Notes under the pieces: model-generated | Database searches by the model: none | Seen by the model: the letters and a program-made list of their open reading frames with translations, nothing else | Told to the model about the DNA's origin: nothing | Shown: piece by piece, positions 1-64,000 of the stretch | Layout of the letters: the number at the start of each line of letters is the position of its first letter | Numbering within the stretch: position 1 is the stretch's first letter | Position numbers and translations under genes: made by a program | NCBI GenBank assembly: GCA_964403585.1 | Contig: CAYOFQ010000001.1 | Coordinates: 896,680 to 960,679 of the forward strand | Direction: 5' to 3' | From: an uncultured Gammaproteobacteria bacterium | Lineage (GTDB): Bacteria; Patescibacteriota; Microgenomatia; JALYQM01 | Length of the DNA stretch: 64,000 nt

Positions 1-42
1 ATGACAGCTCGCAACAAAAACTATTGGAAACTGTCATTTTAA

Positions 43-234
43 TTACTTAATTTTTGTCTGAACAAACTCAACTCTCTTACGCAGAGCAGGTGAGTATTTC
101 TTTAATACTAACTTCTTGGTCTGACCACCGGCTGCTTGCTGGTTGATCACGTTCACTGTGGTAGTGTAGCGTGTTTTCGGGTCTTCTTTCGAAGTAAGTA
201 ATATTAATTGACGTGCACCTTTTTTCTTTGCCAT
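43..234 (-). CDS. rpmG: 50S ribosomal protein L33
   Basis: 63-aa basic protein starting MAKKKG...ILLTS...TRYTTT, typical L33 size and composition; immediately upstream of a tRNA, as in many bacteria. Confidence 0.75.
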   Translation of the reverse strand: MAKKKGARQLILLTSKEDPKTRYTTTVNVINQQAAGGQTKKLVLKKYSPALRKRVEFVQTKIK

Positions 235-271
235 ATAAATTCCCTTGCTGGCTATAAAAACTTAATTTTAC

Positions 272-346
272 TGGAGCCTGGAGCGGGGATCGGACCCGCG
301 CTCTCAGTCTTACCAAGACTGTGCTTTACCACTAAGCTATCCAGGC
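272..346 (-). tRNA. tRNA-Thr (anticodon GGU)
   Basis: Reverse complement reads GCCTGGATAGCTTAGTGGTAAAGCACAGTCTTGGTAAGACTGAGAGCGCGGGTCCGATCCCCGCTCCAGGCTCCA. Cloverleaf has a 7-bp acceptor stem, D-arm, anticodon stem CAGTC/GACTG with loop TTGGTAA (anticodon GGT), T-arm GGGTCCGATCCCC and encoded CCA. Confidence 0.8.
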
Positions 347-414
347 ATTGTACCACAATGAGCCCCATTTTACAAAATACCGGCTCACCGCGTCAATGAT
401 GTAGGCAGGGTTGG

Positions 415-702
415 TTACGGATTGAGTGCAATCTCGTTCTCGTCTACCTCAGTTTCGTCAATTTCAGCTCGTTTTTGAGGCTCAGTTGATTGCACAATCG
501 CGTTTAACTGCTCTAGCATATCACGAACATCCTCTTCTTCAATACCGAATTCGGCTATAGAGTCGCCAATGGTGTCATAGCTCGAAAAATGGCACGAAGC
601 ACAGGGGATACCATACTCAATCAGCACCTCCTGAGAGTCAGGATACTCGGAAATGAGCTCGTAAACATTCGTATCGACGGTTATAACTTTAATTGATTCC
701 AT
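415..702 (-). CDS. small CxxC redox-disulfide-like protein (DUF1858-like)
   Basis: 95 aa; N-terminal MxxITxDTxVxELIxxYP...VLxxYGIPCASCHF pattern resembles hybrid-cluster-protein-associated redox disulfide domain; acidic C-terminal tail. Confidence 0.4.
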   Translation of the reverse strand: MESIKVITVDTNVYELISEYPDSQEVLIEYGIPCASCHFSSYDTIGDSIAEFGIEEEDVRDMLEQLNAIVQSTEPQKRAEIDETEVDENEIALNP

Positions 703-871
703 ATTAATTACTCTTCGGTTTATCTTCTTTTTGTATATCTTCCTTGGTTTTTTTTCAAAGCATTCGTATCGTTCTGATCCTGCTTACCTCAGTCTCAGCC
801 TTAGCAGACTTAATTGGTTCTTTGATTAATTCTTTTAGAGGTAATTCTTTTTCTTCACCCATAATTCCTCC

Positions 872-1468
872 TTAAAACGCGTTTCGGCTCTCCATAGCCC
901 TTCTCAATGTTACCTCATCAGCATACTCAATATCCCCGCCAACCGGCAAACCGCGGGCAATACGGGTTAATTTTACCCCAAGCGGCTCAATTAAGCGATG
1001 GATATACATAGCCGTAGCCTCACCTTCAAGAGTAGGGTTAGTAGCCAGAATGATCTCTTTTACCACACCGTCACGCAATCGGGGCAATAATTGGCGTATA
1101 TACAGTTGATCGGGTCCAATATTATCTAAAGGGGAGATTGCCCCATGCAAAACATGGTACAGTCCCTTGAAATTGGTCTTTTCCAGGGCCAGAATGTCCA
1201 AAGGCGCCTCGACCACCGCAATCAGCGAGTGATCACGGTTATGGTCGGAACAGATATCACACTGCTCCTGATCACTCACATTAAAGCAGTCTTTACACAA
1301 ACGAACCTGGTTTTTTACCGCCAGAATAGTTTCGGCAAAGTTCTCCAGTTGCTCTTTGGGAGCATGGAGTAAATGATAGGCAAGACGTTGGGCAGATTTG
1401 GGGCCAATCCCGGGGAGTTTTTCAAATGCCTCGATGAGGTTGGTTATAGGTTTCGGAAGCTTAGCCAT
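872..1468 (-). CDS. recR: recombination protein RecR
   Basis: 198 aa; HhH N-terminus (LPGIGPKSAQRLAYHLL), C4 zinc finger (CKDCFNVSDQEQCDIC), Toprim domain; sits in classic dnaX-ybaB-recR order. Confidence 0.9.
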   Translation of the reverse strand: MAKLPKPITNLIEAFEKLPGIGPKSAQRLAYHLLHAPKEQLENFAETILAVKNQVRLCKDCFNVSDQEQCDICSDHNRDHSLIAVVEAPLDILALEKTNFKGLYHVLHGAISPLDNIGPDQLYIRQLLPRLRDGVVKEIILATNPTLEGEATAMYIHRLIEPLGVKLTRIARGLPVGGDIEYADEVTLRRAMESRNAF

Positions 1469-1742
1469 TATCTTTCATCATGCTCTGCATTTCTTTGGCT
1501 GCCATCTCCTGTGACTTCTTGATCGCTTCATTGAATGCAGTACGCAGTCTCTTATCTTCGTTTCCATCAACAGTTACCGACTGTATATCCTGATCTCCTG
1601 TGATAACAATTTCAACACCGTCTTTTTTGACAGTAGTTGTCATCTGTGCCAATACTTTTTTAATCGCCATTGCCTGCTGTGCCATCTTACCAAAATCGCC
1701 ACCCATAGCACCGGCTAATTTGCCTTTTAAATCATCAAACAT
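1461..1742 (-). CDS. ybaB: nucleoid-associated protein YbaB/EbfC
   Basis: 93 aa; typical YbaB length and composition; 8-nt overlap with recR. Confidence 0.8.
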   Translation of the reverse strand: MFDDLKGKLAGAMGGDFGKMAQQAMAIKKVLAQMTTTVKKDGVEIVITGDQDIQSVTVDGNEDKRLRTAFNEAIKKSQEMAAKEMQSMMKDNG

Positions 1743-1794
1743 ATAAATTTCCTTTCCTAATACTAGGCGTATTATACGATAAAACTATATTTTT

Positions 1795-2397
1795 TTACAG
1801 CTCAGATATGCGCTTTTGTATTGCTTGTATACTATTTTCTATCTGTTCGTCAACATCATCCCGGGAGGTATCAAACACATAGGTAAAATCAATATCCGCA
1901 TAATTAGCCTGATCCTTCCAGAAAAAATAGCGCTCGATGGCATGCTGTGCATCGCGAAACAGCCAGGTATGGTTAGAGCTTGAATGACGTTTGGTCAACA
2001 TACATAATATAAACTCCTCCGGAGGATTGATATGAATCCAGATAATTGGAATACCGGTTTTTCTCGAAATATTTTCAACAGAGTTCGGATCATTGCGACG
2101 TGGACCGCCGCAATTGGCGTCAATACCAATGCGATACCCCTGCTCCAGATATTTTAAAATAAACACTCGGGTTAAGTCTCTCGCATAGTTTGAGTCAAAA
2201 TTTCCCTGCGCCCGAAATAATTTTCGGGCATAATCATTCTCTACACGAATAACCGAAAGCCGCTCACACAGCGCTTTCATGATTGTCGTTTTCCCGGCTC
2301 CTATAAACCCTACCGGACACAGAAAAAACTGGGGCTTTTCGATACTGGGGGGAATTACGAGGCTCGTTTCAAATTGCTGCTCAATTGTTTCCTGCAT
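1795..2397 (-). CDS. P-loop kinase-like protein (AAA_33/zeta-toxin-like fold)
   Basis: Walker A GFIGAGKTT near N-terminus, ~200 aa; inserted between dnaX and ybaB. Confidence 0.5.
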   Translation of the reverse strand: MQETIEQQFETSLVIPPSIEKPQFFLCPVGFIGAGKTTIMKALCERLSVIRVENDYARKLFRAQGNFDSNYARDLTRVFILKYLEQGYRIGIDANCGGPRRNDPNSVENISRKTGIPIIWIHINPPEEFILCMLTKRHSSSNHTWLFRDAQHAIERYFFWKDQANYADIDFTYVFDTSRDDVDEQIENSIQAIQKRISEL

Positions 2398-2414
2398 AGG
2401 GGAAATTATACCAT

Positions 2415-4139
2415 TTACGCACCAAAAATCTCCTGCGCCATACTCACCAGATCTTCATCAGCCACCGGTTGAATATTCTCAACATTCTTCGGGGTAAGCT
2501 TGGTATTAGCCAGTTGGGTTTTGATACGAACCTGTGCCCCCAACAATTCATAGATTGCCTGCTCAATTACGGGGCGGTTTTTAGCCGACTCAATCATATC
2601 TTTATTAAACGAGTTCTGTGTTTCAATAATAACCTGCTTGCCATCCAAGCGGATCGGTTTACACTTACTGATCATCACCGCCATCGAAGCATGATATTTT
2701 TTTAACAACTTAACCACTTCCGGCCAGCGCTCCTGCATCAAATCGATGGTCAATTCTTCATTGGTCACCGTGGGAATAGTCGAGGAGGGAAGTACCGGCT
2801 CCCGTTGAACCTCAATAACTTCATCCGTCGCGATCACCACATCATCAACCTCGACAACTTCACTTTTTTCAATTATCACGGTCGTTTTCTCGGCCGGAGG
2901 ATCGGCAACAGACGTAACGGCTTTCTTAACAGTAACCGTTTGCGCAACTGGAGCCGGTGCCGGTACCGGTTGTGATACCGTAACGCGTGGTGCACTTTGC
3001 GAGACACCACTTAACTTCATGAATACTAATTCCAGAGGAAGTGATGGAATTGGAGTCGATTTTTGCTGACTCATCGCTTTGACCAGCGCATCGATATATT
3101 CCGATAAAAATCCTGCATCCAATATAGTGTTATATGTCTGTAATTCCTGTGTCGAAGCACCCGCTAAACATGCTACATCTCCCGCTTGAATAGCACCAAC
3201 TTTAAATAGCAGCAAATCCCGGGCATCGGTTACTAATGTTTTGAGCAATTCACTGAAATGTATACCGTTTGTTTCAAAACTCCGAACCAAGCTCAACAGT
3301 TCTTTGGTATTTCCCGAACGCAAAAAAGAGATGATTTGCATACTATCAACCCGGGCGTTACCAACCAGCATTTGACCGACATTTTCAGCGGTGATAGATG
3401 GAAATTGCACGGAAGCCATCTCCAGTAATTTCACCGCATCACGAAACGCACCGCCCGCATTCTTCGCCAGGGCAAACAAGGCCGCGTCTTCAATTTTGAT
3501 TTTCTCCTGCTGGGCAACATGTGCCAATAGAGTGGTGATTTCCGCCGTTCCCGGTTTTTGAAAAATCACTTTGGTACACCGGCTCTGAATAGTTTGCGGA
3601 ACTTTATGCAATTCAGTGGTACACAACACAAACAAACTATGCGCCGGCGGTTCCTCCAGGGTCTTCAGTAAGGCATTAAAGGCCTCGGTTGTTAACATAT
3701 GCACTTCGTCAATAATGTATACCTTTTTGTGTGCGTGCATCGGAGCAAGCCTAATCTTTTCTTTCAAATCACGAATCTCATCAATACCGCGATTTGACGC
3801 CGCGTCCATTTCGATCACATCCAAAAAGGATCCTGCAGTTATAGCTTTGCAGGCTTCACATTCATTACAGGGGACAGGGAAAGATTCAAACAGCTTCTGA
3901 AACTCTTTGTCCTTGTATGAATCCTTATATTCAGGAATCTTTTCAAACTTCTCACAGTTCACCGCTTTAGCTAAAATACGGGCAGTGGTTGTTTTTCCGG
4001 TGCCATGCGTTCCGGTAAATAGATACGCATGACTAACCTGCCGCTTAAGCAGCGACAACACCAATACCTCAGCTACTTTAGCCTGGGTAAGCTTAATATC
4101 ATTGAAGTTTTGTGGTCGGTAGGTATGGTAGAACGCCAT
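2415..4139 (-). CDS. dnaX: DNA polymerase III subunit gamma/tau
   Basis: 574 aa; LFTGTHGTGKTTTARILAKAVNC Walker A, zinc module CNECEACK, box VIHMLTTEAFNALLKTLEEPP, sensor motifs; upstream of ybaB-recR. Confidence 0.9.
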   Translation of the reverse strand: MAFYHTYRPQNFNDIKLTQAKVAEVLVLSLLKRQVSHAYLFTGTHGTGKTTTARILAKAVNCEKFEKIPEYKDSYKDKEFQKLFESFPVPCNECEACKAITAGSFLDVIEMDAASNRGIDEIRDLKEKIRLAPMHAHKKVYIIDEVHMLTTEAFNALLKTLEEPPAHSLFVLCTTELHKVPQTIQSRCTKVIFQKPGTAEITTLLAHVAQQEKIKIEDAALFALAKNAGGAFRDAVKLLEMASVQFPSITAENVGQMLVGNARVDSMQIISFLRSGNTKELLSLVRSFETNGIHFSELLKTLVTDARDLLLFKVGAIQAGDVACLAGASTQELQTYNTILDAGFLSEYIDALVKAMSQQKSTPIPSLPLELVFMKLSGVSQSAPRVTVSQPVPAPAPVAQTVTVKKAVTSVADPPAEKTTVIIEKSEVVEVDDVVIATDEVIEVQREPVLPSSTIPTVTNEELTIDLMQERWPEVVKLLKKYHASMAVMISKCKPIRLDGKQVIIETQNSFNKDMIESAKNRPVIEQAIYELLGAQVRIKTQLANTKLTPKNVENIQPVADEDLVSMAQEIFGA

Positions 4140-4195
4140 GCGGTGTACAGTATAGCGCCATCCGAAGAATAACAGAAGAAGAAATAAACGGCTGT

Positions 4196-4600
4196 TTAAT
4201 CACCTTCATGGTGAATACCAAGCAGATGAAGTATGGAATGTTCAACCAGTGTATCTATCTCATCATCAACCAGTCGATTGTAATTCGCAGCATTAACCAC
4301 AGCCTGCGGATATGAGATCACAATATCACCTAAATGAAGAACTTTATCCGGAGCATTAATAAAACCACTATCGGATCCGTCGGAACTTTCCTCCAGAGGG
4401 AACGACAACACATCGGTCGTATCATCAATATCCCGAAACTGTTTATTCAATTCCTTCATCTTACGATCACCAATAACCGTAATCGAAAGCTCGACATCGC
4501 CAACCACCCGCATTTCAGCCAGCGTTTTCTCAGTCTGGGCCTTGATACGGTCCTTGTTTATTGGATAGCGGGGATCAATAGTAAACAAAACGTTGATCAT
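4196..4600 (-). CDS. ybeY: rRNA maturation RNase YbeY
   Basis: 134 aa; C-terminal metal-binding motif HSILHLLGIHHEGD (HxxxHxxGxxH). Confidence 0.75.
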   Translation of the reverse strand: MINVLFTIDPRYPINKDRIKAQTEKTLAEMRVVGDVELSITVIGDRKMKELNKQFRDIDDTTDVLSFPLEESSDGSDSGFINAPDKVLHLGDIVISYPQAVVNAANYNRLVDDEIDTLVEHSILHLLGIHHEGD

Positions 4601-4603
4601 GAA

Positions 4604-5074
4604 TTATTGCAAAACCTCTTTAACGATCTTTTGGACAACCGTACCGTCGGCTTTACCTTTCAGTTCCTGCATTACCGGGCCCATTAACTTGCCCATTTCG
4701 GCAGGGGAGGAAACTCCGGCTGCTTCTTTATGCTTTAACACCACGGCACGAATGGCATCCTCACTCATCTGTTCAGGCAAGTACTCCTGAATGATGGTAG
4801 CTTCGGCATGCTCTTTATCGGCCAGTTCAGGACGGGAGGCTTCAGTATAACTCTGAATGGCATCCCGTCGCTGTTTTATCTGCTTGGTAAGTACATTTAA
4901 TACTTCTTCATCAGACAAGGCCTGATCCGATTGACCATATTTTTCAATTTTATAATTCTTGCAGGCAGCAATAGACATCCGGAGCACTTGTAATCTCACT
5001 TCGTCATGAGCTTTCATAGCACTCTTCATGTCTTCATACAAACGATCAAATAAAGTCATAATTTTTTCTCTCAA
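4604..5074 (-). CDS. GatB/YqeY domain protein
   Basis: 156 aa; helical GatB/YqeY-like composition (MTLFDRLYEDMKSAMKA...); often adjacent to rpsU. Confidence 0.65.
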   Translation of the reverse strand: MREKIMTLFDRLYEDMKSAMKAHDEVRLQVLRMSIAACKNYKIEKYGQSDQALSDEEVLNVLTKQIKQRRDAIQSYTEASRPELADKEHAEATIIQEYLPEQMSEDAIRAVVLKHKEAAGVSSPAEMGKLMGPVMQELKGKADGTVVQKIVKEVLQ

Positions 5075-5094
5075 CCCTACACAAAGTCGAAGGA

Positions 5095-5298
5095 TTAATA
5101 GGAATACGAATCTTTTCGGCTTTTGGCACGAATTTTTCGCGCTTTTTCTTTATTCTTCATCTGTTTGATCTGTGAAGGTTTAACGAAAAAACGCTTGTCA
5201 TTAACCTGAGTAAGAATCCCGTCTGTTTGAACTTTTTTGTTAAAAAGTCGAATAAAATAATCAATTGGTCGTGAATTATCTGTCTTTACGTAAATCAT
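5095..5298 (-). CDS. rpsU: 30S ribosomal protein S21
   Basis: 67 aa very basic; MIYVKTDNSRPIDYFIRLFNKK...KRFFVKPSQ matches S21 pattern (MPxIKVRENEPFDVALRRFKR...REFYEKPT). Confidence 0.75.
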   Translation of the reverse strand: MIYVKTDNSRPIDYFIRLFNKKVQTDGILTQVNDKRFFVKPSQIKQMKNKEKARKIRAKSRKDSYSY

Positions 5299-5325
5299 TG
5301 TCTAAAAAACACCCCCTCTCAACAA

Positions 5326-5670
5326 TTAAACCTCATGGTGAGATTTATCTTTCCAGCCTCCAACAACATGAACATGGAGATAGGGAATCACCTGTCCACC
5401 GTCAGAACCATTATTTATAGTAAGTCTAAAAGCATTACCAATGCCCAATTTTCGCGCAACCTCTCCGGCAACGTATACCAAATGACCGAGTAATGCTTCA
5501 TCATTTGGAATACTCACCCCAACATGCTCGATATATCTCTTAGGTATAACTAATACATGGACCGGGGCTTTCGGAGCAATGTCATGAATCACAATACACT
5601 GATCATCTTCATACTCTTTTTTTGACGGAATCTCTCCGGCAATAATTTTATGAAACACCGTATCTGCCAT
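5326..5670 (-). CDS. HIT family (histidine triad) hydrolase
   Basis: 114 aa; histidine triad HVHVVGG near C-terminus; N-terminus MADTVFHKIIAGEIP typical of HinT. Confidence 0.8.
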   Translation of the reverse strand: MADTVFHKIIAGEIPSKKEYEDDQCIVIHDIAPKAPVHVLVIPKRYIEHVGVSIPNDEALLGHLVYVAGEVARKLGIGNAFRLTINNGSDGGQVIPYLHVHVVGGWKDKSHHEV

Positions 5671-5671
5671 A

Positions 5672-6499
5672 TTAATTTACCTTTAATATATCAATAACTT
5701 CTTCTAAACTTAGTTTAGTAAATACATTATTCGGGTTTTTCGTATTCCCGTTCAAGAGCTGCTTTTTATCCGGGTGCAAAAACCAGGTGGCTTCCGGGTC
5801 CAAAGCAACTAATTTCTCATACACCACCGTCAAATCTATATCATCCCGATCCGGGCGTGCTTTAATACGTACATAGTGCTTGGACGGATCACGCCGGACA
5901 ACAATCACAAATCCCATCTTCTGACCAATTTTCAGCACATCATCGTTAAATGTCTGAATTGCCATTCCCGCACCCCACTGCGTCTCAAAACGAAATGATG
6001 ATTCCTCGATCCGGTGCTGGGCATCAATCTTGCTTTTCATTGACTGATACACACCGTCAAGACAGTTCAATCCCCATTCCACATACTCGGCATGTTTATT
6101 GGGATGCGCGACTTTCCATCCGGTCATAATATTTGTCAGATGAAAATCGTAGATATCCGACAACGGATCATTCCAGTTTACATCCTCGAAATGATCGATT
6201 GCAGTAACGTGGTCAACTAAACGCAGCAGAACCTCATCATCCAACCCTAAACCTTCGTACACTTTTCGCGCAGCACACGTATATTCGTTTTCCAAGTGGT
6301 GATCGTACAATCCCAAACCGGTATCGATATGAATCACATCCGGATCACTGTCGGCAGCCTGTCCTTGCCAGGTTGCCCTGGCCGGAACAAACGCGACATC
6401 ACTGTTTTCAAAGTGTTTGCCACCAAACCGTTTAAAGAGCCATATACCACAAATACCATCGAGATCGGGGTAAAAGTGTGTAACCAGCAGTTTCCCCAT
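5672..6499 (-). CDS. DHH-family phosphoesterase-like protein
   Basis: 275 aa; motif I HFYPDLDGICG (HxxPDxDGxxG) and motif III LYDHHL of the DHH superfamily; no clear DHHA1; adjacent to HIT. Confidence 0.5.
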   Translation of the reverse strand: MGKLLVTHFYPDLDGICGIWLFKRFGGKHFENSDVAFVPARATWQGQAADSDPDVIHIDTGLGLYDHHLENEYTCAARKVYEGLGLDDEVLLRLVDHVTAIDHFEDVNWNDPLSDIYDFHLTNIMTGWKVAHPNKHAEYVEWGLNCLDGVYQSMKSKIDAQHRIEESSFRFETQWGAGMAIQTFNDDVLKIGQKMGFVIVVRRDPSKHYVRIKARPDRDDIDLTVVYEKLVALDPEATWFLHPDKKQLLNGNTKNPNNVFTKLSLEEVIDILKVN

Positions 6500-6615
6500 T
6501 AATGAACCTTTCTAAGTTCAATCCAAGTTAGTTATTGCAATAGTAGTCGTATTATACCAAACTATCATTAGTATAAGCAACTTAGGTATAATGGAGCAAG
6601 AAGGAATCTAATTTT

Positions 6616-7050
6616 ATGGGAGACGGCGCGGGTGGTGTCGGCAAACAAATAGGCGATAGCCTGAAAGATATAGGCAAGGATCTGACAGTCAATCTGGCCA
6701 AGGACCTCTTCGAACAGGTCTCAGGCGGAAAGAGTAGTACCACAAATACCCAGAATCAGGGGAGCTCCAACGCCTCGGGCCAAATGTATCAGGCTCAAAA
6801 AAATATCCAGATGGCCAATATCTCTCGCCGTATCCAGCAGTTTGCCCAACGCCGTCGACAGGTCCAAATGCAGGCTAAACAGCAGGAACAGCAGCGGGTA
6901 CAGTCCATGCAACAGGAAAAACAACAAAAGATTCAGGAAGCACAGGGAAAGGGATTTGGTGGTAAAGTTAAGGATATCTTTGCCAATTGGGGGAATACAT
7001 TAGCCAGACGGGGTAAAGGGGAGCAGCGGGGCAACAAAGCTTCAGGATAA
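6616..7050 (+). CDS. hypothetical Gln/Gly-rich low-complexity protein
   Basis: 144 aa; Q-rich coiled-coil-like core (QQEQQRVQSMQQEKQQKIQEAQ) flanked by Gly-rich ends; RBS-like GGAGCAAGAAGG upstream. Confidence 0.4.
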   Translation: MGDGAGGVGKQIGDSLKDIGKDLTVNLAKDLFEQVSGGKSSTTNTQNQGSSNASGQMYQAQKNIQMANISRRIQQFAQRRRQVQMQAKQQEQQRVQSMQQEKQQKIQEAQGKGFGGKVKDIFANWGNTLARRGKGEQRGNKASG

Positions 7051-7052
7051 GA

Positions 7053-7529
7053 CTACTTTTTCAAATAGGAGTCCAGATTGCGTAATAATTCCTTACTGTT
7101 CACAAAGTTCGTGATATCCTCACGCAGGAAGCGTTTTTTCCCTTTAAAATCCTTGTAATGTATCTCAAACCACTCCTGGTGCCCCCCAAGTGGAAAAAGC
7201 TGGCGGATAGTTCCGCCCCACACCACCCGATGCCCGTCAACCGCATAGGATTTATACGCCACAATCCGGGAAAAGGGGATTTCAAACGTACGAAAAGCCG
7301 AAACAACGACCAAAGAATCTGCGGAAAGAACTATCTTCGACTTAACTAACTTCAAAACCAGATATAAGTTAAACCAGAACCAGACAACCAAAACCGCAGC
7401 CAGTACTACCCATTTTTCCGAGAAAGCCGACATCAAAACAATTAATGCCATGCCAAACATAAAAATTGAGGTGGGGAAAAAGAGGAAGTAGACCAAATAA
7501 AGCCACTTTGTATACTTATATTCAATCAT
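7053..7529 (-). CDS. hypothetical membrane protein (two N-terminal TM helices + PH-like C-terminal domain)
   Basis: 158 aa; two hydrophobic helices followed by a soluble ~90-aa domain. Confidence 0.4.
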   Translation of the reverse strand: MIEYKYTKWLYLVYFLFFPTSIFMFGMALIVLMSAFSEKWVVLAAVLVVWFWFNLYLVLKLVKSKIVLSADSLVVVSAFRTFEIPFSRIVAYKSYAVDGHRVVWGGTIRQLFPLGGHQEWFEIHYKDFKGKKRFLREDITNFVNSKELLRNLDSYLKK

Positions 7530-7614
7530 ACCAGTATAGTAATTGATTTATACCTTCGTTTACAATATAATCGTAAAAGCTGAAAACAGTTGCCATAGTA
7601 TAACACACGCATAT

Positions 7615-7688
7615 GGCCCCGTCGTCTAGCGGCCTAGGACGCCAGGTTTTCATCCTGGAGATCAGGGGTTCGATTCCCCTCGGGGCTA
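7615..7688 (+). tRNA. tRNA-Glu (anticodon UUC)
   Basis: GGCCCCGTCGTCTAGCGGCCTAGGACGCCAGGTTTTCATCCTGGAGATCAGGGGTTCGATTCCCCTCGGGGCTA; anticodon stem CCAGG/CCTGG, loop TTTTCAT (TTC); T-arm GGTTCGATTCC; CCA not encoded. Confidence 0.8.
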
Positions 7689-8142
7689 CAAAAAGCCTTA
7701 AACCTGTAATTCCGGATATACACTACACGTAGAATTGTGATTCTTTTTAGCTATCTTCAGGGGATCTTTACCCCAGTGTTTCATAACACTAATACTATTA
7801 GCGACACTAACCTGCACTGCACCGTGCGTACTTTTAACAGTCTCCAGGCACTGACCTAATGAATCAAGTTCTGCCTTTCGCTCAGTACATTTTAGGTGTG
7901 CATCGGGAGGGTCTGCTGCATATTTTTCAGCAAGTTCGCGTGTGTTTTTCGCACTCTCAACATACTATAGCTAAGGAAACCAAAAAACTTAAAACGACTA
8001 AAAAGATAATGAGAAAGTGCCAGTTACGAAATGAATCCAAACAGGAGTGAGTATGTGTTTTACGTCTTGCCATAATCACCATAAATATAGAATATGAGCA
8101 CTCCATCTAGCAACTTTATAAAAGTCTGCTTATACTAAAAGT

Positions 8143-8814
8143 ATGTATCCCGAAACCAGACAATCAATTATCACGCCTAAATTACTGATAATTATGGGCA
8201 TATTGGTTATTGCCATTACATTAGGATTAACGTATGGAGCGCAGTACATTTCCGATACTGTCGGTACCGGTGATTTTGATGAAAGCGGCGAAGAACTACC
8301 TCCGGGAACATCCGTAGAGGTGTCCTATGACACCGTGACCTATGAGTCGGAAGAACAGCGTTTTAGCGTTGACTATCCAAAAGAATACAAAGTTGCCGAG
8401 TTACCGAAAAAATATTATCAAAAAACAAAGCGATTCTTTGAAGGACAAACAATCTTTGCTTCAGATAAACGAACTAATGACCCCAATTATTTTCGGATGA
8501 CCATTAATTTCCAGCGCAATTACCAGGACACAACCGATCGAAACGAGATGCTTTCCAACATGCTCTCAGTAAACCGGTTCTGTAAAAAAGGTAACCTGAA
8601 AACACTTAAAGAGGGACGAGAAATAATTAACGACATAACCTATGTTGTTCGGACAGATGCAAAAGGATGTGACGCTCAATATACTACGTATTACGACACG
8701 ATTACCTGGCCGGGAACATATGTGATCGAAATCCGAACCAATCAGCCGTACGCTAAAGTGCGGGCCTATTCTGACCGGGTTCTCAAAAACCTTGCTCTGG
8801 ATTACACACCGTAA
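8143..8814 (+). CDS. hypothetical membrane-anchored protein
   Basis: 223 aa; single N-terminal TM (LLIIMGILVIAITLGLTYG) then soluble domain. Confidence 0.45.
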   Translation: MYPETRQSIITPKLLIIMGILVIAITLGLTYGAQYISDTVGTGDFDESGEELPPGTSVEVSYDTVTYESEEQRFSVDYPKEYKVAELPKKYYQKTKRFFEGQTIFASDKRTNDPNYFRMTINFQRNYQDTTDRNEMLSNMLSVNRFCKKGNLKTLKEGREIINDITYVVRTDAKGCDAQYTTYYDTITWPGTYVIEIRTNQPYAKVRAYSDRVLKNLALDYTP

Positions 8815-8831
8815 TCAAAAAATAATTCATC

Positions 8832-8860
8832 TTGATTTTCAGGAAATACCAAAGTACTAT
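8832..8860 (+). promoter_or_regulatory. candidate sigma70-like promoter upstream of glyA (TTGATT-17-TACTAT)
   Basis: Hexamers with 17-nt spacing ~90 nt upstream of the glyA ATG; RBS GAAAGGAAG precedes the ATG. Confidence 0.3.
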
Positions 8861-8951
8861 ACCCGTATATTTAAAGGAGCACCATATATGATCTAGCAAA
8901 GCCCTTTCACCATATTACTTAATTAACGCTTCTAGTGAAAGGAAGATCAGT

Positions 8952-10265
8952 ATGAGTTTGTCCAAAGTAGATCCCGCAATTTTCGAATTAATAAATAAAG
9001 AGAGAGAACGTCAGGAAAACGTTCTGGAAATGATACCCTCCGAAAACTATGCTTCAAAAGCAGTTATGGAAGCACTCGGCACCGAACTCACCAATAAATA
9101 TTCTGAAGGCTACCAGTACGCCCGGTATTACCAGGGAAACGGTATTATCGACGAGATCGAAGCTTTGGCCAGAGAAAGAATCAAAAAATTATTTAAAGTT
9201 CCCGAAGCCAATGTTCAACCGTATTCAGGCTCTCCGGCTAATTTGGCCGTCTACATGGCCTGTATGAAACCGGGAGATACCTTGCTCGGACTTAAGTTAG
9301 CTTTCGGTGGACATCTAACACACGGCGACCCCGTTTCGGCGACAGGAACTATTTTTAAGTCGGTACAATACGAACTGGATGCATCGGGCCGAATCGACAT
9401 TGAAGCAGTACGCAAGCTTGCCCTTGAATCCAAACCACAGGTAATCGTAATTGGTACCACAGCCTACCCAAGAGATCTTCCATATAAAGAATTTGCCGAA
9501 ATCGCCGATGAAGTAGGTGCGTATTTGCACGCCGACATTTCCCACATCGCCGGAATGGTGTGTGCCGGAGTACTTGAGTCTCCTAACCCCTACGTTCATT
9601 CGATAATGTTCACAACGCACAAAACGTTCCGCGGTCCACGAGGCGCAGTTATTATGGTAACCGAAAAAGGACTGACCAAGGATCCTGACCTGGCGAAAAA
9701 AATAAATAAGTGGGTATTCCCGGGATTACAAGGAGGTCCACACAATAACGTCACCGCTGCTATCGCAGTTGCGGCACAGGAAGCAATGACTGAGAAATTT
9801 GTTCAGGATCAAAAACAGACAGTACTTAACGGTCGTATACTCGGGGAAGAGCTGGTCAAACGTGGATACGATCTGATATCCGGAGGTACCGATAACCATC
9901 TTATACTCATGAGTCTGATTAAAACAGGAATTAACGGAAGATTGGCAGGCGAGTCCCTGGAAGCTGCAAACATAGTCTGCAACCGCAATTCGGTTCCGCA
10001 CGACCCGATGCCGCCGTTTTATCCGTCCGGACTGCGTTTTGGAACTACCTGTTTAACAACCCGCGGTATGAAAGAAAAAGAGATGGTAAAAGTCGCCGAA
10101 TGGATTGATATTGTGCTCCAGGAATCTGTGACTTTAGCCACGGGTCTGGACGTAAAAAATAAAGAGCACCGTGAGCAGTTTCTTAAAGAAGCTCAGAGTT
10201 CTGCAGTCATCAAGAAAGTACACCAGGAAGTCGTAGCACTGTGCAAAGAGTTTCCGTTGCCGTAA
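8952..10265 (+). CDS. glyA: serine hydroxymethyltransferase
   Basis: 437 aa; PLP-lysine motif TTHKTFRGPRGA, N-terminus ...DPAIFELINKERERQENVLEMIPSENY, full-length SHMT. Confidence 0.95.
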   Translation: MSLSKVDPAIFELINKERERQENVLEMIPSENYASKAVMEALGTELTNKYSEGYQYARYYQGNGIIDEIEALARERIKKLFKVPEANVQPYSGSPANLAVYMACMKPGDTLLGLKLAFGGHLTHGDPVSATGTIFKSVQYELDASGRIDIEAVRKLALESKPQVIVIGTTAYPRDLPYKEFAEIADEVGAYLHADISHIAGMVCAGVLESPNPYVHSIMFTTHKTFRGPRGAVIMVTEKGLTKDPDLAKKINKWVFPGLQGGPHNNVTAAIAVAAQEAMTEKFVQDQKQTVLNGRILGEELVKRGYDLISGGTDNHLILMSLIKTGINGRLAGESLEAANIVCNRNSVPHDPMPPFYPSGLRFGTTCLTTRGMKEKEMVKVAEWIDIVLQESVTLATGLDVKNKEHREQFLKEAQSSAVIKKVHQEVVALCKEFPLP

Positions 10266-10321
10266 TTGACAAAAGCAGTACAATATACCTACCATAAAAG
10301 TATAATCTTTAACTGCAAAGG

Positions 10322-11323
10322 ATGTATATGCAACCAGTCAGTTCCAAAAAGTACTTTTTACTTGCATGCCTGATCGCCTTTGTCGTGCTCATCATCGCGG
10401 TAGCCGGCAAAGTTATGCTCGGGCACGGGGGACGCAACATGGTCCTGTACAATCAGAAGTACGGCTACGGTGTAGCTCCAAGTACACCACAAACAGCCCC
10501 CGAAATGTCCTCCTACGGCGAAGGTAGTTTTGGTCGTGGAGCCGACTCCAAAATTGCAATTGATAGCACCGGCCAAACCGCCGATCTGATCGCCCCGGGG
10601 GTGCCGGTACCAATTCCGCCACGCGACTCCACACCCGTTGCCGGAGCCGACCGCAAAATTATCAAGAACGGCAATGTCAGCGTAGTTGTTAAGGACGTCG
10701 ATCAAGCCAGCAAAGCAATCGAAAACAAAGCTAAAGAATTAGGTGGATACCTATCGGCAACAAATATAAATTCGAGTGGGAATAACACCAAGTCAGGCTA
10801 TGTTTCGGCCCGCATTCCGGTAGATAAAGTAAACGATTTCCTGGCCTTCCTACGTTCATCATCGGTTAAAGTTTCCAGCGAAAATATCAATTCTGATGAC
10901 GTAACCAGCCAGTATATCGATTTACAGGCTAAAATTACGAATCTTGAAGCAACGGCAACTCAATATCGTGATTTGCTCAAGAGAGCAGTTAAAGTTGAAG
11001 AAGTACTACAAGTACAACGTGAATTAAATAACGTTCAAACAGAGATTGATTCATATAAAGGACAACTTAAATATCTGGAAGGCAATGCCTCCTTATCCAA
11101 TATTACGGTCAACTTGGCAGTTGATGAAGGTGAACTCCCGATCGCGCCTGAAAACAAATGGGAACCGGGCAATGTGTTCAAAGCTTCAATACGCGGATTA
11201 ACCACACTCGCTCAAAACCTATCGTACGCCGTAATTATGCTGGCTGTCTATGCAGTAGTCTGGATTCCGGTTACCATTGGATTGATCTTACTCTATAAAT
11301 TCTTACGAAAGAGAATCCAATAG
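10322..11323 (+). CDS. DUF4349-like membrane-anchored protein
   Basis: 333 aa; N-terminal TM, central coiled coil (DLQAKITNLEATATQYRDLLKRA...), C-terminal TM; architecture typical of DUF4349. Confidence 0.45.
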   Translation: MYMQPVSSKKYFLLACLIAFVVLIIAVAGKVMLGHGGRNMVLYNQKYGYGVAPSTPQTAPEMSSYGEGSFGRGADSKIAIDSTGQTADLIAPGVPVPIPPRDSTPVAGADRKIIKNGNVSVVVKDVDQASKAIENKAKELGGYLSATNINSSGNNTKSGYVSARIPVDKVNDFLAFLRSSSVKVSSENINSDDVTSQYIDLQAKITNLEATATQYRDLLKRAVKVEEVLQVQRELNNVQTEIDSYKGQLKYLEGNASLSNITVNLAVDEGELPIAPENKWEPGNVFKASIRGLTTLAQNLSYAVIMLAVYAVVWIPVTIGLILLYKFLRKRIQ

Positions 11324-11333
11324 CTTTTTTCTT

Positions 11334-11370
11334 CCGGGGGCTTTCGTATACCGCTATATAAAGCCCCCGG
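11334..11370. other. inverted repeat / hairpin after DUF4349 gene
   Basis: CCGGGGGCTTT...AAAGCCCCCGG 11-bp arms with 15-nt loop, preceded by a T-run; not a canonical terminator on either strand. Confidence 0.3.
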
Positions 11371-11417
11371 AATAGGCTAAATTTGCCTAAACTGTTTAAA
11401 ACACGTATAATATTCCA

Positions 11418-11768
11418 ATGCACTATAAGAAAAAACCCAAGAAAATGATCGCACTCAACGAAGACTTTGAATGTGGACATTGCGGAAAGCATGTCGACCC
11501 GATTGTCTATGGAGGTTCATACCGCAACCATTGTCCCTATTGTCTGTACTCAAAACACGTGGATACAGACACCCCAGGTGACCGTAAAAACCAGTGCAAG
11601 GGTCTGATGAAACCAATCTCTTCATACACCAAAAAGTCCGGTGAATATGTATTATCCCATCAGTGTGAACTCTGCGGGTTTATCCGCTATAACCGTATTG
11701 CCGGAGATGATAATTTTGATTTAGTTGTAGAATTAAGCAAGAATCCAACCCATCCTGCTTCAGCCTAA
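11418..11768 (+). CDS. RNHCP-domain zinc-ribbon protein
   Basis: 116 aa; literal RNHCPYCLYSKHVD motif plus second CxxC pair (CGHCGK ... CELCGF); stop 1 nt before tgt start. Confidence 0.55.
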   Translation: MHYKKKPKKMIALNEDFECGHCGKHVDPIVYGGSYRNHCPYCLYSKHVDTDTPGDRKNQCKGLMKPISSYTKKSGEYVLSHQCELCGFIRYNRIAGDDNFDLVVELSKNPTHPASA

Positions 11769-11769
11769 A

Positions 11770-13125
11770 ATGTCCTTTTCCTATAAAACGATTGCTCAAG
11801 ACAAACACTCCCGCGCCCGTGCCGGAGTACTGGAAATTAACGGTAATTTTGTCGAAACACCGGTCTATATGCCGGTGGGAACACAGGCAACAGTAAAATC
11901 CTTAACTCCCGACGATCTGGAACAAATCGGAGCACAAATTATTCTTGCCAATACCTATCATTTGTACCTGCGTCCGGGTGCTGAAATTATCGAGAAAATG
12001 GGTGGACTGCACAATTTTGTGAATTGGAAAAAACCGATTCTCACCGACAGCGGGGGATTTCAGGTATTTTCACTGGGCTATGCCATCGAACATCAGGTCG
12101 GAAAAATCGCCAATATTTTTCCTGCCGAAAAAGGGGGCATTCTTAATCTCCCAGCTAAAATTAAAGAGGAAATTATGGACACACCTCGCAGATTCGGTGA
12201 AAATGAACACGCGATACAACTCCGCAATCCGCAAAACACTGCCGTGAGTTTGGATGTAAAACTGGCGAAAATCCACGATGACGGAGTAACCTTTACCTCA
12301 CATATTGACGGAACTAAGCACCAGTTTAACGCCGATGTATCAATTAGAACACAACACAAACTTGGGGCAGATATCATTCTGGCATTTGACGAATGTCCTT
12401 CACCTTTACATGATTACGACTATACAAAAACATCACTTGAACGCACCAACCGCTGGGAAAAAGAATCACTGGAAGTTCACCGGAAACTCGAATCACAGAA
12501 ACACCGTGAAACAACAACGCAGCGTTATCCATATCCGCATGCTCAATATCTGTTTGGTATCCCGCATGGTGGTGCCTGGCAGGATCTGCGTGAAGCATCG
12601 GCCCGCTATATTTCAGGATTAGATTTTGCCGGATTTTCGATTGGCGGATCCTTAGGCAATACCAAATCCGATATGCATAAAGTTCTTGAATGGCAAATTC
12701 CTCTCCTCGGCGAAGAACGGCCACGGCATTTACTCGGCATCGGTGACGTCGACGACTTTTTTGAATGTATTGAACGGGGTATTGATATGTTTGATTGCGT
12801 AGCACCCACCCGCATTGCCCGCAATGGGGCACTGCACATTTCACCATCTGAAGGGGGAAATAAAGGAAATAAATTCCGTCTCCTCATTTTAAATGCCGAA
12901 TACAAAGAAGATGCGCAACCAGTCGACAAAACCTGCACCTGTTATACGTGTCAGAACTTCTCGCGTGCATACATTCGCCATCTGTTTGTGGCCAAAGAAT
13001 TACTGGCCTATCGTCTCGCAACAATCCACAATGTTCATTTCATGATCCAGCTGGTCAAACAAGTCCGGCAGGCTATTCTGGAAGACCGGTTTGCAAAAAT
13101 GAAGGAAGAGTGGCTTAATAGATAG
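11770..13125 (+). CDS. tgt: queuine tRNA-ribosyltransferase
   Basis: 451 aa; TPVYMPVGTQATVK, ANTYHLYLRPG, Zn site CTCYTCQNFSRAYIRHL; ~50-aa insertion after FQVFSLGY relative to canonical Tgt. Confidence 0.9.
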   Translation: MSFSYKTIAQDKHSRARAGVLEINGNFVETPVYMPVGTQATVKSLTPDDLEQIGAQIILANTYHLYLRPGAEIIEKMGGLHNFVNWKKPILTDSGGFQVFSLGYAIEHQVGKIANIFPAEKGGILNLPAKIKEEIMDTPRRFGENEHAIQLRNPQNTAVSLDVKLAKIHDDGVTFTSHIDGTKHQFNADVSIRTQHKLGADIILAFDECPSPLHDYDYTKTSLERTNRWEKESLEVHRKLESQKHRETTTQRYPYPHAQYLFGIPHGGAWQDLREASARYISGLDFAGFSIGGSLGNTKSDMHKVLEWQIPLLGEERPRHLLGIGDVDDFFECIERGIDMFDCVAPTRIARNGALHISPSEGGNKGNKFRLLILNAEYKEDAQPVDKTCTCYTCQNFSRAYIRHLFVAKELLAYRLATIHNVHFMIQLVKQVRQAILEDRFAKMKEEWLNR

Positions 13126-13128
13126 TAT

Positions 13129-13872
13129 ATGAAAAAATATCTATCGGTCCTCACCGTAACTATTGTTTTAACTGCGTGTACAACAAGTAATCCTCCTGAC
13201 AACAACAGCCCTACAGCAACACCTGAAGTGACTTCCACCACGGCAACAGTCACTCCGGTAAAAACAGCATCTCCTTCACCGACAATTACTACTTCATCCT
13301 GGAAAATACATACCCTTCCGGCAATCGGACTTTCATTTCGGCTACCTCCAAAAATGGATGGACTCGGAGTCGCCAAACAGGAAATAGCCGTTGGTGAAAC
13401 CGGAACACAACTGTGTGTACAGTTTGCCAAATCAACCGCCTGGTACGAAAACCTCATTCCGGTGGTCGAAGCAGGTGGCGGCTGTGGAACCGCACCAAAT
13501 AAATTTATTGCCATTGGAACAACCTCAACCGATTATTCTGCCGGCCGCGAAGGGACATTTCTGGATATGCAGGGATTTGCCAAACAGGACGGCAAATATA
13601 TGGAACGCTTCGTACGGGGAGCGCTAAACGAATCATTCCCGCAGGAAAATATTATTCCGGTTAACAATCCGAACGGAGTCGAAGTAATCAAAATCTTAGG
13701 TAGAACTGAGATGGACGACGGACCCACGATAGCCAATTCACTTGGCGACCGTACCGGGGCGCTGGTTAACACCAAAGAAAAAACATATCCGGGACTCGCG
13801 TTTATGTTCGAGGAGACACTCACTCAAGAAGAGATCGACGGGATTCTTATGTCAATCAAGTTTTCGAAGTAA
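13129..13872 (+). CDS. hypothetical lipoprotein
   Basis: 247 aa; signal peptide with lipobox LTAC, Thr/Pro/Ser-rich linker then globular domain. Confidence 0.5.
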   Translation: MKKYLSVLTVTIVLTACTTSNPPDNNSPTATPEVTSTTATVTPVKTASPSPTITTSSWKIHTLPAIGLSFRLPPKMDGLGVAKQEIAVGETGTQLCVQFAKSTAWYENLIPVVEAGGGCGTAPNKFIAIGTTSTDYSAGREGTFLDMQGFAKQDGKYMERFVRGALNESFPQENIIPVNNPNGVEVIKILGRTEMDDGPTIANSLGDRTGALVNTKEKTYPGLAFMFEETLTQEEIDGILMSIKFSK

Positions 13873-13891
13873 TTGATGATATAATCAAGAA

Positions 13892-14737
13892 ATGATTGTT
13901 TCAGGCAAACCGATAGCGCAAAAAATTCTCGAAGACGTTCGTCAGCAAATCGAAACCAACCATCTCCATCCGGACCTGGCCATTATTCTGGCCGGCGAGA
14001 ATCCGGCCTCCCGGATGTATATCAAACATAAAACCAAAGTCGGAGCAGAGATTGGCATCAATGTCATAACCTACGAGTTTGCAGCGTCCGTTCCCGATGA
14101 ATGCATGCGAACAATCGATGCGTTAAACAACGACCCGCAAACCAACGGTATTATTGTCCAATTGCCACTTTACCCGAATTGGGTAACAGATAATTTCGTC
14201 AACCGTGTAGCGCCACAAAAAGATGTCGATGGCTTTGTTCCGAGGACTCCGTTCATCCCGGCTACAGCAGAAGCAACCTGGGAAATGCTGAGCGAATTTG
14301 CCCGCCTTGAGGGCTACCCGATCACCGAAAGTTTTCTTCAAGGCAAAAAAATTGTCGTGCTGGGCAAAGGGAAAACTGCCGGCAAACCGGTACGGGAACT
14401 ACTCAAAACCAAAGGCTTTGATTCAGCATTAATCGACTCAAAAACAAAACACCCCGATGATATTATCAGAGAATCAGACATTATCGTTTCCGCCACCGGC
14501 AAGAAAAATATTATCAACGCCACTAACGTCAAAGACAGTTCCTATGTTATCGGCATCGGTGTTGGCAAAGAAATTGTCGGCGATACCACAAAAACTTTTG
14601 GCGACATTGATGAGGAGGGTATCGAAAACAGAGCAAAACTCATCTGCCCGACAATCGGCGGTATTGGTCCGTTAACCATTGCCTGTCTATTAAGAAACGT
14701 CTCCACAGCTACGCTAAAACAGGCTAGTGAACAATAA
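13892..14737 (+). CDS. folD: bifunctional methylenetetrahydrofolate dehydrogenase/cyclohydrolase
   Basis: 281 aa; MIVSGKPIAQKILEDVRQQIE start, Rossmann GKGKTAGKP, typical FolD length. Confidence 0.9.
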   Translation: MIVSGKPIAQKILEDVRQQIETNHLHPDLAIILAGENPASRMYIKHKTKVGAEIGINVITYEFAASVPDECMRTIDALNNDPQTNGIIVQLPLYPNWVTDNFVNRVAPQKDVDGFVPRTPFIPATAEATWEMLSEFARLEGYPITESFLQGKKIVVLGKGKTAGKPVRELLKTKGFDSALIDSKTKHPDDIIRESDIIVSATGKKNIINATNVKDSSYVIGIGVGKEIVGDTTKTFGDIDEEGIENRAKLICPTIGGIGPLTIACLLRNVSTATLKQASEQ

Positions 14738-15728
14738 TTCCACGAGCTTCCACTTGAATAGGCAAAATTCCCTCGCTCCCGAGGATTTTTTCAAATTCAG
14801 ATACAATAGTGGTTCTATCTTCAGCCTTCTCACATAAAACCCACACACATCCACCATCTCCGGCACCAACTGCCGCGAACCCCGCCGGATACTCATCGAC
14901 AACTTTCTTCAATTCATTAGCAGTACCGTTCAATCGCTCGGGAACTAACTCAACACGGAGTTCGTTTTCCCGCCTAACTAACGCTGCGGCTTGTGCCCAA
15001 TCACACGTATACAGTGCATCATAAAACCGGTGCGAGACTTCATTAATCGCAAACCAGTTCTTTCGTGTCGCAACATTCCAAAACGAAGCCAGTTGCTTCT
15101 CATTTACCACATTCGAATTATGACTTTTACCTAAATAAGCAACCAGTAATCGGTCGTTCAATCCCGAAAATACCTGCCGTCCGCTAATCTCCTCAGATTC
15201 AAATACCTGTTGAGAAGCATATTTCCATAACCATTTGTGAATTCCGCCAAATGCCGCTGCACAATGGTCCTGCATGCCACATAACGAAACATGCATACCG
15301 TCTTCAATCATATAGGCTAACCGCGCCACCATAGCCGCATCAACCGGGGTCTGTTCAGATGTGATGTGACGTTGCGCTTCATAGAGAGCTGCAGCAAAAG
15401 CAACCGCTACAGTACCCGAACCTCCAAGTCCGGCAAAAGGAGGAGCTTCATATTCCAACTGTAATACATATCCGTGTAACCCAAAATGCGACGCAATACT
15501 TGCCAGCAAGCGCAAATCACCATCCAGATTTGCTTGCTCAATCGCAAACTCTTCTGTAGTTAATGTATTTGTTAGTTTAACCCGTCCAAATTCGTAGGGG
15601 ACCAACCGGGCATGCGTTCGCAGAGAAATAGCAATATTGGTAGTACACGGCACAACCCACTCATGAGTCAAAGCGAGGCCTTTAATATCCCACGTTCCGC
15701 CAATATCCAAACGGGCCGGAGCAGACAC
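14724..15728 (-). CDS. GHMP-family sugar kinase
   Basis: GHMP motifs VSAPARLDIGGTWD (N-terminal) and GLGGSGTVAVAFAAAL (motif 2). ORF track extends to 15821 but would overlap the divergent GT2 start. Likely start is GTG at 15728, preceded by AAGGAAAG; the alternative is ATG at 15785. Confidence 0.6.
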   Translation of the reverse strand: MSAPARLDIGGTWDIKGLALTHEWVVPCTTNIAISLRTHARLVPYEFGRVKLTNTLTTEEFAIEQANLDGDLRLLASIASHFGLHGYVLQLEYEAPPFAGLGGSGTVAVAFAAALYEAQRHITSEQTPVDAAMVARLAYMIEDGMHVSLCGMQDHCAAAFGGIHKWLWKYASQQVFESEEISGRQVFSGLNDRLLVAYLGKSHNSNVVNEKQLASFWNVATRKNWFAINEVSHRFYDALYTCDWAQAAALVRRENELRVELVPERLNGTANELKKVVDEYPAGFAAVGAGDGGCVWVLCEKAEDRTTIVSEFEKILGSEGILPIQVEARGIIVH

Positions 15729-15779
15729 ATGAATCTGACTTTCCTTCAACACGTCACCAATATATAATTCTTTCAACGC

Positions 15780-16472
15780 ATGCATATAAGTATTATCGTT
15801 CCTGCTAAAAACGAATCCCAAAATATTAGTAATTTATTCACCCGAATACACACCGCCTGCAGTACGGCAGGACTACCGTATACTATCATTTTTATTAACG
15901 ACGGCTCAACCGATACAACTGCAGACATTCTGAAACAAATCGGTTCTGATTACCCACTAACTATAATTACGCACGAACAAAGCCGGGGCAAAGCAAACTC
16001 GATTCTGGAGGGTGTCGAAGCTGCGCAAACAGATTTTGTCGTGATGATCGATGCCGACCTTCAGTACCCGCCTGAAGCTATTCCTGGAATGGTACAAAAA
16101 ACCCCTGAAGTCCAAATAGTAGTAGCAAGAAGAACAATCAATAATGAAAAAATAGTTCGAAAAGCACTCAGCAAAATTCATGCTTACCTTTTTGGACACC
16201 TTCTATTTGGACTTGACTGTGATATTCAATCGGGACTCAAACTATTGCCGCGGGAGTTAGTAACTCATTTAGACAGATCGAATATCACTGCCTGGACACT
16301 GGATTTATCACTACTTCATACTGCCAAACAGCTCGAATATAAAATAGGAGAGGTACCCATTACTTTTACCGAACGATCCGCAGGGCAATCAAAAGTGAAT
16401 ATCTTCCGATCGATATATGAACACACCTACACAGCCCTGAAGATTAAGTTCTTCAGCAAAAAAATAGTATAA
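15780..16472 (+). CDS. family 2 glycosyltransferase (DPM1-like)
   Basis: 230 aa; ISIIVPAKNE...IIFINDGSTDTT...DAD motif typical GT2 polyprenyl-phosphate sugar transferase. Confidence 0.8.
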   Translation: MHISIIVPAKNESQNISNLFTRIHTACSTAGLPYTIIFINDGSTDTTADILKQIGSDYPLTIITHEQSRGKANSILEGVEAAQTDFVVMIDADLQYPPEAIPGMVQKTPEVQIVVARRTINNEKIVRKALSKIHAYLFGHLLFGLDCDIQSGLKLLPRELVTHLDRSNITAWTLDLSLLHTAKQLEYKIGEVPITFTERSAGQSKVNIFRSIYEHTYTALKIKFFSKKIV

Positions 16473-16481
16473 TGAAAATCT

Positions 16482-16889
16482 ATGAACTACTTTCTCGCTA
16501 AAACCGATCCTGAAACGTATTCCATCACTGATCTGGAAAAAGATAAACAAACGACCTGGGACGGAGTCCGTAATCCCCAGGCAGTAATTTTCTTGAAACA
16601 GATGCAACCGAAGGATAAAGTACTCATTTACCATTCTCAAGGCGAATCCGCCATCGTCGGCCTCGCCGAAGTTGTCGGTAATTCCCGACCAGATCCCAAA
16701 GACACTCGCAGCTGGCTCGTGGATTTTAAGTTCGTTAAGAAGTTTAAAGAACCATACGTAACCTTACAGCAAATTAAAGAATCGGGTAAATTCGACGATT
16801 TTCGCCTGGTTCGCCAGGGGAGATTATCCACTATGGATGTCCCGGAAAAATTTATCGAGTATCTCAAGAAATGCGGCGTTGCACTGTAA
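16482..16889 (+). CDS. EVE (PUA-like) domain protein
   Basis: 135 aa; MNYFLAKTDPETYSITDLEKD...VLIYHSQGESAIVGLAEVVG matches EVE/thymocyte nuclear protein fold. Confidence 0.7.
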   Translation: MNYFLAKTDPETYSITDLEKDKQTTWDGVRNPQAVIFLKQMQPKDKVLIYHSQGESAIVGLAEVVGNSRPDPKDTRSWLVDFKFVKKFKEPYVTLQQIKESGKFDDFRLVRQGRLSTMDVPEKFIEYLKKCGVAL

Positions 16890-17999
16890 TTAACTTTGTA
16901 TTCTTCGGACATTCGTCCGCTGTGAAAGAATTCCCGTCAATCCCGCACCAAGCAAACAGGCATTTGACGTAAACTCATGCGTGGCAAACGCCGGGATAGT
17001 TAATCCGGTATAATGCGCCATGATCTGCTGCACACGCTCGACATACCCCGGAACACTAAATATTCCACCATGCAAAGCAATTTGAGAAGCCCCTTCAAAG
17101 CGAATCTGTTCGGCATTAGCTACACCCAAGGCAGTAAAAGCAACAATATGAGCTGAAAGATCATATAACTGCCGGGCGATTGGGTGCCCTTTTTGAAATT
17201 CTTTACTAATATCTAATCCGGTCAAATTTGCCTCAGTACTAAACTCACCCTGTACCGCTGGAGCAAGCTCAGCCCATAACGCTTCGACACCTGCTTTACT
17301 TGAACCAACCCGTTCTAAGCACGTAAACTCCTGTCCAAAAACCCCACACGCTTGTTGCATATCAAACAAATTAAGTGCAGGGGAAAGAGCAATATGACCA
17401 CCTTCTGCAGCAATCATCTCACCGCGGCGGTAAGCAGCCGTTCCAAGCCCGCTGCCGCAAATAATATAGACAATATTCTCAACCTGCGGATTATTGGTTT
17501 GCGCGTATAAAACCGCTGCAGTAAGTCCGGCAATCGCGTCGTTACGCACAAAGGGAGTAATACTACTCAAATCCCCACCAAGGCGGTCCTGCACATCGGC
17601 AACAAACTGTCGAACATTCGGCCCATCTTGCGGACGTGTTCCATCCAAAGGACCGGCATAGGAGATCGCGACAGGAACACCCATAGCCTCAGCTTTATGT
17701 CCAACCTCAAGCAATAAATCTAGATAACCGGCGCCATGTGTACTGTTGAATTTTTCGGGCGGAGCCACAAATTCCAGATGATCACCTTCGGCGACAAGAT
17801 GGGCCCAGGAAAACTTGTCGCCTCCCATATCGACTGCGATGACCTCCCGGCCTTCCCGACGACGAAGAGCCTCTACCAATTTAAGCTGAAGTTTGCCGGC
17901 TTCCCGGGCATGCAAGTTTTTTTCCGTGAAACGGTTCCACTGGTCATACGGAATGCGCATAATATGTTCAGGAAATAATGATGAAGACTCAACAAGCAT
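16890..17999 (-). CDS. BadF/BadG/BcrA/BcrD-type ATPase (N-acetylglucosamine-kinase-like)
   Basis: 369 aa; ASKHA-fold motifs VIAVDMGGDKFSW (phosphate 1) and IICGSGLGTAAY. Confidence 0.5.
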   Translation of the reverse strand: MLVESSSLFPEHIMRIPYDQWNRFTEKNLHAREAGKLQLKLVEALRRREGREVIAVDMGGDKFSWAHLVAEGDHLEFVAPPEKFNSTHGAGYLDLLLEVGHKAEAMGVPVAISYAGPLDGTRPQDGPNVRQFVADVQDRLGGDLSSITPFVRNDAIAGLTAAVLYAQTNNPQVENIVYIICGSGLGTAAYRRGEMIAAEGGHIALSPALNLFDMQQACGVFGQEFTCLERVGSSKAGVEALWAELAPAVQGEFSTEANLTGLDISKEFQKGHPIARQLYDLSAHIVAFTALGVANAEQIRFEGASQIALHGGIFSVPGYVERVQQIMAHYTGLTIPAFATHEFTSNACLLGAGLTGILSQRTNVRRIQS

Positions 18000-18264
18000 A
18001 AATTCGACCCTCGGATAAATAATGTCAATTCTATCACAACTAATTGCGCGGTATTTCTAAACCTGCTACAAATTAAGAAGTGCTATTAAAATTGCCAAAA
18101 CTTGCCGCAACACTAACTACTCTTTCACTCATAACCCTTTCAATACCGTCTCTTACTTTGCAGCTGCCCCCGGTGTTCACACGGGAACTTCTTCAGGGAA
18201 TGTATTTTTAGGAGGCAATTATATTGAAGTCGGCATTAGCCGGTATGGCTCGTTCGGAACTTCG

Positions 18265-19698
18265 GTGGCCAAACCAAGCGGTTTCTATGGCTCACCGGCA
18301 CGTACCGCAATTGGATTAGTAACAAATCCGGGCGAATTTGACCATAGTCCTGATAAACGCATCGACTTTTTTATGCCCGGTTCGCATGAAGAACGCTGGG
18401 TAGTCGGGTATAAAATTAGCGGCACAGCATATAAAGGTTCAAATGCTGCGCGCATGAACGTAACCGATATCTCCGACAACACAGTTACCGATACCAGTAG
18501 CGTAAATACATTATCGGCATATAGTGTTGGCACGTTCAATTCGGTATTAAAAGTGGAGCAAACATACCAATTCGACGTTAATGATGCTTTCTTTAAAACA
18601 ACTGTTATTCTCACCAACACCAGCGGAGGCTCAATCGATAGCGTCCGGTATATGCGTACATTTGATCCTGACAATACCTCTGATCAGGGCGGAGCCACGT
18701 CAACCCGCAACGAAGTGCAGTATACCTATGCCGCAGACGGTAAAGCCGTAGTTGAAGCACGTACCAGTAGTGATTCCGACCCGGTCTACACGGCAACCGG
18801 CTCCCAGGCACCGATCCTTTTTTACTCAACCGACAGTCGTGCAGTCACTTCAACATTTGGATTCAGCAACAACGATCCCTATGCGGCCTTAGCCTACGAC
18901 AGTCCACGAGCCAAAAACTCGGTACTCACGGGAGACAACGCCATAACCATAGCCTTCGATGTTGGCACACTCGCAGCTGCATCTTCCTCGACTTTTGTAT
19001 ATTACACCAGTTTAGATAGCCGAGATTTTAACACCGTTATCAGCGCCATCAGCGGAACAAGCGCAACACCAACACCAACCACAACACCGGTTATCCATAC
19101 TGCCGTTACACCACCGGTCTGTTCAGACACCAAACCATTGGGCGTACCGGACCTCTATCAAATCGACACTACCCAGAACAACGCCGCGCTCTATTTTACC
19201 CCGGTCCCAGACCAGGCCACATACTATTACGCAGCCTACGGCTATACACCCGAGGCCAAGGAATTCGGCGTTAAGATTGACTTGCCTGACGCACACGGAG
19301 CTCAGAAATATACGATCAACAAACTTGAAAAAAATATTGAATATTACTTTAAACTACGCGCCGGAAACGGCTGTGCTACCGGGGAATGGAGTCCACCATT
19401 CAAAGCCAAGACCTCCTCCAATACGGTCGCGTATTATAAAAACACCAATTCACTTTTCTCACTCAGTGGCGCTCGGGCAGTATTAGGAACCAGAACAACC
19501 GCCCCAGAACAATCAAACAGCAACACTTCGTGTGACTATACGGTACAAGCAGGGGATTCTTTGTGGTCAATATCAGCAAAATTTTTAGGAAAGGGAAGTG
19601 CATATGCTACACTGCGAAGCAAAAACACTTCAAACTATCCAACATTACACGAATCCACCAGACTGCGAACCGGTTGGACATTAAATACCTGTACATAA
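18265..19698 (+). CDS. surface protein with C-terminal FN3-like + LysM module (start uncertain)
   Basis: C-terminal LysM (CDYTVQAGDSLWSISAKF...) preceded by an FN3-like domain (YYFKLRAGNGCATGEWSP). First in-frame start is GTG at 18265 and no signal peptide is evident; strong GGAGG at 18211-18215 precedes an in-frame ATT. Confidence 0.55.
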   Translation: MAKPSGFYGSPARTAIGLVTNPGEFDHSPDKRIDFFMPGSHEERWVVGYKISGTAYKGSNAARMNVTDISDNTVTDTSSVNTLSAYSVGTFNSVLKVEQTYQFDVNDAFFKTTVILTNTSGGSIDSVRYMRTFDPDNTSDQGGATSTRNEVQYTYAADGKAVVEARTSSDSDPVYTATGSQAPILFYSTDSRAVTSTFGFSNNDPYAALAYDSPRAKNSVLTGDNAITIAFDVGTLAAASSSTFVYYTSLDSRDFNTVISAISGTSATPTPTTTPVIHTAVTPPVCSDTKPLGVPDLYQIDTTQNNAALYFTPVPDQATYYYAAYGYTPEAKEFGVKIDLPDAHGAQKYTINKLEKNIEYYFKLRAGNGCATGEWSPPFKAKTSSNTVAYYKNTNSLFSLSGARAVLGTRTTAPEQSNSNTSCDYTVQAGDSLWSISAKFLGKGSAYATLRSKNTSNYPTLHESTRLRTGWTLNTCT

Positions 19699-19708
19699 TA
19701 CAAAAACT

Positions 19709-20038
19709 ATGAACAATCAATCAAAAATACCCGCAAAAGTAACGTACCAGATCCAACTTGGCCGTTTCAGTATCGTCTATGTATTACTACTGATGGGGAT
19801 TTCTTCAATCACCGCCGCCATAATCACCGGAATGATACTCTTCCCGCAGAAACGGACCAGAGAACATTTATACCGATACACACTCATAGGCATAGCCAAC
19901 TATCTCAGTCTCATTGGAGCATATGTGGCCATGAAGAAATTACTCCCGGGGAAGCAGCGCACGTTTCTACTAACTTTCTCACTAAGTGTTCTGCTAATCG
20001 GCGCACTTATTACCGCAGTAATGAACATGACCCTATAA
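19709..20038 (+). CDS. hypothetical small membrane protein
   Basis: 109 aa, three predicted TM helices. Confidence 0.35.
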   Translation: MNNQSKIPAKVTYQIQLGRFSIVYVLLLMGISSITAAIITGMILFPQKRTREHLYRYTLIGIANYLSLIGAYVAMKKLLPGKQRTFLLTFSLSVLLIGALITAVMNMTL

Positions 20039-21526
20039 GCGAATCAGTAATCGAACTTCATCACGCAGAAAATATAACCCAACCAAACTCCCGGCAACCA
20101 CTGCAGCTAAAGAAGAAATCACTGCCGGAGCAGGGAACACATACATGATCGCATACATAATTGCCGCACTGCCGAAACACGACGCTCCCGTCCGGATCAG
20201 GGTACGCCGCACCACCCATAAAACAGGCATCGATTTACTGAGCAGATAAAACAACGCTCCGACCTCAAAGGCCACGGTCAAAGAATCGAAGAAGGCCAAA
20301 CCGACCGCGCCCCACGGTTCCAGAAACACAATACTCAAACCAATATACAAAAACATTCGTACCAGTGTAATCATAAAGGGAGTACGACTATCCTGCTGCG
20401 CGTAGTATGCCCGGGTAACTATCTCCAGCAAACACTGGGCAAATAGACCGACTAAATACGCTTTAGTCGTTAAACTAAGAAGAGTGCTGGCTTCTGTAGA
20501 AAAATGAAAGAGCGGACCGATCAGGGAATCCAAACCAACCGAAAGTACAACAGTTATTAAAACTGAGATTGAAAAAACAACCCGAATTGCCGTATGCAGG
20601 GTATCGGCAAACGCTTCAGTTTTTTTTTCATCGGCAAAATGGGCCAGCGTCGGCAACAGGGCTGTAGCAATAGCAGTCCCGATTAACGTTTCAGGGACCT
20701 GCAGAATAAAATACCCGTACGTTAAAGCTGAAACTGCACCTTCATGCAGCCGGGAGGCCAAATTATCGCGGGTAAGAAAGATTATCTGGATAAAAAGTAC
20801 GGTCAAAATCCGCGGGCCCATTAACCGCAATACTTTACGGACGCCTTCATCATGCCAACCGAATGTAGGGGACCAGACAAACCCGTATTTAATCATCCCG
20901 GGGATCTGAACCATCAGGTGGAGCACGGCACCAAGAATTACCCCATACGCTAACCCATACACTCCTAGATTGAAATAGGGAGCGAGTATGACTGCTCCAA
21001 AAATTTGACCAACGTTATACAGTATCGGAGCAATCGCCGGCAAGACAAAACTTTTGTGTGACTGCAACGCAGCCATTACCAAACCGCCTAAGGAAAAAAT
21101 AAGTGTAGCAATTAAATTTAACTGCATCAGCCGTGCCGTCAGTTGCTGCTGCTGGGGAGAAAAACCGGGAGCAATACCAAATTCGGCCGAGACAATTTGC
21201 CGGGCGAATATTGCCACAAGAATTGATAAGATTGCCGTAGCCACAAACACCAGATTCGCGATTCGTGAAAAGAGCAGCCAGGCATCCGAACGACCGCGCT
21301 TATCGATATATTCAGTTAACACCGGAATAAAGGCTAAAGCGAGTGCACCACCGGAAATGAGGGAAAATAAAAGATCAGGAACATTATTCGCCACGTTAAA
21401 TGCATCAATCGCCGGGCTTAAGCCAAACTCGCGGGCAATCAACCCCTGACGAACAAGCGCTACCAGTTTATTTACCCCAAAGAAAAAAGAGAGCAGTAGC
21501 GTTATGCGGAATAAGCGCGACATCAT
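20033..21526 (-). CDS. murJ: lipid II flippase MurJ (MviN family)
   Basis: 497 aa polytopic membrane protein; N-terminus MMSRLFRITLLLSFFFGVNKLVALVRQGLIAREFG and length typical of MurJ/MviN. Confidence 0.75.
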   Translation of the reverse strand: MMSRLFRITLLLSFFFGVNKLVALVRQGLIAREFGLSPAIDAFNVANNVPDLLFSLISGGALALAFIPVLTEYIDKRGRSDAWLLFSRIANLVFVATAILSILVAIFARQIVSAEFGIAPGFSPQQQQLTARLMQLNLIATLIFSLGGLVMAALQSHKSFVLPAIAPILYNVGQIFGAVILAPYFNLGVYGLAYGVILGAVLHLMVQIPGMIKYGFVWSPTFGWHDEGVRKVLRLMGPRILTVLFIQIIFLTRDNLASRLHEGAVSALTYGYFILQVPETLIGTAIATALLPTLAHFADEKKTEAFADTLHTAIRVVFSISVLITVVLSVGLDSLIGPLFHFSTEASTLLSLTTKAYLVGLFAQCLLEIVTRAYYAQQDSRTPFMITLVRMFLYIGLSIVFLEPWGAVGLAFFDSLTVAFEVGALFYLLSKSMPVLWVVRRTLIRTGASCFGSAAIMYAIMYVFPAPAVISSLAAVVAGSLVGLYFLRDEVRLLIRL

Positions 21527-21610
21527 GGTAAGTATACCAAATAATCAATATCTGAGTTGAAGTTGTAAAGCCTATTGCAATAGGAGTAAAATAGCAGCAT
21601 CATAATACCA

Positions 21611-24600
21611 ATGGCTTCTGAAATTAACGAACTGATTGCGCTATTAAATAAAAAGGGAGTATCAACCGATACAATTCGTCAGGAACTTACTTCTTCGGTC
21701 CGCGAAGCCTATGATCTCTGGACTCACCAGCATGACGATTCGGTAACGGTTGATATTGACAAGCACTCCGAAGCGATTCATATTTCCAAAGATGGAAAAG
21801 ATATCACCCCGCCTGACTTTACTCCCGCAGCCCAACAGGCCGCCCGTAAGAAACTCATCGCCTTAATTGCCCAGGCCGATACACAGAATCATGTGATTCG
21901 GGCCAGCCGTGGCTTTGGCGGCCTTATTCATGTTGTATTCTGGTTTTACAACGGACTGTACATTTTGTTCACCATTCTTTTTGCGACCTATATTCTTCCA
22001 TCCATCACAATTACAGACTGGATTGAACTCATCACCACCCAACCGATAATGCGTACCGTTATTCCGTTGCTCGTGATGTGTTTACCGTACATTACGTTGG
22101 CAGTAGTAATCAGAAAAAAAGTATACACATCAACTACTGGATTGGCTAAACTATTTTTCCTTTTTGAAATTCCACTGTTAGCACTGAGTTTTATCTCATT
22201 TAATGTCTTAAGCGAAGCCATCCTGCCAGTCTGGGTACTTTTCACCATCCTGCTTCTGATTCCTTTTTACTGGCTGTTTGAAACACTACACCTGGCTAAA
22301 ATCAACGCGGTTACTCTGATTCTTTCGCATGGCATAAAAATAATAATCTTGGGGACAACTGCGTATATCGGACTGATACTCGCGTTTTTCCTTCCTCTTA
22401 TCGTAACCGGATTCATTAAAATGCTCTGGACCATTGTTACCGAAATAGGGAACGGTTCCGGCTATTTCTATTTCAACTTCTTCTCGGTAATAATGGGACT
22501 GATCTTCGGATCTTTAATAGTATTATCAATCGCGCTCTTAATCGCGCTTCCATACTTCTTAACCTACACAATGTGGAAGTCTGCCCAAAAAAGTTGGAAG
22601 GAAATTGCCCAGCGATTTAACGTAGGCACCGCTCAACTGATAACCACCAGCCCAGCACTGCTGTTATTCGTAGCATTATTCTTCTCTGCAATACAGCCGG
22701 ATACGCTGCCCTTGATTAACAAAACCGAACTGGTAAAAAATCTCCCCACCTTTGAACAACGCTCACAATTAGCCGGAGAACTGCGTCCGCACAAAGAAAC
22801 TCTGCGCAAAGGAATTCTTGATTCTGCTAATGCCAACAACCGCTATCTGTTTATTAAAGGCGACAACATGCTCCAGGACATGTATGAAAGCGTCTTCGAA
22901 ACCAATCTAAACTCCTTTTGGCTTATACAGGAGGCGTTTGATGTCGTTGTCTATCCGTTTGTCTACCGGGGACCGCAATTAGGATACAACTCGGTTGTAC
23001 AAAATAACTATCAGTATCTCTTTGGCAAAACAATTTATGCTCAGGACAACACCAACACATCCGGCACGGTTAAACGCACCGAACGAAAAATAACCGCCAA
23101 AAGTATCCGTAACGGGTTATTCGCCGATGTCACGATCGAAGAAAGCTTTACCAACTCCTCATTTTCCGATGAGGAAGTAATCTACGAATTTTCGCTACCA
23201 CCAGATGCCGTAATTACCGGACTTAAACTGGGTCCACAGCTCGAGTACCCAGGAATAATTGCACCACGCGGGGCAGCAGCTTCAACCTACCAGCGGGAAG
23301 TTAACCGGTTCCGTGACCCTGCCTTGCTTGAACAAACCGGACCGCAACAATACCGGTTGCGGATATTTCCTATTCCGGGTAAGGTCAACTCCGGAAGCAC
23401 CACTGCAGAAAAGCAAAAAGTACAGTTTACCTATCTGGTAAGTCTTAATCAGGATGGCTTCGCACTCCCGGCCTATACGAAAGAACAAAACATTAATAGT
23501 ACTGCGAAGGGAACAATCACCGGTCAACTGGACAATACTTCGGTTAAGCTTGACGCAAAATCGATGGTAATTCCTGTCAAAAATGCCCGGGCAACGCTGT
23601 GTAACAATACTCCCGGCGACATCCAGATTAAAAGCAGTACCTATGAAGGACTTCTGCACTACACCAAAGCTGGCTGCAATAGCCCCACCGCAGTGAAAGA
23701 CCAACGCATCGCCATTCTCTACGACACTTCCGCACTACGTGAAGAAACGACACAGTGGCGGGAACTGCTAAGTTTCATCAGGGATAATCCTTCATTTATT
23801 ACAAATAATACCGTCGATCTTTATTTCTTTAACGATTTGGTCAGTACAAAAATCCCGTTGAACGCAACCAACCTCCCCAAAGAACCAACCTATTTTGGCC
23901 AGCGCGAAAAAACACTGCCGGTACCGCGGGTACCGGAAAATTACTCCGCACTCGTGATCCTGACCGACAAGGAATTCACCATACCAACAAATTCATCCGA
24001 TCCTTCCGGAACCGGAACTAGGATGCATATTGCGTATGCTGAAGGCAAAGTCCCACCATTCAATCAGGCATTAACCCGCTTGATAGTTCAGTCTGAAACC
24101 GGTATCTATACCAGCGTACAGGACGCTTTATTGAACACCGGCGCAGTGCCGTCTGATAACGAGGACGTAATCCTCACCAAAACACCGTATTGGACATTAA
24201 GCCGTACATCCGATCTCAATGCACCGGTCGCTGACAAACAATTCTCGGCACTGCTGATTAATAAAGAAATAGAGAAGATCATTAGCGAGTACGATGGTGC
24301 TCTGGAACAAAATATTGCCTATGCCGATACACTATACCTGGAAGCCAAGAATGTGCAGGTCGTAACCTTACTTTCATCGCTTATCGCACTCGTAAATGAA
24401 CGTCAGGAGCAGGATCTGTATTACGATTCCCAAAAATACGACCGGTATACCGACCCGAATTCTCCGTCGGGTTCACAAATACAGTTACCACTGCCAACAC
24501 GATCAACGAACGGGTTCAACAGCCTCGATACTGTCGGAAGCAGTGCGTATGGGTTCTCGGATATCGGCAGTGCAATTGGGGGAATTGTTAATTTGTTCCT

Positions 24601-24682
24601 GCTTGCTAATGCCGCACTCGTCGGCTTAGCAGCCCTTATTTATGGAGTCCGGAAGATTAGAGCCCGCAATTATCCGCAATAA
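21611..24682 (+). CDS. large polytopic membrane protein with VIT-like and vWA-like extracytoplasmic domains
   Basis: 1023 aa. N-terminal ~100 aa soluble, then ~8 TM helices. Central VIT-like segment (YEFSLPPDAVITGLKL...RDPALLEQTGPQQYRLRIFPIP), then a vWA-like segment with partial MIDAS (IAILYDTSAL). C-terminal TM anchor GGIVNLFLLANAALVGLAALIYGV. Confidence 0.6.
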   Translation: MASEINELIALLNKKGVSTDTIRQELTSSVREAYDLWTHQHDDSVTVDIDKHSEAIHISKDGKDITPPDFTPAAQQAARKKLIALIAQADTQNHVIRASRGFGGLIHVVFWFYNGLYILFTILFATYILPSITITDWIELITTQPIMRTVIPLLVMCLPYITLAVVIRKKVYTSTTGLAKLFFLFEIPLLALSFISFNVLSEAILPVWVLFTILLLIPFYWLFETLHLAKINAVTLILSHGIKIIILGTTAYIGLILAFFLPLIVTGFIKMLWTIVTEIGNGSGYFYFNFFSVIMGLIFGSLIVLSIALLIALPYFLTYTMWKSAQKSWKEIAQRFNVGTAQLITTSPALLLFVALFFSAIQPDTLPLINKTELVKNLPTFEQRSQLAGELRPHKETLRKGILDSANANNRYLFIKGDNMLQDMYESVFETNLNSFWLIQEAFDVVVYPFVYRGPQLGYNSVVQNNYQYLFGKTIYAQDNTNTSGTVKRTERKITAKSIRNGLFADVTIEESFTNSSFSDEEVIYEFSLPPDAVITGLKLGPQLEYPGIIAPRGAAASTYQREVNRFRDPALLEQTGPQQYRLRIFPIPGKVNSGSTTAEKQKVQFTYLVSLNQDGFALPAYTKEQNINSTAKGTITGQLDNTSVKLDAKSMVIPVKNARATLCNNTPGDIQIKSSTYEGLLHYTKAGCNSPTAVKDQRIAILYDTSALREETTQWRELLSFIRDNPSFITNNTVDLYFFNDLVSTKIPLNATNLPKEPTYFGQREKTLPVPRVPENYSALVILTDKEFTIPTNSSDPSGTGTRMHIAYAEGKVPPFNQALTRLIVQSETGIYTSVQDALLNTGAVPSDNEDVILTKTPYWTLSRTSDLNAPVADKQFSALLINKEIEKIISEYDGALEQNIAYADTLYLEAKNVQVVTLLSSLIALVNERQEQDLYYDSQKYDRYTDPNSPSGSQIQLPLPTRSTNGFNSLDTVGSSAYGFSDIGSAIGGIVNLFLLANAALVGLAALIYGVRKIRARNYPQ

Positions 24683-24683
24683 C

Positions 24684-25865
24684 TTATTCAACAAAAGTTA
24701 AAGCTTTACCCATTTTATTCGCGCGACCGGTACGGCCGATGCGATGGATATAATCCTCGTATGTCTCAGGAAGTTCGTAATTGATAACGTGCGAAACATC
24801 CGGAATATCCAAACCACGTGCCGCAACATCAGTAGCAACCAGAATCATAATATGATCTTTTTTGAACTTGTTGAGCGCCTGCTGGCGGGCATTCTGTGTT
24901 TTGTCTCCATGAATGGAGTCCACGCGGAACCCGCGGTCGCGAAGCGTATTTGATAATTTATTGACGCCGCGTTTCGTGCGGCCAAAAATCAATACCTTGG
25001 TAAAATCTTCCTGAATCAGCAGTTCGTGTAATACATCAACTTTGTTATCACCGGGGGTCAAACGTACCACATCCTGGTCAACAGTCGCAGCCGTATCGCG
25101 TTTTTTCAAAGAAACAACTACTGGATTCAGCATTTCGGCTCGTACCAGCGCATCGATTTCCCGCGACAGGGTAGCCGAGAAAAACAGCGATTGACGTTGT
25201 TTCGGTAACATACTCAAGAGTTGCTGGATATCTTTGACAAATCCCATATCAAACATCTGATCAACTTCATCAAGTACGACACTGTTAAATCGTGACAGCG
25301 AGATAACTCTTTGATTCAGCAAATCCTTCAATCGGCCCGGAGTAGCAATCACAAAGTTATAGCGGCGTTTTCGCAGATTCTGAATCTGCACGTTCATACT
25401 CGATCCCCCAATACAAACAACGGAGTACAATCCCATGCCATGAGTAAAGGCACGGAATTCATCTTCAATTTGCACTGCCAGTTCACGGGTTGGGGCAATA
25501 ATCAGCACCATTTCCGAACGCTGCAGTAATACTTTATTAATAAGCGGTAACAAAAAAGCTGCCGTTTTACCGGTACCAGTATTAGCAATACCAAGCACAT
25601 CACGACCGGCCAGACCATGAGCAATCGTCTGATCCTGAATCGGTGTTGGGTGTTCGTACCCTCGTTGTGCAATACTGTTTTTTAATTCGGGCACGAAGTT
25701 GAAGTCGGCAAACGCATGCTGCGCAACATATTCCTCTTCGACCTGAAATTCAGGTGTTTTGTTGATAAATTTAGTAATATCGGCAAAAACACCACGCGGG
25801 CGCTTACCTTGATTAAAATTGCCACGTTTAGGTCGTGACTGACCGTTAAAACTACGGAAAGACAT
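24684..25865 (-). CDS. DEAD-box ATP-dependent RNA helicase
   Basis: 393 aa; Q-motif, motif I ANTGTGKTAAF, Ia PTRELA, motif II as DEVD (VLDEVDQMF), III SAT, VI HRIGRTGRA. Confidence 0.9.
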   Translation of the reverse strand: MSFRSFNGQSRPKRGNFNQGKRPRGVFADITKFINKTPEFQVEEEYVAQHAFADFNFVPELKNSIAQRGYEHPTPIQDQTIAHGLAGRDVLGIANTGTGKTAAFLLPLINKVLLQRSEMVLIIAPTRELAVQIEDEFRAFTHGMGLYSVVCIGGSSMNVQIQNLRKRRYNFVIATPGRLKDLLNQRVISLSRFNSVVLDEVDQMFDMGFVKDIQQLLSMLPKQRQSLFFSATLSREIDALVRAEMLNPVVVSLKKRDTAATVDQDVVRLTPGDNKVDVLHELLIQEDFTKVLIFGRTKRGVNKLSNTLRDRGFRVDSIHGDKTQNARQQALNKFKKDHIMILVATDVAARGLDIPDVSHVINYELPETYEDYIHRIGRTGRANKMGKALTFVE

Positions 25866-26058
25866 AAAAATCCTTACAATTGGTTATAATACAAATTGAA
25901 ACCAATTCAGGAGAAAATACGTAGGGGAATAGACTCAAAAATCAGTTACCTAAAGCCACGCTTTAGAATCAATTTAGAGGAGTATACCAGAAACAGAGCA
26001 AAAAGTCAACTTACTATAGGATATTGAAGTTACCGTACAATCAGTTTAGGATAAAAAT

Positions 26059-26595
26059 ATGATGCAATCAAAAAAATCTCCAATCCTGTGGTTAGCAATA
26101 CTGTGGGTCATCGCCGTCATTATCGTTGCAGGCACCATGCTTTTCGGTAAAAAACCGGAAAATTCACCCGCCCCAACCGGCAACCCTGTCATCAAAACTC
26201 CAACCATCACGACGTTCGAAGAATGTATAAAAGCCGGCTATCCGGTCATGGAAAGCTATCCGCGACAATGCAAAGCACCCAATGGTATTACCTACACCGA
26301 AACTATTAATCAGACTTTTGCACCGGAGGAACGTATCACTAAAAAAGGGAAACTGGTCTGCCTGCCGCACAAAAACCCCGGCGAAGTGCAAACCATGGAA
26401 TGCGCGTATGGTCTCCTTGCCGAAGACAATAAATATTACTCACTCAACGATACTGATCCCGAATATAAAAATATCTCAACAGCCCCTATGAATGAACCTG
26501 TTCAAGTCACCGGAAAGCTTACACTAAAAGAGGATCGAATATATGCGTCTATTGGAGTTATCGATGTAGTGGAAATTACAAAAGCTTTAAACTGA
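26059..26595 (+). CDS. hypothetical secreted/membrane-anchored protein
   Basis: 178 aa; N-terminal TM/signal, Cys-containing soluble domain. Confidence 0.4.
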   Translation: MMQSKKSPILWLAILWVIAVIIVAGTMLFGKKPENSPAPTGNPVIKTPTITTFEECIKAGYPVMESYPRQCKAPNGITYTETINQTFAPEERITKKGKLVCLPHKNPGEVQTMECAYGLLAEDNKYYSLNDTDPEYKNISTAPMNEPVQVTGKLTLKEDRIYASIGVIDVVEITKALN

Positions 26596-27714
26596 ATTTA
26601 ACGCGTCGCGAGCCGCCTGCATCGAATCATTATACTGCACAGCTTTTTTATACTCTTCCCGGGCAGCTTCGCGCTTTCCCTGTTTTATATATACATCACC
26701 ACGCAACAAATACAACTCTGAAAAAGCACGATTGTGATTATTCAAAATAGACTCTGATATCGATAATACCTTGTCATATTGTCCAAGTTCATAATATGCA
26801 CGGAGAGGCTCGATCTGATACCACAAAGTACGAAACGACAATCTGGATTGCACTTTTTCAAATTCCTGCACCGATCGACGGTAATCTCCGGTATAGTAGG
26901 CGGCTACGGATAAATTGAATCGGGCATCCACATTTTCCGGATCCTGTTGCAGCTGTTTCTCAGATAACTCGATAGCATGGGTCCAGGCAGTCTTCTCATC
27001 CAAATCAGCACCCAAAATTGTCTCGGCGAGGGTTTGTTTATCTTTCGGCACCAGCACCAGATATTCATAATTGAATTTATCCCAGATTTCATTGAAGGCT
27101 TCATAGGTATAGACTAAGTTTTTTCCCTGATACGAATCATCCTGAATAAATACCCGCTGGTTATCGTCATACCCGCGCATCATCCGGTAATGGCCAATAT
27201 CATCATTCGGTTTCAGCCAGGTTACCGTAATCACCGGCATATCGTGCGCTATAAACTGCTTCAGCAATTCCGGAGTACCATTCGGCCGATGATAGGCGAG
27301 CAGACCAAATTCCTCTGCCTTAGCCCCCAACTCATCCAGCGAAACAGATTTATCATCATTATCTCCATTTTTTACCTGATACGGCCGTAAGGCTTTTCCA
27401 AGCTCTTCCTGACTTTTATATATGCCATAATAGGAAAGTGCCATCGACAGTGACGCCGGACCGCAGTTATTAAATGTTTGAAACACATGACGGGATTCCG
27501 GCAATACTTTTACCCGAGGAATCGCTCCTACTGTGGGGGTTGGATCACCGTCCGGCTCGGCACTGACAACCGGCCGCGGCGAGGTACTCACTGCCGGAAT
27601 TGGGGCATACGTAGGAAAAACCTCATGCCGATCCAGAAATTTTTTGCCCAAAAAGGCAACCGGTAATCCCGCAAAAACGAGAACAATCACACCACCAAGC
27701 AGATATTTTTTCAT
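26587..27714 (-). CDS. peptidase C39-like domain protein with TPR repeats
   Basis: 375 aa; N-terminal TM; FQTFNNCGPASLSMALSYYG catalytic Cys region of C39_2-like peptidases; C-terminal TPR repeats. Confidence 0.55.
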   Translation of the reverse strand: MKKYLLGGVIVLVFAGLPVAFLGKKFLDRHEVFPTYAPIPAVSTSPRPVVSAEPDGDPTPTVGAIPRVKVLPESRHVFQTFNNCGPASLSMALSYYGIYKSQEELGKALRPYQVKNGDNDDKSVSLDELGAKAEEFGLLAYHRPNGTPELLKQFIAHDMPVITVTWLKPNDDIGHYRMMRGYDDNQRVFIQDDSYQGKNLVYTYEAFNEIWDKFNYEYLVLVPKDKQTLAETILGADLDEKTAWTHAIELSEKQLQQDPENVDARFNLSVAAYYTGDYRRSVQEFEKVQSRLSFRTLWYQIEPLRAYYELGQYDKVLSISESILNNHNRAFSELYLLRGDVYIKQGKREAAREEYKKAVQYNDSMQAARDALNSV

Positions 27715-27767
27715 AAGCTACAACAAACTCTATACGGTCATATAACAATTATATTATACTAGAGTGT

Positions 27768-28844
27768 ATGATCCAGGGTAAGAAAATTTCCTGCCTCAAG
27801 GTAAGTCTCGCGCTTGCACTCCTAATTTCACTCACCGCCTGTACACCATCTATGAACAAAGGTGAAGAAACTAGTAAACCAACCACTTCACCTGCTCCTA
27901 CAGAGGAAGGTACCAAAATACAACCAAATATTGAAGCGCGTAATATACCTTTTTATGAAATGACTATCCCGTACTTACGCGAACGAACCTACTCGTCATC
28001 AATAGGTGCTCTCCAAAAATATTCAGAGGCAGCTAATTTTACTTCCTTCCTTACCAGCTACACTTCGGACAACTTAAAAATTAATGCATTACTCACCCAA
28101 CCGAAAGGGGAGCGACCTGCCGGAGGGTGGCCGGCAATTGTTTTTGTACACGGCTACATTCCTCCTCAACAATACCGCACCACCGAAAAATATGTCGACT
28201 ATGTTAACACCTTAGCCAGAAATGGTTTCGTTGTTTTCAAAATAGATTTACGCGGACACGGCAGCTCTGAAGGCGACGCCGGCGGCGGCTACTATTCTTC
28301 GGATTATGTCATCGACACGTTAAATGCCTATGCCGCACTCCAGTCAACAGATTTTGTTGATCCGCAACGGGTAGGCTTATGGGGACACAGTATGGCCGGA
28401 AATGTTTTATCACGAAGCTTTTCAGCCAGGCCCGAAATCCCCGCCGTGGTCATCTGGGCAGGCGCCGGGTTTACCTACCAGGATTTACGGGACTATCGCA
28501 TTAGCGACAACAGCTATCGCCCGCAACCAAGCGATTCACCAACACAGCGCCGCCGGCAACAACTATTTGCCGCACACGGGCAGTTTGATCCGAATAATGA
28601 TTTCTGGAAACAGGTCGCCCCAAGTAATTACTTACATGAGTGGAAAGGTGCAATTCAGCTAGACCATGCCGTCGACGACGATGTAGTCAGCGTTAACTAC
28701 AGCCGGAATTTAAACAATCTCCTCGATCAAACTTCAGTGACACATGAATTGAAAGAATATCCAAATGGTGGCCATAATATTTCCGGGGCCAATTTTACCC
28801 AAGCCATGAACAACACTGTTAGATTTTATAAAGAGCACCTCTAA
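27768..28844 (+). CDS. alpha/beta hydrolase lipoprotein (S9/dienelactone-hydrolase-like)
   Basis: 358 aa; lipobox LTAC; nucleophile elbow GHSMAGN; FVHGY oxyanion region. Confidence 0.65.
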   Translation: MIQGKKISCLKVSLALALLISLTACTPSMNKGEETSKPTTSPAPTEEGTKIQPNIEARNIPFYEMTIPYLRERTYSSSIGALQKYSEAANFTSFLTSYTSDNLKINALLTQPKGERPAGGWPAIVFVHGYIPPQQYRTTEKYVDYVNTLARNGFVVFKIDLRGHGSSEGDAGGGYYSSDYVIDTLNAYAALQSTDFVDPQRVGLWGHSMAGNVLSRSFSARPEIPAVVIWAGAGFTYQDLRDYRISDNSYRPQPSDSPTQRRRQQLFAAHGQFDPNNDFWKQVAPSNYLHEWKGAIQLDHAVDDDVVSVNYSRNLNNLLDQTSVTHELKEYPNGGHNISGANFTQAMNNTVRFYKEHL

Positions 28845-28845
28845 A

Positions 28846-29343
28846 TTACTGCAGTAATCCGAACACCACACCCATTAGCGTAAACGCAACTGTATGAAAA
28901 CCGGCATCAATGAGAAAAAGTTTCATTGACCGTTTTGCGAACATATAGTTCATGGCAATCGAACCACCTACCCAAACTAAACCAACCGAAAGAGAAGCCA
29001 GAACATCGCCAACAAGCGGCAAGGCATCTCCTAAAAACATTCCCAGCACGTAGGATGAGACCAAAGAAATAACAAACATGGCCATAAGTAATTTAGCCAA
29101 TCCGGTTTTTTCTCCATGCATATCGGCATTAATTTCGTTCATCCAGGCTTTGCTAAACAAAGGTCCATACCATAGCGCACCTAAAATAAAACGAACCACA
29201 GTTGCAAGAAGTACCGCCAGTATGTTGACAGTCATAAAGATCACCTCATAAAAAGCATAATACAGTAATTTTAACATGATAGAGCCAAAATTATGCAATA
29301 CCAGCGCTGCCAAACATCCGCCGGTTACACCAGCGAATAACAC
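28846..29343 (-). CDS. DUF1761-like membrane protein
   Basis: 165 aa, 4 TM; N-terminal pattern LGALWYGPLFSKAWM characteristic of DUF1761. Confidence 0.5.
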   Translation of the reverse strand: MLFAGVTGGCLAALVLHNFGSIMLKLLYYAFYEVIFMTVNILAVLLATVVRFILGALWYGPLFSKAWMNEINADMHGEKTGLAKLLMAMFVISLVSSYVLGMFLGDALPLVGDVLASLSVGLVWVGGSIAMNYMFAKRSMKLFLIDAGFHTVAFTLMGVVFGLLQ

Positions 29344-29788
29344 CGTCCGCCAGGAACTCGAACGGTTAGCTTATCAGTCAACGACGCCGATCGTCGGAAT
29401 CATACTGGAAGGCTACCGCAAGATCGCCTGGCAGCGAAACCTCATTAATCTCGTCGGCTACGTTTTCGCCGGCCTCGTGGTGATCTCGATCGAACTGGAG
29501 GCCCAGCTGCCAAACCCGGCCGAGGCCATCCTCATTCTGGTCACCTTCGCGCTATATATCCTGGCGGCGTGGAAGTCGACTCATAAACGCGTCACCCGAG
29601 GGCTGTTTCGTCGCACACTCAAAGTCGGGACGCTGGTCGCGCTCCCTGTTGTCGTGATGACAAGCGAACTGCTGGGTGTGAACATAACCACGGTCACGCA
29701 GCCGGTTTTGATCGACGCCGTCAGCCGCGGTCTTGCCTGGTGGGCAGTGATGCTCGCGATCACGTTCATCGTGGTCGACCAGGCCTAG
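29276..29788 (+). CDS. hypothetical 4-TM membrane protein within GC-rich patch (start uncertain, possibly fragment)
   Basis: ORF body from ~29343 is ~58-60% GC versus ~42% background. The only ATG (29276) lies in the AT-rich part and overlaps DUF1761 head-to-head; no in-frame start occurs inside the GC-rich portion. Confidence 0.35.
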   Translation: MIEPKLCNTSAAKHPPVTPANNTVRQELERLAYQSTTPIVGIILEGYRKIAWQRNLINLVGYVFAGLVVISIELEAQLPNPAEAILILVTFALYILAAWKSTHKRVTRGLFRRTLKVGTLVALPVVVMTSELLGVNITTVTQPVLIDAVSRGLAWWAVMLAITFIVVDQA

Positions 29789-29973
29789 ACAACATGAGGT
29801 ATAGACAGCAGCAGCTTGTAAAACGGATGGACGACACCAAGTCGGGAAGATTAGCCGCTCTGCGACTAAGCCTTTCTTACTTACCGTCGCTCACCCGCGC
29901 TGTTGCTCTCTATACCTCATCCTCAAAAGATATTCTTGATTTATATAAAACCTGTAGCTACGCTAGAGTAGCT

Positions 29974-31560
29974 ATGCTAAAACTAAAATTGAAGTATATT
30001 CTTCTTCTGGGAGTTCTCTTCTTAATATATCCTCATACCATTTCAGCTGCAGTAACTTGGAACGAAACACAGCCCGCCGGTAACACCAATATCTTTTGGC
30101 ACACACTTTCAATATCTTCAGACGGAACAACACTACTAACCGGCGCCGAAAACGGACGACTGTACCGCTCTACCAACGGCGGAAGTTCCTGGACTGAAAC
30201 ACAGCCTGCAGGAAACACAACCGCATATTGGTATGCCAGCGCAATTTCATCAAACGGACAAAAAATGATTGTCGGCGCATCTTCAGGAAGACTATATCTT
30301 TCATCAGACTACGGCGCCAATTGGACCGAAACCCAACCCGATGGCAACAGCACCCGTAGGTGGTCAACTGCTTCAATGTCATCAGATGGACAAACGATAT
30401 TAGTCACCGAGGATAGCGGATTATCCACCAACGGTCGAGCTTTCATCTCTACAAACGGGGGATCAGCATGGACTGAAACGCAGCCTGCGGGAAATGCAGA
30501 CCGCCGATGGATTGCTGCGGGAATATCTTCCGACGGTACAAAAATGGTTCTCACAACCTGGCAGGGATATGGCAGGATTTTTATATCATCAAACAGCGGC
30601 GGAAGCTGGACTGAAGCTCAACCCGCCGGGAATACGGATAAAAACTGGTATGCCGCAGCCGTTTCCGCCGATGGTCAAAAAATCGTCGTGGGATATTCCA
30701 CCGGAAGAATATATCTATCCACGAACGGAGGAAGCACCTGGGCCGAAACACAACCAGCAGGAGACACCAACATCGCCTGGCAGACAGCAGCGATATCATC
30801 TGATGGCCAAACAATTATCGCGGCAGCCTATTCCGGTAGAATGTACTTGACCACCGATGGAGGAACAAACTGGGCGGAAACACAACCCGCAGGTAATACC
30901 AATAGACCATGGATTTATACCGTCATGTCTGCGGATGCAACCGTACTGGCTGGGAACGTTTTCAATGGAAGAGTATATGTAGCAAGCAACCCACTACCGT
31001 CGCCAACACCGGTGCCAACTCGCTACGAGGCACCTGCACCACCAGTCGAAACGCCAAAATGCACTGTAGCAAAACCATCAACACCTGAACTATTCCAAAT
31101 CAGTACAACCGGAACTACAGCCAAACTGTACTATACCCCGAAATTAGGGCCGGGTAATAAAATAGCTATTGCCTACGGATATAAGCCCGGCGAGAACCGC
31201 TTTGGCATTGAGTTTCCCTCATCAAATACACTGGGGATACAAACCTATTCTATCAACTATCTCACACCTAATACGACATATTATTTTCGTCTTCGAGCCG
31301 GCAATGACTGTATGCCCGGAGAGTGGGGAACAGAATTGAAAGCGACAACAAACAACTCAAAACAGGTTACCAAAACGCAGGTACTAGGAACAATCAACTC
31401 AACAACATGCGGAGATTATTCTGTCCAACCGGGTGATTCTCTGTGGAGCATCGCCCGCAACAATCTCGGCTCCGGATCAAAATATCACTATTTGCTCGAG
31501 CAGAATAAACTCTCCTCAGATAAAATTCGCGTTGGGCAAAAACTGAATCTCGGGTGCTGA
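29974..31560 (+). CDS. secreted BNR/Asp-box repeat beta-propeller protein with C-terminal FN3-like + LysM module
   Basis: Signal peptide MLKLKLKYILLLGVLFLIYPHTISA from ATG 29974 (ORF track over-extends to 29740). Eight repeats of (S/T)xNGGxxWTETQPAGNT (BNR SxDxGxTW). C-terminus has an FN3-like domain (YYFRLRAGNDCMPGEWG) and LysM (CGDYSVQPGDSLWSIARN). Confidence 0.7.
   Translation: MLKLKLKYILLLGVLFLIYPHTISAAVTWNETQPAGNTNIFWHTLSISSDGTTLLTGAENGRLYRSTNGGSSWTETQPAGNTTAYWYASAISSNGQKMIVGASSGRLYLSSDYGANWTETQPDGNSTRRWSTASMSSDGQTILVTEDSGLSTNGRAFISTNGGSAWTETQPAGNADRRWIAAGISSDGTKMVLTTWQGYGRIFISSNSGGSWTEAQPAGNTDKNWYAAAVSADGQKIVVGYSTGRIYLSTNGGSTWAETQPAGDTNIAWQTAAISSDGQTIIAAAYSGRMYLTTDGGTNWAETQPAGNTNRPWIYTVMSADATVLAGNVFNGRVYVASNPLPSPTPVPTRYEAPAPPVETPKCTVAKPSTPELFQISTTGTTAKLYYTPKLGPGNKIAIAYGYKPGENRFGIEFPSSNTLGIQTYSINYLTPNTTYYFRLRAGNDCMPGEWGTELKATTNNSKQVTKTQVLGTINSTTCGDYSVQPGDSLWSIARNNLGSGSKYHYLLEQNKLSSDKIRVGQKLNLGC
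30040..30960 (+). repeat. eight tandem ~138-bp coding repeats (BNR blades)
   Basis: Periodic recurrence of ...aacggngga...tggactgaaacncagcctgcnggnaacac... at DNA level; the minus-strand ORFs 30033-30554 are shadows of this repeat. Confidence 0.6.
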
Positions 31561-31618
31561 GACTCTATTTGCATGAGAATGTATTTTTCTGTTACTGTAA
31601 TACCAGGAGGTATTATTA

Positions 31619-32509
31619 ATGAAAAAATACATGTTCAGCGCGGCTGTTGTGGTAGCAAGTGTCGCATTTCTTGCCACTAGAACCTCAGCCCATTCCGTAA
31701 TCATCGTTACCCCATCAAATACACAAGGCTTTAGCGCAGCCGATACCCGACCGGGCGGAGCAGTGTCTTTTGTAAATGACCCGACATCACCTTTTCCGGA
31801 TGATGCGCTCCAATTAACTACCGACGCAACCACGACATCCAAAGCTCAATACATGCATGCGGCCGATAATATTCCACTCGGAACCGTGTCAACATTATCC
31901 TATCAAACCAAACAGGTTTCCGGGCCAACCTTTGCCGATCCTTCGTACCAGTTAGCCGTAGACTTAAATGGTGCAGCCGACGGTGGCTTCACTACCTTTG
32001 TCTATGAACCATATCAAAATGGAACTGTCACTCCGGGCGTCTGGCAGGAGTGGGATGTTGATGCCGGACAATTCTGGTCCAGCCGAACCTTCTCCGAAGG
32101 TGGTTGTGCTGTTGTTGCCGGGGCCGGAGGAGCACCGTTCTACACATTGGCAGGAGTACAGGCAATGTGTCCGAATGCCGTTGTTGTCGGCTATGGCGTG
32201 AATATCGGTAGCAATAACCCAAGCTACGTAGTACAAACCGATGCCTTCAATTTTAACGGTACTACCTACGATTTTGAAAACGATCCGGTTGCTTCACCAA
32301 GTCCGTCAGTTGAGCCAAGTGCCTCACCAAGTGCTTCACCATCAGTATCGCCATCAGCCAGTCCAACAGTAGCACCATCTATTTCACCAAGCCCAACACC
32401 GGCAGTACTTGGGGATAAGGATGAATGTAAAAACAACGGCTGGAAAAACTTCACTAACCCGGCATTCAAAAATCAGGGTCAGTGCGTAGCCTACTTTAAT
32501 CACCAATAG
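31619..32509 (+). CDS. hypothetical secreted protein with Ser/Pro-rich repeat linker
   Basis: 296 aa; signal peptide MKKYMFSAAVVVASVAFLATRTSA; tandem SPSxS repeats (ASPSPSVEPSASPSASPSVSPSASPTVAPSISPSPTP); small Cys-containing C-terminal domain. Confidence 0.5.
   Translation: MKKYMFSAAVVVASVAFLATRTSAHSVIIVTPSNTQGFSAADTRPGGAVSFVNDPTSPFPDDALQLTTDATTTSKAQYMHAADNIPLGTVSTLSYQTKQVSGPTFADPSYQLAVDLNGAADGGFTTFVYEPYQNGTVTPGVWQEWDVDAGQFWSSRTFSEGGCAVVAGAGGAPFYTLAGVQAMCPNAVVVGYGVNIGSNNPSYVVQTDAFNFNGTTYDFENDPVASPSPSVEPSASPSASPSVSPSASPTVAPSISPSPTPAVLGDKDECKNNGWKNFTNPAFKNQGQCVAYFNHQ
32285..32405 (+). repeat. short tandem coding repeats (SPSxS units)
   Basis: Repeated agtgc(c/t)tcacca / agtccaaca units encoding Ser-Pro-Ser-Ala/Val linker in the 31619-32509 gene. 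Confidence 0.5.
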
Positions 32510-32525
32510 TATACAGACATTAAGC

Positions 32526-32556
32526 GAAAAACCCCCTCTAGACAGGGGGTTTTTCT
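32526..32556 (+). terminator. rho-independent terminator
   Basis: GAAAAACCCCCTCTAGACAGGGGGTTTTTCT: GC stem CCCCC/GGGGG flanked by A-tract and T-tract (potentially bidirectional). Confidence 0.6.
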
Positions 32557-32607
32557 GTAATGACCTGCATCACAGTAATACCAGGGAATTTAGTGTATCC
32601 CAAGCGC

Positions 32608-33072
32608 ATGAAGACACTGGTTCTATATGACTCCGTATACGGTAATACCGAAAAAATCGCCCAGGCAATCGCCGAAGGCATCGCCAAAGATGTCGAAGTA
32701 AAAACGATCAAAGACGTTACTCCAGACGAACTACGCAGATATGAGTTGCTGGTGATTGGCTCACCGGTGCACGGCGGGATGCCTACTCCGGCCATGGATA
32801 AGTACATCAAAGGATTGCCTAAGAAATCCCTGGAAAATGTACTGGTTACAACCTTTGATACCCGATTTGCGGTTGAGGGACAATCATTCGGCATAAAACT
32901 GCTTCTCAATCTCATCCAGTATGCCGCCGAGAAAATGTCTGCCGAGCTGGTAAAAAAAGGCGCCACTCTGCGAGCCAACCCCCAGGGATTTATTGTTCAG
33001 GAAAAAGAAGGTCCGCTCCGGACAGGGGAACTTGAACGTGCTAAAACCTGGGGAGCTACTCTCGTCGGCTAA
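32608..33072 (+). CDS. flavodoxin
   Basis: MKTLVLYDSVYGNTEKIAQAIAEGI FMN-binding N-terminus; the ORF-track ATG at 32560 abuts the terminator, so ATG 32608 is preferred. Confidence 0.7.
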   Translation: MKTLVLYDSVYGNTEKIAQAIAEGIAKDVEVKTIKDVTPDELRRYELLVIGSPVHGGMPTPAMDKYIKGLPKKSLENVLVTTFDTRFAVEGQSFGIKLLLNLIQYAAEKMSAELVKKGATLRANPQGFIVQEKEGPLRTGELERAKTWGATLVG

Positions 33073-33100
33073 GCTACAGCATCTGATATAATTATCCGTA

Positions 33101-33865
33101 ATGAGTGTCAAAAAGTTCAAAATCTTCAATGAAACCCTTTTCATCGTACTTATTCTGGTAGGCCTTAAGATAATTCTCCAAAACCTCGGCTGGGAATTTC
33201 TTTCCACAACACCATTGCACACCGGTCTATTGGCAGGGAGTGTCTTTGTCTTAGGATTCATACTTTCCAGTGCCCATGCAGATTACAAAGAGAGCGAAAA
33301 AATGCCGGTAGAGCTTACTACAGCGCTCGAAAGCATGTATTCCGACGGATATTTGTGCAAACAGGAGCACCCGGAATTTAATCTTGACGGTTTGAGAAAC
33401 TCAATCGTCGATTTATTAGCACATATAATCCAGGACGCCCACCGAAATACCGACAGTTCACTGGTGAAAGCCAAGCAGCTGATAGTCTACATTACCGATA
33501 TGGAAAAATTAGGTCTCCCGGCCAACTATATCGTTAAACTTAAAACCGAACACAACATAATTTTAAAAGTAGTATCCCGGATGCGCTATGTGCAGCGAAT
33601 TCAAACACTTCCTTCCGCGTTTATTCTGGTTGAATCAATTGTCGCCATACTGATTGTAATGATGTTGCTTACCAAAATTGGCAATCTGGTGGATGAAATC
33701 ACCGTAACCGCATTTCTTTCATTCATATACATCTATCTTGTGAAGCTGATAAAAGTCATGGACCGCCCATTCCACCCCGAAGGCTCAACCCAGGATGATG
33801 TCAGTCTGTTTTTACTCGAAGACCTTCAGCAGCGCATGCAAGCCACTCCATCTGAAACTCAGTAA
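33101..33865 (+). CDS. hypothetical polytopic membrane protein
   Basis: 254 aa; 2 N-terminal and 2 C-terminal TM helices with a central soluble region. Confidence 0.4.
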   Translation: MSVKKFKIFNETLFIVLILVGLKIILQNLGWEFLSTTPLHTGLLAGSVFVLGFILSSAHADYKESEKMPVELTTALESMYSDGYLCKQEHPEFNLDGLRNSIVDLLAHIIQDAHRNTDSSLVKAKQLIVYITDMEKLGLPANYIVKLKTEHNIILKVVSRMRYVQRIQTLPSAFILVESIVAILIVMMLLTKIGNLVDEITVTAFLSFIYIYLVKLIKVMDRPFHPEGSTQDDVSLFLLEDLQQRMQATPSETQ

Positions 33866-33910
33866 AATTTCTGTCTTGTCTGTAATTTTTTCTCTGTTTA
33901 CAATTAATTC

Positions 33911-34369
33911 ATGCACAACAGAAAAAATCTCGTACTCTACCTTGTACCAATATCTATTGCCCTGGCAATCACTGTTATAGTAGCGTGTGTTGCTTTTAAA
34001 CAAAATCAACCGGTCGTGTACCAGCCTATTGATCCGGTCCCGGCCGCCACTGAAACTCCCGTACAGGAACCACAACACACCCACCTCGAAGGCACAATCA
34101 TTTGCTTGGAACATAAAGAGCACTACGCACCGACTACCGATGAATGCGTAATTGGCGTACAAACTCCCGACAGCAAAGAATACGCTCTCGATACAAATTT
34201 ATTGCAATCAACAACGGTTTCAGTTTTATACAGTCCGGGAAACACCATCAGCGCCAACGGCATCCTCACACCAATTGAGTTTCTCAGCACAGACAAGTGG
34301 CAACAGTACAACATTCAGGGGATATTTTCAGTAACGGATTCAACGGAGCTAGTAAACAATACTCCTTAA
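33911..34369 (+). CDS. hypothetical membrane-anchored protein
   Basis: 152 aa; single N-terminal TM. Confidence 0.4.
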   Translation: MHNRKNLVLYLVPISIALAITVIVACVAFKQNQPVVYQPIDPVPAATETPVQEPQHTHLEGTIICLEHKEHYAPTTDECVIGVQTPDSKEYALDTNLLQSTTVSVLYSPGNTISANGILTPIEFLSTDKWQQYNIQGIFSVTDSTELVNNTP

Positions 34370-34391
34370 AATAAAATTTCGGCACGGTAGG

Positions 34392-35936
34392 TTAATTACT
34401 TAAAATTTGTTCTAACCAGATATTCGAAAAGAGCATTTCCGGATCCTGTTCTTTCTTCAATTTAATAAAATCATCCCACCCCGGATACATATTCCTAACC
34501 ACTTCGTGATCCAAATAAGAACCGTAACATAAATAATAGGAACTATCTAATTGGAGGAGTGTTTTCCCAAGTTCTTTAGTAAAAGAGGCTAGATTATGCT
34601 GAGATTCATCAGCCGTGCTCAGGGAATAATAGGCAACGATACCATATCGATCTACAGGTACATAGGACAGTGTCGAAAGGGTCTCAGCCGGAACTTTACG
34701 AACAGTAACATTTATCAAATTTAGTTTATAGTTCTTAACCAGTGATTTATATGCATCAAGAAATGCGTAAAATTTATCCGGCGGAACAAAATATTCCTGC
34801 AACACATCTGTATGCTGCGGGTCGCTATGTTCAAGAAACGAAACTGAGGCAGCCATCGCTTCATTTCGCTGAATTTGTTTTTTTTCAATGAGTGGAGTAA
34901 TCTCAGACTCCATCATCCACCTGAATTTTTTACCAAAATCATGCAACTTAGAAAATTCAATAACACTTTTTCGAACCCACTTTGAAGAATTCCCTGAAAG
35001 ATCAGGATCAGAAACAATCGGCGACATCGACCTTTCCCGATACTCATACACTAAAGATTTTTCAAACATCATTTCAGAATCTATATTCAAATGTGCTTCA
35101 TACATTCCAATCGCAGGATCATTGCTCCGCTTTTCCAGCTCATTCAATAACTCCAAGGTCGGGTATTCCTGGAGCTTAAAAGAATAAGTTGAGTTAGGTA
35201 CGGTGATCAAATTAATCTCGGAAATATAGCCAAACACCCCGTATCCACCAACAACAGCATTGAACAAATCTGATTTTTGAGTTCGCGAAAGCTGCACCTC
35301 TTCACCGGTAGCGGTAATAATTTTAAGATAATTAATGGTCTCAACAAGCGGACCAAAGTGCGGGTCTTTACCGTGTGCATTTACACTAACCGAACCTCCA
35401 ACAGTGAAAATATTAGAGTCCTGCATGACAGCGACAGCACGATTATGTTTATTCAATACTGTTTGAACTTGTTTCCAGGTCGCACCAGGCTGGACAGTAA
35501 CTGAACTGTCACTATCATTGTATTCCACTGCATCCATTTTAAGCGTAGAAATATGCAGTGAGTCACGTAATAGAATCTGTCCTCCCATACTATGCCGAAC
35601 TCCGGAAAATGAAACTTTTTTTCCAAGCTTTCTGGCATAATCGATAATCTGAATAACTTCTGTAGAAGAAACCGGTTGATACAGCCCGCTTACTTCACTA
35701 CTGTTAAGCCAACTAGCATCAGTCAACGTTGTCGATCCAAGCGCAGGGTAGGGAAGTACTTTAGGCAAAACCGGCGCAATGGTTAATTTATGGTTATCAG
35801 GATAACTCTGAAACAGGTCAGTCAAAATCCAGCGCCTAGTTTTATCCAACCACAGTGTTGATATGGTTATTAGAGCTACACAAGCGAGAAAAGCGAATAA
35901 ATAGCTCCAATTAATAATTCTTCGTCGTTTTAGCAT
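34392..35936 (-). CDS. FAD-linked oxidase (FAD_binding_4 / PCMH-type) membrane-anchored
   Basis: 514 aa; N-terminal TM; FAD-binding segment VSFSGVRHSMGGQ and VGGYGVFGYI typical of vanillyl-alcohol-oxidase/DprE1/ALO-like flavoenzymes. Confidence 0.65.
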   Translation of the reverse strand: MLKRRRIINWSYLFAFLACVALITISTLWLDKTRRWILTDLFQSYPDNHKLTIAPVLPKVLPYPALGSTTLTDASWLNSSEVSGLYQPVSSTEVIQIIDYARKLGKKVSFSGVRHSMGGQILLRDSLHISTLKMDAVEYNDSDSSVTVQPGATWKQVQTVLNKHNRAVAVMQDSNIFTVGGSVSVNAHGKDPHFGPLVETINYLKIITATGEEVQLSRTQKSDLFNAVVGGYGVFGYISEINLITVPNSTYSFKLQEYPTLELLNELEKRSNDPAIGMYEAHLNIDSEMMFEKSLVYEYRERSMSPIVSDPDLSGNSSKWVRKSVIEFSKLHDFGKKFRWMMESEITPLIEKKQIQRNEAMAASVSFLEHSDPQHTDVLQEYFVPPDKFYAFLDAYKSLVKNYKLNLINVTVRKVPAETLSTLSYVPVDRYGIVAYYSLSTADESQHNLASFTKELGKTLLQLDSSYYLCYGSYLDHEVVRNMYPGWDDFIKLKKEQDPEMLFSNIWLEQILSN

Positions 35937-36027
35937 AAGTGTTTAACTAATAATAATATATATGAATTACACAGCTGCACACTACACGCGAACCAGTAAC
36001 TAAAAGTTTATGATATACTGAGCCGAT

Positions 36028-36642
36028 ATGAAAAAACTAGTTATCGCCAGCCAAAACGCAGCCAAAATAAAAGAGTTCGCCGAATTCTTATCGGATCTTC
36101 CTCTTGAAATTGTTTCTCTCACGGATCTTGCTATTACTGATGACGTCGAAGAAGACGGTGAGACATACGAAGCTAACTCTCAAAAAAAAGCTTTGTTTTA
36201 CGCTCATAAGAGTGGACTCCCCGCCATATCCGATGATGGCGGTCTGGAGATTGCGGCACTTAACGGGGAACCGGGCGTAAAAACAAAACGGTGGTTGGGG
36301 TATGAAGCAACTCAAGAAGAATTAATGAATAATATGCGAAAAGTAGCACTCGCGCTTCCCGAAAATAATCGCCAGGCGCAATTCAGAACCGTTGTTACCG
36401 TTGCACTGCCTGATGGCAGATTCTGGAGTGTGGAAGGTAAGTCAGTCGGTATAATTGCCAGAGAACCCTACAAGAATGCACTGAACGGGTATCCCTACCG
36501 TGCATTTTTCTTCCTTCCCGATATAAATAAATACCACCACAAAGATGAATTAACTGCTGAAGAACAAAAGAAATATAATCACCGTCTTATTGCAATAGAA
36601 AAACTCAAGGGAGTAATAGCTAAGGAAATTATCCCCGAATAG
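36028..36642 (+). CDS. rdgB: non-canonical purine NTP pyrophosphatase (Ham1/RdgB ITPase)
   Basis: 204 aa; MKKLVIASQNAAKIKEF...ETYEANSQKKA...ISDDGGLEIAALNGEPGVKTKRW matches Ham1 family motifs. Confidence 0.8.
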   Translation: MKKLVIASQNAAKIKEFAEFLSDLPLEIVSLTDLAITDDVEEDGETYEANSQKKALFYAHKSGLPAISDDGGLEIAALNGEPGVKTKRWLGYEATQEELMNNMRKVALALPENNRQAQFRTVVTVALPDGRFWSVEGKSVGIIAREPYKNALNGYPYRAFFFLPDINKYHHKDELTAEEQKKYNHRLIAIEKLKGVIAKEIIPE

Positions 36643-37432
36643 CACAGACACGAACTTCTCTCGTATTGTTATCGCCGTCAAAAACTATATGAGTATAACC
36701 CCGTGCTTCGAGCTGTGCCCGCATTTGCTCAACAGTGAATGTTGCCTTAGGCGCAGAGACAGCCGAAGGATTGACGGTTTGATCATTAAGGAAATCAAAA
36801 AGTACTACACCACCTGGTCGGACTATTCTCGACATTTCATCAAGGAACGTTCCACTTAGTTCGGAGCCAACATGAGAGACGACAATCCCTCTACTTATAG
36901 CATAATCAACTGAACTGTCAGGTAAAGGAATACTTGTCGCTGATGCAGGTAGGGTAACGGCATCGGGATATTTTCCTGCTGCAATAGCAAGCATTTCAGG
37001 GGCTATGTCGAGCAAATATAACCGACTTACCTTCCCGGCAAGTGGTCGTGTTGCTTCTGCAGTACCGCAACCAATATCAATACCCGTTCCTGCCTGGGCT
37101 AAGGAGCCAAAAACATCGCCGGCGAATTTATTAAATCTCGCGTAAGTCGCAGCCGTGTAGTGATCAGAGCGTTTAATTTGCTGATCCCATGTGGCAGCTC
37201 TTGAGCCCCACCGAGCGGCTAATGAAGCCAATGATTCAGTAGTAGAAATTCCTTCAACAATAGGCCGGATACTTGGTGCCTGATCAGCCTGCGCACTGCC
37301 TGTCTCGGAAGTAGTAATGTTTTCTTTTGTCGCCATAGATGTCGGGGATAGTATCATTGTAATTTCTAAAAAGCAATGGCTTAATATCCTTGATTTTTCT
37401 AAACAGTTTGATATACTCGCCCAATTGTACAA
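36629..37432 (-). CDS. class I SAM-dependent methyltransferase (start uncertain)
   Basis: Motif I GIDIGCGTAEATRP, post-I acidic LLDIA, motif RPGGVVLFD. Alternative starts MILSP (37357) and MATKEN (37336); none has a clear RBS. Confidence 0.6.
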   Translation of the reverse strand: MYNWASISNCLEKSRILSHCFLEITMILSPTSMATKENITTSETGSAQADQAPSIRPIVEGISTTESLASLAARWGSRAATWDQQIKRSDHYTAATYARFNKFAGDVFGSLAQAGTGIDIGCGTAEATRPLAGKVSRLYLLDIAPEMLAIAAGKYPDAVTLPASATSIPLPDSSVDYAISRGIVVSHVGSELSGTFLDEMSRIVRPGGVVLFDFLNDQTVNPSAVSAPKATFTVEQMRAQLEARGYTHIVFDGDNNTREVRVCAIRG

Positions 37433-37467
37433 TCAATAGCTGGAGTATCAGCGGAATTCGAACTAGC

Positions 37468-38121
37468 ATGAAAATCGACCGAAATATTATAGCAGTGCTC
37501 GGGATTAATGGCGTAGGCAAGACGACCATCATTAACAATGCACTTGCATATGCTCCGGAAGGAAGTGTCGCCTTTAATGCTGCTGATTTAATGCTTGCTT
37601 ACCTAGGGCTGGAAAGCAGAAGTCAGCTTGAACAAGTCCCCTCAGCTATTAAAGAGGAAGCTCGCCGGGACTCCATTCTGCATATGGCAAGACAATATGC
37701 GGATCGTCCACTGGTTTTCCTCGACACCCATATGCAAATTGGAATAGGCAAGGGTACGGAACGTACAAAACATGTGACATGGGCACCGGAATTTAACCTC
37801 ATTATTGCGAAAGGAATTTTTATCCACGGCTGCACTGACGACATCCAAATGAGAAGGTCTCAGCGACCAGGGGGTGGCCGGAGCCTGGATCCAATGACAA
37901 TTCAGGCTGATCAGGCTGAAGAACTGCAATTATTCGAGGCTATGGTTTCAGGCGAAGTACCAACTTCCCGTATTTTTAATCCTCAGGATCAACTTGATAC
38001 TACCGTTGCCTTATTTTTAGCCGAACTGGGCATTAGCAGATTCCGCAGGGTAGAAAGTCAGCAAATTCTCCCGGTATCTCTTGAATCACAACATACTCCA
38101 AGATACGGAAAGGAATTCTAA
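37468..38121 (+). CDS. archaeal-type adenylate-kinase-like P-loop NMP kinase
   Basis: From ATG 37468 (ORF track over-extends to 37390). IAVLGINGVGKTT Walker A, LDTHMQIGIGKGT and IHGCTDDIQMRRSQRPGGGRSLD segments align with archaeal AdkA (VDTHSTV...; [22 protein letters not shown]). Confidence 0.5.
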   Translation: MKIDRNIIAVLGINGVGKTTIINNALAYAPEGSVAFNAADLMLAYLGLESRSQLEQVPSAIKEEARRDSILHMARQYADRPLVFLDTHMQIGIGKGTERTKHVTWAPEFNLIIAKGIFIHGCTDDIQMRRSQRPGGGRSLDPMTIQADQAEELQLFEAMVSGEVPTSRIFNPQDQLDTTVALFLAELGISRFRRVESQQILPVSLESQHTPRYGKEF

Positions 38122-38127
38122 ATTCAT

Positions 38128-38523
38128 ATGAAAACGATCGACAAATTGAGTTTCGTAACTATCAAGGACCGTAAAGTTTTATTTGTTTTAGAGAAAAATA
38201 ATACGATCTGGTATACCCCGGGTGGTAAGCGCGAAGAAGGTGAACTTGATCATGAAACCTTACTGCGCGAGACTAAAGAGGAACTAAATATCGATTTGGT
38301 TCCCGAATCCATTTCTCACATACATACGATAACCGTTGAGTCAGTCGATAAACCTGACGTGATGGTAAATCTTATCTGCTACACCGCAGAATATTCGGGA
38401 GAAATAAACCCTCAAAATGAAATTGAAAAAGTTGCCTATCTTACACATAGTGACACCCACCTTGTAGCACAAGGCGGGAATTTACTGCTTCAGTATTTAA
38501 AACAAAACAATCTTATTGATTAG
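38128..38523 (+). CDS. Nudix hydrolase
   Basis: 131 aa; Nudix box GGKREEGELDHETLLRETKEELNI (Gx5Ex7REUxEExGU). Confidence 0.7.
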   Translation: MKTIDKLSFVTIKDRKVLFVLEKNNTIWYTPGGKREEGELDHETLLRETKEELNIDLVPESISHIHTITVESVDKPDVMVNLICYTAEYSGEINPQNEIEKVAYLTHSDTHLVAQGGNLLLQYLKQNNLID

Positions 38524-38551
38524 TATTATTATTTTTTTATAGGAGAAATAT

Positions 38552-39289
38552 ATGAAAGTATATTTAGATAATTTTGGGTATCAAGTACATGGAGAGACTA
38601 TCGGTGAGATGTGGCTCTCATTGGTTGATGCAGTTATCTCACATGGCACCCATAGTTTAGACGAGGACCGCGACCGGATAGCCCTGCAAAATATTCGGGT
38701 CCGATCGTCACAACAGAACTTTGATGATCCAATCATCGCAAAGTACGGGAAAAAAGAAAATGTTGACGCAATCATCAATTTAACCTTTCAGGAAGCAAAA
38801 ATGACCGACATCGACATCAAGCCAAGCTTTAGCCCAGGAGCTAAAAGTTATTTCCAGCGCATTGTTGAAGGTCGAATGGTAGAGTTTGTGATTAAGCGGT
38901 TAAGCATGATTCCTGAAAGCAAAAAAGCGGTTATTGTCTTTCCTACATACGAAGACTACGAGGCAGTGCTGAAGACTCCAAAAGATGACTACTTACCATG
39001 TATTGTATCTATTCAGTTTAGACTGATGCCGGTTGAGAATGGTGCATATGTTCTTGATACCACATTCTATGCACGCTCACTTGATATTTTCCAAAAAGGG
39101 TACGGAAATTTTGTGGCTATCACATTGCTCTCAAAAAATATCGCCCAGGAAATATCTAAAAACCTGGGAGTTCCTGTTACCTTAGGCTTTCTCGACGGGC
39201 TTATTGCTGACGCTCATGTTTACGGTGAATTAACTACTAAAGCAGAAGAAACTTTGACACAGGCTAAAACCGACGGCGATTTAAAATAA
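38552..39289 (+). CDS. divergent thymidylate-synthase-fold enzyme (ThyA / dUMP-hydroxymethylase family)
   Basis: 245 aa. Aligns by eye to ThyA landmarks: DRDRIALQNIRVRS ~ DRTGTGTLSIFGHQMRF; ESKKAVIVFPT ~ DSRRIIVSAWN; catalytic-Cys region DYLPCIVSIQF ~ LAPCHAFFQF (His replaced by Ile); RSLDIFQKGYGNF ~ RSCDVFLGLPFNI (Asn kept, so uracil specificity); ADAHVY ~ GDTHLY. Confidence 0.55.
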   Translation: MKVYLDNFGYQVHGETIGEMWLSLVDAVISHGTHSLDEDRDRIALQNIRVRSSQQNFDDPIIAKYGKKENVDAIINLTFQEAKMTDIDIKPSFSPGAKSYFQRIVEGRMVEFVIKRLSMIPESKKAVIVFPTYEDYEAVLKTPKDDYLPCIVSIQFRLMPVENGAYVLDTTFYARSLDIFQKGYGNFVAITLLSKNIAQEISKNLGVPVTLGFLDGLIADAHVYGELTTKAEETLTQAKTDGDLK

Positions 39290-39376
39290 ATCAGAATCTG
39301 TACACTATCACGATATCTGTTACAAATTACTATAATGAGGCTTCTTTGCAAGCCTCATTATAGTATAAATAATTAG

Positions 39377-39952
39377 CTATTTATCCAGACTACATTGGCC
39401 AGTATGCCACGCACTAGGATTTACTGCATATAGTGTGCACCATAATTCCTTAGCCGTCTGAGTGTATAAGGTCGGAAAAATCTTAGCCTTCCTAAACTCA
39501 TACCAATTCTCTTTGAAACTATTACCCTGACTAGATTGTTCCATTATCTCCAAATCTACATCCAAACTATCCGCATCTCTTACAATTTTGGCTTCTTTCG
39601 ATTCCCTTTGTTCAAATTCAACCCATAATGCAAACAGTTCTGCCTGGAATACTGTGTCCGACAGAATATCTTGTAATGCACTATTATCGTTTCTGTTCGT
39701 GTAATACCTGGCAACATAATGGCAATCTCCGGTTCGAACTTCGGGCACGTCATGAATAAGAGCCATCTTCATAAGCTTTTCTGTATTTACTTTCTCCTCA
39801 TAGCTTGCTAGCGTTAAGGCTATCCATAACACTCGTAGCGTATGCTCACTAACATTGGCAACATGTGGAGCAAGAAATTGTCGCCAGGTACGCTGCACCA
39901 GACGTAAAGTTCCTATTTCATAGAGAAATACCGCATTTCTTTTGTAATTCAT
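39377..39952 (-). CDS. HD-domain 5'-deoxynucleotidase (YfbR-like)
   Basis: 191 aa; RTWRQ...NVSEHTLRV...ALIHDVPEVRTGD HD motif pattern typical of YfbR/HDDC2. Confidence 0.7.
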   Translation of the reverse strand: MNYKRNAVFLYEIGTLRLVQRTWRQFLAPHVANVSEHTLRVLWIALTLASYEEKVNTEKLMKMALIHDVPEVRTGDCHYVARYYTNRNDNSALQDILSDTVFQAELFALWVEFEQRESKEAKIVRDADSLDVDLEIMEQSSQGNSFKENWYEFRKAKIFPTLYTQTAKELWCTLYAVNPSAWHTGQCSLDK

Positions 39953-40053
39953 TAGTTACTTTGTAGTACAAATAACAGGAATAAAAAAGTCGAGACAACT
40001 TTAGTCGAGAAGAGTCGACTGGAATTTGAATAGAAATAAGATAATATAGGGGC

Positions 40054-40761
40054 ATGAAACATCCACATCCTACACAAATGGGGATTCTGAAGAAGTTAGT
40101 CTTTGCCGAGTCACTCAGGTATACGGAATTAAAACCCACCGAGGACCTGGAAAATAACACATTCGATTTCCATCTCGACCAATTAATAGCACAAAAATTT
40201 ATCGTTAAACACGACGGCAAGTACAAACTTACCAACATAGGCAAGGAATACGCAGGAAGAATGGATACCGAAAAAGCGCTTATAACCAACCAGGCAAAGG
40301 TATCAGTGCTTCTTTTTGCAACCAAGGAGATTAACGGCGAATTGTATTATCTTATTTACACCCGACTAAAACAACCGTTTTACGGCGCTCAAGGTCTCAT
40401 TTCCGGGAAGGTCGGGTGGGGAGAGAAAATAATTGACGCCGCCGAACGCGAACTGTTTGAAGAGTCAGGATTAGTAGGCAAAGCAGAAATTGCAGGGATG
40501 AGACACTACATGGTAAAAAACGAAAATACCACTGAACTACTAGATGACAAAATGATGTTTTTTTGTATTTTCCGTAATCCGCGTGGGGAAATAGTCGCAG
40601 GAGACGAGGGTCGCTATGAGTGGGTAGCGCAAAGTAAAATAAATTCGTTCATTACAAAACCTATAGAAGATGATTTGGATATTTTGTTTGATAACCTGAA
40701 CAAATACAATGGTACGAACCTTTTTATAGAAGAATTTGAACATGTTACAGATAAATTCTAA
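40054..40761 (+). CDS. winged-helix-Nudix fusion protein
   Basis: 235 aa; N-terminal ~70 aa wHTH-like (GILKKLVFAESLRYTEL), C-terminal Nudix box GKVGWGEKIIDAAERELFEESGL. Confidence 0.65.
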   Translation: MKHPHPTQMGILKKLVFAESLRYTELKPTEDLENNTFDFHLDQLIAQKFIVKHDGKYKLTNIGKEYAGRMDTEKALITNQAKVSVLLFATKEINGELYYLIYTRLKQPFYGAQGLISGKVGWGEKIIDAAERELFEESGLVGKAEIAGMRHYMVKNENTTELLDDKMMFFCIFRNPRGEIVAGDEGRYEWVAQSKINSFITKPIEDDLDILFDNLNKYNGTNLFIEEFEHVTDKF

Positions 40762-40781
40762 TCTGATATAATCCCTCAAGT

Positions 40782-41861
40782 ATGGAAATCGGCATCGTCG
40801 GCCTGCCCAATGTAGGCAAATCAACATTATTTAACGCCCTGCTCAAAAAGCAGGTCGCCTTAGCCGCGAACTATCCCTTCGCAACCATCGAACCAAACAC
40901 CGGCATTGTTGACGTTCCTGATGACCGGCTCGAAGCACTTAAAGGTGTGATCGAGAAATCCGAAGGACTGGAAAAAGGCTTCAAAATAATCCCTGCAACC
41001 ATAAAGTTCATTGATATCGCCGGAATAGTCAAAGGTGCCTCTGAAGGACAAGGACTTGGCAACAAATTTCTCAGCCATATCCGTGAAGTGGACGCCATTG
41101 CCCAGGTCGTGCGCGAATTCTCCGATGCCGATGTAGTCCAAGCAGGGGAGAACCCCAAGTCCGATATCGAAACCATTAACACCGAGCTCATCCTTGCCGA
41201 TATGGACACTATGACTAAGCTCATCGATAACGCAACCACTGACCTCAAGCGGGTCACCATGGACAAAGCAACTACTCAAATGCGCATTGATGCGCTAAAA
41301 CGGATTAAGGAATCTCTCGATGCCGGGAAGCTTGCTTCCGAAACAAAGTTAACCGATGAAGAAAAAAACGCTCTCGGCAATCTACCGCTCATTACGACCA
41401 AGCCAATGATCTACGTCTATAACGTCGACGAAACTGAGGCTGCACGGGAAGCCGCGAATGAAAACGAACTCATTATTTCAGCAAAAATCGAATCTGAGCT
41501 TGCTAACCTCGACGACGCAGAATCACAAGAGTATCTCGATTCACTCGGGCTCAAACAGTCAGGTTTGCATAGACTTGCACTAAAGGCCTACCAGATTCTT
41601 GGCCTGCAAAGCTTCCTCACCGCCGGCCCGAAGGAAGTTCGAGCGTGGACAATCAAAAAAGGCACCAAAGCACCCAAAGCCGCGGCGATTATTCATACCG
41701 ACTTCGAAAAGGGATTTATCAAAGCCGAAACCATCCACTGGGAGAAACTGGTTGAAGCCGGAAGCTATGCCAAAGCCCGCGAAAACGGCTGGTTACGCAT
41801 TGAAGGAAAAGAGTACGTCGTCCACGACGGCGACGTTATCGAGTTTAAGGTTAATGCCTAG
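40782..41861 (+). CDS. ychF: ribosome-binding ATPase YchF
   Basis: 359 aa; MEIGIVGLPNVGKSTLFNAL G1, Obg-like GTPase core, C-terminal TGS domain (VRAWTIKKGTKAPKAAAIIHTDFEKGFIKAE). Confidence 0.9.
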   Translation: MEIGIVGLPNVGKSTLFNALLKKQVALAANYPFATIEPNTGIVDVPDDRLEALKGVIEKSEGLEKGFKIIPATIKFIDIAGIVKGASEGQGLGNKFLSHIREVDAIAQVVREFSDADVVQAGENPKSDIETINTELILADMDTMTKLIDNATTDLKRVTMDKATTQMRIDALKRIKESLDAGKLASETKLTDEEKNALGNLPLITTKPMIYVYNVDETEAAREAANENELIISAKIESELANLDDAESQEYLDSLGLKQSGLHRLALKAYQILGLQSFLTAGPKEVRAWTIKKGTKAPKAAAIIHTDFEKGFIKAETIHWEKLVEAGSYAKARENGWLRIEGKEYVVHDGDVIEFKVNA

Positions 41862-41878
41862 TACTATATACTGATACT

Positions 41879-42268
41879 ATGTCCCGTCAGTCAGCCAAAT
41901 ATATAGTTATTACTCTGTTACGCTGGTCAATTATTCTCCCGACAGCTATTACCGTCTCGGTTACATTCTTATATTGGCTTATTTATCAGCCAACAGGGTG
42001 GGGAGTCCTAACAATCTTCCTGATAGCATACTACACAGTGCTATTAAGCGGTATCATCTGTAATGCCGTTGTTTTACGACATATTTACAACCACCTTCAG
42101 AGCAAATACCCCCAACTCGTCTATAATGCCGGAAAATACTATTTTATCCTGCTTTTTGGATATTTCTGCCTCATACCGCTACTCGGATTCGGAGTACTTG
42201 CGTTATTTACCATAGCTAACCCTATAATTATTATACTTTCCATTATTCTGGCAGAATTCGTCCATTAG
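41879..42268 (+). CDS. hypothetical 4-TM membrane protein (tandem paralog A)
   Basis: 129 aa; shares TM topology and spaced motifs with the next gene. Confidence 0.45.
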   Translation: MSRQSAKYIVITLLRWSIILPTAITVSVTFLYWLIYQPTGWGVLTIFLIAYYTVLLSGIICNAVVLRHIYNHLQSKYPQLVYNAGKYYFILLFGYFCLIPLLGFGVLALFTIANPIIIILSIILAEFVH

Positions 42269-42275
42269 GAGCTCT

Positions 42276-42692
42276 ATGAACAAAAAGGATTGGGACAACC
42301 AAATTTTAAAAGTACTAGTCAAATGGTGCTTCTTCTACCCGCTGGGAGCAGCTGTTACTGTCGCGGCGCTCCTGACGCTGGCCGGCGGACATTTCGACGG
42401 GTGGGCGCTGGTGGGGGCAATTTTCATCGGTTATTACGCATTATTGGTACTGGGAACCGTCGGCAACCTCAACGCGGTAGGCAAAACTTACACCATTCTC
42501 GAACAACAGGAGCCCAAAATCCTTAATAAAGTTGTCCTGTACTATTGCCTGATCATGGGTACCTATTTGTGCTTACTTCCATTCATGATCAGCATTTGGT
42601 TCCTCGGGTTTCTGATTATTAACCCCGGAACTATCCTGTTATCCATCACCATAGCTACGCTCATTGAACCTAAAAAGAAAAACGGACGGTAA
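42276..42692 (+). CDS. hypothetical 4-TM membrane protein (tandem paralog B)
   Basis: 138 aa; paralog of 41879-42268; N-terminal half (42300-42530) is conspicuously GC-rich. Confidence 0.45.
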   Translation: MNKKDWDNQILKVLVKWCFFYPLGAAVTVAALLTLAGGHFDGWALVGAIFIGYYALLVLGTVGNLNAVGKTYTILEQQEPKILNKVVLYYCLIMGTYLCLLPFMISIWFLGFLIINPGTILLSITIATLIEPKKKNGR

Positions 42693-42704
42693 CTTACCTG
42701 AAAC

Positions 42705-42733
42705 TTGCGTTTTTCCCTCAAAGATGATATATT
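42705..42733 (+). promoter_or_regulatory. candidate sigma70-like promoter of rpsF-ssb-rpsR operon (TTGCGT-17-TATATT)
   Basis: -35/-10 hexamers with 17-nt spacer ~85 nt upstream of the rpsF ATG; inverted repeat TTGGCC...GGCCAA in the leader. Confidence 0.4.
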
Positions 42734-42818
42734 CTCCCAAGTCTAAGCCCGATTTGGCCACTATTTAAGGCCAAACGTCCAATTATCCTAAGGCTCAGAC
42801 AAGAAAGGATTATAGTTA

Positions 42819-43106
42819 ATGGATAAGTACGAACTTACCGTCATCGTACGGCCGGAGCTTACCGAAGAAGAGCGCGATAAGGTCCTGAGTAAAGTAGAAG
42901 AGCTCATTACCACCCCTGGTGGAACCATTCTCTCCCGCGACATGTGGGGACGCCGGGAATTGGCCTATCCCATCAAAAAGTACACCGAAGGGGTCTACGT
43001 ATTATTCACATTCAATTCAGAAAGAACACCAATCAAAGATATTGACTACAGAGTCAAAATCAACGACGATATCATCAGATATTTACTTGTTAAAGCTGAC
43101 AAATAA
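42819..43106 (+). CDS. rpsF: 30S ribosomal protein S6
   Basis: 95 aa; MDKYELTVIVRPELTEEE...ILSRDMWGRRELAYPIKK typical S6. Confidence 0.9.
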   Translation: MDKYELTVIVRPELTEEERDKVLSKVEELITTPGGTILSRDMWGRRELAYPIKKYTEGVYVLFTFNSERTPIKDIDYRVKINDDIIRYLLVKADK

Positions 43107-43121
43107 GAGGAGGAAAGAGGT

Positions 43122-43598
43122 ATGGCTTCACGATCATTAAATAAGGTTCAGTTAATTGGTAATTTGACAAGAGATCCCGAACTCAAATACATTCAACAGG
43201 GAAATGCGGTTTGTACATTCGGCTTAGCAACTAATCGGTCCTGGGTACCTTCAGAAGGTCAGGAACGACGCGAAGAGACAGAATATCACAAATTAGTCGC
43301 CTGGGGTAAACTTGCCGAACTCTGCTCCCAGCTTCTTACCAAAGGCCGCAAGGTCTACATTGAAGGTCGCCTGCAAACACGTAACTGGGAAACAGCCGAC
43401 GGACAGCAGCGCAGCACAACCGAAATTGTTGTTGAGGACATGATTCTTTTGGACAGCAAGAAACCGGAAAGCTCCGGTGCGACACGCATGGATGACATGC
43501 AGGACGACGTTACTCCTCCGGTAGGGGACGCAGTAGCTCCCAAAGCTTCACGCGATCCAATGGATGAGAAAATTAATATTGATGACATACCGTTTTAA
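43122..43598 (+). CDS. ssb: single-stranded DNA-binding protein
   Basis: 158 aa; OB-fold N-terminus (KVQLIGNLTRDPELKY...), Gly/Pro-poor acidic tail ending DDIPF. Confidence 0.9.
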   Translation: MASRSLNKVQLIGNLTRDPELKYIQQGNAVCTFGLATNRSWVPSEGQERREETEYHKLVAWGKLAELCSQLLTKGRKVYIEGRLQTRNWETADGQQRSTTEIVVEDMILLDSKKPESSGATRMDDMQDDVTPPVGDAVAPKASRDPMDEKINIDDIPF

Positions 43599-43609
43599 AG
43601 GATTATTAT

Positions 43610-43840
43610 ATGGCAATGCAAAGAAAAACATATTTCAAAAAGAGAACATGCCAATTCACGGAAGAGGGTGTTACTCCGGATTACAAAGATATCAACCGCT
43701 TAAAGAAACTCGTTTCCGACCGCGGGAAGATCCTTCCTAAGGCTCGCACCGGTACTTCCAGCAAGTACCAGCGACAGGTAGCGATCGCCGTCAAACGCGC
43801 TCGTCACCTGGCACTCCTCCCATTCGTGGCACGAGGATAA
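43610..43840 (+). CDS. rpsR: 30S ribosomal protein S18
   Basis: 76 aa; CQFTEEGV...YKDINRLKKLVSDRGKILPKARTG...QRQVAIAVKRARHLALLPF. Confidence 0.9.
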   Translation: MAMQRKTYFKKRTCQFTEEGVTPDYKDINRLKKLVSDRGKILPKARTGTSSKYQRQVAIAVKRARHLALLPFVARG

Positions 43841-43864
43841 GCCCTACGTAAACAAAAAACAGAA

Positions 43865-43891
43865 AGCTCCGGACCACCCGGAGCTTTTTTG
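43865..43891 (+). terminator. rho-independent terminator after rpsR
   Basis: AGCTCCGG-ACCAC-CCGGAGCT stem-loop followed by TTTTTTG. Confidence 0.65.
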
Positions 43892-44752
43892 TACTAGAAA
43901 TAAAAATGACCTATAGTATTGGAATTTAGGTTAGAAAATGATAACTATGCTGGCTTTTATAGGTATTCCCTTAATTGAAAGGGAGAGCACTTATTATGGC
44001 CGGGTTCAAAAAAGAGCTCGAAATGTTCATTAACAACGAGTAAGCAAACACGTAATATCTCCCTCGCAGTACTATTTTCAAGTAGAGGAGCTTAAATCTA
44101 TGAACTTTCGTAGTTTTAAATTCGTCTATTTGAAAAACAAGTTATAGAACAGAAGGGAGCTCAATGTGAGGACGCTAATCCTAGGCCAACCAGCGTTCGT
44201 AGACGGAGTTCTTAGTGGCAAACTAACCCCAGATAAGCTAAATAACTCGATCATGTATTTTCGGTTGGACGTACCACGCAGGAATGACTCGGGTACTAGC
44301 AGCAGGGATCGACGGTTCATGGTGGATCATGATCAACCAACTACATAGTGCTACTATCGAAGGACGAATCCGCTGGCGAGCTGAACATGAAATGGCATGC
44401 TTCGATCACCTGGTCGGGCTACTGCAAACCCATGGCTACACGCTAGTCATTCCTCCCGACATTTCCTACTACACTCACCGAACTGCCGCTCAACTCGTTC
44501 GCGAGCAGCTTGGCAACCACTTCGAGGTTGTTGTCATTGAGTAGCTCACCCTACGGAACTACACACCGAGTACGCAAGAGAGAGCAGGAGATATTACGTA
44601 AAAAACGTGAATACCTTAAGGCTGTTGAAGCTTTAATGTGTTTATTATTTTTTGTAATAGTTCCTTACCTGTCTTGCTTACTCGTTGTGTAGTTAATTTC
44701 AGTAAATCACCCCCAACTTGACGCTACCCTCCAAACCTTCTAATCTATACCT

Positions 44753-45427
44753 ATGTGGACCTCACAAGAAATCGCCGCGGTTTCGCCTATCGCTATTCAA
44801 AAACGCCTGCCTTTCGCGATCAGTCTGAACGAAATCAGTAATTACATCGGTAATTACTCATTAACCCCCAGTGGCGTACCGACAACCGCCCGCAGCAAAT
44901 ACATCTTACAAGCCATAGTCAAAGAAATATTAACCGCACAACAAAAAATTGAAACCAAAGAAACCTGTATTATTCCTGAAGAAATTTGTACCGTATCCGC
45001 CTCTGACGATGAATGCTGCAGTATCTGCATCGACAGCATGCAACTCCCGGATATCTGCAACATTAAGAAAACCAAAGACGGCGAAATTTTAGCCACGCTC
45101 TTGCAAATCCATCCCGAAAACGGGGCTGCCCGAGGACTCTGTATTATCGATTTCGAATTAACCGAAAAACAGGTCATTCACTTATCCGCACAGCAACTCA
45201 TCAAAATTCCAACACCACCACAAACCCAATTACATATTTCCCTGGCGCTAACCAAAGGCACCACGTCAATCATGCAGAACAAATCCTTCCCGATACCACG
45301 CAGCAAACTTGGATTAATTATTGATACCCGGGAAAATGATGTCCTGGTCAGATCATCAACCGAGGCATCCAAAAAATTATCTGCAGCCTGGCTGGAAAGT
45401 TTCGACCTGATATACAACGAAGGATAA
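44753..45427 (+). CDS. hypothetical protein (Cys-rich central segment)
   Basis: 224 aa; no recognisable family; CIIPEEICTVSASDDECCSICIDSMQLPDICN cluster. Confidence 0.4.
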   Translation: MWTSQEIAAVSPIAIQKRLPFAISLNEISNYIGNYSLTPSGVPTTARSKYILQAIVKEILTAQQKIETKETCIIPEEICTVSASDDECCSICIDSMQLPDICNIKKTKDGEILATLLQIHPENGAARGLCIIDFELTEKQVIHLSAQQLIKIPTPPQTQLHISLALTKGTTSIMQNKSFPIPRSKLGLIIDTRENDVLVRSSTEASKKLSAAWLESFDLIYNEG

Positions 45428-45430
45428 ACA

Positions 45431-46477
45431 ATGAAACCCTTGTACCGGATACAAAAAGTAAATAAAAAAATAATCTCCCGCAAACTCCCCGGCCGGGGAA
45501 AAATCTTCGTTGAAGTAGGAGAGCAGGTCACACCTGCAGATTTGCTCGGAGAATATAAACAGGCCGCCGGATTTCATATTGTTAACACCGCGTTGCAGCT
45601 TGGAGTTGCACCCAATAAAGCCGCCAACTATATTATCCGCAAAGTAGGGGAACACATTTTCAAAGGTGAAATTCTGGCCGAACGCAAACAAATGTTCAAA
45701 AAGGAATCCGACCGAGTATATGCTTCAATCGACGGAACCATCGACAATATCAACGAAAAGACCGGACAAATAATGTTTAAGATAACCAAGAAGGCGGAAG
45801 GGATTCCTGCCGGCGTGTGGGGAAAAGTTGTCAATATTTCCGACAGTGCTTCCGTGGATATCGAAACTCAGGTGGTACAAATACAAGGGAAACTCGGTCG
45901 TGGATTCGAACGCGAAGGAAGTATCAAAATAATTGCCAGCAAACACGAAGTGATCAAAGAACATATGATCAAAGAAGAACACGCAGGGAAAATACTCATT
46001 GGCGGAAGCATGTTGCCGAAAACAGCCATCGCCCGTGCCATCAATCTTGGCGTTATGGGAATTATAACCGGCGGCATTGATTACCAGGACCTCATTGCCA
46101 TCGGCGAGCAAAGTGATATCGGTATCACCATCATCGCGCTGGAGGGATACGGAACCATTTCAATCAATAGCGACCTGTATGATCAATTGATGAAGTACGA
46201 AAATTACTACAGTTTCATCAATGGCCAGGATCATACGCTGGTTATTCCACTCGATAAAACTGATGAAAAAGAAATTAAAAAGGAAGAAGACAAAAATATT
46301 ACCGTTGATACCAAAGTTCGTATCGTTTTTGATCAGGATATCGGACAAATCGGCAGCGTTACGCAGCTGATCGAAAACTACACCTTCCGTTCAGGAATTA
46401 CAGCACCGGCATTGAAGATTGCCTATAATAATAACGAATACGTTATTCCGCAAAGCAATGTTGAGATCCTGGAATAA
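45431..46477 (+). CDS. hypothetical protein
   Basis: 348 aa. N-terminal barrel-sandwich/hybrid-like segment (GKIFVEVGEQVTPADLLGEY...KGEILAERKQ) and a Gly-rich core LIGGSMLPKTAIARAINLGVMGIITGG; 4 nt after the previous gene, likely co-translated. Confidence 0.4.
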   Translation: MKPLYRIQKVNKKIISRKLPGRGKIFVEVGEQVTPADLLGEYKQAAGFHIVNTALQLGVAPNKAANYIIRKVGEHIFKGEILAERKQMFKKESDRVYASIDGTIDNINEKTGQIMFKITKKAEGIPAGVWGKVVNISDSASVDIETQVVQIQGKLGRGFEREGSIKIIASKHEVIKEHMIKEEHAGKILIGGSMLPKTAIARAINLGVMGIITGGIDYQDLIAIGEQSDIGITIIALEGYGTISINSDLYDQLMKYENYYSFINGQDHTLVIPLDKTDEKEIKKEEDKNITVDTKVRIVFDQDIGQIGSVTQLIENYTFRSGITAPALKIAYNNNEYVIPQSNVEILE

Positions 46478-46516
46478 ATCTAGACAAGAAGCCATGTTAT
46501 CTATACAATAGCTCTT

Positions 46517-47725
46517 ATGTCTTTATCCCCGTACCAAAAATGGATTATTTCTATTGGCGCGACCAGTATACTTTCGTTACTGATCGGATGGAAGCTAGGT
46601 CATAACGACTCGCTGTATGCGGCTAAAATTCCGACCATTCCGTTTATCAATGACACTAAAAAATCTTCTGGAGCACCTGATATGTCCCGCTTCTGGGAAG
46701 TGTACAGTATTGTTCGCGAAAAATATGTCGAAAAAGATAAAATCGACAACGCCAAATTAATTGAAGGCGCCACTGCCGGAATGGTTAATGCACTTGACGA
46801 TCCGTATTCTGTGTATCTCAATACCAAGCAGAATACTGCAGTTACTGAGGAACTGGGCGGCAGTTTTGAAGGAATCGGCGTACAGCTTGGCTTTGATAAA
46901 GATAAAAACCTGGTTGTGATTGCACCACTTAAAGACACCCCCGGCGAACGGGCAGGTATGCGGCCGGGAGATATCATCTGGATGATCAACGACAAAGATA
47001 CCGTTGGTATCTCACTCCAGGAGGCAGTCGATCAGATCAAAGGACCCAAGGGAACAAAAGTCAAACTCAAAGTTCAGCACGAAGGTGAAAAAGAATTAAA
47101 GGATATTGAAATTGTTCGTGATTCAATAACCGTAAAAAGTGTTGAAGTTGAAATGCTTGAAAATAACACTATTGCCCATATCACCATTAACCGTGTCGGC
47201 GATCAAACCAAGGCCGAGTGGAACCAGGCAGTCGATAAAGTACTCAAAGGCAATATTAATAAGATCATCCTCGACGTGCGAAACAACCCGGGCGGATATC
47301 TGGATACGGCCAAATACATCAACTCCGATTTTATGGATGGCAATGTTGTCGGCTCAGAAAATTATAAGGGCGTCCGAACCTTCGAAAAAGCCGATCATGC
47401 ACCACGACTCAAGGGCATACAGGTAGTAGCACTGATTAACAAGGGCTCCGCTTCGGCAGCCGAAATTATCAGCGGTGGATTACAGGATCGGGGATTAGCT
47501 AAACTCGTCGGAGAAACTTCATTTGGCAAGGGGACTGTTCAGGAAGTCGAAAATCTTTCCGGAGGAGCCGGATTACACATTACAACTGCCAAATGGCTCT
47601 TACCTTCCGGCAAATGGATTCATAAAGTCGGATTAAAGCCCGATGTCGAAGTAAAGATGACACCGGAGGATATTGAAGCCAAACGCGATCCACAGTTGGA
47701 AAAAGCCATAGAAGTGATAAAATAG
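46517..47725 (+). CDS. ctpA: carboxyl-terminal processing protease (S41) with PDZ domain
   Basis: 402 aa; N-terminal TM; PDZ (GIGVQLGFDKDKNLVVIAPLKDTPGERAGMRPGDII); S41 catalytic region LINKGSASAAEIISGGLQD and K-containing TSFGKGTVQ. Confidence 0.85.
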   Translation: MSLSPYQKWIISIGATSILSLLIGWKLGHNDSLYAAKIPTIPFINDTKKSSGAPDMSRFWEVYSIVREKYVEKDKIDNAKLIEGATAGMVNALDDPYSVYLNTKQNTAVTEELGGSFEGIGVQLGFDKDKNLVVIAPLKDTPGERAGMRPGDIIWMINDKDTVGISLQEAVDQIKGPKGTKVKLKVQHEGEKELKDIEIVRDSITVKSVEVEMLENNTIAHITINRVGDQTKAEWNQAVDKVLKGNINKIILDVRNNPGGYLDTAKYINSDFMDGNVVGSENYKGVRTFEKADHAPRLKGIQVVALINKGSASAAEIISGGLQDRGLAKLVGETSFGKGTVQEVENLSGGAGLHITTAKWLLPSGKWIHKVGLKPDVEVKMTPEDIEAKRDPQLEKAIEVIK

Positions 47726-47729
47726 GCGC

Positions 47730-48140
47730 ATGAAAGTAATCTTACTGAAAGACAACGTGGTGAAAGATGTCAGCGAAGGGTATGCTCGCAACTATCTTTT
47801 ACCCAATAAATTAGCCATTATCGCTACCCCCGCCGATCTGAAGAAGCGCGAATTGGAGCTTCAGGAAGCCGAAAAACATCGTCGTCAGCAAATCAAAGAA
47901 AACCAATCCATGATCAGCGAATTCTCAGGAAAATCCTTTACCATTCAGGTAGATAAGCTTGGAGAAAACGGAAAGTTATTCGGATCTATAACCGCCAAAG
48001 ATATCGCCGAGGCAGCCGGACTGAAAAAAGAAAATATCCTACTGAAAGATCCGATCAAGACTTCAGGCAAACATGAAATTGAAATTAAAATTGGTCAATT
48101 TCATGAAAAGATTTCCGTTGATATAATAAAAAAATCATAA
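47730..48140 (+). CDS. rplI: 50S ribosomal protein L9
   Basis: 136 aa; MKVILLKDNVVKDVSEGYARNYLLPNKLAIIATP matches L9 N-domain. Confidence 0.85.
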   Translation: MKVILLKDNVVKDVSEGYARNYLLPNKLAIIATPADLKKRELELQEAEKHRRQQIKENQSMISEFSGKSFTIQVDKLGENGKLFGSITAKDIAEAAGLKKENILLKDPIKTSGKHEIEIKIGQFHEKISVDIIKKS

Positions 48141-48160
48141 GCATATAAAGGGAGAGGGAC

Positions 48161-49312
48161 ATGAGAAATCCAGTGAGAGCAATACTATTGCTCATTATCG
48201 GCATCGGCTTAGGCGTTGGGCTTTTTGCAGCCGTTCGCTCGTCTAAACTTAAACTCGGCAACATTTCGCTCCCGCAAAGCAATAACTCGCCAATCGAAAC
48301 TAAAACGATTCTCAAAGAAAAATCCGACGTCATTGACGTTGTTAAAAAAGACGGACCATCGGTGGTATCCATCGCCATAAAACGCACCGGTTCAGGACGC
48401 AGCCCATTCTCACAATCACCATTCGGGGGACTGTTTGGACAGGACCTGCAACAACCGCCCAGCAACAAAACCGAGTCGGGGATAGGTACCGGATTTATAG
48501 TTGCTCCCAACGGCGTTATCGTGACTAACAAGCACGTTGTTGATACCGAAGGACAATACGTCGTTATTAGCAACGACAATAAGAAGTATGATGTCCAACG
48601 GGTCTACAAAGATCCGCTTAACGACCTGGCAATCATCAAAATTGATGCCAATGGTCTACGCGCCATGGAACTCGGCGACTCTTCACAACTGGACGTCGGA
48701 CAAACCGTTATTGCCATGGGTAACGCCCTCGGCGAATTTAAAAACACCGTTACCGTCGGCGTGGTATCCGGATTGGATCGCCAAATCGAAGCATCAGACC
48801 AACTTGGTGGAAATGCCGAAAAACTCGGTAATGTTATCCAAACCGATGCCGCTATTAACCCTGGGAACTCAGGTGGCCCGTTACTTAATATCGGTGGACA
48901 GGTAATCGGTATTAATACTGCCGTCGCAGCCTCCGGTATTGCTCAAAACATCGGCTTTGCAATTCCGATCAATTCAGCCAAGCCAATTATCAATGAATTC
49001 CTGACCAGCGGCAAAATCTCCAGCCCGTATCTTGGAGTACGCTATCAGATGATCAGCAAGCGCATGGCACTGTTAAACGAGCTCCCCGAAGGTGCGTATG
49101 TAGCAGAAGTAGTACAAGGTGGACCTGCCGACAAAGCTGGACTCAAAGCAGATGATATTATTACCGAAATTGATGGGAAGAAATTGACCGAGGAGAGCCA
49201 GCTTTCCGATGTTATCCGAACACTCAAAGTAGGACAAACCGTCGAAATCAAATATTTCCGTGACGATAAGCCACAATCAACACAGGCAACAATTGGCGAT
49301 GCGGGACAATAA
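48161..49312 (+). CDS. htrA: HtrA/DegP-family serine protease with PDZ domain
   Basis: 383 aa; N-terminal TM; catalytic triad context TNKHVV / DLAIIKI / GNSGGPLLN; C-terminal PDZ. Confidence 0.85.
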   Translation: MRNPVRAILLLIIGIGLGVGLFAAVRSSKLKLGNISLPQSNNSPIETKTILKEKSDVIDVVKKDGPSVVSIAIKRTGSGRSPFSQSPFGGLFGQDLQQPPSNKTESGIGTGFIVAPNGVIVTNKHVVDTEGQYVVISNDNKKYDVQRVYKDPLNDLAIIKIDANGLRAMELGDSSQLDVGQTVIAMGNALGEFKNTVTVGVVSGLDRQIEASDQLGGNAEKLGNVIQTDAAINPGNSGGPLLNIGGQVIGINTAVAASGIAQNIGFAIPINSAKPIINEFLTSGKISSPYLGVRYQMISKRMALLNELPEGAYVAEVVQGGPADKAGLKADDIITEIDGKKLTEESQLSDVIRTLKVGQTVEIKYFRDDKPQSTQATIGDAGQ

Positions 49313-49315
49313 AAC

Positions 49316-50386
49316 TTACTCCTGCTGAGCTAACGCAGTCATTCCGGCTTTAACATCGGTGATCACATCACCCAGGACACCGTCCATAATCTGATCAATA
49401 TTAAACCAGGACTTATTGATACGGTGATCGGTAACACGGGATTGGGGAAAGTTATAAGTACGTATCTTCTCGGAACGGTCACCGGTGCCAACCTGGGCCT
49501 TACGATCAGACTCCACTGCCGACACCTGTTTCTCACGCTCCATTTCCCACAATCGGGAACGCAACATATTTTCGGCAATTTCACGGTTTCGCCCCTGATA
49601 CCGCTCGGTACGGCAGACAACTACGATACCGGTAGGGCGGTGTGTCAAGCGAACAGCAGTTTCAACTTTGTTAACATTCTGACCACCATGACCACCGGCA
49701 CGAAAGGTTTCAAAATCGATATCGGCCGGATTCAAATGGAATTCTTTTTCTTCAATTTCCGGCATCACGGCAACGGTTACCGTTGACGTATGAATGCGTC
49801 CGGATGATTCGGTCTTTGGTACACGTTGTACCCGGTGAACACCGGATTCCCATTTTAAGTCACCATAGACATTTTTACCGTTTATTTTCGCCACTACCAT
49901 TTTTATATTGCCAATACCACCTTCATTAAGATCAAGTTCGACAACTTCCCAGCCTTTACTTTCAGCATACCGGGAATACATCCGGTACAATTCGGACGCA
50001 AATAAGCCGGATTCGTCACCACCGGCAGCGGCACGGATTTCCAGGGTAACACCTTTTTTATCCAAAGCCGCATCAGGTGAAGGGTACAACAATTCCTGCA
50101 GTTGTTTATGCAGTACTTCCAGCCGAGAAGTTATATCCTCATTTTCAACCCGGGCAATTTCGGCCAATTCGGCATCCAGGGATTTATCTGAAAGCATCTC
50201 CTCATTGGAGCGCAGTTGCTCTTCAAGCTTCTTCACTTCGTTGGCTACGGTAACCGTATCAGTTATTTCGCTGATCTCTTTACCAATAGCTGCCAATCGT
50301 TCAGGATTATTTGCCACTTCATCTGAGGCATAGGAAGCGGTCAACTCATTGTACCGGGCAAGAATTGAGTCGAGTTTAGAGTCCAT
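49316..50386 (-). CDS. prfA: peptide chain release factor 1
   Basis: 356 aa; GGQ motif ([20 protein letters not shown]), PxT-type tripeptide region [17 protein letters not shown]; no frameshift. Confidence 0.9.
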
Positions 50387-50389
50387 AAA

Positions 50390-50704
50390 TTAGGAATTGG
50401 TGACTTCTGACATCTCAAGCATCTCTTTGATTGTGCGAGGTGCTGTAGCTTTTTCAGTCTTTTCTTCCTTCTTATTCTTTTTCTTGGCATTAGCTTGTGC
50501 AGCTGCAGCGGCATTCTTAGCCATGTTGAATTTATCAACACGTCCGAGAGTGTCAATTAATCGCTTCACACCGGTGTATACCGGGTGACAGGAAGAACAG
50601 ATTTCAACGCGGATTTCCTGCTTGGTTGAACCTGTATTAAAGGTACTGCCACAGGAACAGATTACTTTAGCGTCAGTATAATAGGTAGGATGTATAGCTT
50701 GCAT
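50390..50704 (-). CDS. rpmE: 50S ribosomal protein L31 with Ala/Lys-rich C-terminal extension
   Basis: From internal ATG ([27 protein letters not shown]...[11 protein letters not shown]...GRVDKFN); the ORF-track N-terminal 37 aa are unlikely. ~35-aa tail [24 protein letters not shown] beyond the canonical L31 end. Confidence 0.7.
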
Positions 50705-51037
50705 ACGAAAAACCCTTCTTTTTGAAACTAATCGATAATACCATAAAACCGGTTGAAAGTAAACGGCAAGGAAAAAGCTCCTTTTGTGATTGGGAGCAAC
50801 TGTTTTCGCCTTCATTTCGGCTCATCAGGTAGCGATTCGTTAACGCTACGAACAGCAGAGGACAATAGCACAACTCAAAAACAACAACTTCAAAAACAAC
50901 AAGCGGCAAACCGCAGGGCTTCATGGGATGGTATCCATGTCGATTTTACAAGTTTCACCTCTAGCCGGTAGAGCGCAAGCTCAATTGGCGCGTCCTGCGC
51001 TCCACCGACAGTAAGCTTCAAATTCAGCGCGAAGTGG

Positions 51038-51286
51038 CTAGCTGTTAAACAGCTGCCACACGAGGAGGTACTCCAGGAACGTTCCAGCGGCCATCACCCC
51101 GCAGAGAGCAACGGACTGAACTTCGCTCCAGCCGAACTTGTATCCCCATATCTGATGACCCAGTTGGCCGATGCCAACAGGAGCGGCTGCCGACGCGGCA
51201 ATCATGAGGATCGCGTCACCCAGCGACAGCCCGGCCAGCATGGCCAAAACAACTGCTGTCGCGAATAGAAATCCGGCCATCAGCAA
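51038..51286 (-). CDS. hypothetical small membrane protein in GC-rich patch
   Basis: 82 aa, 2-3 TM helices; local GC ~60%. Confidence 0.4.
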   Translation of the reverse strand: MLMAGFLFATAVVLAMLAGLSLGDAILMIAASAAAPVGIGQLGHQIWGYKFGWSEVQSVALCGVMAAGTFLEYLLVWQLFNS

Positions 51287-51340
51287 TTAGAACCACCAGG
51301 GGCGGGTAGTGTGCGTTTTCATGGTTATTCCTTTATGTGC

Positions 51341-51652
51341 TTATTGGAGGGGAATCAGGTGTTGACCGAGTACCAACTCAGCCAACAGTATCGCTTCGAC
51401 AATCAGCACACCCAGAAGGTAGCACAACTGCGTGCCCCACTGGCCGAGTGAAAGGAACCGGTTCAAAACCACCGCCAATACGTTGACGATGACTGCTCCG
51501 GCGATCAGGCCGACGATAAGTTGACCCAGCGAACGGTTGCCGTACAGCCCCAGGTAGAGCCCGACGATAACTGCGATAAGCTCTAGTAGCTCCTGCCAGT
51601 AAACCAGGAGGGAGAGCCCCAGTGCTCGCCCCAGAAGCCTGAGGAAATTCAT
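51341..51652 (-). CDS. hypothetical small membrane protein in GC-rich patch (start uncertain)
   Basis: ~103 aa from MNFLRLLG (ORF track begins at TTG 51811); 3-4 TM helices; ~55-60% GC. Confidence 0.4.
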   Translation of the reverse strand: MNFLRLLGRALGLSLLVYWQELLELIAVIVGLYLGLYGNRSLGQLIVGLIAGAVIVNVLAVVLNRFLSLGQWGTQLCYLLGVLIVEAILLAELVLGQHLIPLQ

Positions 51653-51678
51653 GCGCTTCTCCTTGTTAGAGTGGTTCC

Positions 51679-51732
51679 GTTTGGCTACCAACAAAATGAG
51701 CCTAATAAGGTTCACTTTATAGGTAGCCAAAC
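51679..51732. promoter_or_regulatory. 11-bp perfect inverted repeat (GTTTGGCTACC-N32-GGTAGCCAAAC) upstream of GC-rich small membrane genes
   Basis: Seen directly; located in the 5' region of the minus-strand gene; candidate operator or insertion boundary. Confidence 0.3.
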
Positions 51733-51876
51733 CAGGGGATTTGAGCTTGAGGTATAACTTGTCTATTGTCACTCTGTTAAAGAACAGGTCATCCAGCGTG
51801 AGCTGAATCAAGCCACAAATAAGGCTTTATAAGTATACCATATTTTAGTACAAAAATAAATACTATAGGTCAAAAA

Positions 51877-52494
51877 TTAGAACTGTGGAGTGGGAGTACC
51901 GGTAACAGAACCGGAACCAGTTGTACTTGCAGCCGAAGGAGCAGGGGAGGCCGACGGATCCGGTTTCAAAGCATTCGGATCTTTATTCAAGTCTTCCAAT
52001 ACATAGCTGCTCAACAGGGTAACTGTATCCGAACCCTCTTTGGTCGCGTAATTATAGTCACCGTCAAGTGTTGTTCCGCCAACTTTGATTACTTCAGTGG
52101 AATTGTCTTTTTTCTTAACTGTTACGGTCAGCACAGGAGAATCTAACTTGGTATTAGCCTGAGCTAATTCGGATGCCTTATACTTTCGCATTCCGGTTAA
52201 CGAGTTTATACTCCCTAAATAGGTACTAACTTTTGTATCGTCAACAGGAATTGCCGGCTGTGCTAATTTCCATTTCTGGTTACCAAGACTCTGCAAAGTA
52301 GCCGAATAGGAAGCCGATTTCCATGAAATTTCCGTAATATCATCAAGTTTATACGAAGTTAGGGGTACAGTCTCGGTTGTATCGGTAGGAGTGTCCGGTT
52401 CAGGAGCTTTCTTATCTTTTTGATATACCCAAAAATAACTGAATAGGGCAACAAAAACCAGAACTAACAAAAATGTATTACGAAAGCGTGACAT
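51877..52494 (-). CDS. DUF4340-like protein (Gld-type ABC cassette accessory)
   Basis: 205 aa; N-terminal TM; last gene of the ABC ATPase / ABC-2 permease / GldG-like cassette, the position usually held by DUF4340. Confidence 0.45.
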   Translation of the reverse strand: MSRFRNTFLLVLVFVALFSYFWVYQKDKKAPEPDTPTDTTETVPLTSYKLDDITEISWKSASYSATLQSLGNQKWKLAQPAIPVDDTKVSTYLGSINSLTGMRKYKASELAQANTKLDSPVLTVTVKKKDNSTEVIKVGGTTLDGDYNYATKEGSDTVTLLSSYVLEDLNKDPNALKPDPSASPAPSAASTTGSGSVTGTPTPQF

Positions 52495-52506
52495 AGGGAC
52501 ACTCCA

Positions 52507-53979
52507 TTATTTCTTTAATCGTGCCTGTCGTCGAAGTCTCCATACAATCAAACCAGCCAGGAGCGACAATACCGGCATGCCAATGAGCACTAAATACATC
52601 AGTTGACGTTGCTGGGCATCACTCATCGTGAGTGTTGCCGGAGTACGATCTTTTGGCACGATATTAAACAGCGATTCCTGAGACGACAACCAGTTTATTG
52701 AATTAACTACCAAATCCAGGTTCGCAGGTGCATATAACTCTTTGGAAGGATCGTAGGCAACGATCACATTGCTGGCCAAATCCGAGTCACCCAAGACAAC
52801 TAAGCGTGTTTTGTATTTAGAATCTTTATTATCTTTCGGCACGGTATAGTTCAAGGCCACACCCATACTGATTGGACCATCTTCATCGCCGCTGGCCAGG
52901 TTCTTAGTTGGCTGCTGATCCAGTTGTAACGGTGAAACTTCAAAGTAAGATGCATTCGAACTCTTCATTAAACTCTGCACATTGGCATTATCCGGAAGTT
53001 TAGCGGCCGGCTTAACTTCTTCAACTCCGGCGAATATTGCCGGCGAAAGACCTTCAGTAATTTGATGCGGCATAAATTCCTTAACCCCCGGGTTAAGTGG
53101 GCTGCGATAATACAATTCCGGATTTCCTTCAATTACCAGTCCCGGTTTCACTTCGATACCATAACCGGTAAAGATATCTTCCAGTCCGGTTTTGGTATTA
53201 TTCTTGGTAGCGTCAAGCATAACCAGGGCTTTACCACCGGCGTTAAGATAATTTTTCACCATGTCGATTTGTTTATTGATATAGGGAGTCTGCGGACCGG
53301 CAATCACTAGGACACCGGCATCGGAAGCTACTGCCGGATCCTTCAACGAATCCTGAATCACAACCTGATAATTAAGTCGTTCCAGTGTTGCTTTCAATTC
53401 CGAATAGCCAATGTCTGTGGTGTCGGTAACACTTTTTTCACCATTGGCCTGCCAGAAAACAACTTTGACTTTCTGGGGATTCTGGAGTTTAAGCAACGCC
53501 GTAGTGTAGTCAGATTCAGTAGTATTAGTTGTCTGTTCCGATCTTCCGGCCAAAGTAAACAATGTTGTACCCAAGCGGGTGACATTATATTGCTCGGCCA
53601 TCGAACGATTTGTGTACGGATCAATGTATTCAACTTTAAAATTAGAATTACGGGTGGAATATTCTTTTAACAGATCCTGTGCTTCCTGACGCTGATTCGG
53701 CGGACTAAAGACATATACTTTAACCGGTTCCTTAATGTTCTTGATTACTTTAATTGTTTCCGGAGAAAGTGAATACAGTTTATTTTTCGTGGTATCCAGT
53801 CGCCATCCCTGATTTTTCACAATCAAATTAAGAACAACCAGAATACCGGCAAAAGCCAGAATCGACAGGAGCGAATTTCCGCCAAATTTTGCCTGACGGG
53901 AAGTAGCAGCACCAAGTGCGCCCCGACCACCTTTTTTACCAAGTTGTGCAATGTTTCCTAAAATATTTTTAGCATTCAT
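52507..53979 (-). CDS. GldG-like ABC transporter auxiliary protein (ABC_transp_aux)
   Basis: 490 aa; N- and C-terminal TM anchors, large periplasmic domain; follows ABC-2 permease as in gldA-gldF-gldG arrangement. Confidence 0.6.
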   Translation of the reverse strand: MNAKNILGNIAQLGKKGGRGALGAATSRQAKFGGNSLLSILAFAGILVVLNLIVKNQGWRLDTTKNKLYSLSPETIKVIKNIKEPVKVYVFSPPNQRQEAQDLLKEYSTRNSNFKVEYIDPYTNRSMAEQYNVTRLGTTLFTLAGRSEQTTNTTESDYTTALLKLQNPQKVKVVFWQANGEKSVTDTTDIGYSELKATLERLNYQVVIQDSLKDPAVASDAGVLVIAGPQTPYINKQIDMVKNYLNAGGKALVMLDATKNNTKTGLEDIFTGYGIEVKPGLVIEGNPELYYRSPLNPGVKEFMPHQITEGLSPAIFAGVEEVKPAAKLPDNANVQSLMKSSNASYFEVSPLQLDQQPTKNLASGDEDGPISMGVALNYTVPKDNKDSKYKTRLVVLGDSDLASNVIVAYDPSKELYAPANLDLVVNSINWLSSQESLFNIVPKDRTPATLTMSDAQQRQLMYLVLIGMPVLSLLAGLIVWRLRRQARLKK

Positions 53980-53991
53980 ATAAATTTTCCC

Positions 53992-54699
53992 TTATGCCCA
54001 TCGCTTCGAATCAATAATTCGAGCAGTCACAAATAGCCAAAACAAAATAAATGACACATAAAAGACAACATCACGGGCATCAATTACGCCGGTAATTAAA
54101 TCGTTAAAGTGACTGGAAACCGCAAAGTAACTGATTATATTGTCCGGACCAAGAGAACTTGTTATCCAGTTCAACAACCAGAGAATTAGAATAAAGGAAA
54201 ACGCAATTACCGCTGACACAATCTGATTTTCACTGAGTGACGAGGCGAATAGTCCCAAGGCGATAAAAGCTAAACCAACGAGATATACAGCAGCATATTG
54301 CGTTATCATCGGGTACAAGTCCGGTTTACCCAGTCGGCTTAAGATAATTCCATAGACAACAGTAGGCAGCAACATTACCAGAAAAACTGTCGCGGCCGCG
54401 AAATATTTCCCTAAAACAATATCCATTTCCCGAATGGGGCGGGTCAGCAGTAGCTCTAAAGTCCCGCTTTTCTTCTCTTCAGAGATAAGTCGCATACTCA
54501 AAAGCGGCATGAGAAAAATCAGCACAATCACAACATTTGAGAAAGGAGCGTCAAGCGAAGCCTGTCGGTAACCGACTACGGCAGTATAAAAGAAAAAACC
54601 AGCAAGGAATAAAAACATCGCAATAACAATGTAGGCAATTGGCGAGCTGAAATATGAACGCAATTCTTTACGGTAAATCGCAGAAATATTACTAAACAT
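53992..54699 (-). CDS. ABC-2 family permease (GldF-like)
   Basis: 235 aa, 6 TM helices. Confidence 0.65.
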   Translation of the reverse strand: MFSNISAIYRKELRSYFSSPIAYIVIAMFLFLAGFFFYTAVVGYRQASLDAPFSNVVIVLIFLMPLLSMRLISEEKKSGTLELLLTRPIREMDIVLGKYFAAATVFLVMLLPTVVYGIILSRLGKPDLYPMITQYAAVYLVGLAFIALGLFASSLSENQIVSAVIAFSFILILWLLNWITSSLGPDNIISYFAVSSHFNDLITGVIDARDVVFYVSFILFWLFVTARIIDSKRWA

Positions 54700-54701
54700 A
54701 A

Positions 54702-55637
54702 CTATTTTGCACCTTTCTCTTCAGTAACAAGCTTAAGAAAGACACTCTCAAGATCAACTTTTTCACTGGTAAATTCAAGCACATCGACACCCTGGGTGAC
54801 CAGCTCTTTAAGTAACGGTTGTCGGACGTCGCTCTTGGACTCAATAGTAATAATATTTTCACTGCCTTCAGCTTTAACATCGGATTTATCAATACCGTTA
54901 AATTCCTTAATAACTGAAAGGGCTTTTTGCGAACCGCCAGCAACCACAAATTTAACGACATTACGTGTTTTATCACCACTGGTGAGTTCACGAACATTAC
55001 TATCAGCAACGATTGATCCTTTATTAATAATCAGTACCCGGTCACAAATTTGACTGACTTCCGGCAGGATATGCGTACTCAGAATAACCGTTTGATTCTG
55101 AGCGAGGGTCTTAATCAACTCCCGGATTTCAATAATCTGTACCGGATCCAAACCGACAGTCGGCTCGTCGAGAATCAGCACTTCGGGTTTACCAATCAAT
55201 GCCTGACCAAGACCAACACGCTGCCGATACCCGCGTGACAGGGAACCGATTAATTTTTCCGAAACACCGGAAAGACCGGTTTTATCCATAACTTCCTGTA
55301 CTTCACGCTTAATTGAGGCGCGGGGAATTTTCATAATCTTACCGAAGAAGGTTAGATACTCCCGAACCGTTAAATCGGTATACAACGGCACCAGCTCAGG
55401 CAAATATCCGATATGCCGCCTGGCATGCAGAGAATCATTCACAATATCATATCCGGCAATTTTTACTTTTCCCGATGACGGGGGAATATACCCTGTCAGG
55501 ATACGCATGGTCGTGGTCTTACCGGCGCCATTGGGACCGAGAAAACCAACAATCTCTCCTTTATTAATTGAAAACGAGATGCCGTGTAGTGTTTCAACGC
55601 CGGCGTAAGATTTGTGTAGATCGTGGACTGTAATCAT
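54702..55637 (-). CDS. ABC transporter ATP-binding protein (GldA-like)
   Basis: From MITVHDL (ORF track over-extends to 55742). Walker A GPNGAGKTTT, signature LSRGYRQRV, Walker B LILDEPT; C-terminal ~90-aa extra domain. Confidence 0.85.
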   Translation of the reverse strand: MITVHDLHKSYAGVETLHGISFSINKGEIVGFLGPNGAGKTTTMRILTGYIPPSSGKVKIAGYDIVNDSLHARRHIGYLPELVPLYTDLTVREYLTFFGKIMKIPRASIKREVQEVMDKTGLSGVSEKLIGSLSRGYRQRVGLGQALIGKPEVLILDEPTVGLDPVQIIEIRELIKTLAQNQTVILSTHILPEVSQICDRVLIINKGSIVADSNVRELTSGDKTRNVVKFVVAGGSQKALSVIKEFNGIDKSDVKAEGSENIITIESKSDVRQPLLKELVTQGVDVLEFTSEKVDLESVFLKLVTEEKGAK

Positions 55638-55708
55638 AATTCTATTTATATTAGATTTTAACGCAAAAATTTCGCGTAAAGCAATAGTATAGTAAACACA
55701 TACTACGG

Positions 55709-56050
55709 TCAAGTCCTGAGAATTTCCTGAAAAATTGAACACAGTTCAGGAAGACGATCCTCCGGAAAATGAACTGACGTTTCAAGCGTATATGAGGCCT
55801 TGAACACCCAAGGCGAAAACCTGTTCGGTAAAAACGGATCAACCTGAGTAACCAAGGAAAAGTCTGATGACAAAAAATACAATTTAATTGGATTTTTTAA
55901 AAAGTAGCTGTGAACCCAGTTACACCGGGGGAATAACATACACCCGTTATCCATTAATAATTCCTGAAAAAGAATTCCGCGGGATTTTTCCCATACTGTT
56001 TCAGGTATATATATGGTTAACGATAGAGCAGGATACGTGTAGTGCTTCAT
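55709..56050 (-). CDS. DUF192 domain protein
   Basis: 113 aa; SRGILFQELLMDNGCMLFP matches the DUF192 core (RxxGLMxR...GMLF). Confidence 0.5.
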   Translation of the reverse strand: MKHYTYPALSLTIYIPETVWEKSRGILFQELLMDNGCMLFPRCNWVHSYFLKNPIKLYFLSSDFSLVTQVDPFLPNRFSPWVFKASYTLETSVHFPEDRLPELCSIFQEILRT

Positions 56051-56056
56051 GAATAA

Positions 56057-56446
56057 CTACCGGCGCACACGAACATGATCGGTATTATAGAGCTGGTGCC
56101 GGATACGAATTTCCAATTCGGAGAGATCAAAAGGCTTGGAAATAAAATCGTCAAAGCTTAGATCAATACTTTCCCACAAGTTGTTCTTAGTATCCTGCGC
56201 GGTGAACATAATATAGCGGGTATTAGACAATTCAGGCATTTGCTTCAGAATCGTGAAGAATTCAAAACCATCATATTCGGGCATCATCAAATCAAGCAGA
56301 ATAACTGCCGGCTTATGTTTTTTGGCCAGTTTAATGGCAGTTTTGGCATTGGAAGCAGTGTAAATTGCAGTATCTTCGATCTCCAGTGCGTTAGAAAGGA
56401 GTTCCAATATCGCATCATCATCATCAATGGCAAGTACGGTTTTCAT
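56057..56446 (-). CDS. single-domain response regulator (CheY-like receiver)
   Basis: 129 aa; acidic pocket AIDDDD, phospho-acceptor context ILLDLMMPEYDG, conserved T/K region FTAQDT...FISKP. Confidence 0.75.
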   Translation of the reverse strand: MKTVLAIDDDDAILELLSNALEIEDTAIYTASNAKTAIKLAKKHKPAVILLDLMMPEYDGFEFFTILKQMPELSNTRYIMFTAQDTKNNLWESIDLSFDDFISKPFDLSELEIRIRHQLYNTDHVRVRR

Positions 56447-56511
56447 AGGCGATCAAAAGTATACCACAAGTATAACATAAAAAACGAGAAAACAGCATAA
56501 CGAGAAGGTGA

Positions 56512-56814
56512 TTAGCCAAATATCTTGCGTATATCGTTCAATTCTTCAATCATTTTATCAACTTTTTCCAAAACAGCCGTATTATTGGTATCCTCATTGA
56601 AAAAGAACGCAATTGGCTTACTGGTTACTGCGCTTATCTTCTTTAACACATCAAGTGGCGGAATCGCGCGTCCCACTTCGTACGAACTAATGGCTTTGTC
56701 AGAAACACCTACCAGATTCGCAAGATCAATCTGTGAGAGATTCGCCAGTTTACGCGCATTCCGGATCCGTTCTGAAAGCAAATTTACATCTAATAGGTCG
56801 GGCAACGTAGACAT
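56512..56814 (-). CDS. XRE-family helix-turn-helix transcriptional regulator
   Basis: 100 aa; LSQIDLANLVGVSDKAISSYEVGRAIPP HTH_3 signature. Confidence 0.7.
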   Translation of the reverse strand: MSTLPDLLDVNLLSERIRNARKLANLSQIDLANLVGVSDKAISSYEVGRAIPPLDVLKKISAVTSKPIAFFFNEDTNNTAVLEKVDKMIEELNDIRKIFG

Positions 56815-56900
56815 GGTTCTATCTTAGTAGAGTTTGTTGCGATTTGTCTAATAATATTGTAGGCGAGAAAAATGTTATTTAGCCTATAAATAAGGCAGAA

Positions 56901-58295
56901 TTATACAATCCTCTTACCATACTTACTTGTCAGTTTCTCTAATTCTGTTTCCCTTTTTTCAAAACCCTTTCTATGCAGTAATGCATACACATTGTGTTTA
57001 CCTAATTCGACTGCGGGCTGGTCATAGGCATTAATATGAAGGAGACCTCCCATATATGCGGTTGCAATTTCAAAGAACTGGAAAAGTTGACCAACAGCGT
57101 GCGCATTTAATTCTGGTATTGAAATGATTCCCACCGGACGCCCCCGTTCGGCCATCGCCAACGCAGCACCTTTCAGCTCAGTGTTAAGAATAGTTCCAAA
57201 ATCGAACCCTTTCATATACGAGATACCCTCTATATCTTCGAATGCACCGGGTACAGTCAGCTTGTCGGCAAATTTTTCTACTTGGATAAATGTAAAGATT
57301 TTATCAAACGGTCCATGGTAATACAGCTGGAACTGTGAGTGCTGATCGGTAGCCCCTAGGGCTGCCACCGGAGTCGGACCAACGAATACTTCGTTACCAT
57401 CGAGCGAATCTTTCTTTCCAAGACTCTCTGCCCACAGCTGACGAAACCAGAAACCAACTTCTTTAAGATGAGCGGCATATGGTACCAGTACATGCACGTT
57501 TTGTTTCTTTTGAGTTAATCCCAAAAAATGAAACGCGGCAAACAGTTCTGTCGCATGAAGTTCACCACCACCATTTACTAAACTATTACACACAGCTGCA
57601 GCTCCTTCGAGCAACTCAGGGATGGAAATACCGGCACACGCGATAGGGAAGAGGCCGACTGCAGTAAGCACCGAGAATCTTCCCCCTACATTATCGGGGA
57701 CAACCAAACTATCATAACCTTCACGGTCAACAATCGTACGTAAAGTTCCTTTGGATGCATCAGTCGTCGCAATAATCTGCTTGGCGTGCTGCTCAACACC
57801 AACGTGTTTAATCAGCTGATCACGAAGGAATATAAATGTCGACATTGTCTCAACGGTATCTCCTGATTTCGAAATAACATTTATTACCGTCTTCGACCAG
57901 TCAATCACGTCCAAAACATGCTGTATTTCACTTGGATCGGTATTTCCCCCTAAAAAGAAAACTTTCATTCCCGAATCGTTGTGAACAAAGTTGGCATAAG
58001 GGTGACGCAAGGCAGAAATGGCTGCGCGGGCACCAAGATCCGAACCACCAATTCCCAAAACAAGTAATGTGTCGTAATGTTCACGATAATAGGCAGCTTT
58101 CCGGGAAACCGCCTCCACCGTCTCAGCAGCGTAGGGGAGCTGCATAAAACCCAACTGGTGTTCGGGCGATACAAAGTAGTCGTGACGCATTGATACAAGT
58201 TTCGGCCGCACGGACTCAAGATCTTGCGCGGATGTACCCGTTTTCCCGACCGCATCTTCTAACATAAAACTATAGTCATAGCGTAATAAATCCAT
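56901..58295 (-). CDS. pgi: glucose-6-phosphate isomerase
   Basis: 464 aa; SIS-domain motifs (GIGGSDLG, VISKSGDTVET), catalytic region GGRFSVLTAVG, length typical of short-form PGI. Confidence 0.85.
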   Translation of the reverse strand: MDLLRYDYSFMLEDAVGKTGTSAQDLESVRPKLVSMRHDYFVSPEHQLGFMQLPYAAETVEAVSRKAAYYREHYDTLLVLGIGGSDLGARAAISALRHPYANFVHNDSGMKVFFLGGNTDPSEIQHVLDVIDWSKTVINVISKSGDTVETMSTFIFLRDQLIKHVGVEQHAKQIIATTDASKGTLRTIVDREGYDSLVVPDNVGGRFSVLTAVGLFPIACAGISIPELLEGAAAVCNSLVNGGGELHATELFAAFHFLGLTQKKQNVHVLVPYAAHLKEVGFWFRQLWAESLGKKDSLDGNEVFVGPTPVAALGATDQHSQFQLYYHGPFDKIFTFIQVEKFADKLTVPGAFEDIEGISYMKGFDFGTILNTELKGAALAMAERGRPVGIISIPELNAHAVGQLFQFFEIATAYMGGLLHINAYDQPAVELGKHNVYALLHRKGFEKRETELEKLTSKYGKRIV

Positions 58296-58436
58296 ATGCC
58301 TCCTTTAACGTACTTTCTGAGTATACTACGCCACCACCCAAACAATACACGAAATAATTTGACAGATGGTTAATGCTTTAACTATCGTAGAGTATACAAA
58401 TACTACTCATTCCCAAAACAGCTATCAACCTTATTT

Positions 58437-59525
58437 ATGGTCAAGAAGAGAAAAGTTAAAAAGAAAAAGAGCCTTAAACACGTAAAGAAGCGTATCACCA
58501 CGTTTCTGGTTACGGTTGGATTAGTGTCTACAGCGGGGATTTTAGTATACGGCGTGTGGACAATGCGCGATATCTATAAACCCATTGCCACCTTTGCCGC
58601 CGACGAACACACCGAAGCACTGACCTCATCCGAAGACACACAATTCGCATTCTTCAGTATTACCGTGGACGAAAATGATTATGTACATGAAGCCAGACTG
58701 GTCGCGATTGATCAGGACGACCACACCGTAAAAGAGCTGGTACTCCCCGAAGATACCAATATCCATTTACCCTACGGGCTCAAAGACTTTAAATTGAAGT
58801 CGCTGTATAAAATTGCCCAACTGGAAAAACCGAACAATCCATTACCGTTAATCAAACAAACCTTAACCGATTACTTCGGTGTCAGTACCAAAAACCTCTA
58901 TGTCGTTATGGATGGAACTGAAAGTCAGCCAATGTATGAATGGCTCACGAACCCATTTACTATGTTCCACCTGGCATTTGACCCCGATTGGACTCAGGCG
59001 CACTTTACCGGAAACGCTTCGCGCTGGGATATGCTCAGCTTAGCCCGGACAATTCAAAGTATTCCGGATCAGCAAAAAACCTCAATTACAATTTTGGACA
59101 ATGATATCGGTACGGTAGAAACCGATGTTGATAATTCCAAAAATATTGTCACCGATCAAAACAAGCTTGACAGTTATATCCGAAAAGCATTCGAAAACAA
59201 AGACCTCGTTGACGAAAAAGCCAATATTTCCATACAAAATGCCACTTCAACCCAGGGGTTAGCCCGCGGAGTAGCCCGAATCATAACCAATATGGGCGGT
59301 ATCGTCATCGACCTGCATAATTCCGAAGTGGAAAAAGAGACTACCGTTATTACAGTCAGCGATAAAAAATGGTTACAATCGGTAACCATGCAAAAGATCG
59401 TCAAATCGCTTCCCAATTCAAAGACCGAAGTTATAACAACCAGTGAAACCATCTCCAAATCGGACATCACAATTACACTCGGCAAAGACTATGCAGTATT
59501 TATTACCGGTTCAGCCGAAGAATAG
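58437..59525 (+). CDS. LytR/CpsA/Psr (LCP) family protein
   Basis: 362 aa; basic N-terminus + TM, extracytoplasmic domain, C-terminal LytR_C-like segment (ANISIQNATSTQGLARGVARIITNMGGIVIDLHN). Confidence 0.5.
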   Translation: MVKKRKVKKKKSLKHVKKRITTFLVTVGLVSTAGILVYGVWTMRDIYKPIATFAADEHTEALTSSEDTQFAFFSITVDENDYVHEARLVAIDQDDHTVKELVLPEDTNIHLPYGLKDFKLKSLYKIAQLEKPNNPLPLIKQTLTDYFGVSTKNLYVVMDGTESQPMYEWLTNPFTMFHLAFDPDWTQAHFTGNASRWDMLSLARTIQSIPDQQKTSITILDNDIGTVETDVDNSKNIVTDQNKLDSYIRKAFENKDLVDEKANISIQNATSTQGLARGVARIITNMGGIVIDLHNSEVEKETTVITVSDKKWLQSVTMQKIVKSLPNSKTEVITTSETISKSDITITLGKDYAVFITGSAEE

Positions 59526-59583
59526 CCACGACCACTAAAATAAATAGTTTGCCTCATTACGAAGCCTATAGTATAATACAGGT

Positions 59584-60186
59584 ATGTGGACTATCTTAGG
59601 TGTTTCAGTTACCGCCGGGCTCATAACCCTCAGATCAATGAGGTCGCTGGTCCACACACCACTGCCTTCAGTCACACAAAACAGTTCCACACAACCACAG
59701 ACAATTGAATATACTCACTATTTAATCCTGCATAAAGAAGAACTAAGCTCAATTATAACAACTGTTATCCGGCAGCTGCATCATATTCGAACCGAAATAA
59801 CCATCGAAGTACTGATACTGCCGGGACAAACCGAATACATACTCTACATACCATCATCAGTTATTTTGTCTCAACAACAATATGCCGCCCTGTTACCAAT
59901 CGGACCAATCTGGAGTGAACAATACATACCCGACTATGTGGTCGACGACGCGGAAACCATCTATAATTCAGTTTTGGCACACCAGATCATACTCCATAGT
60001 AAAACACATAACCTTGCGTATCTAACAACACGCGGCATCAAAAGAACCCCGGCAAGTTACCGGATCAGTGGAATAGATGAGTACAAGTGGAAACAGTTCG
60101 TACAGAAACAAAGCGACCACACACCCGATTTAATACCGCACGATCGTATTTATAATCTTATCCAGGAAAAATCAGCAACTTACTGA
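59584..60186 (+). CDS. hypothetical protein
   Basis: 200 aa, no recognisable motif. Confidence 0.35.
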   Translation: MWTILGVSVTAGLITLRSMRSLVHTPLPSVTQNSSTQPQTIEYTHYLILHKEELSSIITTVIRQLHHIRTEITIEVLILPGQTEYILYIPSSVILSQQQYAALLPIGPIWSEQYIPDYVVDDAETIYNSVLAHQIILHSKTHNLAYLTTRGIKRTPASYRISGIDEYKWKQFVQKQSDHTPDLIPHDRIYNLIQEKSATY

Positions 60187-60914
60187 TCTTCTTCATTACC
60201 GTCAGTATCTTCTTCAATTGGCTCGGGAGATTCCAAATCCACCGGAGATGCGGAGATATACTTTTCGCCGGTCAAGGCAAAACTTGGCCGGTTAGAAAAT
60301 TTTTCAGAACGGCTCACTTCACGAAGAAACACATACACCGTGTTCTGTAAAACCTGCTTAATAAACGCCTCATAGCTGTTGCCGTTTTTAATAAAGTACT
60401 GCAACTGAAAAGCAAGATCATCCGGTAAACGGCCAACATAGACATTCGCTTCGGTCATTATCTGAATACCCCGAGCTTTGGGCGCCATTAACGCCCGTTC
60501 TCCCGAATGGAGCGTAAATAAGGTTGCCGGAGACGCCGGACGGACTAACTGCACCACTTTGGTTTTACCGGGTTCTTCAATAAAGTTGATAATATGATTA
60601 GAAGTCGAGCCATTACTTTTAAGCGATTTGACTATTTTGTTGGAAATCTCAGTAGTACTTCCTTTAATGGCCTGAAAGCGTTTCACATTTTTTAATGCAA
60701 TGACATTATAGGGATCAAGGCTCAGTACTTCCTTATATGTCTTTTTCGATTTAACAATATCTCCGAGTTCCAGATACGCACGCGCCAAACGGTTGAGCGA
60801 TTCCAGGTCCTGAGGATGTTGTTCGAGGATTTGTTTATTAATTTCTATCGCGTTGGTCCATTCGGATTGCAACGCCGCCTTAATGGCTTTTTGTACAAGG
60901 GCAGATTGAATCAT
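60180..60914 (-). CDS. TPR-repeat protein
   Basis: 244 aa; N-terminal TPR repeats (AIEINKQILEQHPQDLESLNRLARAYLELGD...), unknown C-terminal domain. Confidence 0.45.
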   Translation of the reverse strand: MIQSALVQKAIKAALQSEWTNAIEINKQILEQHPQDLESLNRLARAYLELGDIVKSKKTYKEVLSLDPYNVIALKNVKRFQAIKGSTTEISNKIVKSLKSNGSTSNHIINFIEEPGKTKVVQLVRPASPATLFTLHSGERALMAPKARGIQIMTEANVYVGRLPDDLAFQLQYFIKNGNSYEAFIKQVLQNTVYVFLREVSRSEKFSNRPSFALTGEKYISASPVDLESPEPIEEDTDGNEEDQ

Positions 60915-61035
60915 AACTGAAATAGTACAGAGTCAAATGAGAATTTGTCAAGCAGAATATTACAGTATTATAATAACCTTTTTTAATAGGGTAGAGGACC
61001 CAAAATTGCAGGAAGTATGATAAAATACTAAAGCT

Positions 61036-61827
61036 ATGAATTTGCAAAAGTTTGGATTAACAAAGCGAAAACGCTTTATTATAGCCAGTGCGGTAATCAC
61101 CCTGGCAATATTCTTTTTTCCTTCATTACTCAAAATACACGGCCCGGTTATCATTGTCATATACCTGGCTTTGACCTATTTAGTCAGTATATTTGCACTC
61201 AAGGAAGATATCTCCGGAATCGAATATATTACCTTATTTATTCTGCCGGTTTTATTTACCCTCGGCATGGGCTTATTTATATCGATTGTTCCGGAGCGTA
61301 AACTGTACCGCTGGCCGCTGTACGCCCTGGTACCACTCAGTATTTATTCCATCTATTTGACAGAGAACATCTTTAATGTAGCTGCCATCCGCACAATTCA
61401 GCTACTCAGGATGGCCAACGTTTTCTGCTATATTATTACATTGGTAACCTCGGTATTTCTGTTCTGGTTTGTGCTTTCATTGAGGCTGCAAATCATCGAA
61501 AATGTCTTATTAATCTGCTTAATTGTCACTTTGCTAACTATTCAGTTTTTGTGGTCATTTGAGCTTACTCCTAAATTTACATTTAAGACCTTCCTGTATA
61601 CAACGGTAATCATCCTGGTATTTGCGCAAATAGGTATTATTATCAATTTTTACGCCATTTCGACCATTTATGCGACATTGTTCCTGGTATCCATATATTA
61701 TGTATTGCTGGGAATTATTCATCATTACAACGAGAAGAAACTGACCCGCAAAGTTGCAGTGGAGTACACCTTGGCTGCATTTATAGTTTTCGTTTTCATG
61801 ATTTTATCAATTCAGTGGCAGGGATAG
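61036..61827 (+). CDS. hypothetical polytopic membrane protein
   Basis: 263 aa; ~8 predicted TM helices. Confidence 0.45.
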   Translation: MNLQKFGLTKRKRFIIASAVITLAIFFFPSLLKIHGPVIIVIYLALTYLVSIFALKEDISGIEYITLFILPVLFTLGMGLFISIVPERKLYRWPLYALVPLSIYSIYLTENIFNVAAIRTIQLLRMANVFCYIITLVTSVFLFWFVLSLRLQIIENVLLICLIVTLLTIQFLWSFELTPKFTFKTFLYTTVIILVFAQIGIIINFYAISTIYATLFLVSIYYVLLGIIHHYNEKKLTRKVAVEYTLAAFIVFVFMILSIQWQG

Positions 61828-62111
61828 AGAAGAGTGGGATCCCGGAGGATCCTCAGCATTAATTATATATTATGTCGCACAATAATTCTTTTACGACATC
61901 AGGCAAGGCCTTCTCCTGGTCAGAGGGGGTCAGAGAAGCCGGCCAAGTACCTTACCACATTAAATAAACCCGTTATAAGTCACTACAGAAGGTCGTTTTG
62001 AGCCTGTTTTTAAGGTATTCTACATATTTCCGTAATCTGTAAAAATGTATAAAAATATAAAAAAAATATAGATTTTAAGGCTGAATTTAATACTAATAGC
62101 ACAACCCTCTT

Positions 62112-62128
62112 ATAGCACAGTGTGCTAT
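62112..62128. promoter_or_regulatory. perfect palindrome ATAGCACAGTGTGCTAT upstream of recombinase gene
   Basis: 8-bp arms around a central G, ~170 nt upstream of the xer-like ATG inside a 430-bp AT-rich noncoding gap. Confidence 0.3.
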
Positions 62129-62294
62129 TCTCCCGCTTTCCTGATTGTGTAACAAAAATCCCCACCGGAGCGATAACAAGGGACTCACATTTGGCATACC
62201 CCCTTACCCGTCTCCCCTCTACTCATGTCGCACAACGTTAAAATCGTGAAAAAACCCTTTCCACACTTGCCTATAGTATGTTATATATATCCTA

Positions 62295-63242
62295 ATGCCC
62301 CAGCAAAGTCTTGATGATTACATAGAAGATTTTTTGAGCCACCTTCAAATTGAAAAGGGCTCTTCCCTACTCACTATCCGCAACTACAAACATTATTTGG
62401 AGAGATTTAAAGAATGGATGGAAAGTGAGAACATCCCCCCTACTCCGCAGAGCATAGATTTGCCTTTAATAAAACAATATCGAGTATATTTGAGCTCATA
62501 TACCGACGAAAAAGGTGAACCGCTCAAACGTTTGACCCAAAATTACTATATCATCGCCATACGCTCATTTTTGAGGTACTTGATGAAGAACGATGTCAAC
62601 ACACTCACGCCCGAAAAAATCGACCTTCCCAAAGCCCAGTCCCGCGAGGTCATGGCGTTAGACAAAGATCAGCTCTACAAACTTCTGAACTGTGTCGACC
62701 TCACCGATACGCTTGGAATGCGCGACAAAGCCATACTCGAGACACTATTCAGCACCGGACTTCGCGTCTCCGAGCTCATTAAGCTCGACCGTGACAAGCT
62801 CGACCTGACGAAGCGGGAAATCACCATCCTCGGTAAAGGCGGCCGACACCGTATCGTATTCTTTACCGAAGATGCAGTCTATTGGATCAACCGGTACCTG
62901 CAAACCCGCACCGACACATTTAAACCCCTATTTATTCGGTATTCGCGAGGCATTGATGCCAACTTAGGCGGAGAGAAAATGCGGCTCACCCAGCGCAGCA
63001 TTCAGCGTGTCGTACAAAAATATGCCAAAAAAGCCAGAATCGATATCAACACCACACCACACGTTCTCAGACATTCCTTTGCTACCGACCTGCTCGTAAA
63101 CGGTGCCGATCTCAGATCAATTCAGGAACTCCTCGGGCATAAATCCATTACAACCACACAAGTCTATACCAACGTCTCAAATAAACACCTCCGCGAAGTC
63201 CACGACGCCTTCCACAGCGGCAATAAAGAACCGAAAGAATAA
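62295..63242 (+). CDS. tyrosine site-specific recombinase (XerC/XerD family)
   Basis: 315 aa. N-terminal SAM-like core-binding domain. Catalytic R (GLRVSEL), K, HVLRHSFATDLLVNGADLRSIQELLGH, and tyrosine in TTTQVYTNV. Confidence 0.85.
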   Translation: MPQQSLDDYIEDFLSHLQIEKGSSLLTIRNYKHYLERFKEWMESENIPPTPQSIDLPLIKQYRVYLSSYTDEKGEPLKRLTQNYYIIAIRSFLRYLMKNDVNTLTPEKIDLPKAQSREVMALDKDQLYKLLNCVDLTDTLGMRDKAILETLFSTGLRVSELIKLDRDKLDLTKREITILGKGGRHRIVFFTEDAVYWINRYLQTRTDTFKPLFIRYSRGIDANLGGEKMRLTQRSIQRVVQKYAKKARIDINTTPHVLRHSFATDLLVNGADLRSIQELLGHKSITTTQVYTNVSNKHLREVHDAFHSGNKEPKE

Positions 63243-63417
63243 CTTACTTTATGTGCAGCTTTAGCGGCTTTGCGCCGCCAAACTTCCGCCTGGATAGTGA
63301 TTAAGGGGGCTGAAGAGCGCGCGGTCCACAAAACTATAAGGAAGAAAGTCTGGAGCATGTTCGACGAGTCGAAGATCCCCTAAGGGGATAAAACGACTAG
63401 CAAGCAAATAGCTACGC

Positions 63418-64000
63418 TCAATTCACTACCGACTCTTCCGAAATCCCCCCCTGCGCATTAACATGAAAGATCGTATATAAATTCGGATAATCATCTGAAG
63501 AAATCTGAATATCGATAGTATTCCCAATCACATTACCGTTCGGATCGTACACCACTACGGTACCGTTAATATTCGCAAAGAAAATATTCACTTCCGGATA
63601 CGATGAAGAATACTGGTGCGTTACCGAGAAACGTGATGGGAAGTCTTCCAGGACATAGTCCGCAGTGCCGCAATTCAAAAATTGATACCGCTGATCATAA
63701 TTCGCGCTGGCGGCATCAACATTTACCGGACAACCACCCGTTTCATATTCATAATTGAAAGAATTATTGTGAATATGTATTACCCAATGCACCATCGTAC
63801 CATCCGTAGAAGCCACACCGTTCAAAGCCTTATTATGGGCACTGCGCAAAACACTTCGCATTTCCACCGTAATATTCTTTAGTTGTGTTTGGGCTACATA
63901 CCGCCGGTAAAACGGCAACAACGTCATAAAGACCAGCGCCATAATCGTGAGGACTATGAGAAGTTCAATGAAAGTAAAACCACGCTGGTCTTTAAACGTG
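63418..64000 (-). CDS. type IV pilin/pseudopilin-like protein (5' end beyond window)
   Basis: Reading frame continues upstream of the track ORF to the window edge, giving ...QRGFTFIELLIVLTIMALVFMTLLP. This is the prepilin peptidase site G/FTxIE plus hydrophobic helix; the C-terminal domain is ~150 aa. Confidence 0.65.
   Translation of the reverse strand, partial: TFKDQRGFTFIELLIVLTIMALVFMTLLPFYRRYVAQTQLKNITVEMRSVLRSAHNKALNGVASTDGTMVHWVIHIHNNSFNYEYETGGCPVNVDAASANYDQRYQFLNCGTADYVLEDFPSRFSVTHQYSSSYPEVNIFFANINGTVVVYDPNGNVIGNTIDIQISSDDYPNLYTIFHVNAQGGISEESVVN

What the first reader, a model, noticed from the sequence alone, without database searches (positions are those of the whole stretch)
21611..24682. 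1023-aa polytopic membrane protein with VIT and vWA-like ectodomains
The architecture is unusual. A cytoplasmic N-domain and ~8 TM helices come first. A long extracytoplasmic region follows, containing a VIT-like segment and a vWA-like segment with a degenerate MIDAS (DTSAL). The protein ends in a C-terminal TM anchor. VIT-vWA pairs are characteristic of inter-alpha-trypsin-inhibitor-like proteins and some bacterial surface and exosortase-associated proteins. Fusion to a large integral membrane core is not a commonly described arrangement.
Basis: partly seen in the sequence, partly recalled or inferred. Interest (0 to 1): 0.5.

Follow-up and report, generated by a model that had tools for sequence, protein, structure and literature searches.

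The report
Membrane VIT-vWA protein with NusA-like head

Summary

The architecture is not new. It is the curated family TIGR02921 ("PEP-CTERM integral membrane protein"), whose cyanobacterial members sit next to a dedicated exosortase O.

This protein belongs to a separate, monophyletic clade found in Patescibacteria/CPR genomes (88 of 226 full-length relatives). That clade:
- lost the PEP motif
- has no nearby exosortase (0 of 19 loci)
- largely lost the MIDAS
- gained a ~92-residue N-domain

My best reading is a doubly anchored surface-binding protein whose cytoplasmic domain docks RNA polymerase. The anatomy is well supported. The function is inferred.

The parts
21611..24682 (+). Whole gene, 1023 codons plus stop. 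It is monocistronic: a divergent MurJ gene (20033-21526, -) lies upstream and a convergent DEAD-box helicase gene (24684-25865, -) lies downstream.
21611..21886 (+). aa 1-92: cytoplasmic homologue of the NusA N-terminal domain. Elements: helix 4-14, helix 19-38, strands 45-49 and 56-60, motif D64-I-T66-P67-x-x-F70, and a helix from aa 71 on.
21887..21919 (+). aa 93-103: low-confidence hinge (pLDDT <50 at aa 93-99) with R97 and R100 just before the first membrane helix.
21920..22687 (+). aa 104-359: polytopic membrane core. It has 8 predicted helices, of which probably 7 span the membrane. Residues conserved across the whole family: F110, N114, P159, E186-x-P188 (a glutamate inside the membrane), Y252, P262, P314.
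22688..23050 (+). aa 360-480: extracytoplasmic helical juxtamembrane region with conserved Y412, Y425, P449 and Y452 (motif AYPFVY.G).
23069..23575 (+). aa 487-655: VIT-type beta-sandwich (Pfam VIT covers aa 498-591). It holds most of the family's invariant residues: E522, F527, L529, P530, D569-PALLE-574, R582-L-R584, P587.
23600..23677 (+). aa 664-689: Cys664...Cys689 pair, conserved in 29 of 30 members of this clade and absent from the cyanobacterial clade. Probably an extracytoplasmic disulfide.
23705..24220 (+). aa 699-870: vWA (Rossmann-like) fold with a degenerate MIDAS. D705, S707 and D786 are kept; the second serine is Leu709.
24236..24430 (+). aa 876-940: helices, then a strand 922-926 (family motif VTPYSS-IALVN), arranged as in ITIH heavy chains, where the C-terminal part rejoins the sandwich. 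Invariant S922, S923, L927, Q932, L936.
   Evidence: (ITIH4 residues 537-599, E 0.0098)
24431..24562 (+). aa 941-984: disordered Ser/Gly-rich linker (pLDDT 35-40). No PEP, LPXTG or other recognisable sorting motif.
24563..24679 (+). aa 985-1023: C-terminal transmembrane helix and basic tail (RKIRAR). It occupies the position of the PEP-CTERM domain of the parent family but lacks the PEP motif.

Best explanation
Shown: the gene encodes a member of a clade, found in Patescibacteria/CPR genomes, of the TIGR02921 family of polytopic VIT-domain envelope proteins. The chain starts in the cytoplasm with a NusA-N-terminal-domain homologue. It crosses the membrane through a conserved 7-8-helix core that carries a buried Glu-x-Pro motif. 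Outside the membrane it displays an ITIH-like module: VIT sandwich, vWA fold, C-terminal return segment. It is fastened a second time by a C-terminal TM helix with a basic tail. Compared with the cyanobacterial parent family, this clade lost the PEP motif, has no nearby dedicated exosortase (XrtO in the cyanobacterial example tested) and has mostly lost its metal-binding MIDAS, and it gained the NusA-like domain in one event.

Inferred: the ectodomain works as a metal-independent binding or scaffolding module at the cell surface. This is by analogy with ITIH heavy chains, which bind several ligands without MIDAS or vWA.

Inferred: the C-terminal helix is a permanent anchor, not a cleaved sorting signal.

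Inferred: the NusA-like domain docks on RNA polymerase at the beta-flap tip. It keeps helices alpha1, alpha2 and the last helix, which form the flap-tip pocket in NusA. The protein would thereby tether or modulate transcription complexes at the membrane, possibly in response to what the ectodomain binds.
For: Family and architecture:
- TIGR02921 matches at E 3.3e-51 and is colinear over 840 residues.
- There are 859 relatives.
- The model has pLDDT 85.4.

Clade features among 226 full-length relatives:
- PEP motif: 1 of 89 with an N-extension against 118 of 137 without (one of the 89, P0086, is a PEP-type protein).
- Strict MIDAS: 11 of 89 against 112 of 137.
- MIDAS columns S709 and D786: 31 of 31 in the PEP clade against 5 of 30 and 4 of 30 here.
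- An NJ tree built without the N- and C-terminal parts still separates the two clades.

Exosortase:
- It lies beside the gene in 25 loci, all without the N-domain.
- It is absent from 0 of 19 N-domain loci and from the whole 64-kb window.

NusA homology:
- Profile E 6.4e-13, 4e-11 and 2.6e-9 to three solved NusA proteins.
- A 5.8-billion-protein search with the N-domain profile returned only NusA.
- The conserved D-x-T-P-x-x-F...A...AR motif aligns with NusA 'TPKDFGRIAAQTAKQ'.
- The flap-tip helix binds the cavity formed by alpha1, alpha2 and alpha4 (PMC5842316).

Topology:
- K/R-rich loops L2, L4, L7 and the tail face inward.
- The conserved Cys pair lies in the ectodomain.

Ligand binding without MIDAS:
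- ITIH HC1 binds vitronectin, fibronectin and TGF-beta LAP without its MIDAS or vWA (PMC7170535).
Against: No experiment exists for any member of the family, and all functional steps are analogy.

NusA residues mapped as important are not all kept:
- The R104 equivalent (position 72) is Pro here and variable in the clade.
- The equivalents of F59 and R61 are Ser and Asp here.
- The 'head' subdomain that contacts the alpha-CTD is trimmed.

The NusA-like helix runs almost directly into TM1, with only about a 10-residue hinge in this protein. That may hinder docking of a 400-kDa enzyme.

The conserved buried Glu186 suggests the core has an activity of its own (transport or catalysis) that this explanation does not account for.

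No conserved gene neighbourhood supports any pathway.

The score is below the TIGR02921 trusted cutoff (174.5 against 200).

Only 64 kb of the genome was seen, so an exosortase elsewhere cannot be excluded.
Confidence: 0.5

Rival explanations
1. A pure surface adhesin or receptor. The ITIH-like module binds host or matrix material, which is plausible for episymbiotic CPR bacteria. The membrane core and C-terminal helix are only anchors. The NusA-like domain is a reused fold that mediates oligomerisation or binds some non-RNAP partner.
For: The ITIH/vWA fold is typical of adhesive extracellular proteins. The R104, F59 and R61 equivalents are not conserved. There is no conserved neighbourhood with transcription genes across the 19 loci.
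Against: The N-domain is clearly homologous to NusA and hits nothing else. Its most conserved residues coincide with NusA's most conserved helix. The membrane core is far more conserved (E186-x-P188, N114, Y252) than a passive anchor needs to be.
Confidence: 0.25
2. The conserved polytopic core is the active part: a transporter, flippase or intramembrane enzyme acting on an envelope polymer. The VIT-vWA module would be its extracytoplasmic substrate-handling or regulatory domain.
For: A buried acidic residue (E186, 97% and 88% in the two clades) and conserved N114, Y252 and helix-kinking prolines. Envelope glycan genes lie nearby in the window and in the syntenic locus L002: GT2, GHMP kinase, MurJ, YfhO, GT4.
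Against: No sequence or fold match to any transporter or enzyme family. The neighbouring genes differ between loci.
Confidence: 0.15
3. It is still an exosortase or sortase substrate with a divergent sorting signal, and the C-terminal helix is removed after export as in canonical PEP-CTERM proteins.
For: The tail keeps the TM-plus-basic layout of PEP-CTERM and descends from it. Some CPR genomes do encode the PEP type with an adjacent exosortase (L025, L028).
Against: One PEP motif among 89 sequences with an N-terminal extension (the exception, P0086, is a PEP-type protein). No LPXTG. No exosortase in 19 loci or in the 64-kb window. The stretch before the helix is a variable Ser/Gly linker with no shared motif.
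Confidence: 0.07
4. Artefact: a chimeric ORF made by mis-assembly or a frameshift joining a nusA fragment to a membrane-protein gene.
For: None found.
Against: The identical protein occurs on three independent contigs, including a Logan assembly of run SRR16481187. The same N-domain-to-core junction is present in 88 cluster representatives from many MAGs.
Confidence: 0.01

Closest known systems
TIGR02921 'PEP_integral' family (PEP-CTERM integral membrane protein), in cyanobacteria paired with exosortase O (XrtO, TIGR04489)
   Same: It is colinear over the membrane core, juxtamembrane helices, VIT, vWA and the C-terminal return segment (profile 10-876 of 922, E 3.3e-51). It shares the core motifs F110/N114, E186-x-P188, Y252 and P314, and has a C-terminal TM helix with a basic tail.
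   Different: It scores below the trusted cutoff (174.5 against 200). It has no PEP motif, no adjacent exosortase and a degenerate MIDAS. It has an extra ~100-residue NusA-like N-domain and an extra Cys pair. It occurs in CPR genomes rather than cyanobacteria.
MSEP-CTERM (TIGR04286) and XrtN-system VIT domain protein (TIGR04477)
   Same: Their VIT regions match weakly but specifically, and in MSEP-CTERM the VIT lies at about the same position (E 5e-6 and 4e-5). For MSEP-CTERM, homologue P0004 aligns from its last core helices through VIT (aa 288-602 against profile 277-574).
   Different: Only the VIT region matches in the window protein. These families carry their own sorting tails and, from my recollection of the NCBIfam descriptions and not tested here, their own dedicated exosortases.
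Inter-alpha-trypsin-inhibitor heavy chains (ITIH1 structure 6FPY)
   Different: About 10% identity. The MIDAS is incomplete. The module is fused at both ends to membrane segments. Nothing suggests the ester-linkage chemistry of ITIH.
NusA N-terminal domain (Pfam PF08529; structures 2MT4, 1K0R, 1HH2, 2KWP)
   Different: It is followed by a membrane core instead of the S1 and KH domains. The head subdomain is trimmed. The R104 equivalent is not conserved. The protein is therefore not a NusA orthologue.

Membership tests
TIGR02921 (PEP-CTERM integral membrane protein) | Score at or above the curated whole-protein cutoff (200 bits) | tested here: not met
   174.5 bits, E 3.3e-51. The clade-mate P0004 scores 222 and the cyanobacterial P0050 scores 828.6.
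TIGR02921 (PEP-CTERM integral membrane protein) | Colinear polytopic core plus large extracytoplasmic region containing VIT | tested here: met
   aa 107-946 align with profile positions 10-876 of 922. Conserved core residues are shared by both clades.
TIGR02921 (PEP-CTERM integral membrane protein) | C-terminal PEP-CTERM sorting domain (PEP motif, TM helix, basic cluster) | tested here: not met
   The TM helix and basic tail are present but there is no PEP motif. The profile match stops at position 876 of 922. The motif occurs in 1 of 89 sequences with an N-terminal extension (the exception is a PEP-type protein), against 118 of 137 of the others.
TIGR02921 (PEP-CTERM integral membrane protein) | Dedicated exosortase (XrtO-type) encoded next to the gene | tested here: not met
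   tblastn with two exosortases found none in the 64-kb window or in the 19 N-domain loci, against 25 loci of the PEP type. The rest of the genome was not available.
ITIH-like VIT-vWA module | VIT domain | tested here: met
   PF08487, E 1.5e-12, 48.1 bits against a cutoff of 26.5.
ITIH-like VIT-vWA module | vWA domain | tested here: inconclusive
   [not shown]
ITIH-like VIT-vWA module | Complete MIDAS (D-x-S-x-S ... D) | tested here: not met
   The site reads D705-T-S707-A-L709. D786 is kept here but is present in only 4 of 30 clade members, and S709 in 5 of 30. The PEP clade has both in 31 of 31.
NusA N-terminal domain (PF08529) | Sequence similarity to the domain | tested here: met
   The single sequence falls below the Pfam cutoff (14.3 bits, E 0.049). 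A profile of 20 orthologous domains hits solved NusA proteins at E 6.4e-13, 4e-11, 2.6e-9 and 3.2e-9.
NusA N-terminal domain (PF08529) | Fold | tested here: met
   [not shown]
NusA N-terminal domain (PF08529) | [quoted passage not shown] | tested here: not met
   The K111 equivalent is Arg in 26 of 30. The R104 equivalent is Pro here and variable in the clade.
NusA N-terminal domain (PF08529) | Binding to the RNA polymerase beta-flap tip helix | not testable with these tools
   This needs a binding assay or complex prediction with the cognate beta subunit.
NusA (full-length transcription factor) | S1 and KH RNA-binding domains after the N-terminal domain | tested here: not met
   The domain is followed by the membrane core, and there are no S1 or KH hits.
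Sortase (LPXTG) substrates | LPXTG-like motif before the C-terminal TM helix and basic tail | tested here: not met
   The sequence before the helix is ...SSAYGFSDIGSAIGG, with no LPXTG.

The most novel reading that the evidence does not exclude
The protein is a single-chain link between the cell surface and RNA polymerase. A NusA-derived domain holds transcribing polymerase, through the beta-flap tip, at a membrane protein whose ITIH-like ectodomain senses or binds an external partner. This would give these tiny, host-dependent CPR bacteria either a direct outside-to-transcription signalling route or a dedicated anchor for transcription at the membrane.
Probability: 0.2. Interest if true: 0.85.

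Novelty: new variant of a known kind. Interest (0 to 1): 0.58.

Why it matters
NusA's N-terminal domain is the handle by which an essential elongation factor grips RNA polymerase.

Here a clear homologue of it is welded to a polytopic envelope protein with an integrin/ITIH-like ectodomain. This is conserved across many Patescibacteria lineages, which points to physical coupling between the envelope and transcription that I did not find described. Four full-text literature searches bearing on this returned nothing relevant, and the precomputed annotations list only VIT.

It also gives a natural experiment for the unexplained TIGR02921/exosortase O system. One clade keeps PEP, MIDAS and the exosortase; the other drops all three together.

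If the N-domain does not bind polymerase, the result is still a useful reannotation of a large, unannotated family.

Tried and rejected
- **Full-length word-indexed search:** found only the protein itself, apparently because hydrophobic words saturated the candidate list. Searching the ectodomain alone gave 191 hits.
- **Genome-contig scan with the single protein:** found nothing. The scan with alignment A4 worked.
- **Exosortase-like nature of the core** (suggested by a UniRef name 'Exosortase' for P0083): rejected. There is no Exosortase_EpsH hit at E<=10, and exosortase is a separate neighbouring gene.
- **Conserved neighbours among 19 N-domain loci:** none. The position of P0004 right after rpoB-rpoC is not repeated elsewhere and is treated as coincidence.
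- **nusA in the window or fetched loci:** none found, so the fused domain could not be compared with the same genome's own NusA.
- **N-domain profile against 5.8 billion proteins:** only two hits, both NusA. This supports the homology but says nothing about other architectures.
- **Literature searches** for TIGR02921, MSEP-CTERM, exosortase plus VIT, and NusA plus Patescibacteria: nothing relevant.
- **Naming the organism via cluster members:** no names. The taxonomic placement rests only on which MAGs carry the closest relatives.
- **Assembly-fusion and low-complexity explanations:** rejected.
Full report
**Observation.** The window has an uninterrupted ATG-to-stop ORF at 21611-24682 (+) encoding 1023 residues. 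It stands alone. A MurJ gene diverges from it upstream (20033-21526, -) and a DEAD-box helicase gene converges on it downstream (24684-25865, -). The identical protein is recorded on three contigs, one of 1.57 Mb. Hydropathy shows eight hydrophobic stretches between aa 104 and 360 and one at aa 985-1014, followed by KIRAR. Pfam finds VIT at aa 498-591 (E 1.5e-12) and no VWA model at E<=10.

**Family.** NCBIfam TIGR02921, 'PEP_integral / TIGR02921 family PEP-CTERM protein', aligns with aa 107-946 over profile positions 10-876 of 922. The score is 174.5 bits (E 3.3e-51), below the 200-bit cutoff. There are weak VIT-region matches to MSEP-CTERM, to the XrtN-system VIT protein and to a marine sortase target. 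Haft et al. 2006 already noted one family of integral-membrane PEP-CTERM proteins (PMC1569441). So a polytopic core followed by a VIT-containing ectodomain and a C-terminal anchor is a catalogued, though uncharacterised, arrangement.

A word-indexed search with the full protein found only itself. The ectodomain alone found 191 relatives. An exhaustive HMMER search found 859 cluster representatives at E<=1e-3 and 163 at E<=1e-30, nearly all 850-1340 aa and colinear. This rules out an assembly fusion.

**Structure.** An AlphaFold2 model built on 48 sequences has mean pLDDT 85.4 and pTM 0.73.
- Foldseek against the PDB puts ITIH heavy chain 1 (6FPY) first (E 3e-14, 613 aligned columns) and finds the CLCA1 VWA domain at probability 1.0.
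- The order of elements matches the published HC1 organisation (PMC7170535): sandwich aa 487-655, vWA aa 699-870, helices aa 876-914, then return strand aa 922-926 carrying the family motif VTPYSS-IALVN.

**MIDAS.** HC1 chelates Mg2+ with D298, S300, S302 and D403. The equivalent positions here are D705, S707, L709 and D786.

**Two clades.** I sorted 226 full-length relatives by whether the first membrane helix starts after residue 70.

| Feature | With N-terminal extension (89) | Without (137) |
|---|---|---|
| PEP motif in the tail | 1 | 118 |
| Strict D-x-S-x-S-[MN] | 11 | 112 |
| C-terminal TM helix | 87 | 90 |

The single PEP-bearing sequence in the first column (P0086) is a PEP-type protein. 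It was excluded from the later clade comparisons, which leaves 88 clade members.

Column counts agree. S709 and D786 are present in 31 of 31 PEP-clade sequences but in only 5 of 30 and 4 of 30 of this clade. A Cys664/Cys689 pair is present in 29 of 30 here and is a gap in cyanobacteria. A neighbour-joining tree built only from the core and ectodomain columns separates the two groups cleanly.

**Exosortase partner.** In Kovacikia the gene lies directly after an exosortase that scores 495.7 bits on exosortase O, TIGR04489. In a metagenomic PEP-type locus, an exosortase gene overlaps the gene's end. tblastn with these two enzymes against all 88 fetched loci and the whole window found an adjacent exosortase in 25 loci. 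All 25 are of the type without the N-domain. They include Magasanikbacteria, Roizmanbacteria and Gastranaerophilales loci whose proteins end in VPEPEEW. None was found in the 19 N-domain loci or anywhere in the 64-kb window.

**Neighbourhood and distribution.** The 19 N-domain loci share no conserved neighbour. Locus L002, with the closest relative (49% identity), is syntenic with the window: GHMP kinase, GT2, EVE, the gene, then the helicase. In GTDB species representatives, full-length matches occur in Woesebacteria, Shapirobacteria, Gottesmanbacteria, Roizmanbacteria, Microgenomates-group and Paceibacterota MAGs. None exceeds 32% identity. The window therefore most likely comes from a divergent Patescibacteria/CPR genome. 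This is an inference, because no rRNA gene was found in the window.

**The N-domain.** Pfam gave only a sub-threshold NusA_N match for this protein (aa 10-60, E 0.049), and 5 of 48 relatives reach E<=0.01 (best 1.2e-4).

I aligned 20 N-domains and searched the profile against all PDB sequences.
- B. subtilis NusA-NTD (2MT4): E 6.4e-13.
- M. tuberculosis NusA (1K0R): E 4e-11, in one stretch covering profile 1-93.
- T. maritima NusA (1HH2, 1L2F): E about 3e-9.
- A further NusA entry (6J9E): E 5e-6.
- E. coli NusA-NTD (2KWP): E 1e-3.
- Nothing else was significant except one designed repeat protein at E 0.0017.

The clade consensus is M.SEF..L.DLA...G..HS.L...I....L..Y...YP..P....V.VD...G.VR......D.TP..F...A...AR. 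It lines up with NusA helices alpha1 and alpha2, strands beta1 and beta2, and the highly conserved 'TPKDFGRIAAQTAKQ' helix.

**What the NusA homology does and does not imply.**
- Ma et al. 2015 mapped flap-tip binding to F59, R61, E94 and Q96. They showed that R104 and K111 are essential for pause enhancement but not for binding (PMC4357713).
- Guo et al. 2018 saw the flap-tip helix inserted into a hydrophobic cavity formed by alpha1, alpha2 and alpha4, while the 'head' (alpha3, beta3, beta4) touches an alpha-CTD (PMC5842316).
- In this clade alpha1, alpha2 and the last helix are kept. The head is reduced to a few residues. The K111 equivalent is Arg in 26 of 30. The R104 equivalent is variable (Pro here), and the F59 and R61 equivalents are Ser and Asp here.
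- I infer that docking on the flap tip is plausible and that pause-hairpin stabilisation is unlikely. Neither can be tested with these tools.
- The domain has no signal peptide and precedes a K/R-flanked first helix, so it is cytoplasmic.

**Membrane core and topology.** Across 48 homologues, loops L2, L4 and L7 and the C-terminal tail are K/R-rich, and helix 261-280 is only weakly hydrophobic. This fits seven spanning helices plus one non-spanning helix, with the N-terminus inside and the ectodomain outside. The conserved Cys pair is consistent with that.

In a 226-sequence alignment, both clades conserve F110, N114, P159, E186-x-P188, Y252, P262 and P314. In the juxtamembrane region they conserve Y412, Y425, P449 and Y452. 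A nearly invariant glutamate inside the membrane suggests the core does more than anchor, but no fold or sequence relative indicates what.

**Interpretation.** What is shown is the anatomy, the family membership at superfamily level, the clade-specific loss of PEP, MIDAS and exosortase, and the NusA homology of the N-domain.

What is inferred is the function: a permanently doubly anchored, metal-independent binding module outside the membrane, and a polymerase-docking domain inside. The rivals are listed with their tests: a plain adhesin with a reused fold, an active transporter or enzyme core, and a cryptic sorting substrate. An assembly artefact is excluded.

**Novelty and score.** The variant found here adds a NusA-NTD, lacks PEP-CTERM and is restricted to CPR. 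It is not annotated in the precomputed domain tables (only VIT is listed), and none of the literature searches found it. I rate it a new variant of a known kind, interest 0.58, with a 0.2 chance of the more striking reading that it couples the cell surface directly to RNA polymerase.

Noticed in passing
L021:5962-8976: A relative from an unclassified MAG ('bacterium isolate ELA691') has neither the NusA-like N-domain nor a PEP motif. It has a plain C-terminal TM helix with a basic tail. It may be an intermediate between the two clades.
   Followed up: partly
L007:723-11216: In one Pacebacteria-like contig the homologue P0004 lies directly downstream of rpoB-rpoC on the same strand. This is suggestive given the NusA-like domain, but it is not repeated in the other 18 N-domain loci.
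   Followed up: partly
L010, L014, L015, L016: Four TPA MAGs labelled 'uncultured Gammaproteobacteria' or 'Pseudomonadales' encode the N-domain (CPR-type) protein. The labels look like mis-assignments.
   Followed up: no
P0121 (1338 aa), P0123 (1315 aa), P0127 (1223 aa), P0149 (1235 aa): Some clade members are 200-300 residues longer, and their match to the query is split into two stretches. This implies an inserted extra domain in the ectodomain.
   Followed up: no
window 22196-22198 (aa 196) versus the PEP clade: The PEP clade has a conserved Arg (87%) at the end of core helix 3 that this clade lacks. This is a further clade-specific change inside the membrane core.
   Followed up: no
window 10322-11323 (+): A 333-aa DUF4349 protein (E 1.1e-52) has an N-terminal TM helix and a C-terminal TM helix with a KFLRKRIQ tail. 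It is another doubly anchored envelope protein in the window.
   Followed up: partly
window 18265-19698 (+) and 29740-31560 (+): Two large secreted-type proteins end in LysM domains. One has an fn3-like segment and a GTG start. The other has Sortilin/BNR repeats. Together with MurJ, this points to a peptidoglycan-bearing envelope.
   Followed up: no
window 26587-27714 (-): A membrane-anchored Peptidase_C39-like cysteine protease fused to TPR repeats lies about 2 kb downstream of the gene. It is also partly visible in L001.
   Followed up: no
window 11770-13125 (+): The tRNA-guanine transglycosylase (Tgt) is 451 aa against a 368-position profile that it matches end to end, so it carries about 80 inserted residues.
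   Followed up: no
window 4604-5074 (-): A stand-alone 156-aa protein matches only the C-terminal tail of GatE (YqeY/GatB-C-like domain).
   Followed up: no
window 62295-63242 (+): A tyrosine recombinase (Phage_integrase plus SAM-like N-domain). It could be XerC/D or a marker of a mobile element near the window end.
   Followed up: no
[not shown]
   Followed up: no

Follow-up and report, generated by a model that had tools for sequence, protein, structure and literature searches.

A recurrent gene module around a divergent thymidylate-synthase-fold enzyme in Patescibacteria and DPANN archaea

Gene content of the locus

The locus lies in a stretch of 64,000 nucleotides (hereafter the window, meaning the whole stretch), whose ORFs were assigned to domains through Pfam and NCBIfam searches. 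The first-pass annotation had described a seven-gene nucleotide-metabolism island, and all seven ORFs are present at the coordinates and with the domain identities proposed there. The first gene encodes an RdgB/Ham1-type non-canonical NTP pyrophosphatase of 204 aa (36028..36642, + strand; Ham1p_like, 2.8e-40). It overlaps tail to tail, by 14 nt, with the gene of a class I SAM methyltransferase of 235 aa, RW-MTase (36629..37336, − strand; Methyltransf_11, 5.6e-17). The methyltransferase ORF covers 36629-37432, with a possible TTG start at 37432; public gene calls place the start at 37336 and give exactly the 235-aa product. A 131-bp intergenic region (37337..37467) separates this gene from a divergent kinase gene and contains promoter-like hexamers on both strands (37390-37417 on the + strand and 37451-37424 on the − strand), which are consensus matches only.

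The kinase, Kin, is an archaeal-adenylate-kinase-like P-loop NMP kinase of 217 aa recognized by profile search (37468..38121, + strand); its ORF spans 37390-38121, and 37468 is the start in public gene calls. It is followed after 6 nt by the Nudix hydrolase Nudix1 (131 aa; 38128..38523, + strand; NUDIX, 1.5e-10) and then by ThyAL, a compact, divergent thymidylate-synthase (TS)-fold enzyme of 245 aa (38552..39289, + strand; Thymidylat_synt, 3e-7). ThyAL had been said to start 29 nt after the Nudix stop; the close spacing holds, the intergenic gap being 28 nt. These two short gaps indicate that the kinase, Nudix and ThyAL genes form an operon. Convergent with ThyAL is a gene for an HD-domain phosphohydrolase of the YfbR-like 5'-deoxynucleotidase family (191 aa; 39377..39952, − strand; HD_3, 3.2e-26), and the last of the seven encodes a winged-helix and Nudix fusion, wHTH-Nudix (235 aa; 40054..40761, + strand; NUDIX, 2.3e-9). 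A GT2 gene (15780-16472) and the EVE ORF beside it (16482-16889), which had been brought into the earlier interpretation, do exist, and no link between them and the nucleotide cluster was found.

Conservation of the cluster in related loci

Around 100 related loci were compared, which fell into 71 groups at 90% identity; some counts below refer to 83 loci. The ThyAL family contains three active-site variants, D..N, D..D and N..D. In 56 of the 71 groups ThyAL has beside it an NTP pyrophosphatase, whose fold is Ham1, CYTH or Nudix. A QueC-like PP-loop ATPase is adjacent in 45 of 71, and ThyAL often adjoins the kinase family of the window, or a true Tmk or Ndk. Among the groups of the D..N type, a Ham1, CYTH or Nudix gene lies within 5 kb in 40 of 51, and the kinase family is found in 23 of 51. 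Canonical Tmk (six loci) and Ndk (four loci) neighbours occur exclusively with the D..N type. Of 83 loci, 36 have a Nudix-family gene close to ThyAL and 33 a member of the kinase family, the place of the kinase being taken by a canonical dTMP kinase in L035, L036, L026 and L018, directly after ThyAL in the first three.

Several of these genes are also found fused, as ThyAL with Nudix (P0132), TS-like enzymes with Nudix (P0182), Ham1 (P0189) or RW-MTase (P0180), Ham1 with RW-MTase (L066/67/75/77/78), the QueC-like protein with Ham1, and SLOG with RW-MTase (P0282), and the fused partners therefore work together. Nudix1 aligns end to end with the ThyAL-fused Nudix domain of P0132 (30% identity, 8e-12), and a 57% identical orthologue is encoded directly upstream of the closest ThyAL (80% identity, L081). 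Nudix1 is proposed to be a (d)NTP pyrophosphatase that feeds an NMP substrate to ThyAL. As a single sequence, the kinase matches the archaeal adenylate kinase PRK04040 weakly (9e-7; 28.5 bits against an NCBIfam cut-off of 155). A profile of 27 members of its family matches the solved archaeal adenylate kinases 6ln3, 1ki9 and 1nks over the full length (1.6e-16 to 3.9e-13), in agreement with the archaeal type first suggested for it.

The remaining three genes lack such a conserved linkage. The window Ham1 is 36% identical to what we take to be the sequence of Escherichia coli RdgB and scores 149.8 bits with the NCBIfam XTP/dITP diphosphatase model, under its cut-off of 234. It shares 15-22% identity with ThyAL-linked Ham1 proteins and 24-32% with those linked to RW-MTase; on sequence grounds it is an ordinary RdgB-type neighbour, and the Ham1 proteins of the cluster type are not its orthologues. 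The HD protein (YfbR-like, 1.4e-13; PRK03826, 43.8 bits against 122) has counterparts near ThyAL in four loci according to a custom HMM, plus five more neighbours matching Pfam HD, and its gene is missing from L081; it is a loosely associated neighbour. The wHTH-Nudix protein (DUF7347, 6.4e-7; HTH_45, 8.8e-4), in whose translation the Nudix box GKVGWGEKIIDAAERELFEESGL is intact, occurs in one of 83 loci, that of the window; it is possibly a ligand-sensing regulator or a hydrolase. These three are ordinary pool-sanitising or regulatory neighbours.

Comparative genomics thus shows clustering beyond chance only for the methyltransferase, kinase, Nudix and ThyAL genes. The island of seven genes comes down to a functional unit of four, in which RW-MTase is divergent from the kinase-Nudix-ThyAL operon (37468-39289). 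Close relatives retain a pyrophosphatase gene directly upstream of ThyAL, a Nudix in L081, where of the seven genes only it, ThyAL and a fragment of the kinase are left, and a Ham1 in L097 (71% identity in ThyAL). The four genes are the window's version of a module, apparently not described before, that is found repeatedly in very small symbiotic bacteria and archaea (Patescibacteria and DPANN). The logic first read from the locus, in which an NTP pyrophosphatase precedes C5 modification of an NMP and an NMP kinase follows it, is borne out by this recurrent synteny and by the fusions. Alternatively, the grouping could be a largely coincidental one of independent housekeeping nucleotide-pool genes (RdgB, a MutT-like Nudix, a YfbR-like HD protein, a generic methyltransferase and a kinase) that share no pathway and lie beside the thymidylate synthase of an organism with a compact genome. 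The three unconserved neighbours fit this, as do the housekeeping surroundings (YchF, which starts 20 nt after wHTH-Nudix, rpsF-ssb-rpsR, a release factor and proteases), an unremarkable base composition and the lack of any detected membership in a known defence system. Nevertheless, the association of the four genes recurs across two domains of life, with fusions to back it, and the short gaps indicate co-transcription; we consider coincidence very unlikely.

Active site of ThyAL and the product of the module

The TS fold of ThyAL was confirmed. The protein exceeds the Pfam Thymidylat_synt cut-off (30.3 bits against 24.3) and its active site comprises Cys150, Asp178 (D169 in E. coli), Asn186 (N177), His222 and Tyr224, with Lys124-Lys125 replacing R126'/R127' and Tyr147, not Asp or Glu, at the L143 position. 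Under published residue rules (PMC13326640), this combination predicts an enzyme that acts on dUMP, takes a folate-type cofactor and makes a methyl product. Judged by these residues, the ThyAL of the window carries a thymidylate-synthase signature (uracil/folate-type) and not a hydroxymethylase signature, so that the simplest product of an enzyme with Asn186, Asp178 and Tyr147 is canonical dTMP. This favours dTMP supply, which had been offered as an alternative at first pass, over the phage-type DNA hypermodification proposed alongside it.

With moderate confidence, we suggest that the module most likely makes dTMP (dUTP to dUMP to dTMP to dTDP), with Ham1, HD and wHTH-Nudix outside the pathway. 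Nudix1 would hydrolyse dUTP, or some other pyrimidine dNTP, to its monophosphate. The thiol of ThyAL Cys150 would then add to C6 of dUMP, and C5 would receive a one-carbon unit from a donor of the methylene-pterin or folate kind, yielding dTMP. The AdkA-like kinase is proposed to phosphorylate the ThyAL product to the diphosphate, since a true Tmk holds its position in other loci. RW-MTase would carry out some further step. These steps would make the module a non-orthologous counterpart of Dut-ThyA-Tmk.

Several observations count against the dTMP reading. ThyAL falls far below the NCBIfam TS equivalog cut-offs, and its N-terminal half, the folate-binding region in ThyA, cannot be aligned to ThyA. 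A search of 185,579 species representatives yielded only 85 loci with the two near-invariant motifs of ThyAL, so that the family is an accessory one. Its distribution is patchy in Patescibacteria and DPANN archaea, with a few other lineages. ThyAL relatives at 55-56% identity in Proteobacteria and Acidobacteria MAGs overlap a SLOG gene and adjoin AMP-binding and thioesterase genes, and are probably not housekeeping thymidylate synthases. No DHFR, SHMT, dUTPase or dCMP deaminase was found near any locus, and the literature searched held no biochemical data on any ThyAL member. Finally, the dTMP pathway leaves RW-MTase unexplained.

This attached methyltransferase hints at a modified pyrimidine. 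RW-MTase is orthologous to the methyltransferase domain of P0180 (32% identity, 4e-40) and to those of the Ham1 and SLOG fusions, and its 41-46% identical homologues are located in TS-like-(SLOG)-MTase-Ham1 operons. Outside the window it accompanies only TS-like enzymes of the D..D type, a dCMP-type (cytosine) signature found within the ThyAL family in Saccharibacteria, or of the N..D type, the signature of flavin-dependent 5-hydroxy-dCMP synthases; a SLOG N-glycosidase often joins them. The methyltransferase, together with the cytosine-type sister variants, keeps alive a reading in which the product of the module is a non-canonical pyrimidine nucleotide, a cellular version of the phage T4 or SPO1 logic. 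ThyAL would place a C5 group on (d)UMP, RW-MTase would methylate either the base or the group just added (for instance, O-methylation of a C5 hydroxymethyl or of O2/O4), the kinase would feed the product back into the di- or triphosphate pool so that it could be built into DNA or RNA, and Nudix and Ham1 would clear the competing canonical triphosphate. The QueC-like ATPase and RW-MTase co-occur in none of the 71 groups, as expected of alternative tailoring enzymes. Against it stand the plain TS signature of the window ThyAL, the absence of the family from the viral contigs searched, the lack in the cluster of any gene for a glycosyltransferase, an aminotransferase-like protein or tailoring at the DNA level, the lack of any report of a modified pyrimidine in Patescibacteria DNA in the literature searched, and a methyltransferase fold search that gave only generic class I neighbours. 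We regard this reading as rather unlikely.

The related loci also contain elements of pathways to free pyrimidines. TS-like, SLOG/LOG-type nucleotide N-glycosidase and RW-MTase genes form an operon in L090, L091 and L093, SLOG overlaps ThyAL in five loci, and ten loci have an NDT-like gene (MilB/BcmB superfamily) upstream of ThyAL. Together with the SLOG-methyltransferase fusion, this resembles the bacimethrin order of TS-like enzyme, glycosidase and methyltransferase (PMC12345177). On this view the module might yield a modified pyrimidine as a free base or metabolite, such as an antivitamin or a signalling compound, after the pattern of bacimethrin or mildiomycin synthesis, which employs a TS-like NMP C5-hydroxymethylase, an N-glycosidase and a SAM O-methyltransferase. 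However, the window encodes neither a SLOG or NDT glycosidase nor a ThiD-type kinase, the NMP kinase present instead speaks for a product that remains a nucleotide, and its ThyAL is of the uracil type and not of the cytosine type that bacimethrin and mildiomycin require. We find this explanation improbable, and dTMP synthesis remains the preferred one.

Comparison with known systems

The proposed pathway resembles Dut-ThyA (EC 2.1.1.45)-Tmk in the conversion of a triphosphate to a monophosphate, the Cys-dependent C5 one-carbon transfer by a TS fold and the re-phosphorylation. ThyAL retains the Cys, the RS.D motif, the Asn that reads uracil and the paired His and Tyr of ThyA, and true Tmk and Ndk of the canonical dTTP branch occur within the module in some loci. 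However, each module protein is non-orthologous or very divergent: the role of Dut falls to a Nudix (in other loci to Ham1 or CYTH), that of Tmk to an archaeal-AdkA-like kinase, and that of ThyA to a 245-aa protein with an unalignable N-terminal half, for which even a profile search against solved TS sequences gives no better than E = 0.004. Unlike the canonical branch, the module has no DHFR/SHMT linkage and includes an additional methyltransferase (a QueC-like ATPase in other loci). Among full-length HMM matches, ThyAL scores best with the similarly short methanogen-type thymidylate synthase TIGR03283 (residues 12-226 against positions 3-195 of 201), but its 37 bits fall short of the cut-off of 174 and it is not a member. 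ThyAL forms a tight family of its own, of which only some four full-length representatives are left at 50% identity.

In phage T4, the corresponding set is gp56 dCTPase/dUTPase, gp42 dCMP hydroxymethylase and gp1 dNMP kinase, with the SPO1 5-hmdU pathway as a further case. The present module is cellular, with no viral homologues found, its kinase and pyrophosphatase have other folds, and ThyAL has Asn instead of Asp at the specificity position and Tyr instead of Asp or Glu at the water-admitting L143 position. Compared with the flavin-dependent 5-hydroxy-dCMP synthases of phages RB69, DLP3 and HY126 (PDB 9iqc, 9iqu), ThyAL is 14-16% identical and differs in its folate/uracil pattern of Asp178 and Asn186.

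The early steps of bacimethrin and mildiomycin synthesis involve a CMP hydroxymethylase (BcmA or MilA), an N-glycosidase (BcmB or MilB) and a SAM methyltransferase (BcmC). MilA is among the top structural neighbours of ThyAL, and a TS-like enzyme with a SAM methyltransferase is common to both systems, related loci adding an NMP N-glycosidase. That glycosidase is SLOG/LOG-type and not NDT-type, and the window combines a uracil-type ThyAL with an NMP kinase in place of ThiD.

Gene content of the locus

Seven consecutive ORFs occupy positions 36028-40761, exactly as the first-pass annotation had described them, and their domain assignments were all upheld by Pfam and NCBIfam. They encode a Ham1 protein (Pfam 2.8e-40), a class I SAM methyltransferase (36629-37336(-); Methyltransf_11, 5.6e-17), a P-loop kinase weakly matching archaeal adenylate kinase (37468-38121(+)), a Nudix hydrolase (38128-38523(+); 1.5e-10), a compact ThyA-fold protein here called ThyAL (38552-39289(+), 245 aa), an HD_3/YfbR-like phosphohydrolase (3.2e-26) and a winged-helix-Nudix (wHTH-Nudix) fusion. 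The match of ThyAL to Thymidylat_synt (PF00303) is weak, although above threshold (30.3 bits versus a gathering score of 24.3). Exact-sequence look-up in public gene calls placed the start of the methyltransferase at 37336 (235 aa) and that of the kinase at 37468 (217 aa). The ham1 (+) and methyltransferase (-) genes overlap tail to tail by 14 nt, the methyltransferase and kinase genes diverge with a spacing of 131 bp, and the kinase gene is separated by 6 nt from the Nudix gene and this by 28 nt from thyAL. The HD gene (-) converges with thyAL, 87 nt beyond it, and the wHTH-Nudix gene (+), divergent from HD, is followed 20 nt downstream by ychF and then by rpsF-ssb-rpsR. Base composition is unremarkable, and the locus is set among housekeeping genes. 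Directly after ychF come two ORFs in tandem (41879-42692) for small membrane proteins of 129 and 138 aa that are paralogues of each other. Immediately upstream of ham1, the minus strand encodes an FAD_binding_4 protein of 514 aa whose C-terminus is ALO-like (D-arabinono-1,4-lactone oxidase; 34392-35936(-)).

No thyA, thyX, tmk, dut or folA gene was found in the 64-kb window, nor any QueC-like, SLOG or NDT gene, and an Rfam scan of the window retrieved no riboswitch, such as THF or preQ1. PADLOC matched no defence system: ThyAL, the kinase, Ham1, HD and wHTH-Nudix gave no match, and the methyltransferase (mad2) and Nudix hydrolase (PDC-S07) gave domain-level matches only. A GT2 glycosyltransferase gene (15780-16472), directly followed by a 135-aa EVE/PUA-like ORF (16482-16889), is flanked by genes for a GHMP kinase and a ROK-family protein. 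The cluster had been tentatively associated with this pair; no connection was found, and we rejected the link because unrelated housekeeping genes separate the two sets, which lie 20 kb apart.

Ham1 from the window shares 36% identity with an E. coli RdgB sequence, 15-22% with ThyAL-linked Ham1 proteins and 24-32% with those linked to the methyltransferase subfamily. It is probably RdgB-type; it scores below both NCBIfam cut-offs (149.8 bits versus 234 and 109.6 versus 145), and its base-contact motif GFGYDP is altered to NGYPYR. The kinase family profile matches a solved AdkA at 1e-16 and the window kinase reaches 28.5 bits with PRK04040 (cut-off 155), so that it may be described as an AdkA relative, not an equivalog; a homology search with this kinase retrieved only itself. 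PDB sequence searches with the methyltransferase and the Nudix hydrolase gave generic matches only. Likewise, Foldseek with an AF2 model of the methyltransferase found only generic class I enzymes (DhpI, Trm9, Bud23 and UbiG), with no clue to the substrate. The subfamily to which this methyltransferase belongs, here RW-MTase, is recognizable by the motifs RWxxRAxxW and SRG[IV]V[IV]S.

A divergent thymidylate synthase-fold family

ThyAL has the thymidylate synthase (TS) alpha/beta fold of ThyA (EC 2.1.1.45). A single-sequence PDB search found no thymidylate synthase, and a 72-sequence ThyAL profile reached no better than E = 0.004 with the Enterococcus TS. When aligned with hhalign to an E. coli ThyA sequence, only residues 105-245 were covered (69% probability), and residues 1-104 had no counterpart in this alignment. 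The N-terminal half of ThyA binds folate; by inspection only, R40/R42 and Y100 are candidate equivalents of its folate/phosphate-binding residues (E58, W80, W83 and R21). The best full-length HMM profile was the methanogen-type TS TIGR03283 (37 bits versus a cut-off of 174), and ThyAL scored below every NCBIfam TS equivalog (17-37 bits versus cut-offs of 108-327). Public annotations of its members read 'thymidylate synthase' or 'hypothetical protein'.

The family is tight, with about four full-length representatives left after library clustering at 50% identity, and its two near-invariant motifs were detected at 85 loci among 185,579 species representatives. Carriers are mostly Patescibacteria and DPANN archaea, with a few Proteobacteria, Acidobacteria, Desulfobacteraceae and Omnitrophota MAGs, and the distribution is patchy. 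A viral scan (IMG/VR) with the family alignment retrieved no relatives. A metagenome scan with the single ThyAL protein added only one close relative, on a 1.2-kb contig, and synteny among close relatives therefore rests on two loci, L081 and L097. Among more distant TS-like domains, two proteins (P0184 and P0207) carry a C-terminal PterinBD-DUF4346 fusion, which hints at a possible use of pterin cofactors in the wider clade.

Five elements are invariant in the 72 nearest relatives: C150 (in DYLPC), R175-S176-x-D178, N186, D220-x-H222-x-Y224 and P121-E-S-K-K-A126. In the hhalign alignment with the E. coli ThyA sequence, the first three map to E. coli C146, R166-S167-x-D169 and N177, and the others to H207/Y209 and P-D-S-R126-R127, K124/K125 standing in place of R126/R127. 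The window protein has both the catalytic Cys, set in a P-C motif, and R-S-x-D with its Asp, and N186 lies 11 residues past R175, the same spacing as in E. coli. Tyr147, at -3 from Cys150 and adjacent to Asp145/Asp146, is tentatively assigned to the L143 position from the sequence alignment.

A 2026 study of phage TS homologues relates three of these positions to chemistry (PMC13326640). At N177, Asn indicates dUMP and Asp dCMP; at L143, a methyl product goes with a bulky hydrophobic residue and a hydroxymethyl product with Asp/Glu; at D169, Asp indicates a folate enzyme and Asn a flavin-dependent 5-hydroxy-dCMP synthase (PMC13326640). The combination Asn186, Asp178 and Tyr147 in the window would thus be the thymidylate synthase pattern.

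Recurrent neighbours, fusions and active-site variants

For about 100 loci with a ThyAL homologue, genes were called and then assigned labels by HMMs built on the window proteins and on neighbours that recur; dereplication at 90% ThyAL identity left 71 groups, in which partners were counted within 5 kb. Of the 71 groups, 56 had a gene of NTP pyrophosphatase type, with a Ham1, CYTH or Nudix fold (three folds unrelated to one another), 45 had a QueC-like PP-loop ATPase and 30 the window kinase family; nucleotide-glycosidase-type genes were rarer (NDT-like in 10 groups, SLOG (TIGR00725) in six). The usual order is ThyAL, QueC-like, Ham1/CYTH/Nudix and kinase, the QueC-like gene usually coming next after thyAL, its start codon often overlapping the thyAL stop codon. 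This divergent QueC-like family (L009:8720-9598, L015:1412-2290 and about 60 other loci, usually immediately downstream of ThyAL) comprises two subtypes of about 290 and 250 aa, and its nearest solved relatives are Cap9, QueC and QatC. Thymidylate_kin (5), HD (5) and NDK (3) were the most frequent Pfam domains among 149 other neighbours, which included no DHFR, SHMT, dUTPase or dCMP deaminase. A dTMP kinase directly follows ThyAL in L035, L036 and L026, that of L035 exceeding the TIGR00041 cut-off (91 bits versus 83).

Gene fusions join several of these partners. ThyAL itself is fused to Nudix (P0132), TS-like domains to Nudix (P0182), Ham1 (P0189) or a methyltransferase (P0180), QueC-like to Ham1 (L014), Ham1 to a methyltransferase (L066/67/75/77/78) and SLOG to a methyltransferase (P0282). 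Over their full lengths, the window Nudix and the Nudix domain of P0132 align at 30% identity (8e-12), and the window methyltransferase shares its motifs with the P0180 methyltransferase domain (32% identity, 4e-40). In the nearest relative, L081 (ThyAL 80% identical), a 57% identical Nudix gene is still directly upstream of thyAL; upstream of the 71% identical ThyAL of L097 the gene is ham1. A fragment of the kinase gene persists in L081 on the far side of an IS110 insertion: within L081:1644-6972, it is parted from Nudix-ThyAL by the IS110-family transposase and an ORF of 445 aa, and several adjoining genes (UvrB, pyruvate kinase) are fragmented.

Since fusions and retained synteny tie them together, the methyltransferase, kinase, Nudix and ThyAL genes form an evolutionarily supported unit. 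One conserved island of seven genes was ruled out by the comparison of related loci, the closest relative L081 included, and the linkage supported by comparison is confined to these four: HD recurs loosely near ThyAL, and the wHTH-Nudix fusion was unique to the window among the compared loci. That the locus is a coincidence of housekeeping genes is improbable as a general account; it holds for Ham1, HD and wHTH-Nudix, though not for the four-gene core. Fold, residue signature, operon structure, recurrent synteny and fusions of the module are all directly observed.

The signature at the D169 and N177 positions was D..N in 51 of the 71 groups, the window among them, and D..D (cytosine-type) in 19, including all Saccharibacteria-type loci, some of them human-associated. 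The 5-hydroxy-dCMP-synthase type, N..D, was found in a single group, L090, and in protein P0132. More distant short TS-like proteins (about 205-215 aa) share the D..D signature. Canonical Tmk or Ndk neighbours occur at D..N loci only. Outside the window, RW-MTase accompanies only D..D or N..D enzymes and never a QueC-like gene, often within operons of the order TS-like, SLOG, MTase and Ham1; the window is the sole D..N locus with an RW-MTase. This mutual exclusivity, together with the parallel Ham1 fusions, suggests that RW-MTase and QueC-like enzymes may be alternatives for tailoring one position, perhaps a ring or C5-substituent oxygen. A conversion of U to C at C4 by the QueC-like enzyme was rejected, as it accompanies uracil-type and cytosine-type ThyAL alike.

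Human-associated Saccharibacteria loci (L051-L065, L072 and L102-L105, e.g. L051:7983-10600) conserve the arrangement TGT(-), then ThyAL, QueC-like, Nudix, 'c5' and acetate kinase; their ThyAL has Asp at the N177 position (RSWDGFQKGAGD), and 'c5' (118-160 aa) has no Pfam or NCBIfam match. Their cytosine-type enzyme would yield a modified dCMP, not dTMP. At L074:7274-9328, a D..D ThyAL gene and the kinase gene are directly preceded by a short cytosine-type TS-like gene (212 aa), which places two TS-fold enzymes in one operon. L090:3321-5656 encodes, in this order, ThyAL, a SLOG~methyltransferase fusion, Nudix and a second methyltransferase. In L091:4784-7275 and L093:1-2412, a cytosine-type TS-like gene whose product is short (about 205-213 aa) precedes a SLOG glycosidase, an RW-methyltransferase and Ham1, the L091 operon being flanked by TrmB-type regulators; L095:3559-5423 has a short cytosine-type TS-like gene, RW-methyltransferase and Ham1, SLOG being absent in L095/96. 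In five Proteobacteria, Holophagaceae and Desulfobacteraceae MAG loci (L002, L003, L005, L007 and L013, at ~7350-8720), a SLOG/TIGR00725 gene runs into the start of thyAL, whose D..N-type product is 53-56% identical to the window protein. The two genes adjoin AMP-binding enzyme, thioesterase and PLP-decarboxylase genes, and the whole looks like a small biosynthetic gene cluster.

Proposed function and comparison with known systems

As the best-supported model, with about an even chance of being correct, we propose that the window carries a non-orthologous dTTP-supply module. Nudix (at other loci Ham1 or CYTH) would hydrolyse dUTP to dUMP, ThyAL would methylate dUMP to dTMP, and the AdkA-like kinase (at other loci a true Tmk) would make dTDP; we infer every substrate, cofactor and product of this route. 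It leaves the window methyltransferase, and the QueC-like ATPases elsewhere, without explanation, and these mutually exclusive enzymes outside the route are the basis of rival readings. One, rather unlikely in our estimate, is that the module makes a non-canonical nucleotide.

The rarity of the family argues against ThyAL being simply 'the' TS of its carrier lineages, as do the SLOG-linked D..N copies beside AMP-binding and thioesterase genes in Proteobacteria MAGs. A broader reading, which we hold only tentatively and think less probable than its negation, is a horizontally mobile, cell-encoded toolkit for C5-modified pyrimidine nucleotides or bases in Patescibacteria and DPANN, and occasionally other bacteria. 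It would combine a compact TS-fold enzyme (uracil-methyl D..N, cytosine D..D or 5-hydroxy-cytosine N..D), an NTP pyrophosphatase with any one of the three folds, an AdkA-like kinase and, for tailoring, either a QueC-like ATPase or an RW-methyltransferase; the window product would be methylated and thymidylate-like, not plain dTMP, and that of Saccharibacteria 5-methyl- or 5-hydroxymethyl-dCMP. If so, genomic DNA would be modified in cells at the level of the nucleotide pool, or new antimetabolites would take part in episymbiosis.

Ultra-small symbionts such as Patescibacteria and DPANN rely on salvaged nucleotides, and to our knowledge the supply and policing of their dNTP pools are poorly known. 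The ThyAL module is apparently a conserved, fusion-supported and uncharacterised system of these organisms. It is proposed to rebuild the route from dUTP through dTMP to dTDP from unrelated or archaeal-type parts, a functional link that the fusions support, and it includes two tailoring enzymes without an assigned role. The family displays the residue switches that in phages part thymidylate synthase from dCMP-modifying or -hydroxylating enzymes, and so provides a direct, testable way of asking whether pyrimidines are pre-modified as nucleotides in some cellular organisms. It may offer new TS-fold chemistries and a possible drug-like vulnerability in human-associated Saccharibacteria. Should ThyAL simply be a thymidylate synthase, it would still be an uncharacterised, structurally minimal TS lineage.

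We found no literature describing the ThyAL family, the QueC-like/Ham1/Nudix/kinase genes around it or the variants of the family, and nothing specific on TS in Patescibacteria or Saccharibacteria. The first-pass interpretation is upheld in part: a TS-centred pyrimidine-nucleotide module stands on signature, synteny and fusions, the window enzyme lacks the phage-type hydroxymethylase signature, and the seven genes are no single conserved unit. The module is proposed to work like Dut-ThyA-Tmk, and its working order may be likened to that of T4 gp56-gp42-gp1. ThyAL shares the fold and catalytic motifs of ThyA and exceeds the Pfam threshold, but misses those of the NCBIfam equivalogs. T4 gp42-type dCMP/dUMP hydroxymethylases combine Asp at N177, an acidic L143 residue and a phage context, whereas the window has Asn186 and Tyr147. 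Similarly, the flavin-dependent 5-hydroxy-dCMP synthase bears D169N and N177D, a signature seen only in the relatives L090 and P0132, whereas the window has Asp178 and Asn186.

In the bacimethrin pathway, a TS-like enzyme is followed by a glycosidase and then a methyltransferase (PMC12345177). That the module makes a free modified base in this manner has a low probability: bacimethrin/mildiomycin systems join a cytosine-type TS-like enzyme, an NMP N-glycosidase and a SAM methyltransferase, whereas the window has the methyltransferase with a uracil-type enzyme and no glycosidase. The likeness to BcmA-BcmB-BcmC lies instead in related loci: the bacimethrin-type triad is present in L090, L091 and L093, and the operon layout of L091, L093 and L095 resembles that of the bacimethrin pathway.

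Follow-up and report, generated by a model that had tools for sequence, protein, structure and literature searches.

A rare clade of thymidylate-synthase-fold enzymes in CPR and DPANN with a putative role in pyrimidine nucleotide modification

The gene at positions 38552-39289 of the window (the whole analyzed stretch of DNA, 64,000 nt) encodes a thymidylate synthase (TS)-like protein that, with a probability of about 0.6, is a C5-modifying pyrimidine-mononucleotide enzyme of a dedicated, undescribed modification pathway and not the ordinary thymidylate synthase of the cell. The protein has the TS fold, the conserved nucleophile and nucleotide-binding residues, and an altered co-substrate pocket; the genes of its family are operon-linked, and in some cases fused, to those of nucleotide pyrophosphatases. 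Given the rarity of the clade and its association with kinases, nucleotide pyrophosphatases and either a QueC-like ligase or a methyltransferase, the enzyme is likelier to start a modified-pyrimidine pathway than to make ordinary thymidylate. The features of the locus are as follows.

36028-36642, plus strand: Ham1/RdgB-family NTP pyrophosphatase (Pfam, 138.6 bits)
36629-37432, minus strand: SAM-dependent methyltransferase (Pfam, Methyltransf_11), standing in for the QueC-like partner
37390-38121, plus strand: P-loop kinase (AAA_17, archaeal adenylate-kinase-like), ending 6 nt before the Nudix gene
38128-38523, plus strand: Nudix hydrolase (Pfam PF00293), in the same operon, 28 nt upstream of the TS-like gene
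38552-39289, plus strand: TS-like gene (ATG start, 245 aa), of the Asn subtype, from a rare clade of archaeal-type TS homologues in CPR/DPANN
39330-39363, no strand: inverted repeat (two perfect 14-bp arms, 6-nt loop), read from the sequence, between the convergent TS-like and HD genes
39377-39952, minus strand: HD-domain YfbR-like 5'-deoxynucleotidase (Pfam HD_3 and YfbR-like), convergent with the TS-like gene

The TS-like ATG follows an AGGAG (38541-38545) at a distance of 6 nt. The inverted repeat was not reported by a simple terminator scan; it is likely to be a bidirectional terminator that closes the operon. The only Rfam matches in the window are two tRNAs.

The TS fold claimed in the preliminary description of this DNA is borne out. 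The protein matches Pfam PF00303 (E=3e-07, 30.3 bits, cut-off 24.3) with residues 110-239 only, and the AlphaFold model (pLDDT 95.2, pTM 0.92) has the TS fold. The best library match is the methanogen-type TS family TIGR03283 of NCBIfam (E=1.9e-09, residues 12-226), where the score of 37.4 bits lies below the cut-off of 174.55. The resemblance to TS is thus far above chance, and membership in the TS superfamily is confirmed by the PF00303 threshold and the fold, while the scores against the canonical ThyA models lie below their thresholds (NF002495, 26.1 vs 327; TIGR03284, 17.1 vs 108.35). A PDB search with the single sequence gave no usable relative, and the family profile gave only a marginal ThyA match. 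The short length (245 aa) and the divergent N-terminal half had been described correctly: the first 110 residues could be aligned to ThyA neither by HMM nor by hhalign, and N-termini vary among the TS-like proteins. At the other end, the protein stops about 20 residues past the DAHVY motif, and the C-terminal lid (closing tail) is absent.

Residue conservation was read from an alignment of 73 family members, and E. coli ThyA equivalents were assigned via hhalign. The catalytic Cys noted earlier is C150, in L148-P149-C150, and it is invariant (73/73), as are R175, S176, D178, Y100, D220, H222 and Y224; the equivalents of E. coli R166, S167, D169, N177, D205, H207, Y209 and Y94 are all kept in the window protein. 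Most of the ThyA motifs listed in the preliminary description are present (D39-R40-x8-R49, R175-S176-L177-D178, G183-Y184-G185-N186-F187 and D220-A221-H222-V223-Y224, along with L148-P149-C150), while the "SxRxxxxxWN-like" one is only loose, the stretch in question being P121-E-S-K-K-A-V-I-V-F-P-T, with neither the Arg nor the Trp-Asn. By sequence, the nucleotide is predicted to be bound by R40/R42, K124/K125, R175, S176, D220, H222 and Y224, with Cys150 as the nucleophile and N186 as the determinant of base specificity. Asn in this position (E. coli N177) is the signature of uracil and Asp that of cytosine (PMC13326640, PMC5175136), and the Asn reported for the window protein was found as described.

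The surroundings of the reaction center differ strongly from those of E. coli ThyA. The Arg126'/Arg127' phosphate clamp contributed by the partner subunit is replaced by K124/K125 in all 73 sequences, and further invariant replacements are A142 to D146, L143 to Y147, L172/G173 to Q181/K182 and F176 to G185, so that the folate contacts L172, G173 and F176 have become Q181, K182 and G185. The folate-contacting Trp80 corresponds to a variable residue. D146, Y147, K182, Q181 and R157, all of them invariant and newly polar or cationic, lie at or beside positions within 6 Å of C5. The general acid/base Glu58 of the "E..W" helix, conserved in TS, dCH, dUH and MilA (PMC5175136) and present in all four reference enzymes, is without a conserved equivalent, the aligned site N76 varying between Arg, Asp, Lys, Asn and Glu (a mapping based on sequence only). 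Other changes in the window protein are H147 to Ile and Q165 to Ala. The former had been singled out as an alteration of PCH to PCI; I151 does follow C150, but the site is Ile, Leu or Met across the family and is not a published specificity marker. The Lys-Lys pair in place of Arg126/127, D146/Y147/K182 near C5, and the loss of Glu58, Trp80 and the C-terminal lid appear to outweigh the Cys-Ile change, which is minor.

The clade was found at 82 loci in 185,579 species genomes and in metagenomes (187 in 241 million records), and it is nearly absent from viral contigs (1 in 2.9 million). Its distribution is patchy, the hosts being CPR and DPANN with sporadic other bacteria; in Alphaproteobacteria and Holophagaceae, TS-like members on contigs of up to 610 kb adjoin genes for SLOG, ANL adenylase, PCP-thioesterase and DUF2332 proteins. 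The N177 position is Asn at 119 loci and Asp at 26 (26/145 with the cytosine signature). A tblastn search of phages yielded only 22-29% matches, the best one being a methanogen-virus TS. Literature searches (TS with QueC, Ham1 or Nudix; TS-like with PP-loop; MJ0757; SLOG with TS) retrieved no paper on the clade. In hundreds of CPR and DPANN bins, automatic annotation labels its members "thymidylate synthase" and their partner "QueC".

Methanogen-type TSs (TIGR03283, MJ0757-like) are the nearest named family. They share with the window protein a core of about 200-245 aa without the C-terminal lid, a "PESK" motif where others have DSRR, Tyr in the L143 position, and a "D..xK...N" motif with Lys in the G173 position. 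Unlike them, the clade under study has its own invariant Asp146, Lys125 and Gln181, comprises Asn and Asp subtypes, and occurs in CPR, DPANN and sporadic other bacteria, not in methanogens. According to the TIGRFAM description, even for methanogen-type TS the full reaction is not known to have been reconstituted. With bacterial and eukaryotic ThyA (E. coli ThyA) the clade has the fold and the Cys nucleophile in common, but the linkage to folA is absent.

The main rival explanation, which we regard as unlikely, is that of a genuine archaeal, methanogen-related thymidylate synthase. Nudix, Ham1 and CYTH proteins would then be dUTPase/dCTPase substitutes yielding dUMP (e.g. in organisms with NTP-reducing ribonucleotide reductases), and the kinases would make dTDP and dTTP. 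Besides the relationship to TIGR03283, this agrees with the retained Asn186, Tyr100 (Tyr94), Asp178 (Asp169) and bulky Tyr in the L143 position, as in methylating enzymes and methanogen-type TS, with thymidylate-kinase-like genes adjacent to 8 of 77 genome loci and 3 of 45 loci of the metagenome set, and with folA, glyA and folD being common in CPR genomes. On the other hand, 37 bits fall far short of the 174.55 required by the equivalog model, the clade, rare and patchy, extends to specialized-metabolism contexts in non-CPR bacteria, its Asp-type subfamily cannot make dTMP from dUMP, Glu58 is absent, and the tightly coupled QueC-like ligase, methyltransferase and SLOG partners are left unexplained. 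Thus, of the suggestion of a "bona fide ThyA of archaeal/CPR type" in the preliminary description, the relationship stands, but the low score, the rarity of the clade and the members with Asp count against the assignment. Neither folA, dcd nor dut is nearby: no DHFR, GlyA, Dcd, Dut or ThyX was found in about 120 neighborhoods of the TS-like gene, and no ThyX motifs or canonical ThyA at any locus or in the window, the search covering gene neighborhoods, a sample small relative to the genomes. The canonical thyA of Southlakia stands with folA, dcd and tmk.

Another explanation, in our view rather doubtful, is a classical methylene-tetrahydrofolate-dependent (d)UMP 5-hydroxymethylase, similar to SPO1 gp29 or to a uracil version of MilA/BcmA, with the hydroxymethyl group serving as a handle for the methyltransferase, kinase and glycosidase-type partners. 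The CMP 5-hydroxymethylases MilA and BcmA (PDB 5jnh; 16-18% identity) have, like the window protein, Lys in the Arg126' position (Lys124 corresponding to Lys133' of MilA and BcmA). In pathway logic, too, the module is similar: after the TS homologue come an enzyme of the nucleotide N-glycosidase type, here SLOG or NDT-like, and a methyltransferase. One of the operons (L084), TS~Nudix>SLOG>MTase, parallels the BcmA/B/C logic of bacimethrin. It parallels that of MilA/MilB as well, and the open active site without the C-terminal lid resembles T4 dCH and MilA (PMC5175136). However, at N177, S167 and L143 MilA carries Asp, Ala and an acid, where the window protein has Asn, Ser and Tyr; MilA also has Glu68 and a large C-terminal domain, whereas the window protein has neither a Glu58 equivalent nor an extension. 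With regard to the MilA/BcmA markers of the sugar (Ala at S167, Lys at R126'), Ser176 is a deoxy-type residue and Lys124 a ribo-type one. The diagnostic acid three residues ahead of Cys (Asp in T4 dCH and SPO1 dUH, Glu in RB69 gp48; PMC13326640) is Tyr here, invariant Y147 occupying the L143 position; in favor of a hydroxymethylase, the invariant acid D146 adjoins it, one residue earlier. Together with the missing Glu58, the Tyr speaks against the "dUMP hydroxymethylase" proposed earlier, and it is not obvious what the QueC-like partner would do with a hydroxymethyl group.

The phage dNMP hydroxymethylases and hydroxylases (T4 gp42, SPO1 gp29, RB69 gp48/AfhB; PDB 6l18, 9iqc, 9iqu) resemble the window protein in their short TS cores and open active sites, but they keep the Glu58 helix and the acid three residues ahead of Cys, both absent here. 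The clade is cellular, and its QueC-like or methyltransferase partners have no counterpart in the known phage pathways. A flavin-dependent pyrimidine C5 hydroxylase such as AfhB or RB69 gp48 is highly improbable: the common minimal core can account for the structural similarity, the sequence identity to 9iqc is 14%, and N186 stands in the window protein rather than Asp. Moreover, most host lineages of the clade are anaerobic fermenters. The phage TS homologues work with a dNTP pyrophosphatase and a dNMP kinase, a combination that the module shares; their flavin-dependent type carries the diagnostic D169N, whereas Asp178 is invariant here (73/73) (PMC13326640).

At about 120 loci, operon linkage joins the TS-like gene to that of a QueC-like PP-loop enzyme or, as in the window, of a SAM methyltransferase; Nudix, Ham1 or CYTH pyrophosphatases and kinases are linked to it as well. 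The same-strand order TS to QueC-like was observed in 86 loci, all gaps being at most 30 nt. Among the 77 genome loci, QueC-like genes are present in 53, Nudix in 30, kinase in 29, Ham1 in 25, CYTH in 17 and methyltransferase in 8, and the QueC-like and methyltransferase genes are nearly mutually exclusive (53 vs 8, with both in one locus). The pattern recurs in an independent metagenome set, and the Ham1>TS>QueC-like triad is also present in clades that share no more than 25-32% identity with the window protein. Fusions join TS to Nudix (P0123, P0162), QueC-like to Ham1 (L014, P0325, P0335) and Ham1 to methyltransferase (L066, L067, L074, L076). This conserved operon context is the main new information, and none of the three options of the preliminary description (archaeal/CPR ThyA, hydroxymethylase, folate-independent variant) had foreseen it.

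The QueC-like partner scores at most 28 bits against QueC models with cut-offs of 150-378. Its closest structures are Cap9 and QueC, ligases that join a carboxylate and an amine (bioRxiv 10.1101/2025.04.06.647259; PMC13329287). Like QueC, Cap9 and QatC, it has the SGGxDS loop, the PxRN motif and the C(x)7CxxCxxC zinc site; unlike in these ligases, the substrate-facing YxQxHxxE and YPDC motifs are altered. It is absent from the window, where the methyltransferase takes its place. The text of a 2026 survey of the QueC family does not mention a TS-linked QueC-like subgroup. A role of the partner as a C4 aminase (uracil to cytosine) is disfavored because it accompanies both the Asn and Asp subtypes. 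A 7-deazaguanine or Cap9/Cap10-like system, considered because of the upstream Tgt in oral Saccharibacteria, was rejected for two reasons: this Tgt does not extend beyond a single closely knit group of species, and the Tgt of the window lies 25 kb away.

These partners bear on a further, tentative and on balance unlikely possibility, a folate-independent C5 carboxylase or carboxyalkylase, in which the C5 carbanion would attack CO2 or an alpha-oxo acid (e.g. glyoxylate) and the resulting carboxylate would become an amide through the QueC-like enzyme, a methyl ester through the methyltransferase (in the window) or a thioester through ANL/PCP. The three alternative, in part mutually exclusive partner types belong to enzyme classes that often act on carboxylates: the QueC-like one is structurally nearest to carboxylate-amine ligases, the best named matches of the methyltransferase are to the carboxyl O-methyltransferase BioC, and ANL with PCP-thioesterase partners occur in the non-CPR loci. 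LarB/LarE provide a precedent in which a PP-loop enzyme acts after the Cys-assisted carboxylation of a ring. The invariant D146, Y147, K182, Q181 and R157 around C5 and the lost folate contacts, lid and Glu58 point in the same direction, and the folate-independent variant of the preliminary description is compatible with this altered pocket. Nevertheless, the support is wholly inferential; Lys in the G173 position is shared with methanogen-type TS homologues, Methyltransf_11 and ANL enzymes accept many types of substrates, and no such carboxy-pyrimidine nucleotide is known from these organisms. Besides, flavin-using relatives lack the pterin-binding Asp169 (PMC13326640), while its equivalent here, Asp178, is invariant. 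It is similarly improbable, if conceivable, that the TS-like/QueC-like pair (TS-like/methyltransferase in the window) is an ancient, previously unrecognized two-enzyme system, in which a folate-free TS adds a carboxylate-bearing group to C5 from CO2 or an alpha-oxo acid and a dedicated ligase, methyltransferase or adenylase converts it to an amide, ester or thioester.

A conflict or defense system, with the QueC-like enzyme attaching a nucleobase to some partner protein in the manner of Cap9 and QatC, or the module depleting or poisoning nucleotide pools, is very unlikely. SLOG partners are typical of nucleotide-centered conflict systems, Cap9 is the structure closest to the QueC-like partner, the patchy distribution resembles horizontal transfer, the L084 operon adjoins restriction-modification and toxin-antitoxin genes, and another locus (P0169) is carried on a conjugative element. 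Yet no PADLOC model matches the TS-like protein, the family is nearly missing from viral contigs, the N-termini of the TS-like proteins are variable, and the window locus, like most others, is flanked by housekeeping genes.

The methyltransferase, Nudix and kinase genes of the window are homologues of module genes at other loci. The Nudix protein, with weak NCBIfam matches to pyrimidine dNTP diphosphatase and MutT, is homologous by blastp to the Nudix domain of the TS-like fusion P0123/L084 and to the Nudix genes of L066, L067 and L074, and is presumed to be a (d)NTP pyrophosphatase supplying the TS-like enzyme with (d)NMP. The kinase, whose true start is probably an ATG near 37468 (MKIDRN...), is presumed to be the nucleotide kinase of the module. 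The methyltransferase (weak NCBIfam best matches, BioC-type) is 38% identical to that of the L084 operon (E=4e-46) and 31-35% identical to the methyltransferase halves of the Ham1~MTase fusions; the homology to module methyltransferases begins near residue 66, hence the listed TTG probably lies upstream of the real start. The Ham1 protein (149.8 bits against NCBIfam PRK14822, cut-off 234) is nearer to canonical RdgB than Ham1 proteins of other module loci, which makes its membership in the module probable, not certain. The HD nucleotidase is a possible member (dNMP to nucleoside), its association being weak (3 loci only). Given the RdgB-like Ham1, the methyltransferase on the opposite strand and the housekeeping flanks, some of the genes assigned to the module in the window could instead form a neighborhood for general nucleotide house-cleaning. 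Southlakia carries such a cluster, Maf-Nudix-NDK-like-Ham1, without any TS-like gene.

In the preferred reading, that of a C5-modifying enzyme of a dedicated pathway, the TS-like protein would belong to a small operon for nucleotide modification, mobile by horizontal transfer, and catalyze its committed step. The Nudix (and Ham1) pyrophosphatase encoded alongside would turn (d)NTP into the (d)NMP substrate; Cys150 of the dimeric TS-fold enzyme would add to C6 of the uracil mononucleotide (d)UMP, and C5 would then attack an electrophile to receive its substituent. The SAM methyltransferase, or in most other genomes the QueC-like ATP-dependent carboxylate-amine ligase, would alter the product further, and the P-loop kinase would re-phosphorylate it, with the HD nucleotidase able to dephosphorylate it. 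We infer the order of these steps, the sugar of the substrate and the nature of the C5 group. For the latter, hydroxymethyl or methyl seems the best guess, a one-carbon unit taken from a pterin-type donor, since Asp178 (Asp169 in E. coli numbering) is invariant, though the heavily changed donor pocket would allow another electrophile.

To our knowledge, every known pre-replicative pyrimidine modification enters via TS-fold enzymes (dTMP, 5-hydroxymethyl-dU and -dC, 5-methyl-dC and, since 2025, 5-hydroxy-dC), and each new TS-fold branch has brought new nucleic-acid chemistry to light. Because of the automatic annotation of the pair as "thymidylate synthase" and "QueC", metabolic reconstructions may credit CPR and DPANN organisms with two functions that they lack. 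The conserved, translationally coupled TS-like/QueC-like pair, together with the pyrophosphatase fusions, offers a testable case for a nucleotide pathway in ultra-small symbionts, the hosts including human oral Saccharibacteria that are now culturable, among them Nanosynbacter-like strains with the Asp-type module. If the enzyme were an ordinary dTMP synthase, it would define a minimal TS core working without Glu58 and the folate lid; if the carboxylate reading were true, cells (CPR, DPANN and a few others) would make modified pyrimidine nucleotides of a new class, with DNA, RNA or a small molecule as their destination.

The gene under study occupies positions 38552-39289 of the plus strand, and encodes a protein of 245 aa, as the preliminary description had it; it starts with ATG, with AGGAG 6 nt before it. 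All the ThyA motifs listed in that description were found save 'SxRxxxxxWN-like', which is matched at most loosely; the segment reads PESKKAVIVFPT, with Lys-Lys at the Arg-Arg of ThyA. Pfam PF00303 matches the protein with E=3e-07 (30.3 bits, cut-off 24.3), covering residues 110-239 only, and the top NCBIfam match is the methanogen-type thymidylate synthase (TS) TIGR03283 (E=1.9e-09, 37.4 bits vs cut-off 174.55). The observation of a TS-like gene is confirmed, and the TS kinship of the query is statistically solid. The AlphaFold2 model, for which 26 homologues were supplied, is of very high confidence (pLDDT 95.2, pTM 0.92). The hhalign alignment with E. coli ThyA is confined to the C-terminal half; the residue mapping was widened via a bridging alignment with methanogen-type relatives.

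Conservation of active-site residues was scored over 73 full-length family members (query numbering, E. coli ThyA equivalents in brackets). Invariant are C150 (C146), R175 and S176 (R166, S167), D178 (D169), D220, H222 and Y224 (D205, H207, Y209), and Y100 (Y94). Also invariant, while changed relative to ThyA, are K124 and K125 (R126, R127), D146 (A142), Y147 (L143), Q181 and K182 (L172, G173), and R157 (Y153); G185 (F176) is changed and nearly invariant. Position 151 (H147) is Ile, Leu or Met across the family, so that the His-to-Ile change stressed in the preliminary description is unremarkable. The query is a TS-fold enzyme with intact nucleophile and nucleotide site.

The co-substrate pocket is remodelled. 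The 'E..W' helix bearing Glu58 is kept in E. coli ThyA, T4 gp42, SPO1 gp29 and RB69 gp48, and this Glu was termed extremely conserved in the MilA paper (PMC5175136); neither the alignments of the 73 members nor the sequence mapping gave a conserved acidic counterpart in the query family. The Trp80 position is variable in the family, and the C-terminal 40-50 residues closing over folate are missing from it. Three published specificity markers were scored. The marker for addition of methyl as against water is the residue three before the Cys; Leu in ThyA and Asp or Glu in T4 dCH, SPO1 dUH and RB69 gp48 (PMC13326640), it is Tyr in the query, with an invariant Asp one position earlier. The base marker, Asn186, points to uracil. 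The flavin-type marker, D169N, was not found in the query. The sugar signature is mixed, Ser176 being of the deoxy type and Lys124 matching the ribo type of MilA/BcmA.

Filing the query as ThyA, methanogen-type TS, hydroxymethylase or flavin hydroxylase was rejected, because for each of them at least one of the defining features tested is absent. The query is a new variant inside the TS superfamily. The earlier interpretation, a ThyA-fold enzyme with altered context that could be ThyA, a dUMP hydroxymethylase or a folate-independent variant, is supported in part.

A word-indexed search yielded 605 proteins of 240-260 aa with 50-58% identity. Most of them carry the automatic name 'thymidylate synthase' or 'hypothetical'; they come from bins of Patescibacteria and DPANN and from a few other sources. 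In an exhaustive representative search the query clade is compact and separated by a gap from relatives at 24-35%, for which the methanogen-type model gives the best score. Scans based on two conserved peptide patterns, whose counts are lower bounds, confirmed the clade at 82 loci in 185,579 species genomes (one genome per species), with 187 members in 241 million metagenome records and one in 2.9 million viral contigs. Even as lower bounds, these counts are far too low for a general CPR thymidylate synthase; a CPR survey comprised 4,581 genomes (PMC11974145). The window comes from a Patescibacteria-type bacterium; the nearest named relatives of its YchF are from WWE3 and Microgenomates (55-58% identity).

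This rare, mobile clade has uracil and cytosine subtypes, distinguished by Asn (n=119) or Asp (n=26) in position 186. The Asp-type members are a Saccharimonadia clade including human-associated Saccharibacteria, and several further positions co-vary with the Asp type. Since Asp in position 186 is the cytosine-nucleotide signature, the Asp-type members, judged by this residue, cannot be dUMP-to-dTMP synthases. One locus (L073:9274-10717) carries a tandem pair of paralogues, both Asp-type, the first (212 aa, methanogen-type-like) without the Tyr209 equivalent (SAHVV) and the second a normal family member. Among distant relatives, P0171 (427 aa) has an unannotated 200-aa N-terminal domain, and P0168 (489 aa) combines an MtrA-like (corrinoid-protein-like) domain, an archaeal-type TS core and a C-terminal 'PterinBD-DUF4346' domain, a fusion suggesting that for some short TS cores the one-carbon carrier is supplied by separate domains. 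A methanogen-type-like TS homologue on L170 (the contig of P0169) lies on an apparent conjugative or integrative element, with a TrwB/TraG-like coupling protein and an integrase. On L169 (the contig of P0161) the genes for enolase, phosphoglycerate mutase and thioredoxin were called as many short ORFs, a hint of an alternative genetic code or of poor assembly quality.

ORFs were called in 80 genome loci and the window and clustered, domains were mapped with locally built HMMs, and Pfam and NCBIfam served to confirm the partner names. In 77 loci, the partners no more than five genes away from the TS-like gene are the QueC-like PP-loop protein (53 loci), Nudix (30), AAA_17 P-loop kinase (29), Ham1-like (25), CYTH (17), NDK-like (13), NDT-like (10), Methyltransf_11 and Thymidylate-kinase-like (8 each), SLOG (5) and HD (3). 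The most frequent order is TS, QueC-like, then CYTH, Nudix or Ham1, then kinase. Across the genome and metagenome sets, the QueC-like gene is directly 3' of the TS-like gene on the same strand in 86 loci, with a gap of at most 30 nt in all of them and overlapping genes in most. The same pattern is seen in an independent metagenome set (45 loci of at least 4 kb; QueC-like in 32, CYTH in 22). QueC-like and methyltransferase (MTase) genes are nearly exclusive (53 vs 8 loci, both in one).

Natural fusions tie the parts of the module together: TS~Nudix (P0123, P0162), QueC-like~Ham1 (L014, P0325, P0335), Ham1~MTase (L066, L067, L074) and Ham1~MTase~Ham1 (L076). The operon of locus L084 consists of TS~Nudix, SLOG and MTase. 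It (L084:4894-8423) adjoins two N6/N4 DNA methyltransferases, an EcoO109I-type restriction enzyme and a SocA/Panacea toxin-antitoxin-type gene, surroundings that resemble a defence island. On contigs of up to 610 kb from Alphaproteobacteria, Parvibaculaceae and Holophagaceae, SLOG precedes TS, accompanied by ANL adenylase, PCP-thioesterase and DUF2332; in L093 all are on one strand. P0134 is followed by SLOG. Overlapping Ham1, TS-like and QueC-like operons encode P0160 (L167:5447-7463) and P0138 (L172:4432-6537), whose clades share just 25% and 32% identity with the query; the TS-like/QueC-like partnership is ancient. Directly downstream in L167, on the other strand, there are a ThiF-like E1 gene and a Prok-JAB gene. 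The clade is tightly and anciently linked to NTP pyrophosphatases, kinases and one of three alternative 'finishing' enzymes. No DHFR, GlyA, Dcd, Dut or ThyX was found in about 120 TS-like neighbourhoods. In Southlakia, a saccharibacterium in culture, the gene of a canonical ThyA (313 aa) does lie beside folA, dcd and tmk, and its Maf-Nudix-NDK-like-Ham1 cluster is without a TS-like or QueC-like gene.

The module in the window is arranged as follows.

36629-37432, minus strand, Methyltransf_11 gene, upstream of the kinase-Nudix-TS-like run
37390-38121, kinase, same direction as the next two genes
38128-38523, Nudix, co-directional, 6 nt from the kinase and 28 nt from the TS-like gene
38552-39289, plus strand, TS-like gene, last of the three co-directional genes
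39330-39363, hairpin, perfect 14-bp inverted repeat (ctataatgaggctt / aagcctcattatag) with a 6-nt loop

A Ham1/RdgB gene is also upstream of the run, and local HMM mapping gave no QueC-like gene in the 64-kb window. The MTase shares 38% identity (E=4e-46) with its L084 counterpart and 31-35% with the MTase portions of the Ham1~MTase fusions, the Nudix matches the Nudix domain that L084 carries on its TS-like protein, and the kinase matches module kinases elsewhere; therefore, the window contains the methyltransferase variant of the module, flanked by unrelated housekeeping genes. The P-loop starts 39 residues into the kinase ORF (ATG near 37468), and homology in the MTase ORF begins near residue 66. 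The listed TTG starts of both ORFs are probably too far upstream, and thus the 43-nt overlap of these divergent genes is likely an artefact. The hairpin, not reported by a simple terminator scan, lies between the TS-like gene and the convergent gene of an HD/YfbR-like nucleotidase and is probably a bidirectional terminator. Directly downstream of the HD gene, positions 40054-40761 encode a winged-helix (DUF7347/HTH_45) + Nudix fusion protein, which might sense nucleotides and regulate the neighbouring genes. Positions 38001-40000 are the 2-kb bin with the lowest G+C (0.391 vs 0.40-0.48 elsewhere in the window), in agreement with a horizontally acquired TS-like/HD segment, though AT-rich intergenic DNA may be the whole reason. 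The sole Rfam gathering-level matches in the 64 kb are tRNA genes at 275-346 (minus strand) and 7615-7688 (plus strand).

The QueC-like family is as compact as the TS-like one, and 93 matches are auto-named QueC. The partner retains SGGxDS, PxRN and the four-Cys zinc site, whereas the substrate-facing motifs defined for QueC are altered (PMC13329287), and QueC models give at most 28 bits against cut-offs of 150-378. QueC and Cap9/QatC all activate a carboxylate by adenylation and couple it to ammonia or to an amine of a protein (bioRxiv 10.1101/2025.04.06.647259; PMC13279940). A TS-associated subgroup is not mentioned in the 2026 QueC family survey.

In the pathway that we infer, a (d)NTP would be converted to (d)NMP, this to a C5-modified (d)NMP and then to a further-modified nucleotide, with re-phosphorylation or base release at the end. 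This order of steps follows the logic known from phage hypermodification and from the MilA/MilB and bacimethrin pathways, but would operate in cells. As to the C5 group, the invariant Asp178 argues for a pterin donor; on the other side, the loss of Glu58, of the folate contacts and of the lid, a new Asp/Tyr/Lys/Gln/Arg set near C5, and three partner classes that all typically act on carboxylates make folate-independent carboxy(alkyl)ation a candidate too. The main conservative rival is still that an archaeal-type enzyme simply makes dTMP. The context of the query points to an undescribed pathway.
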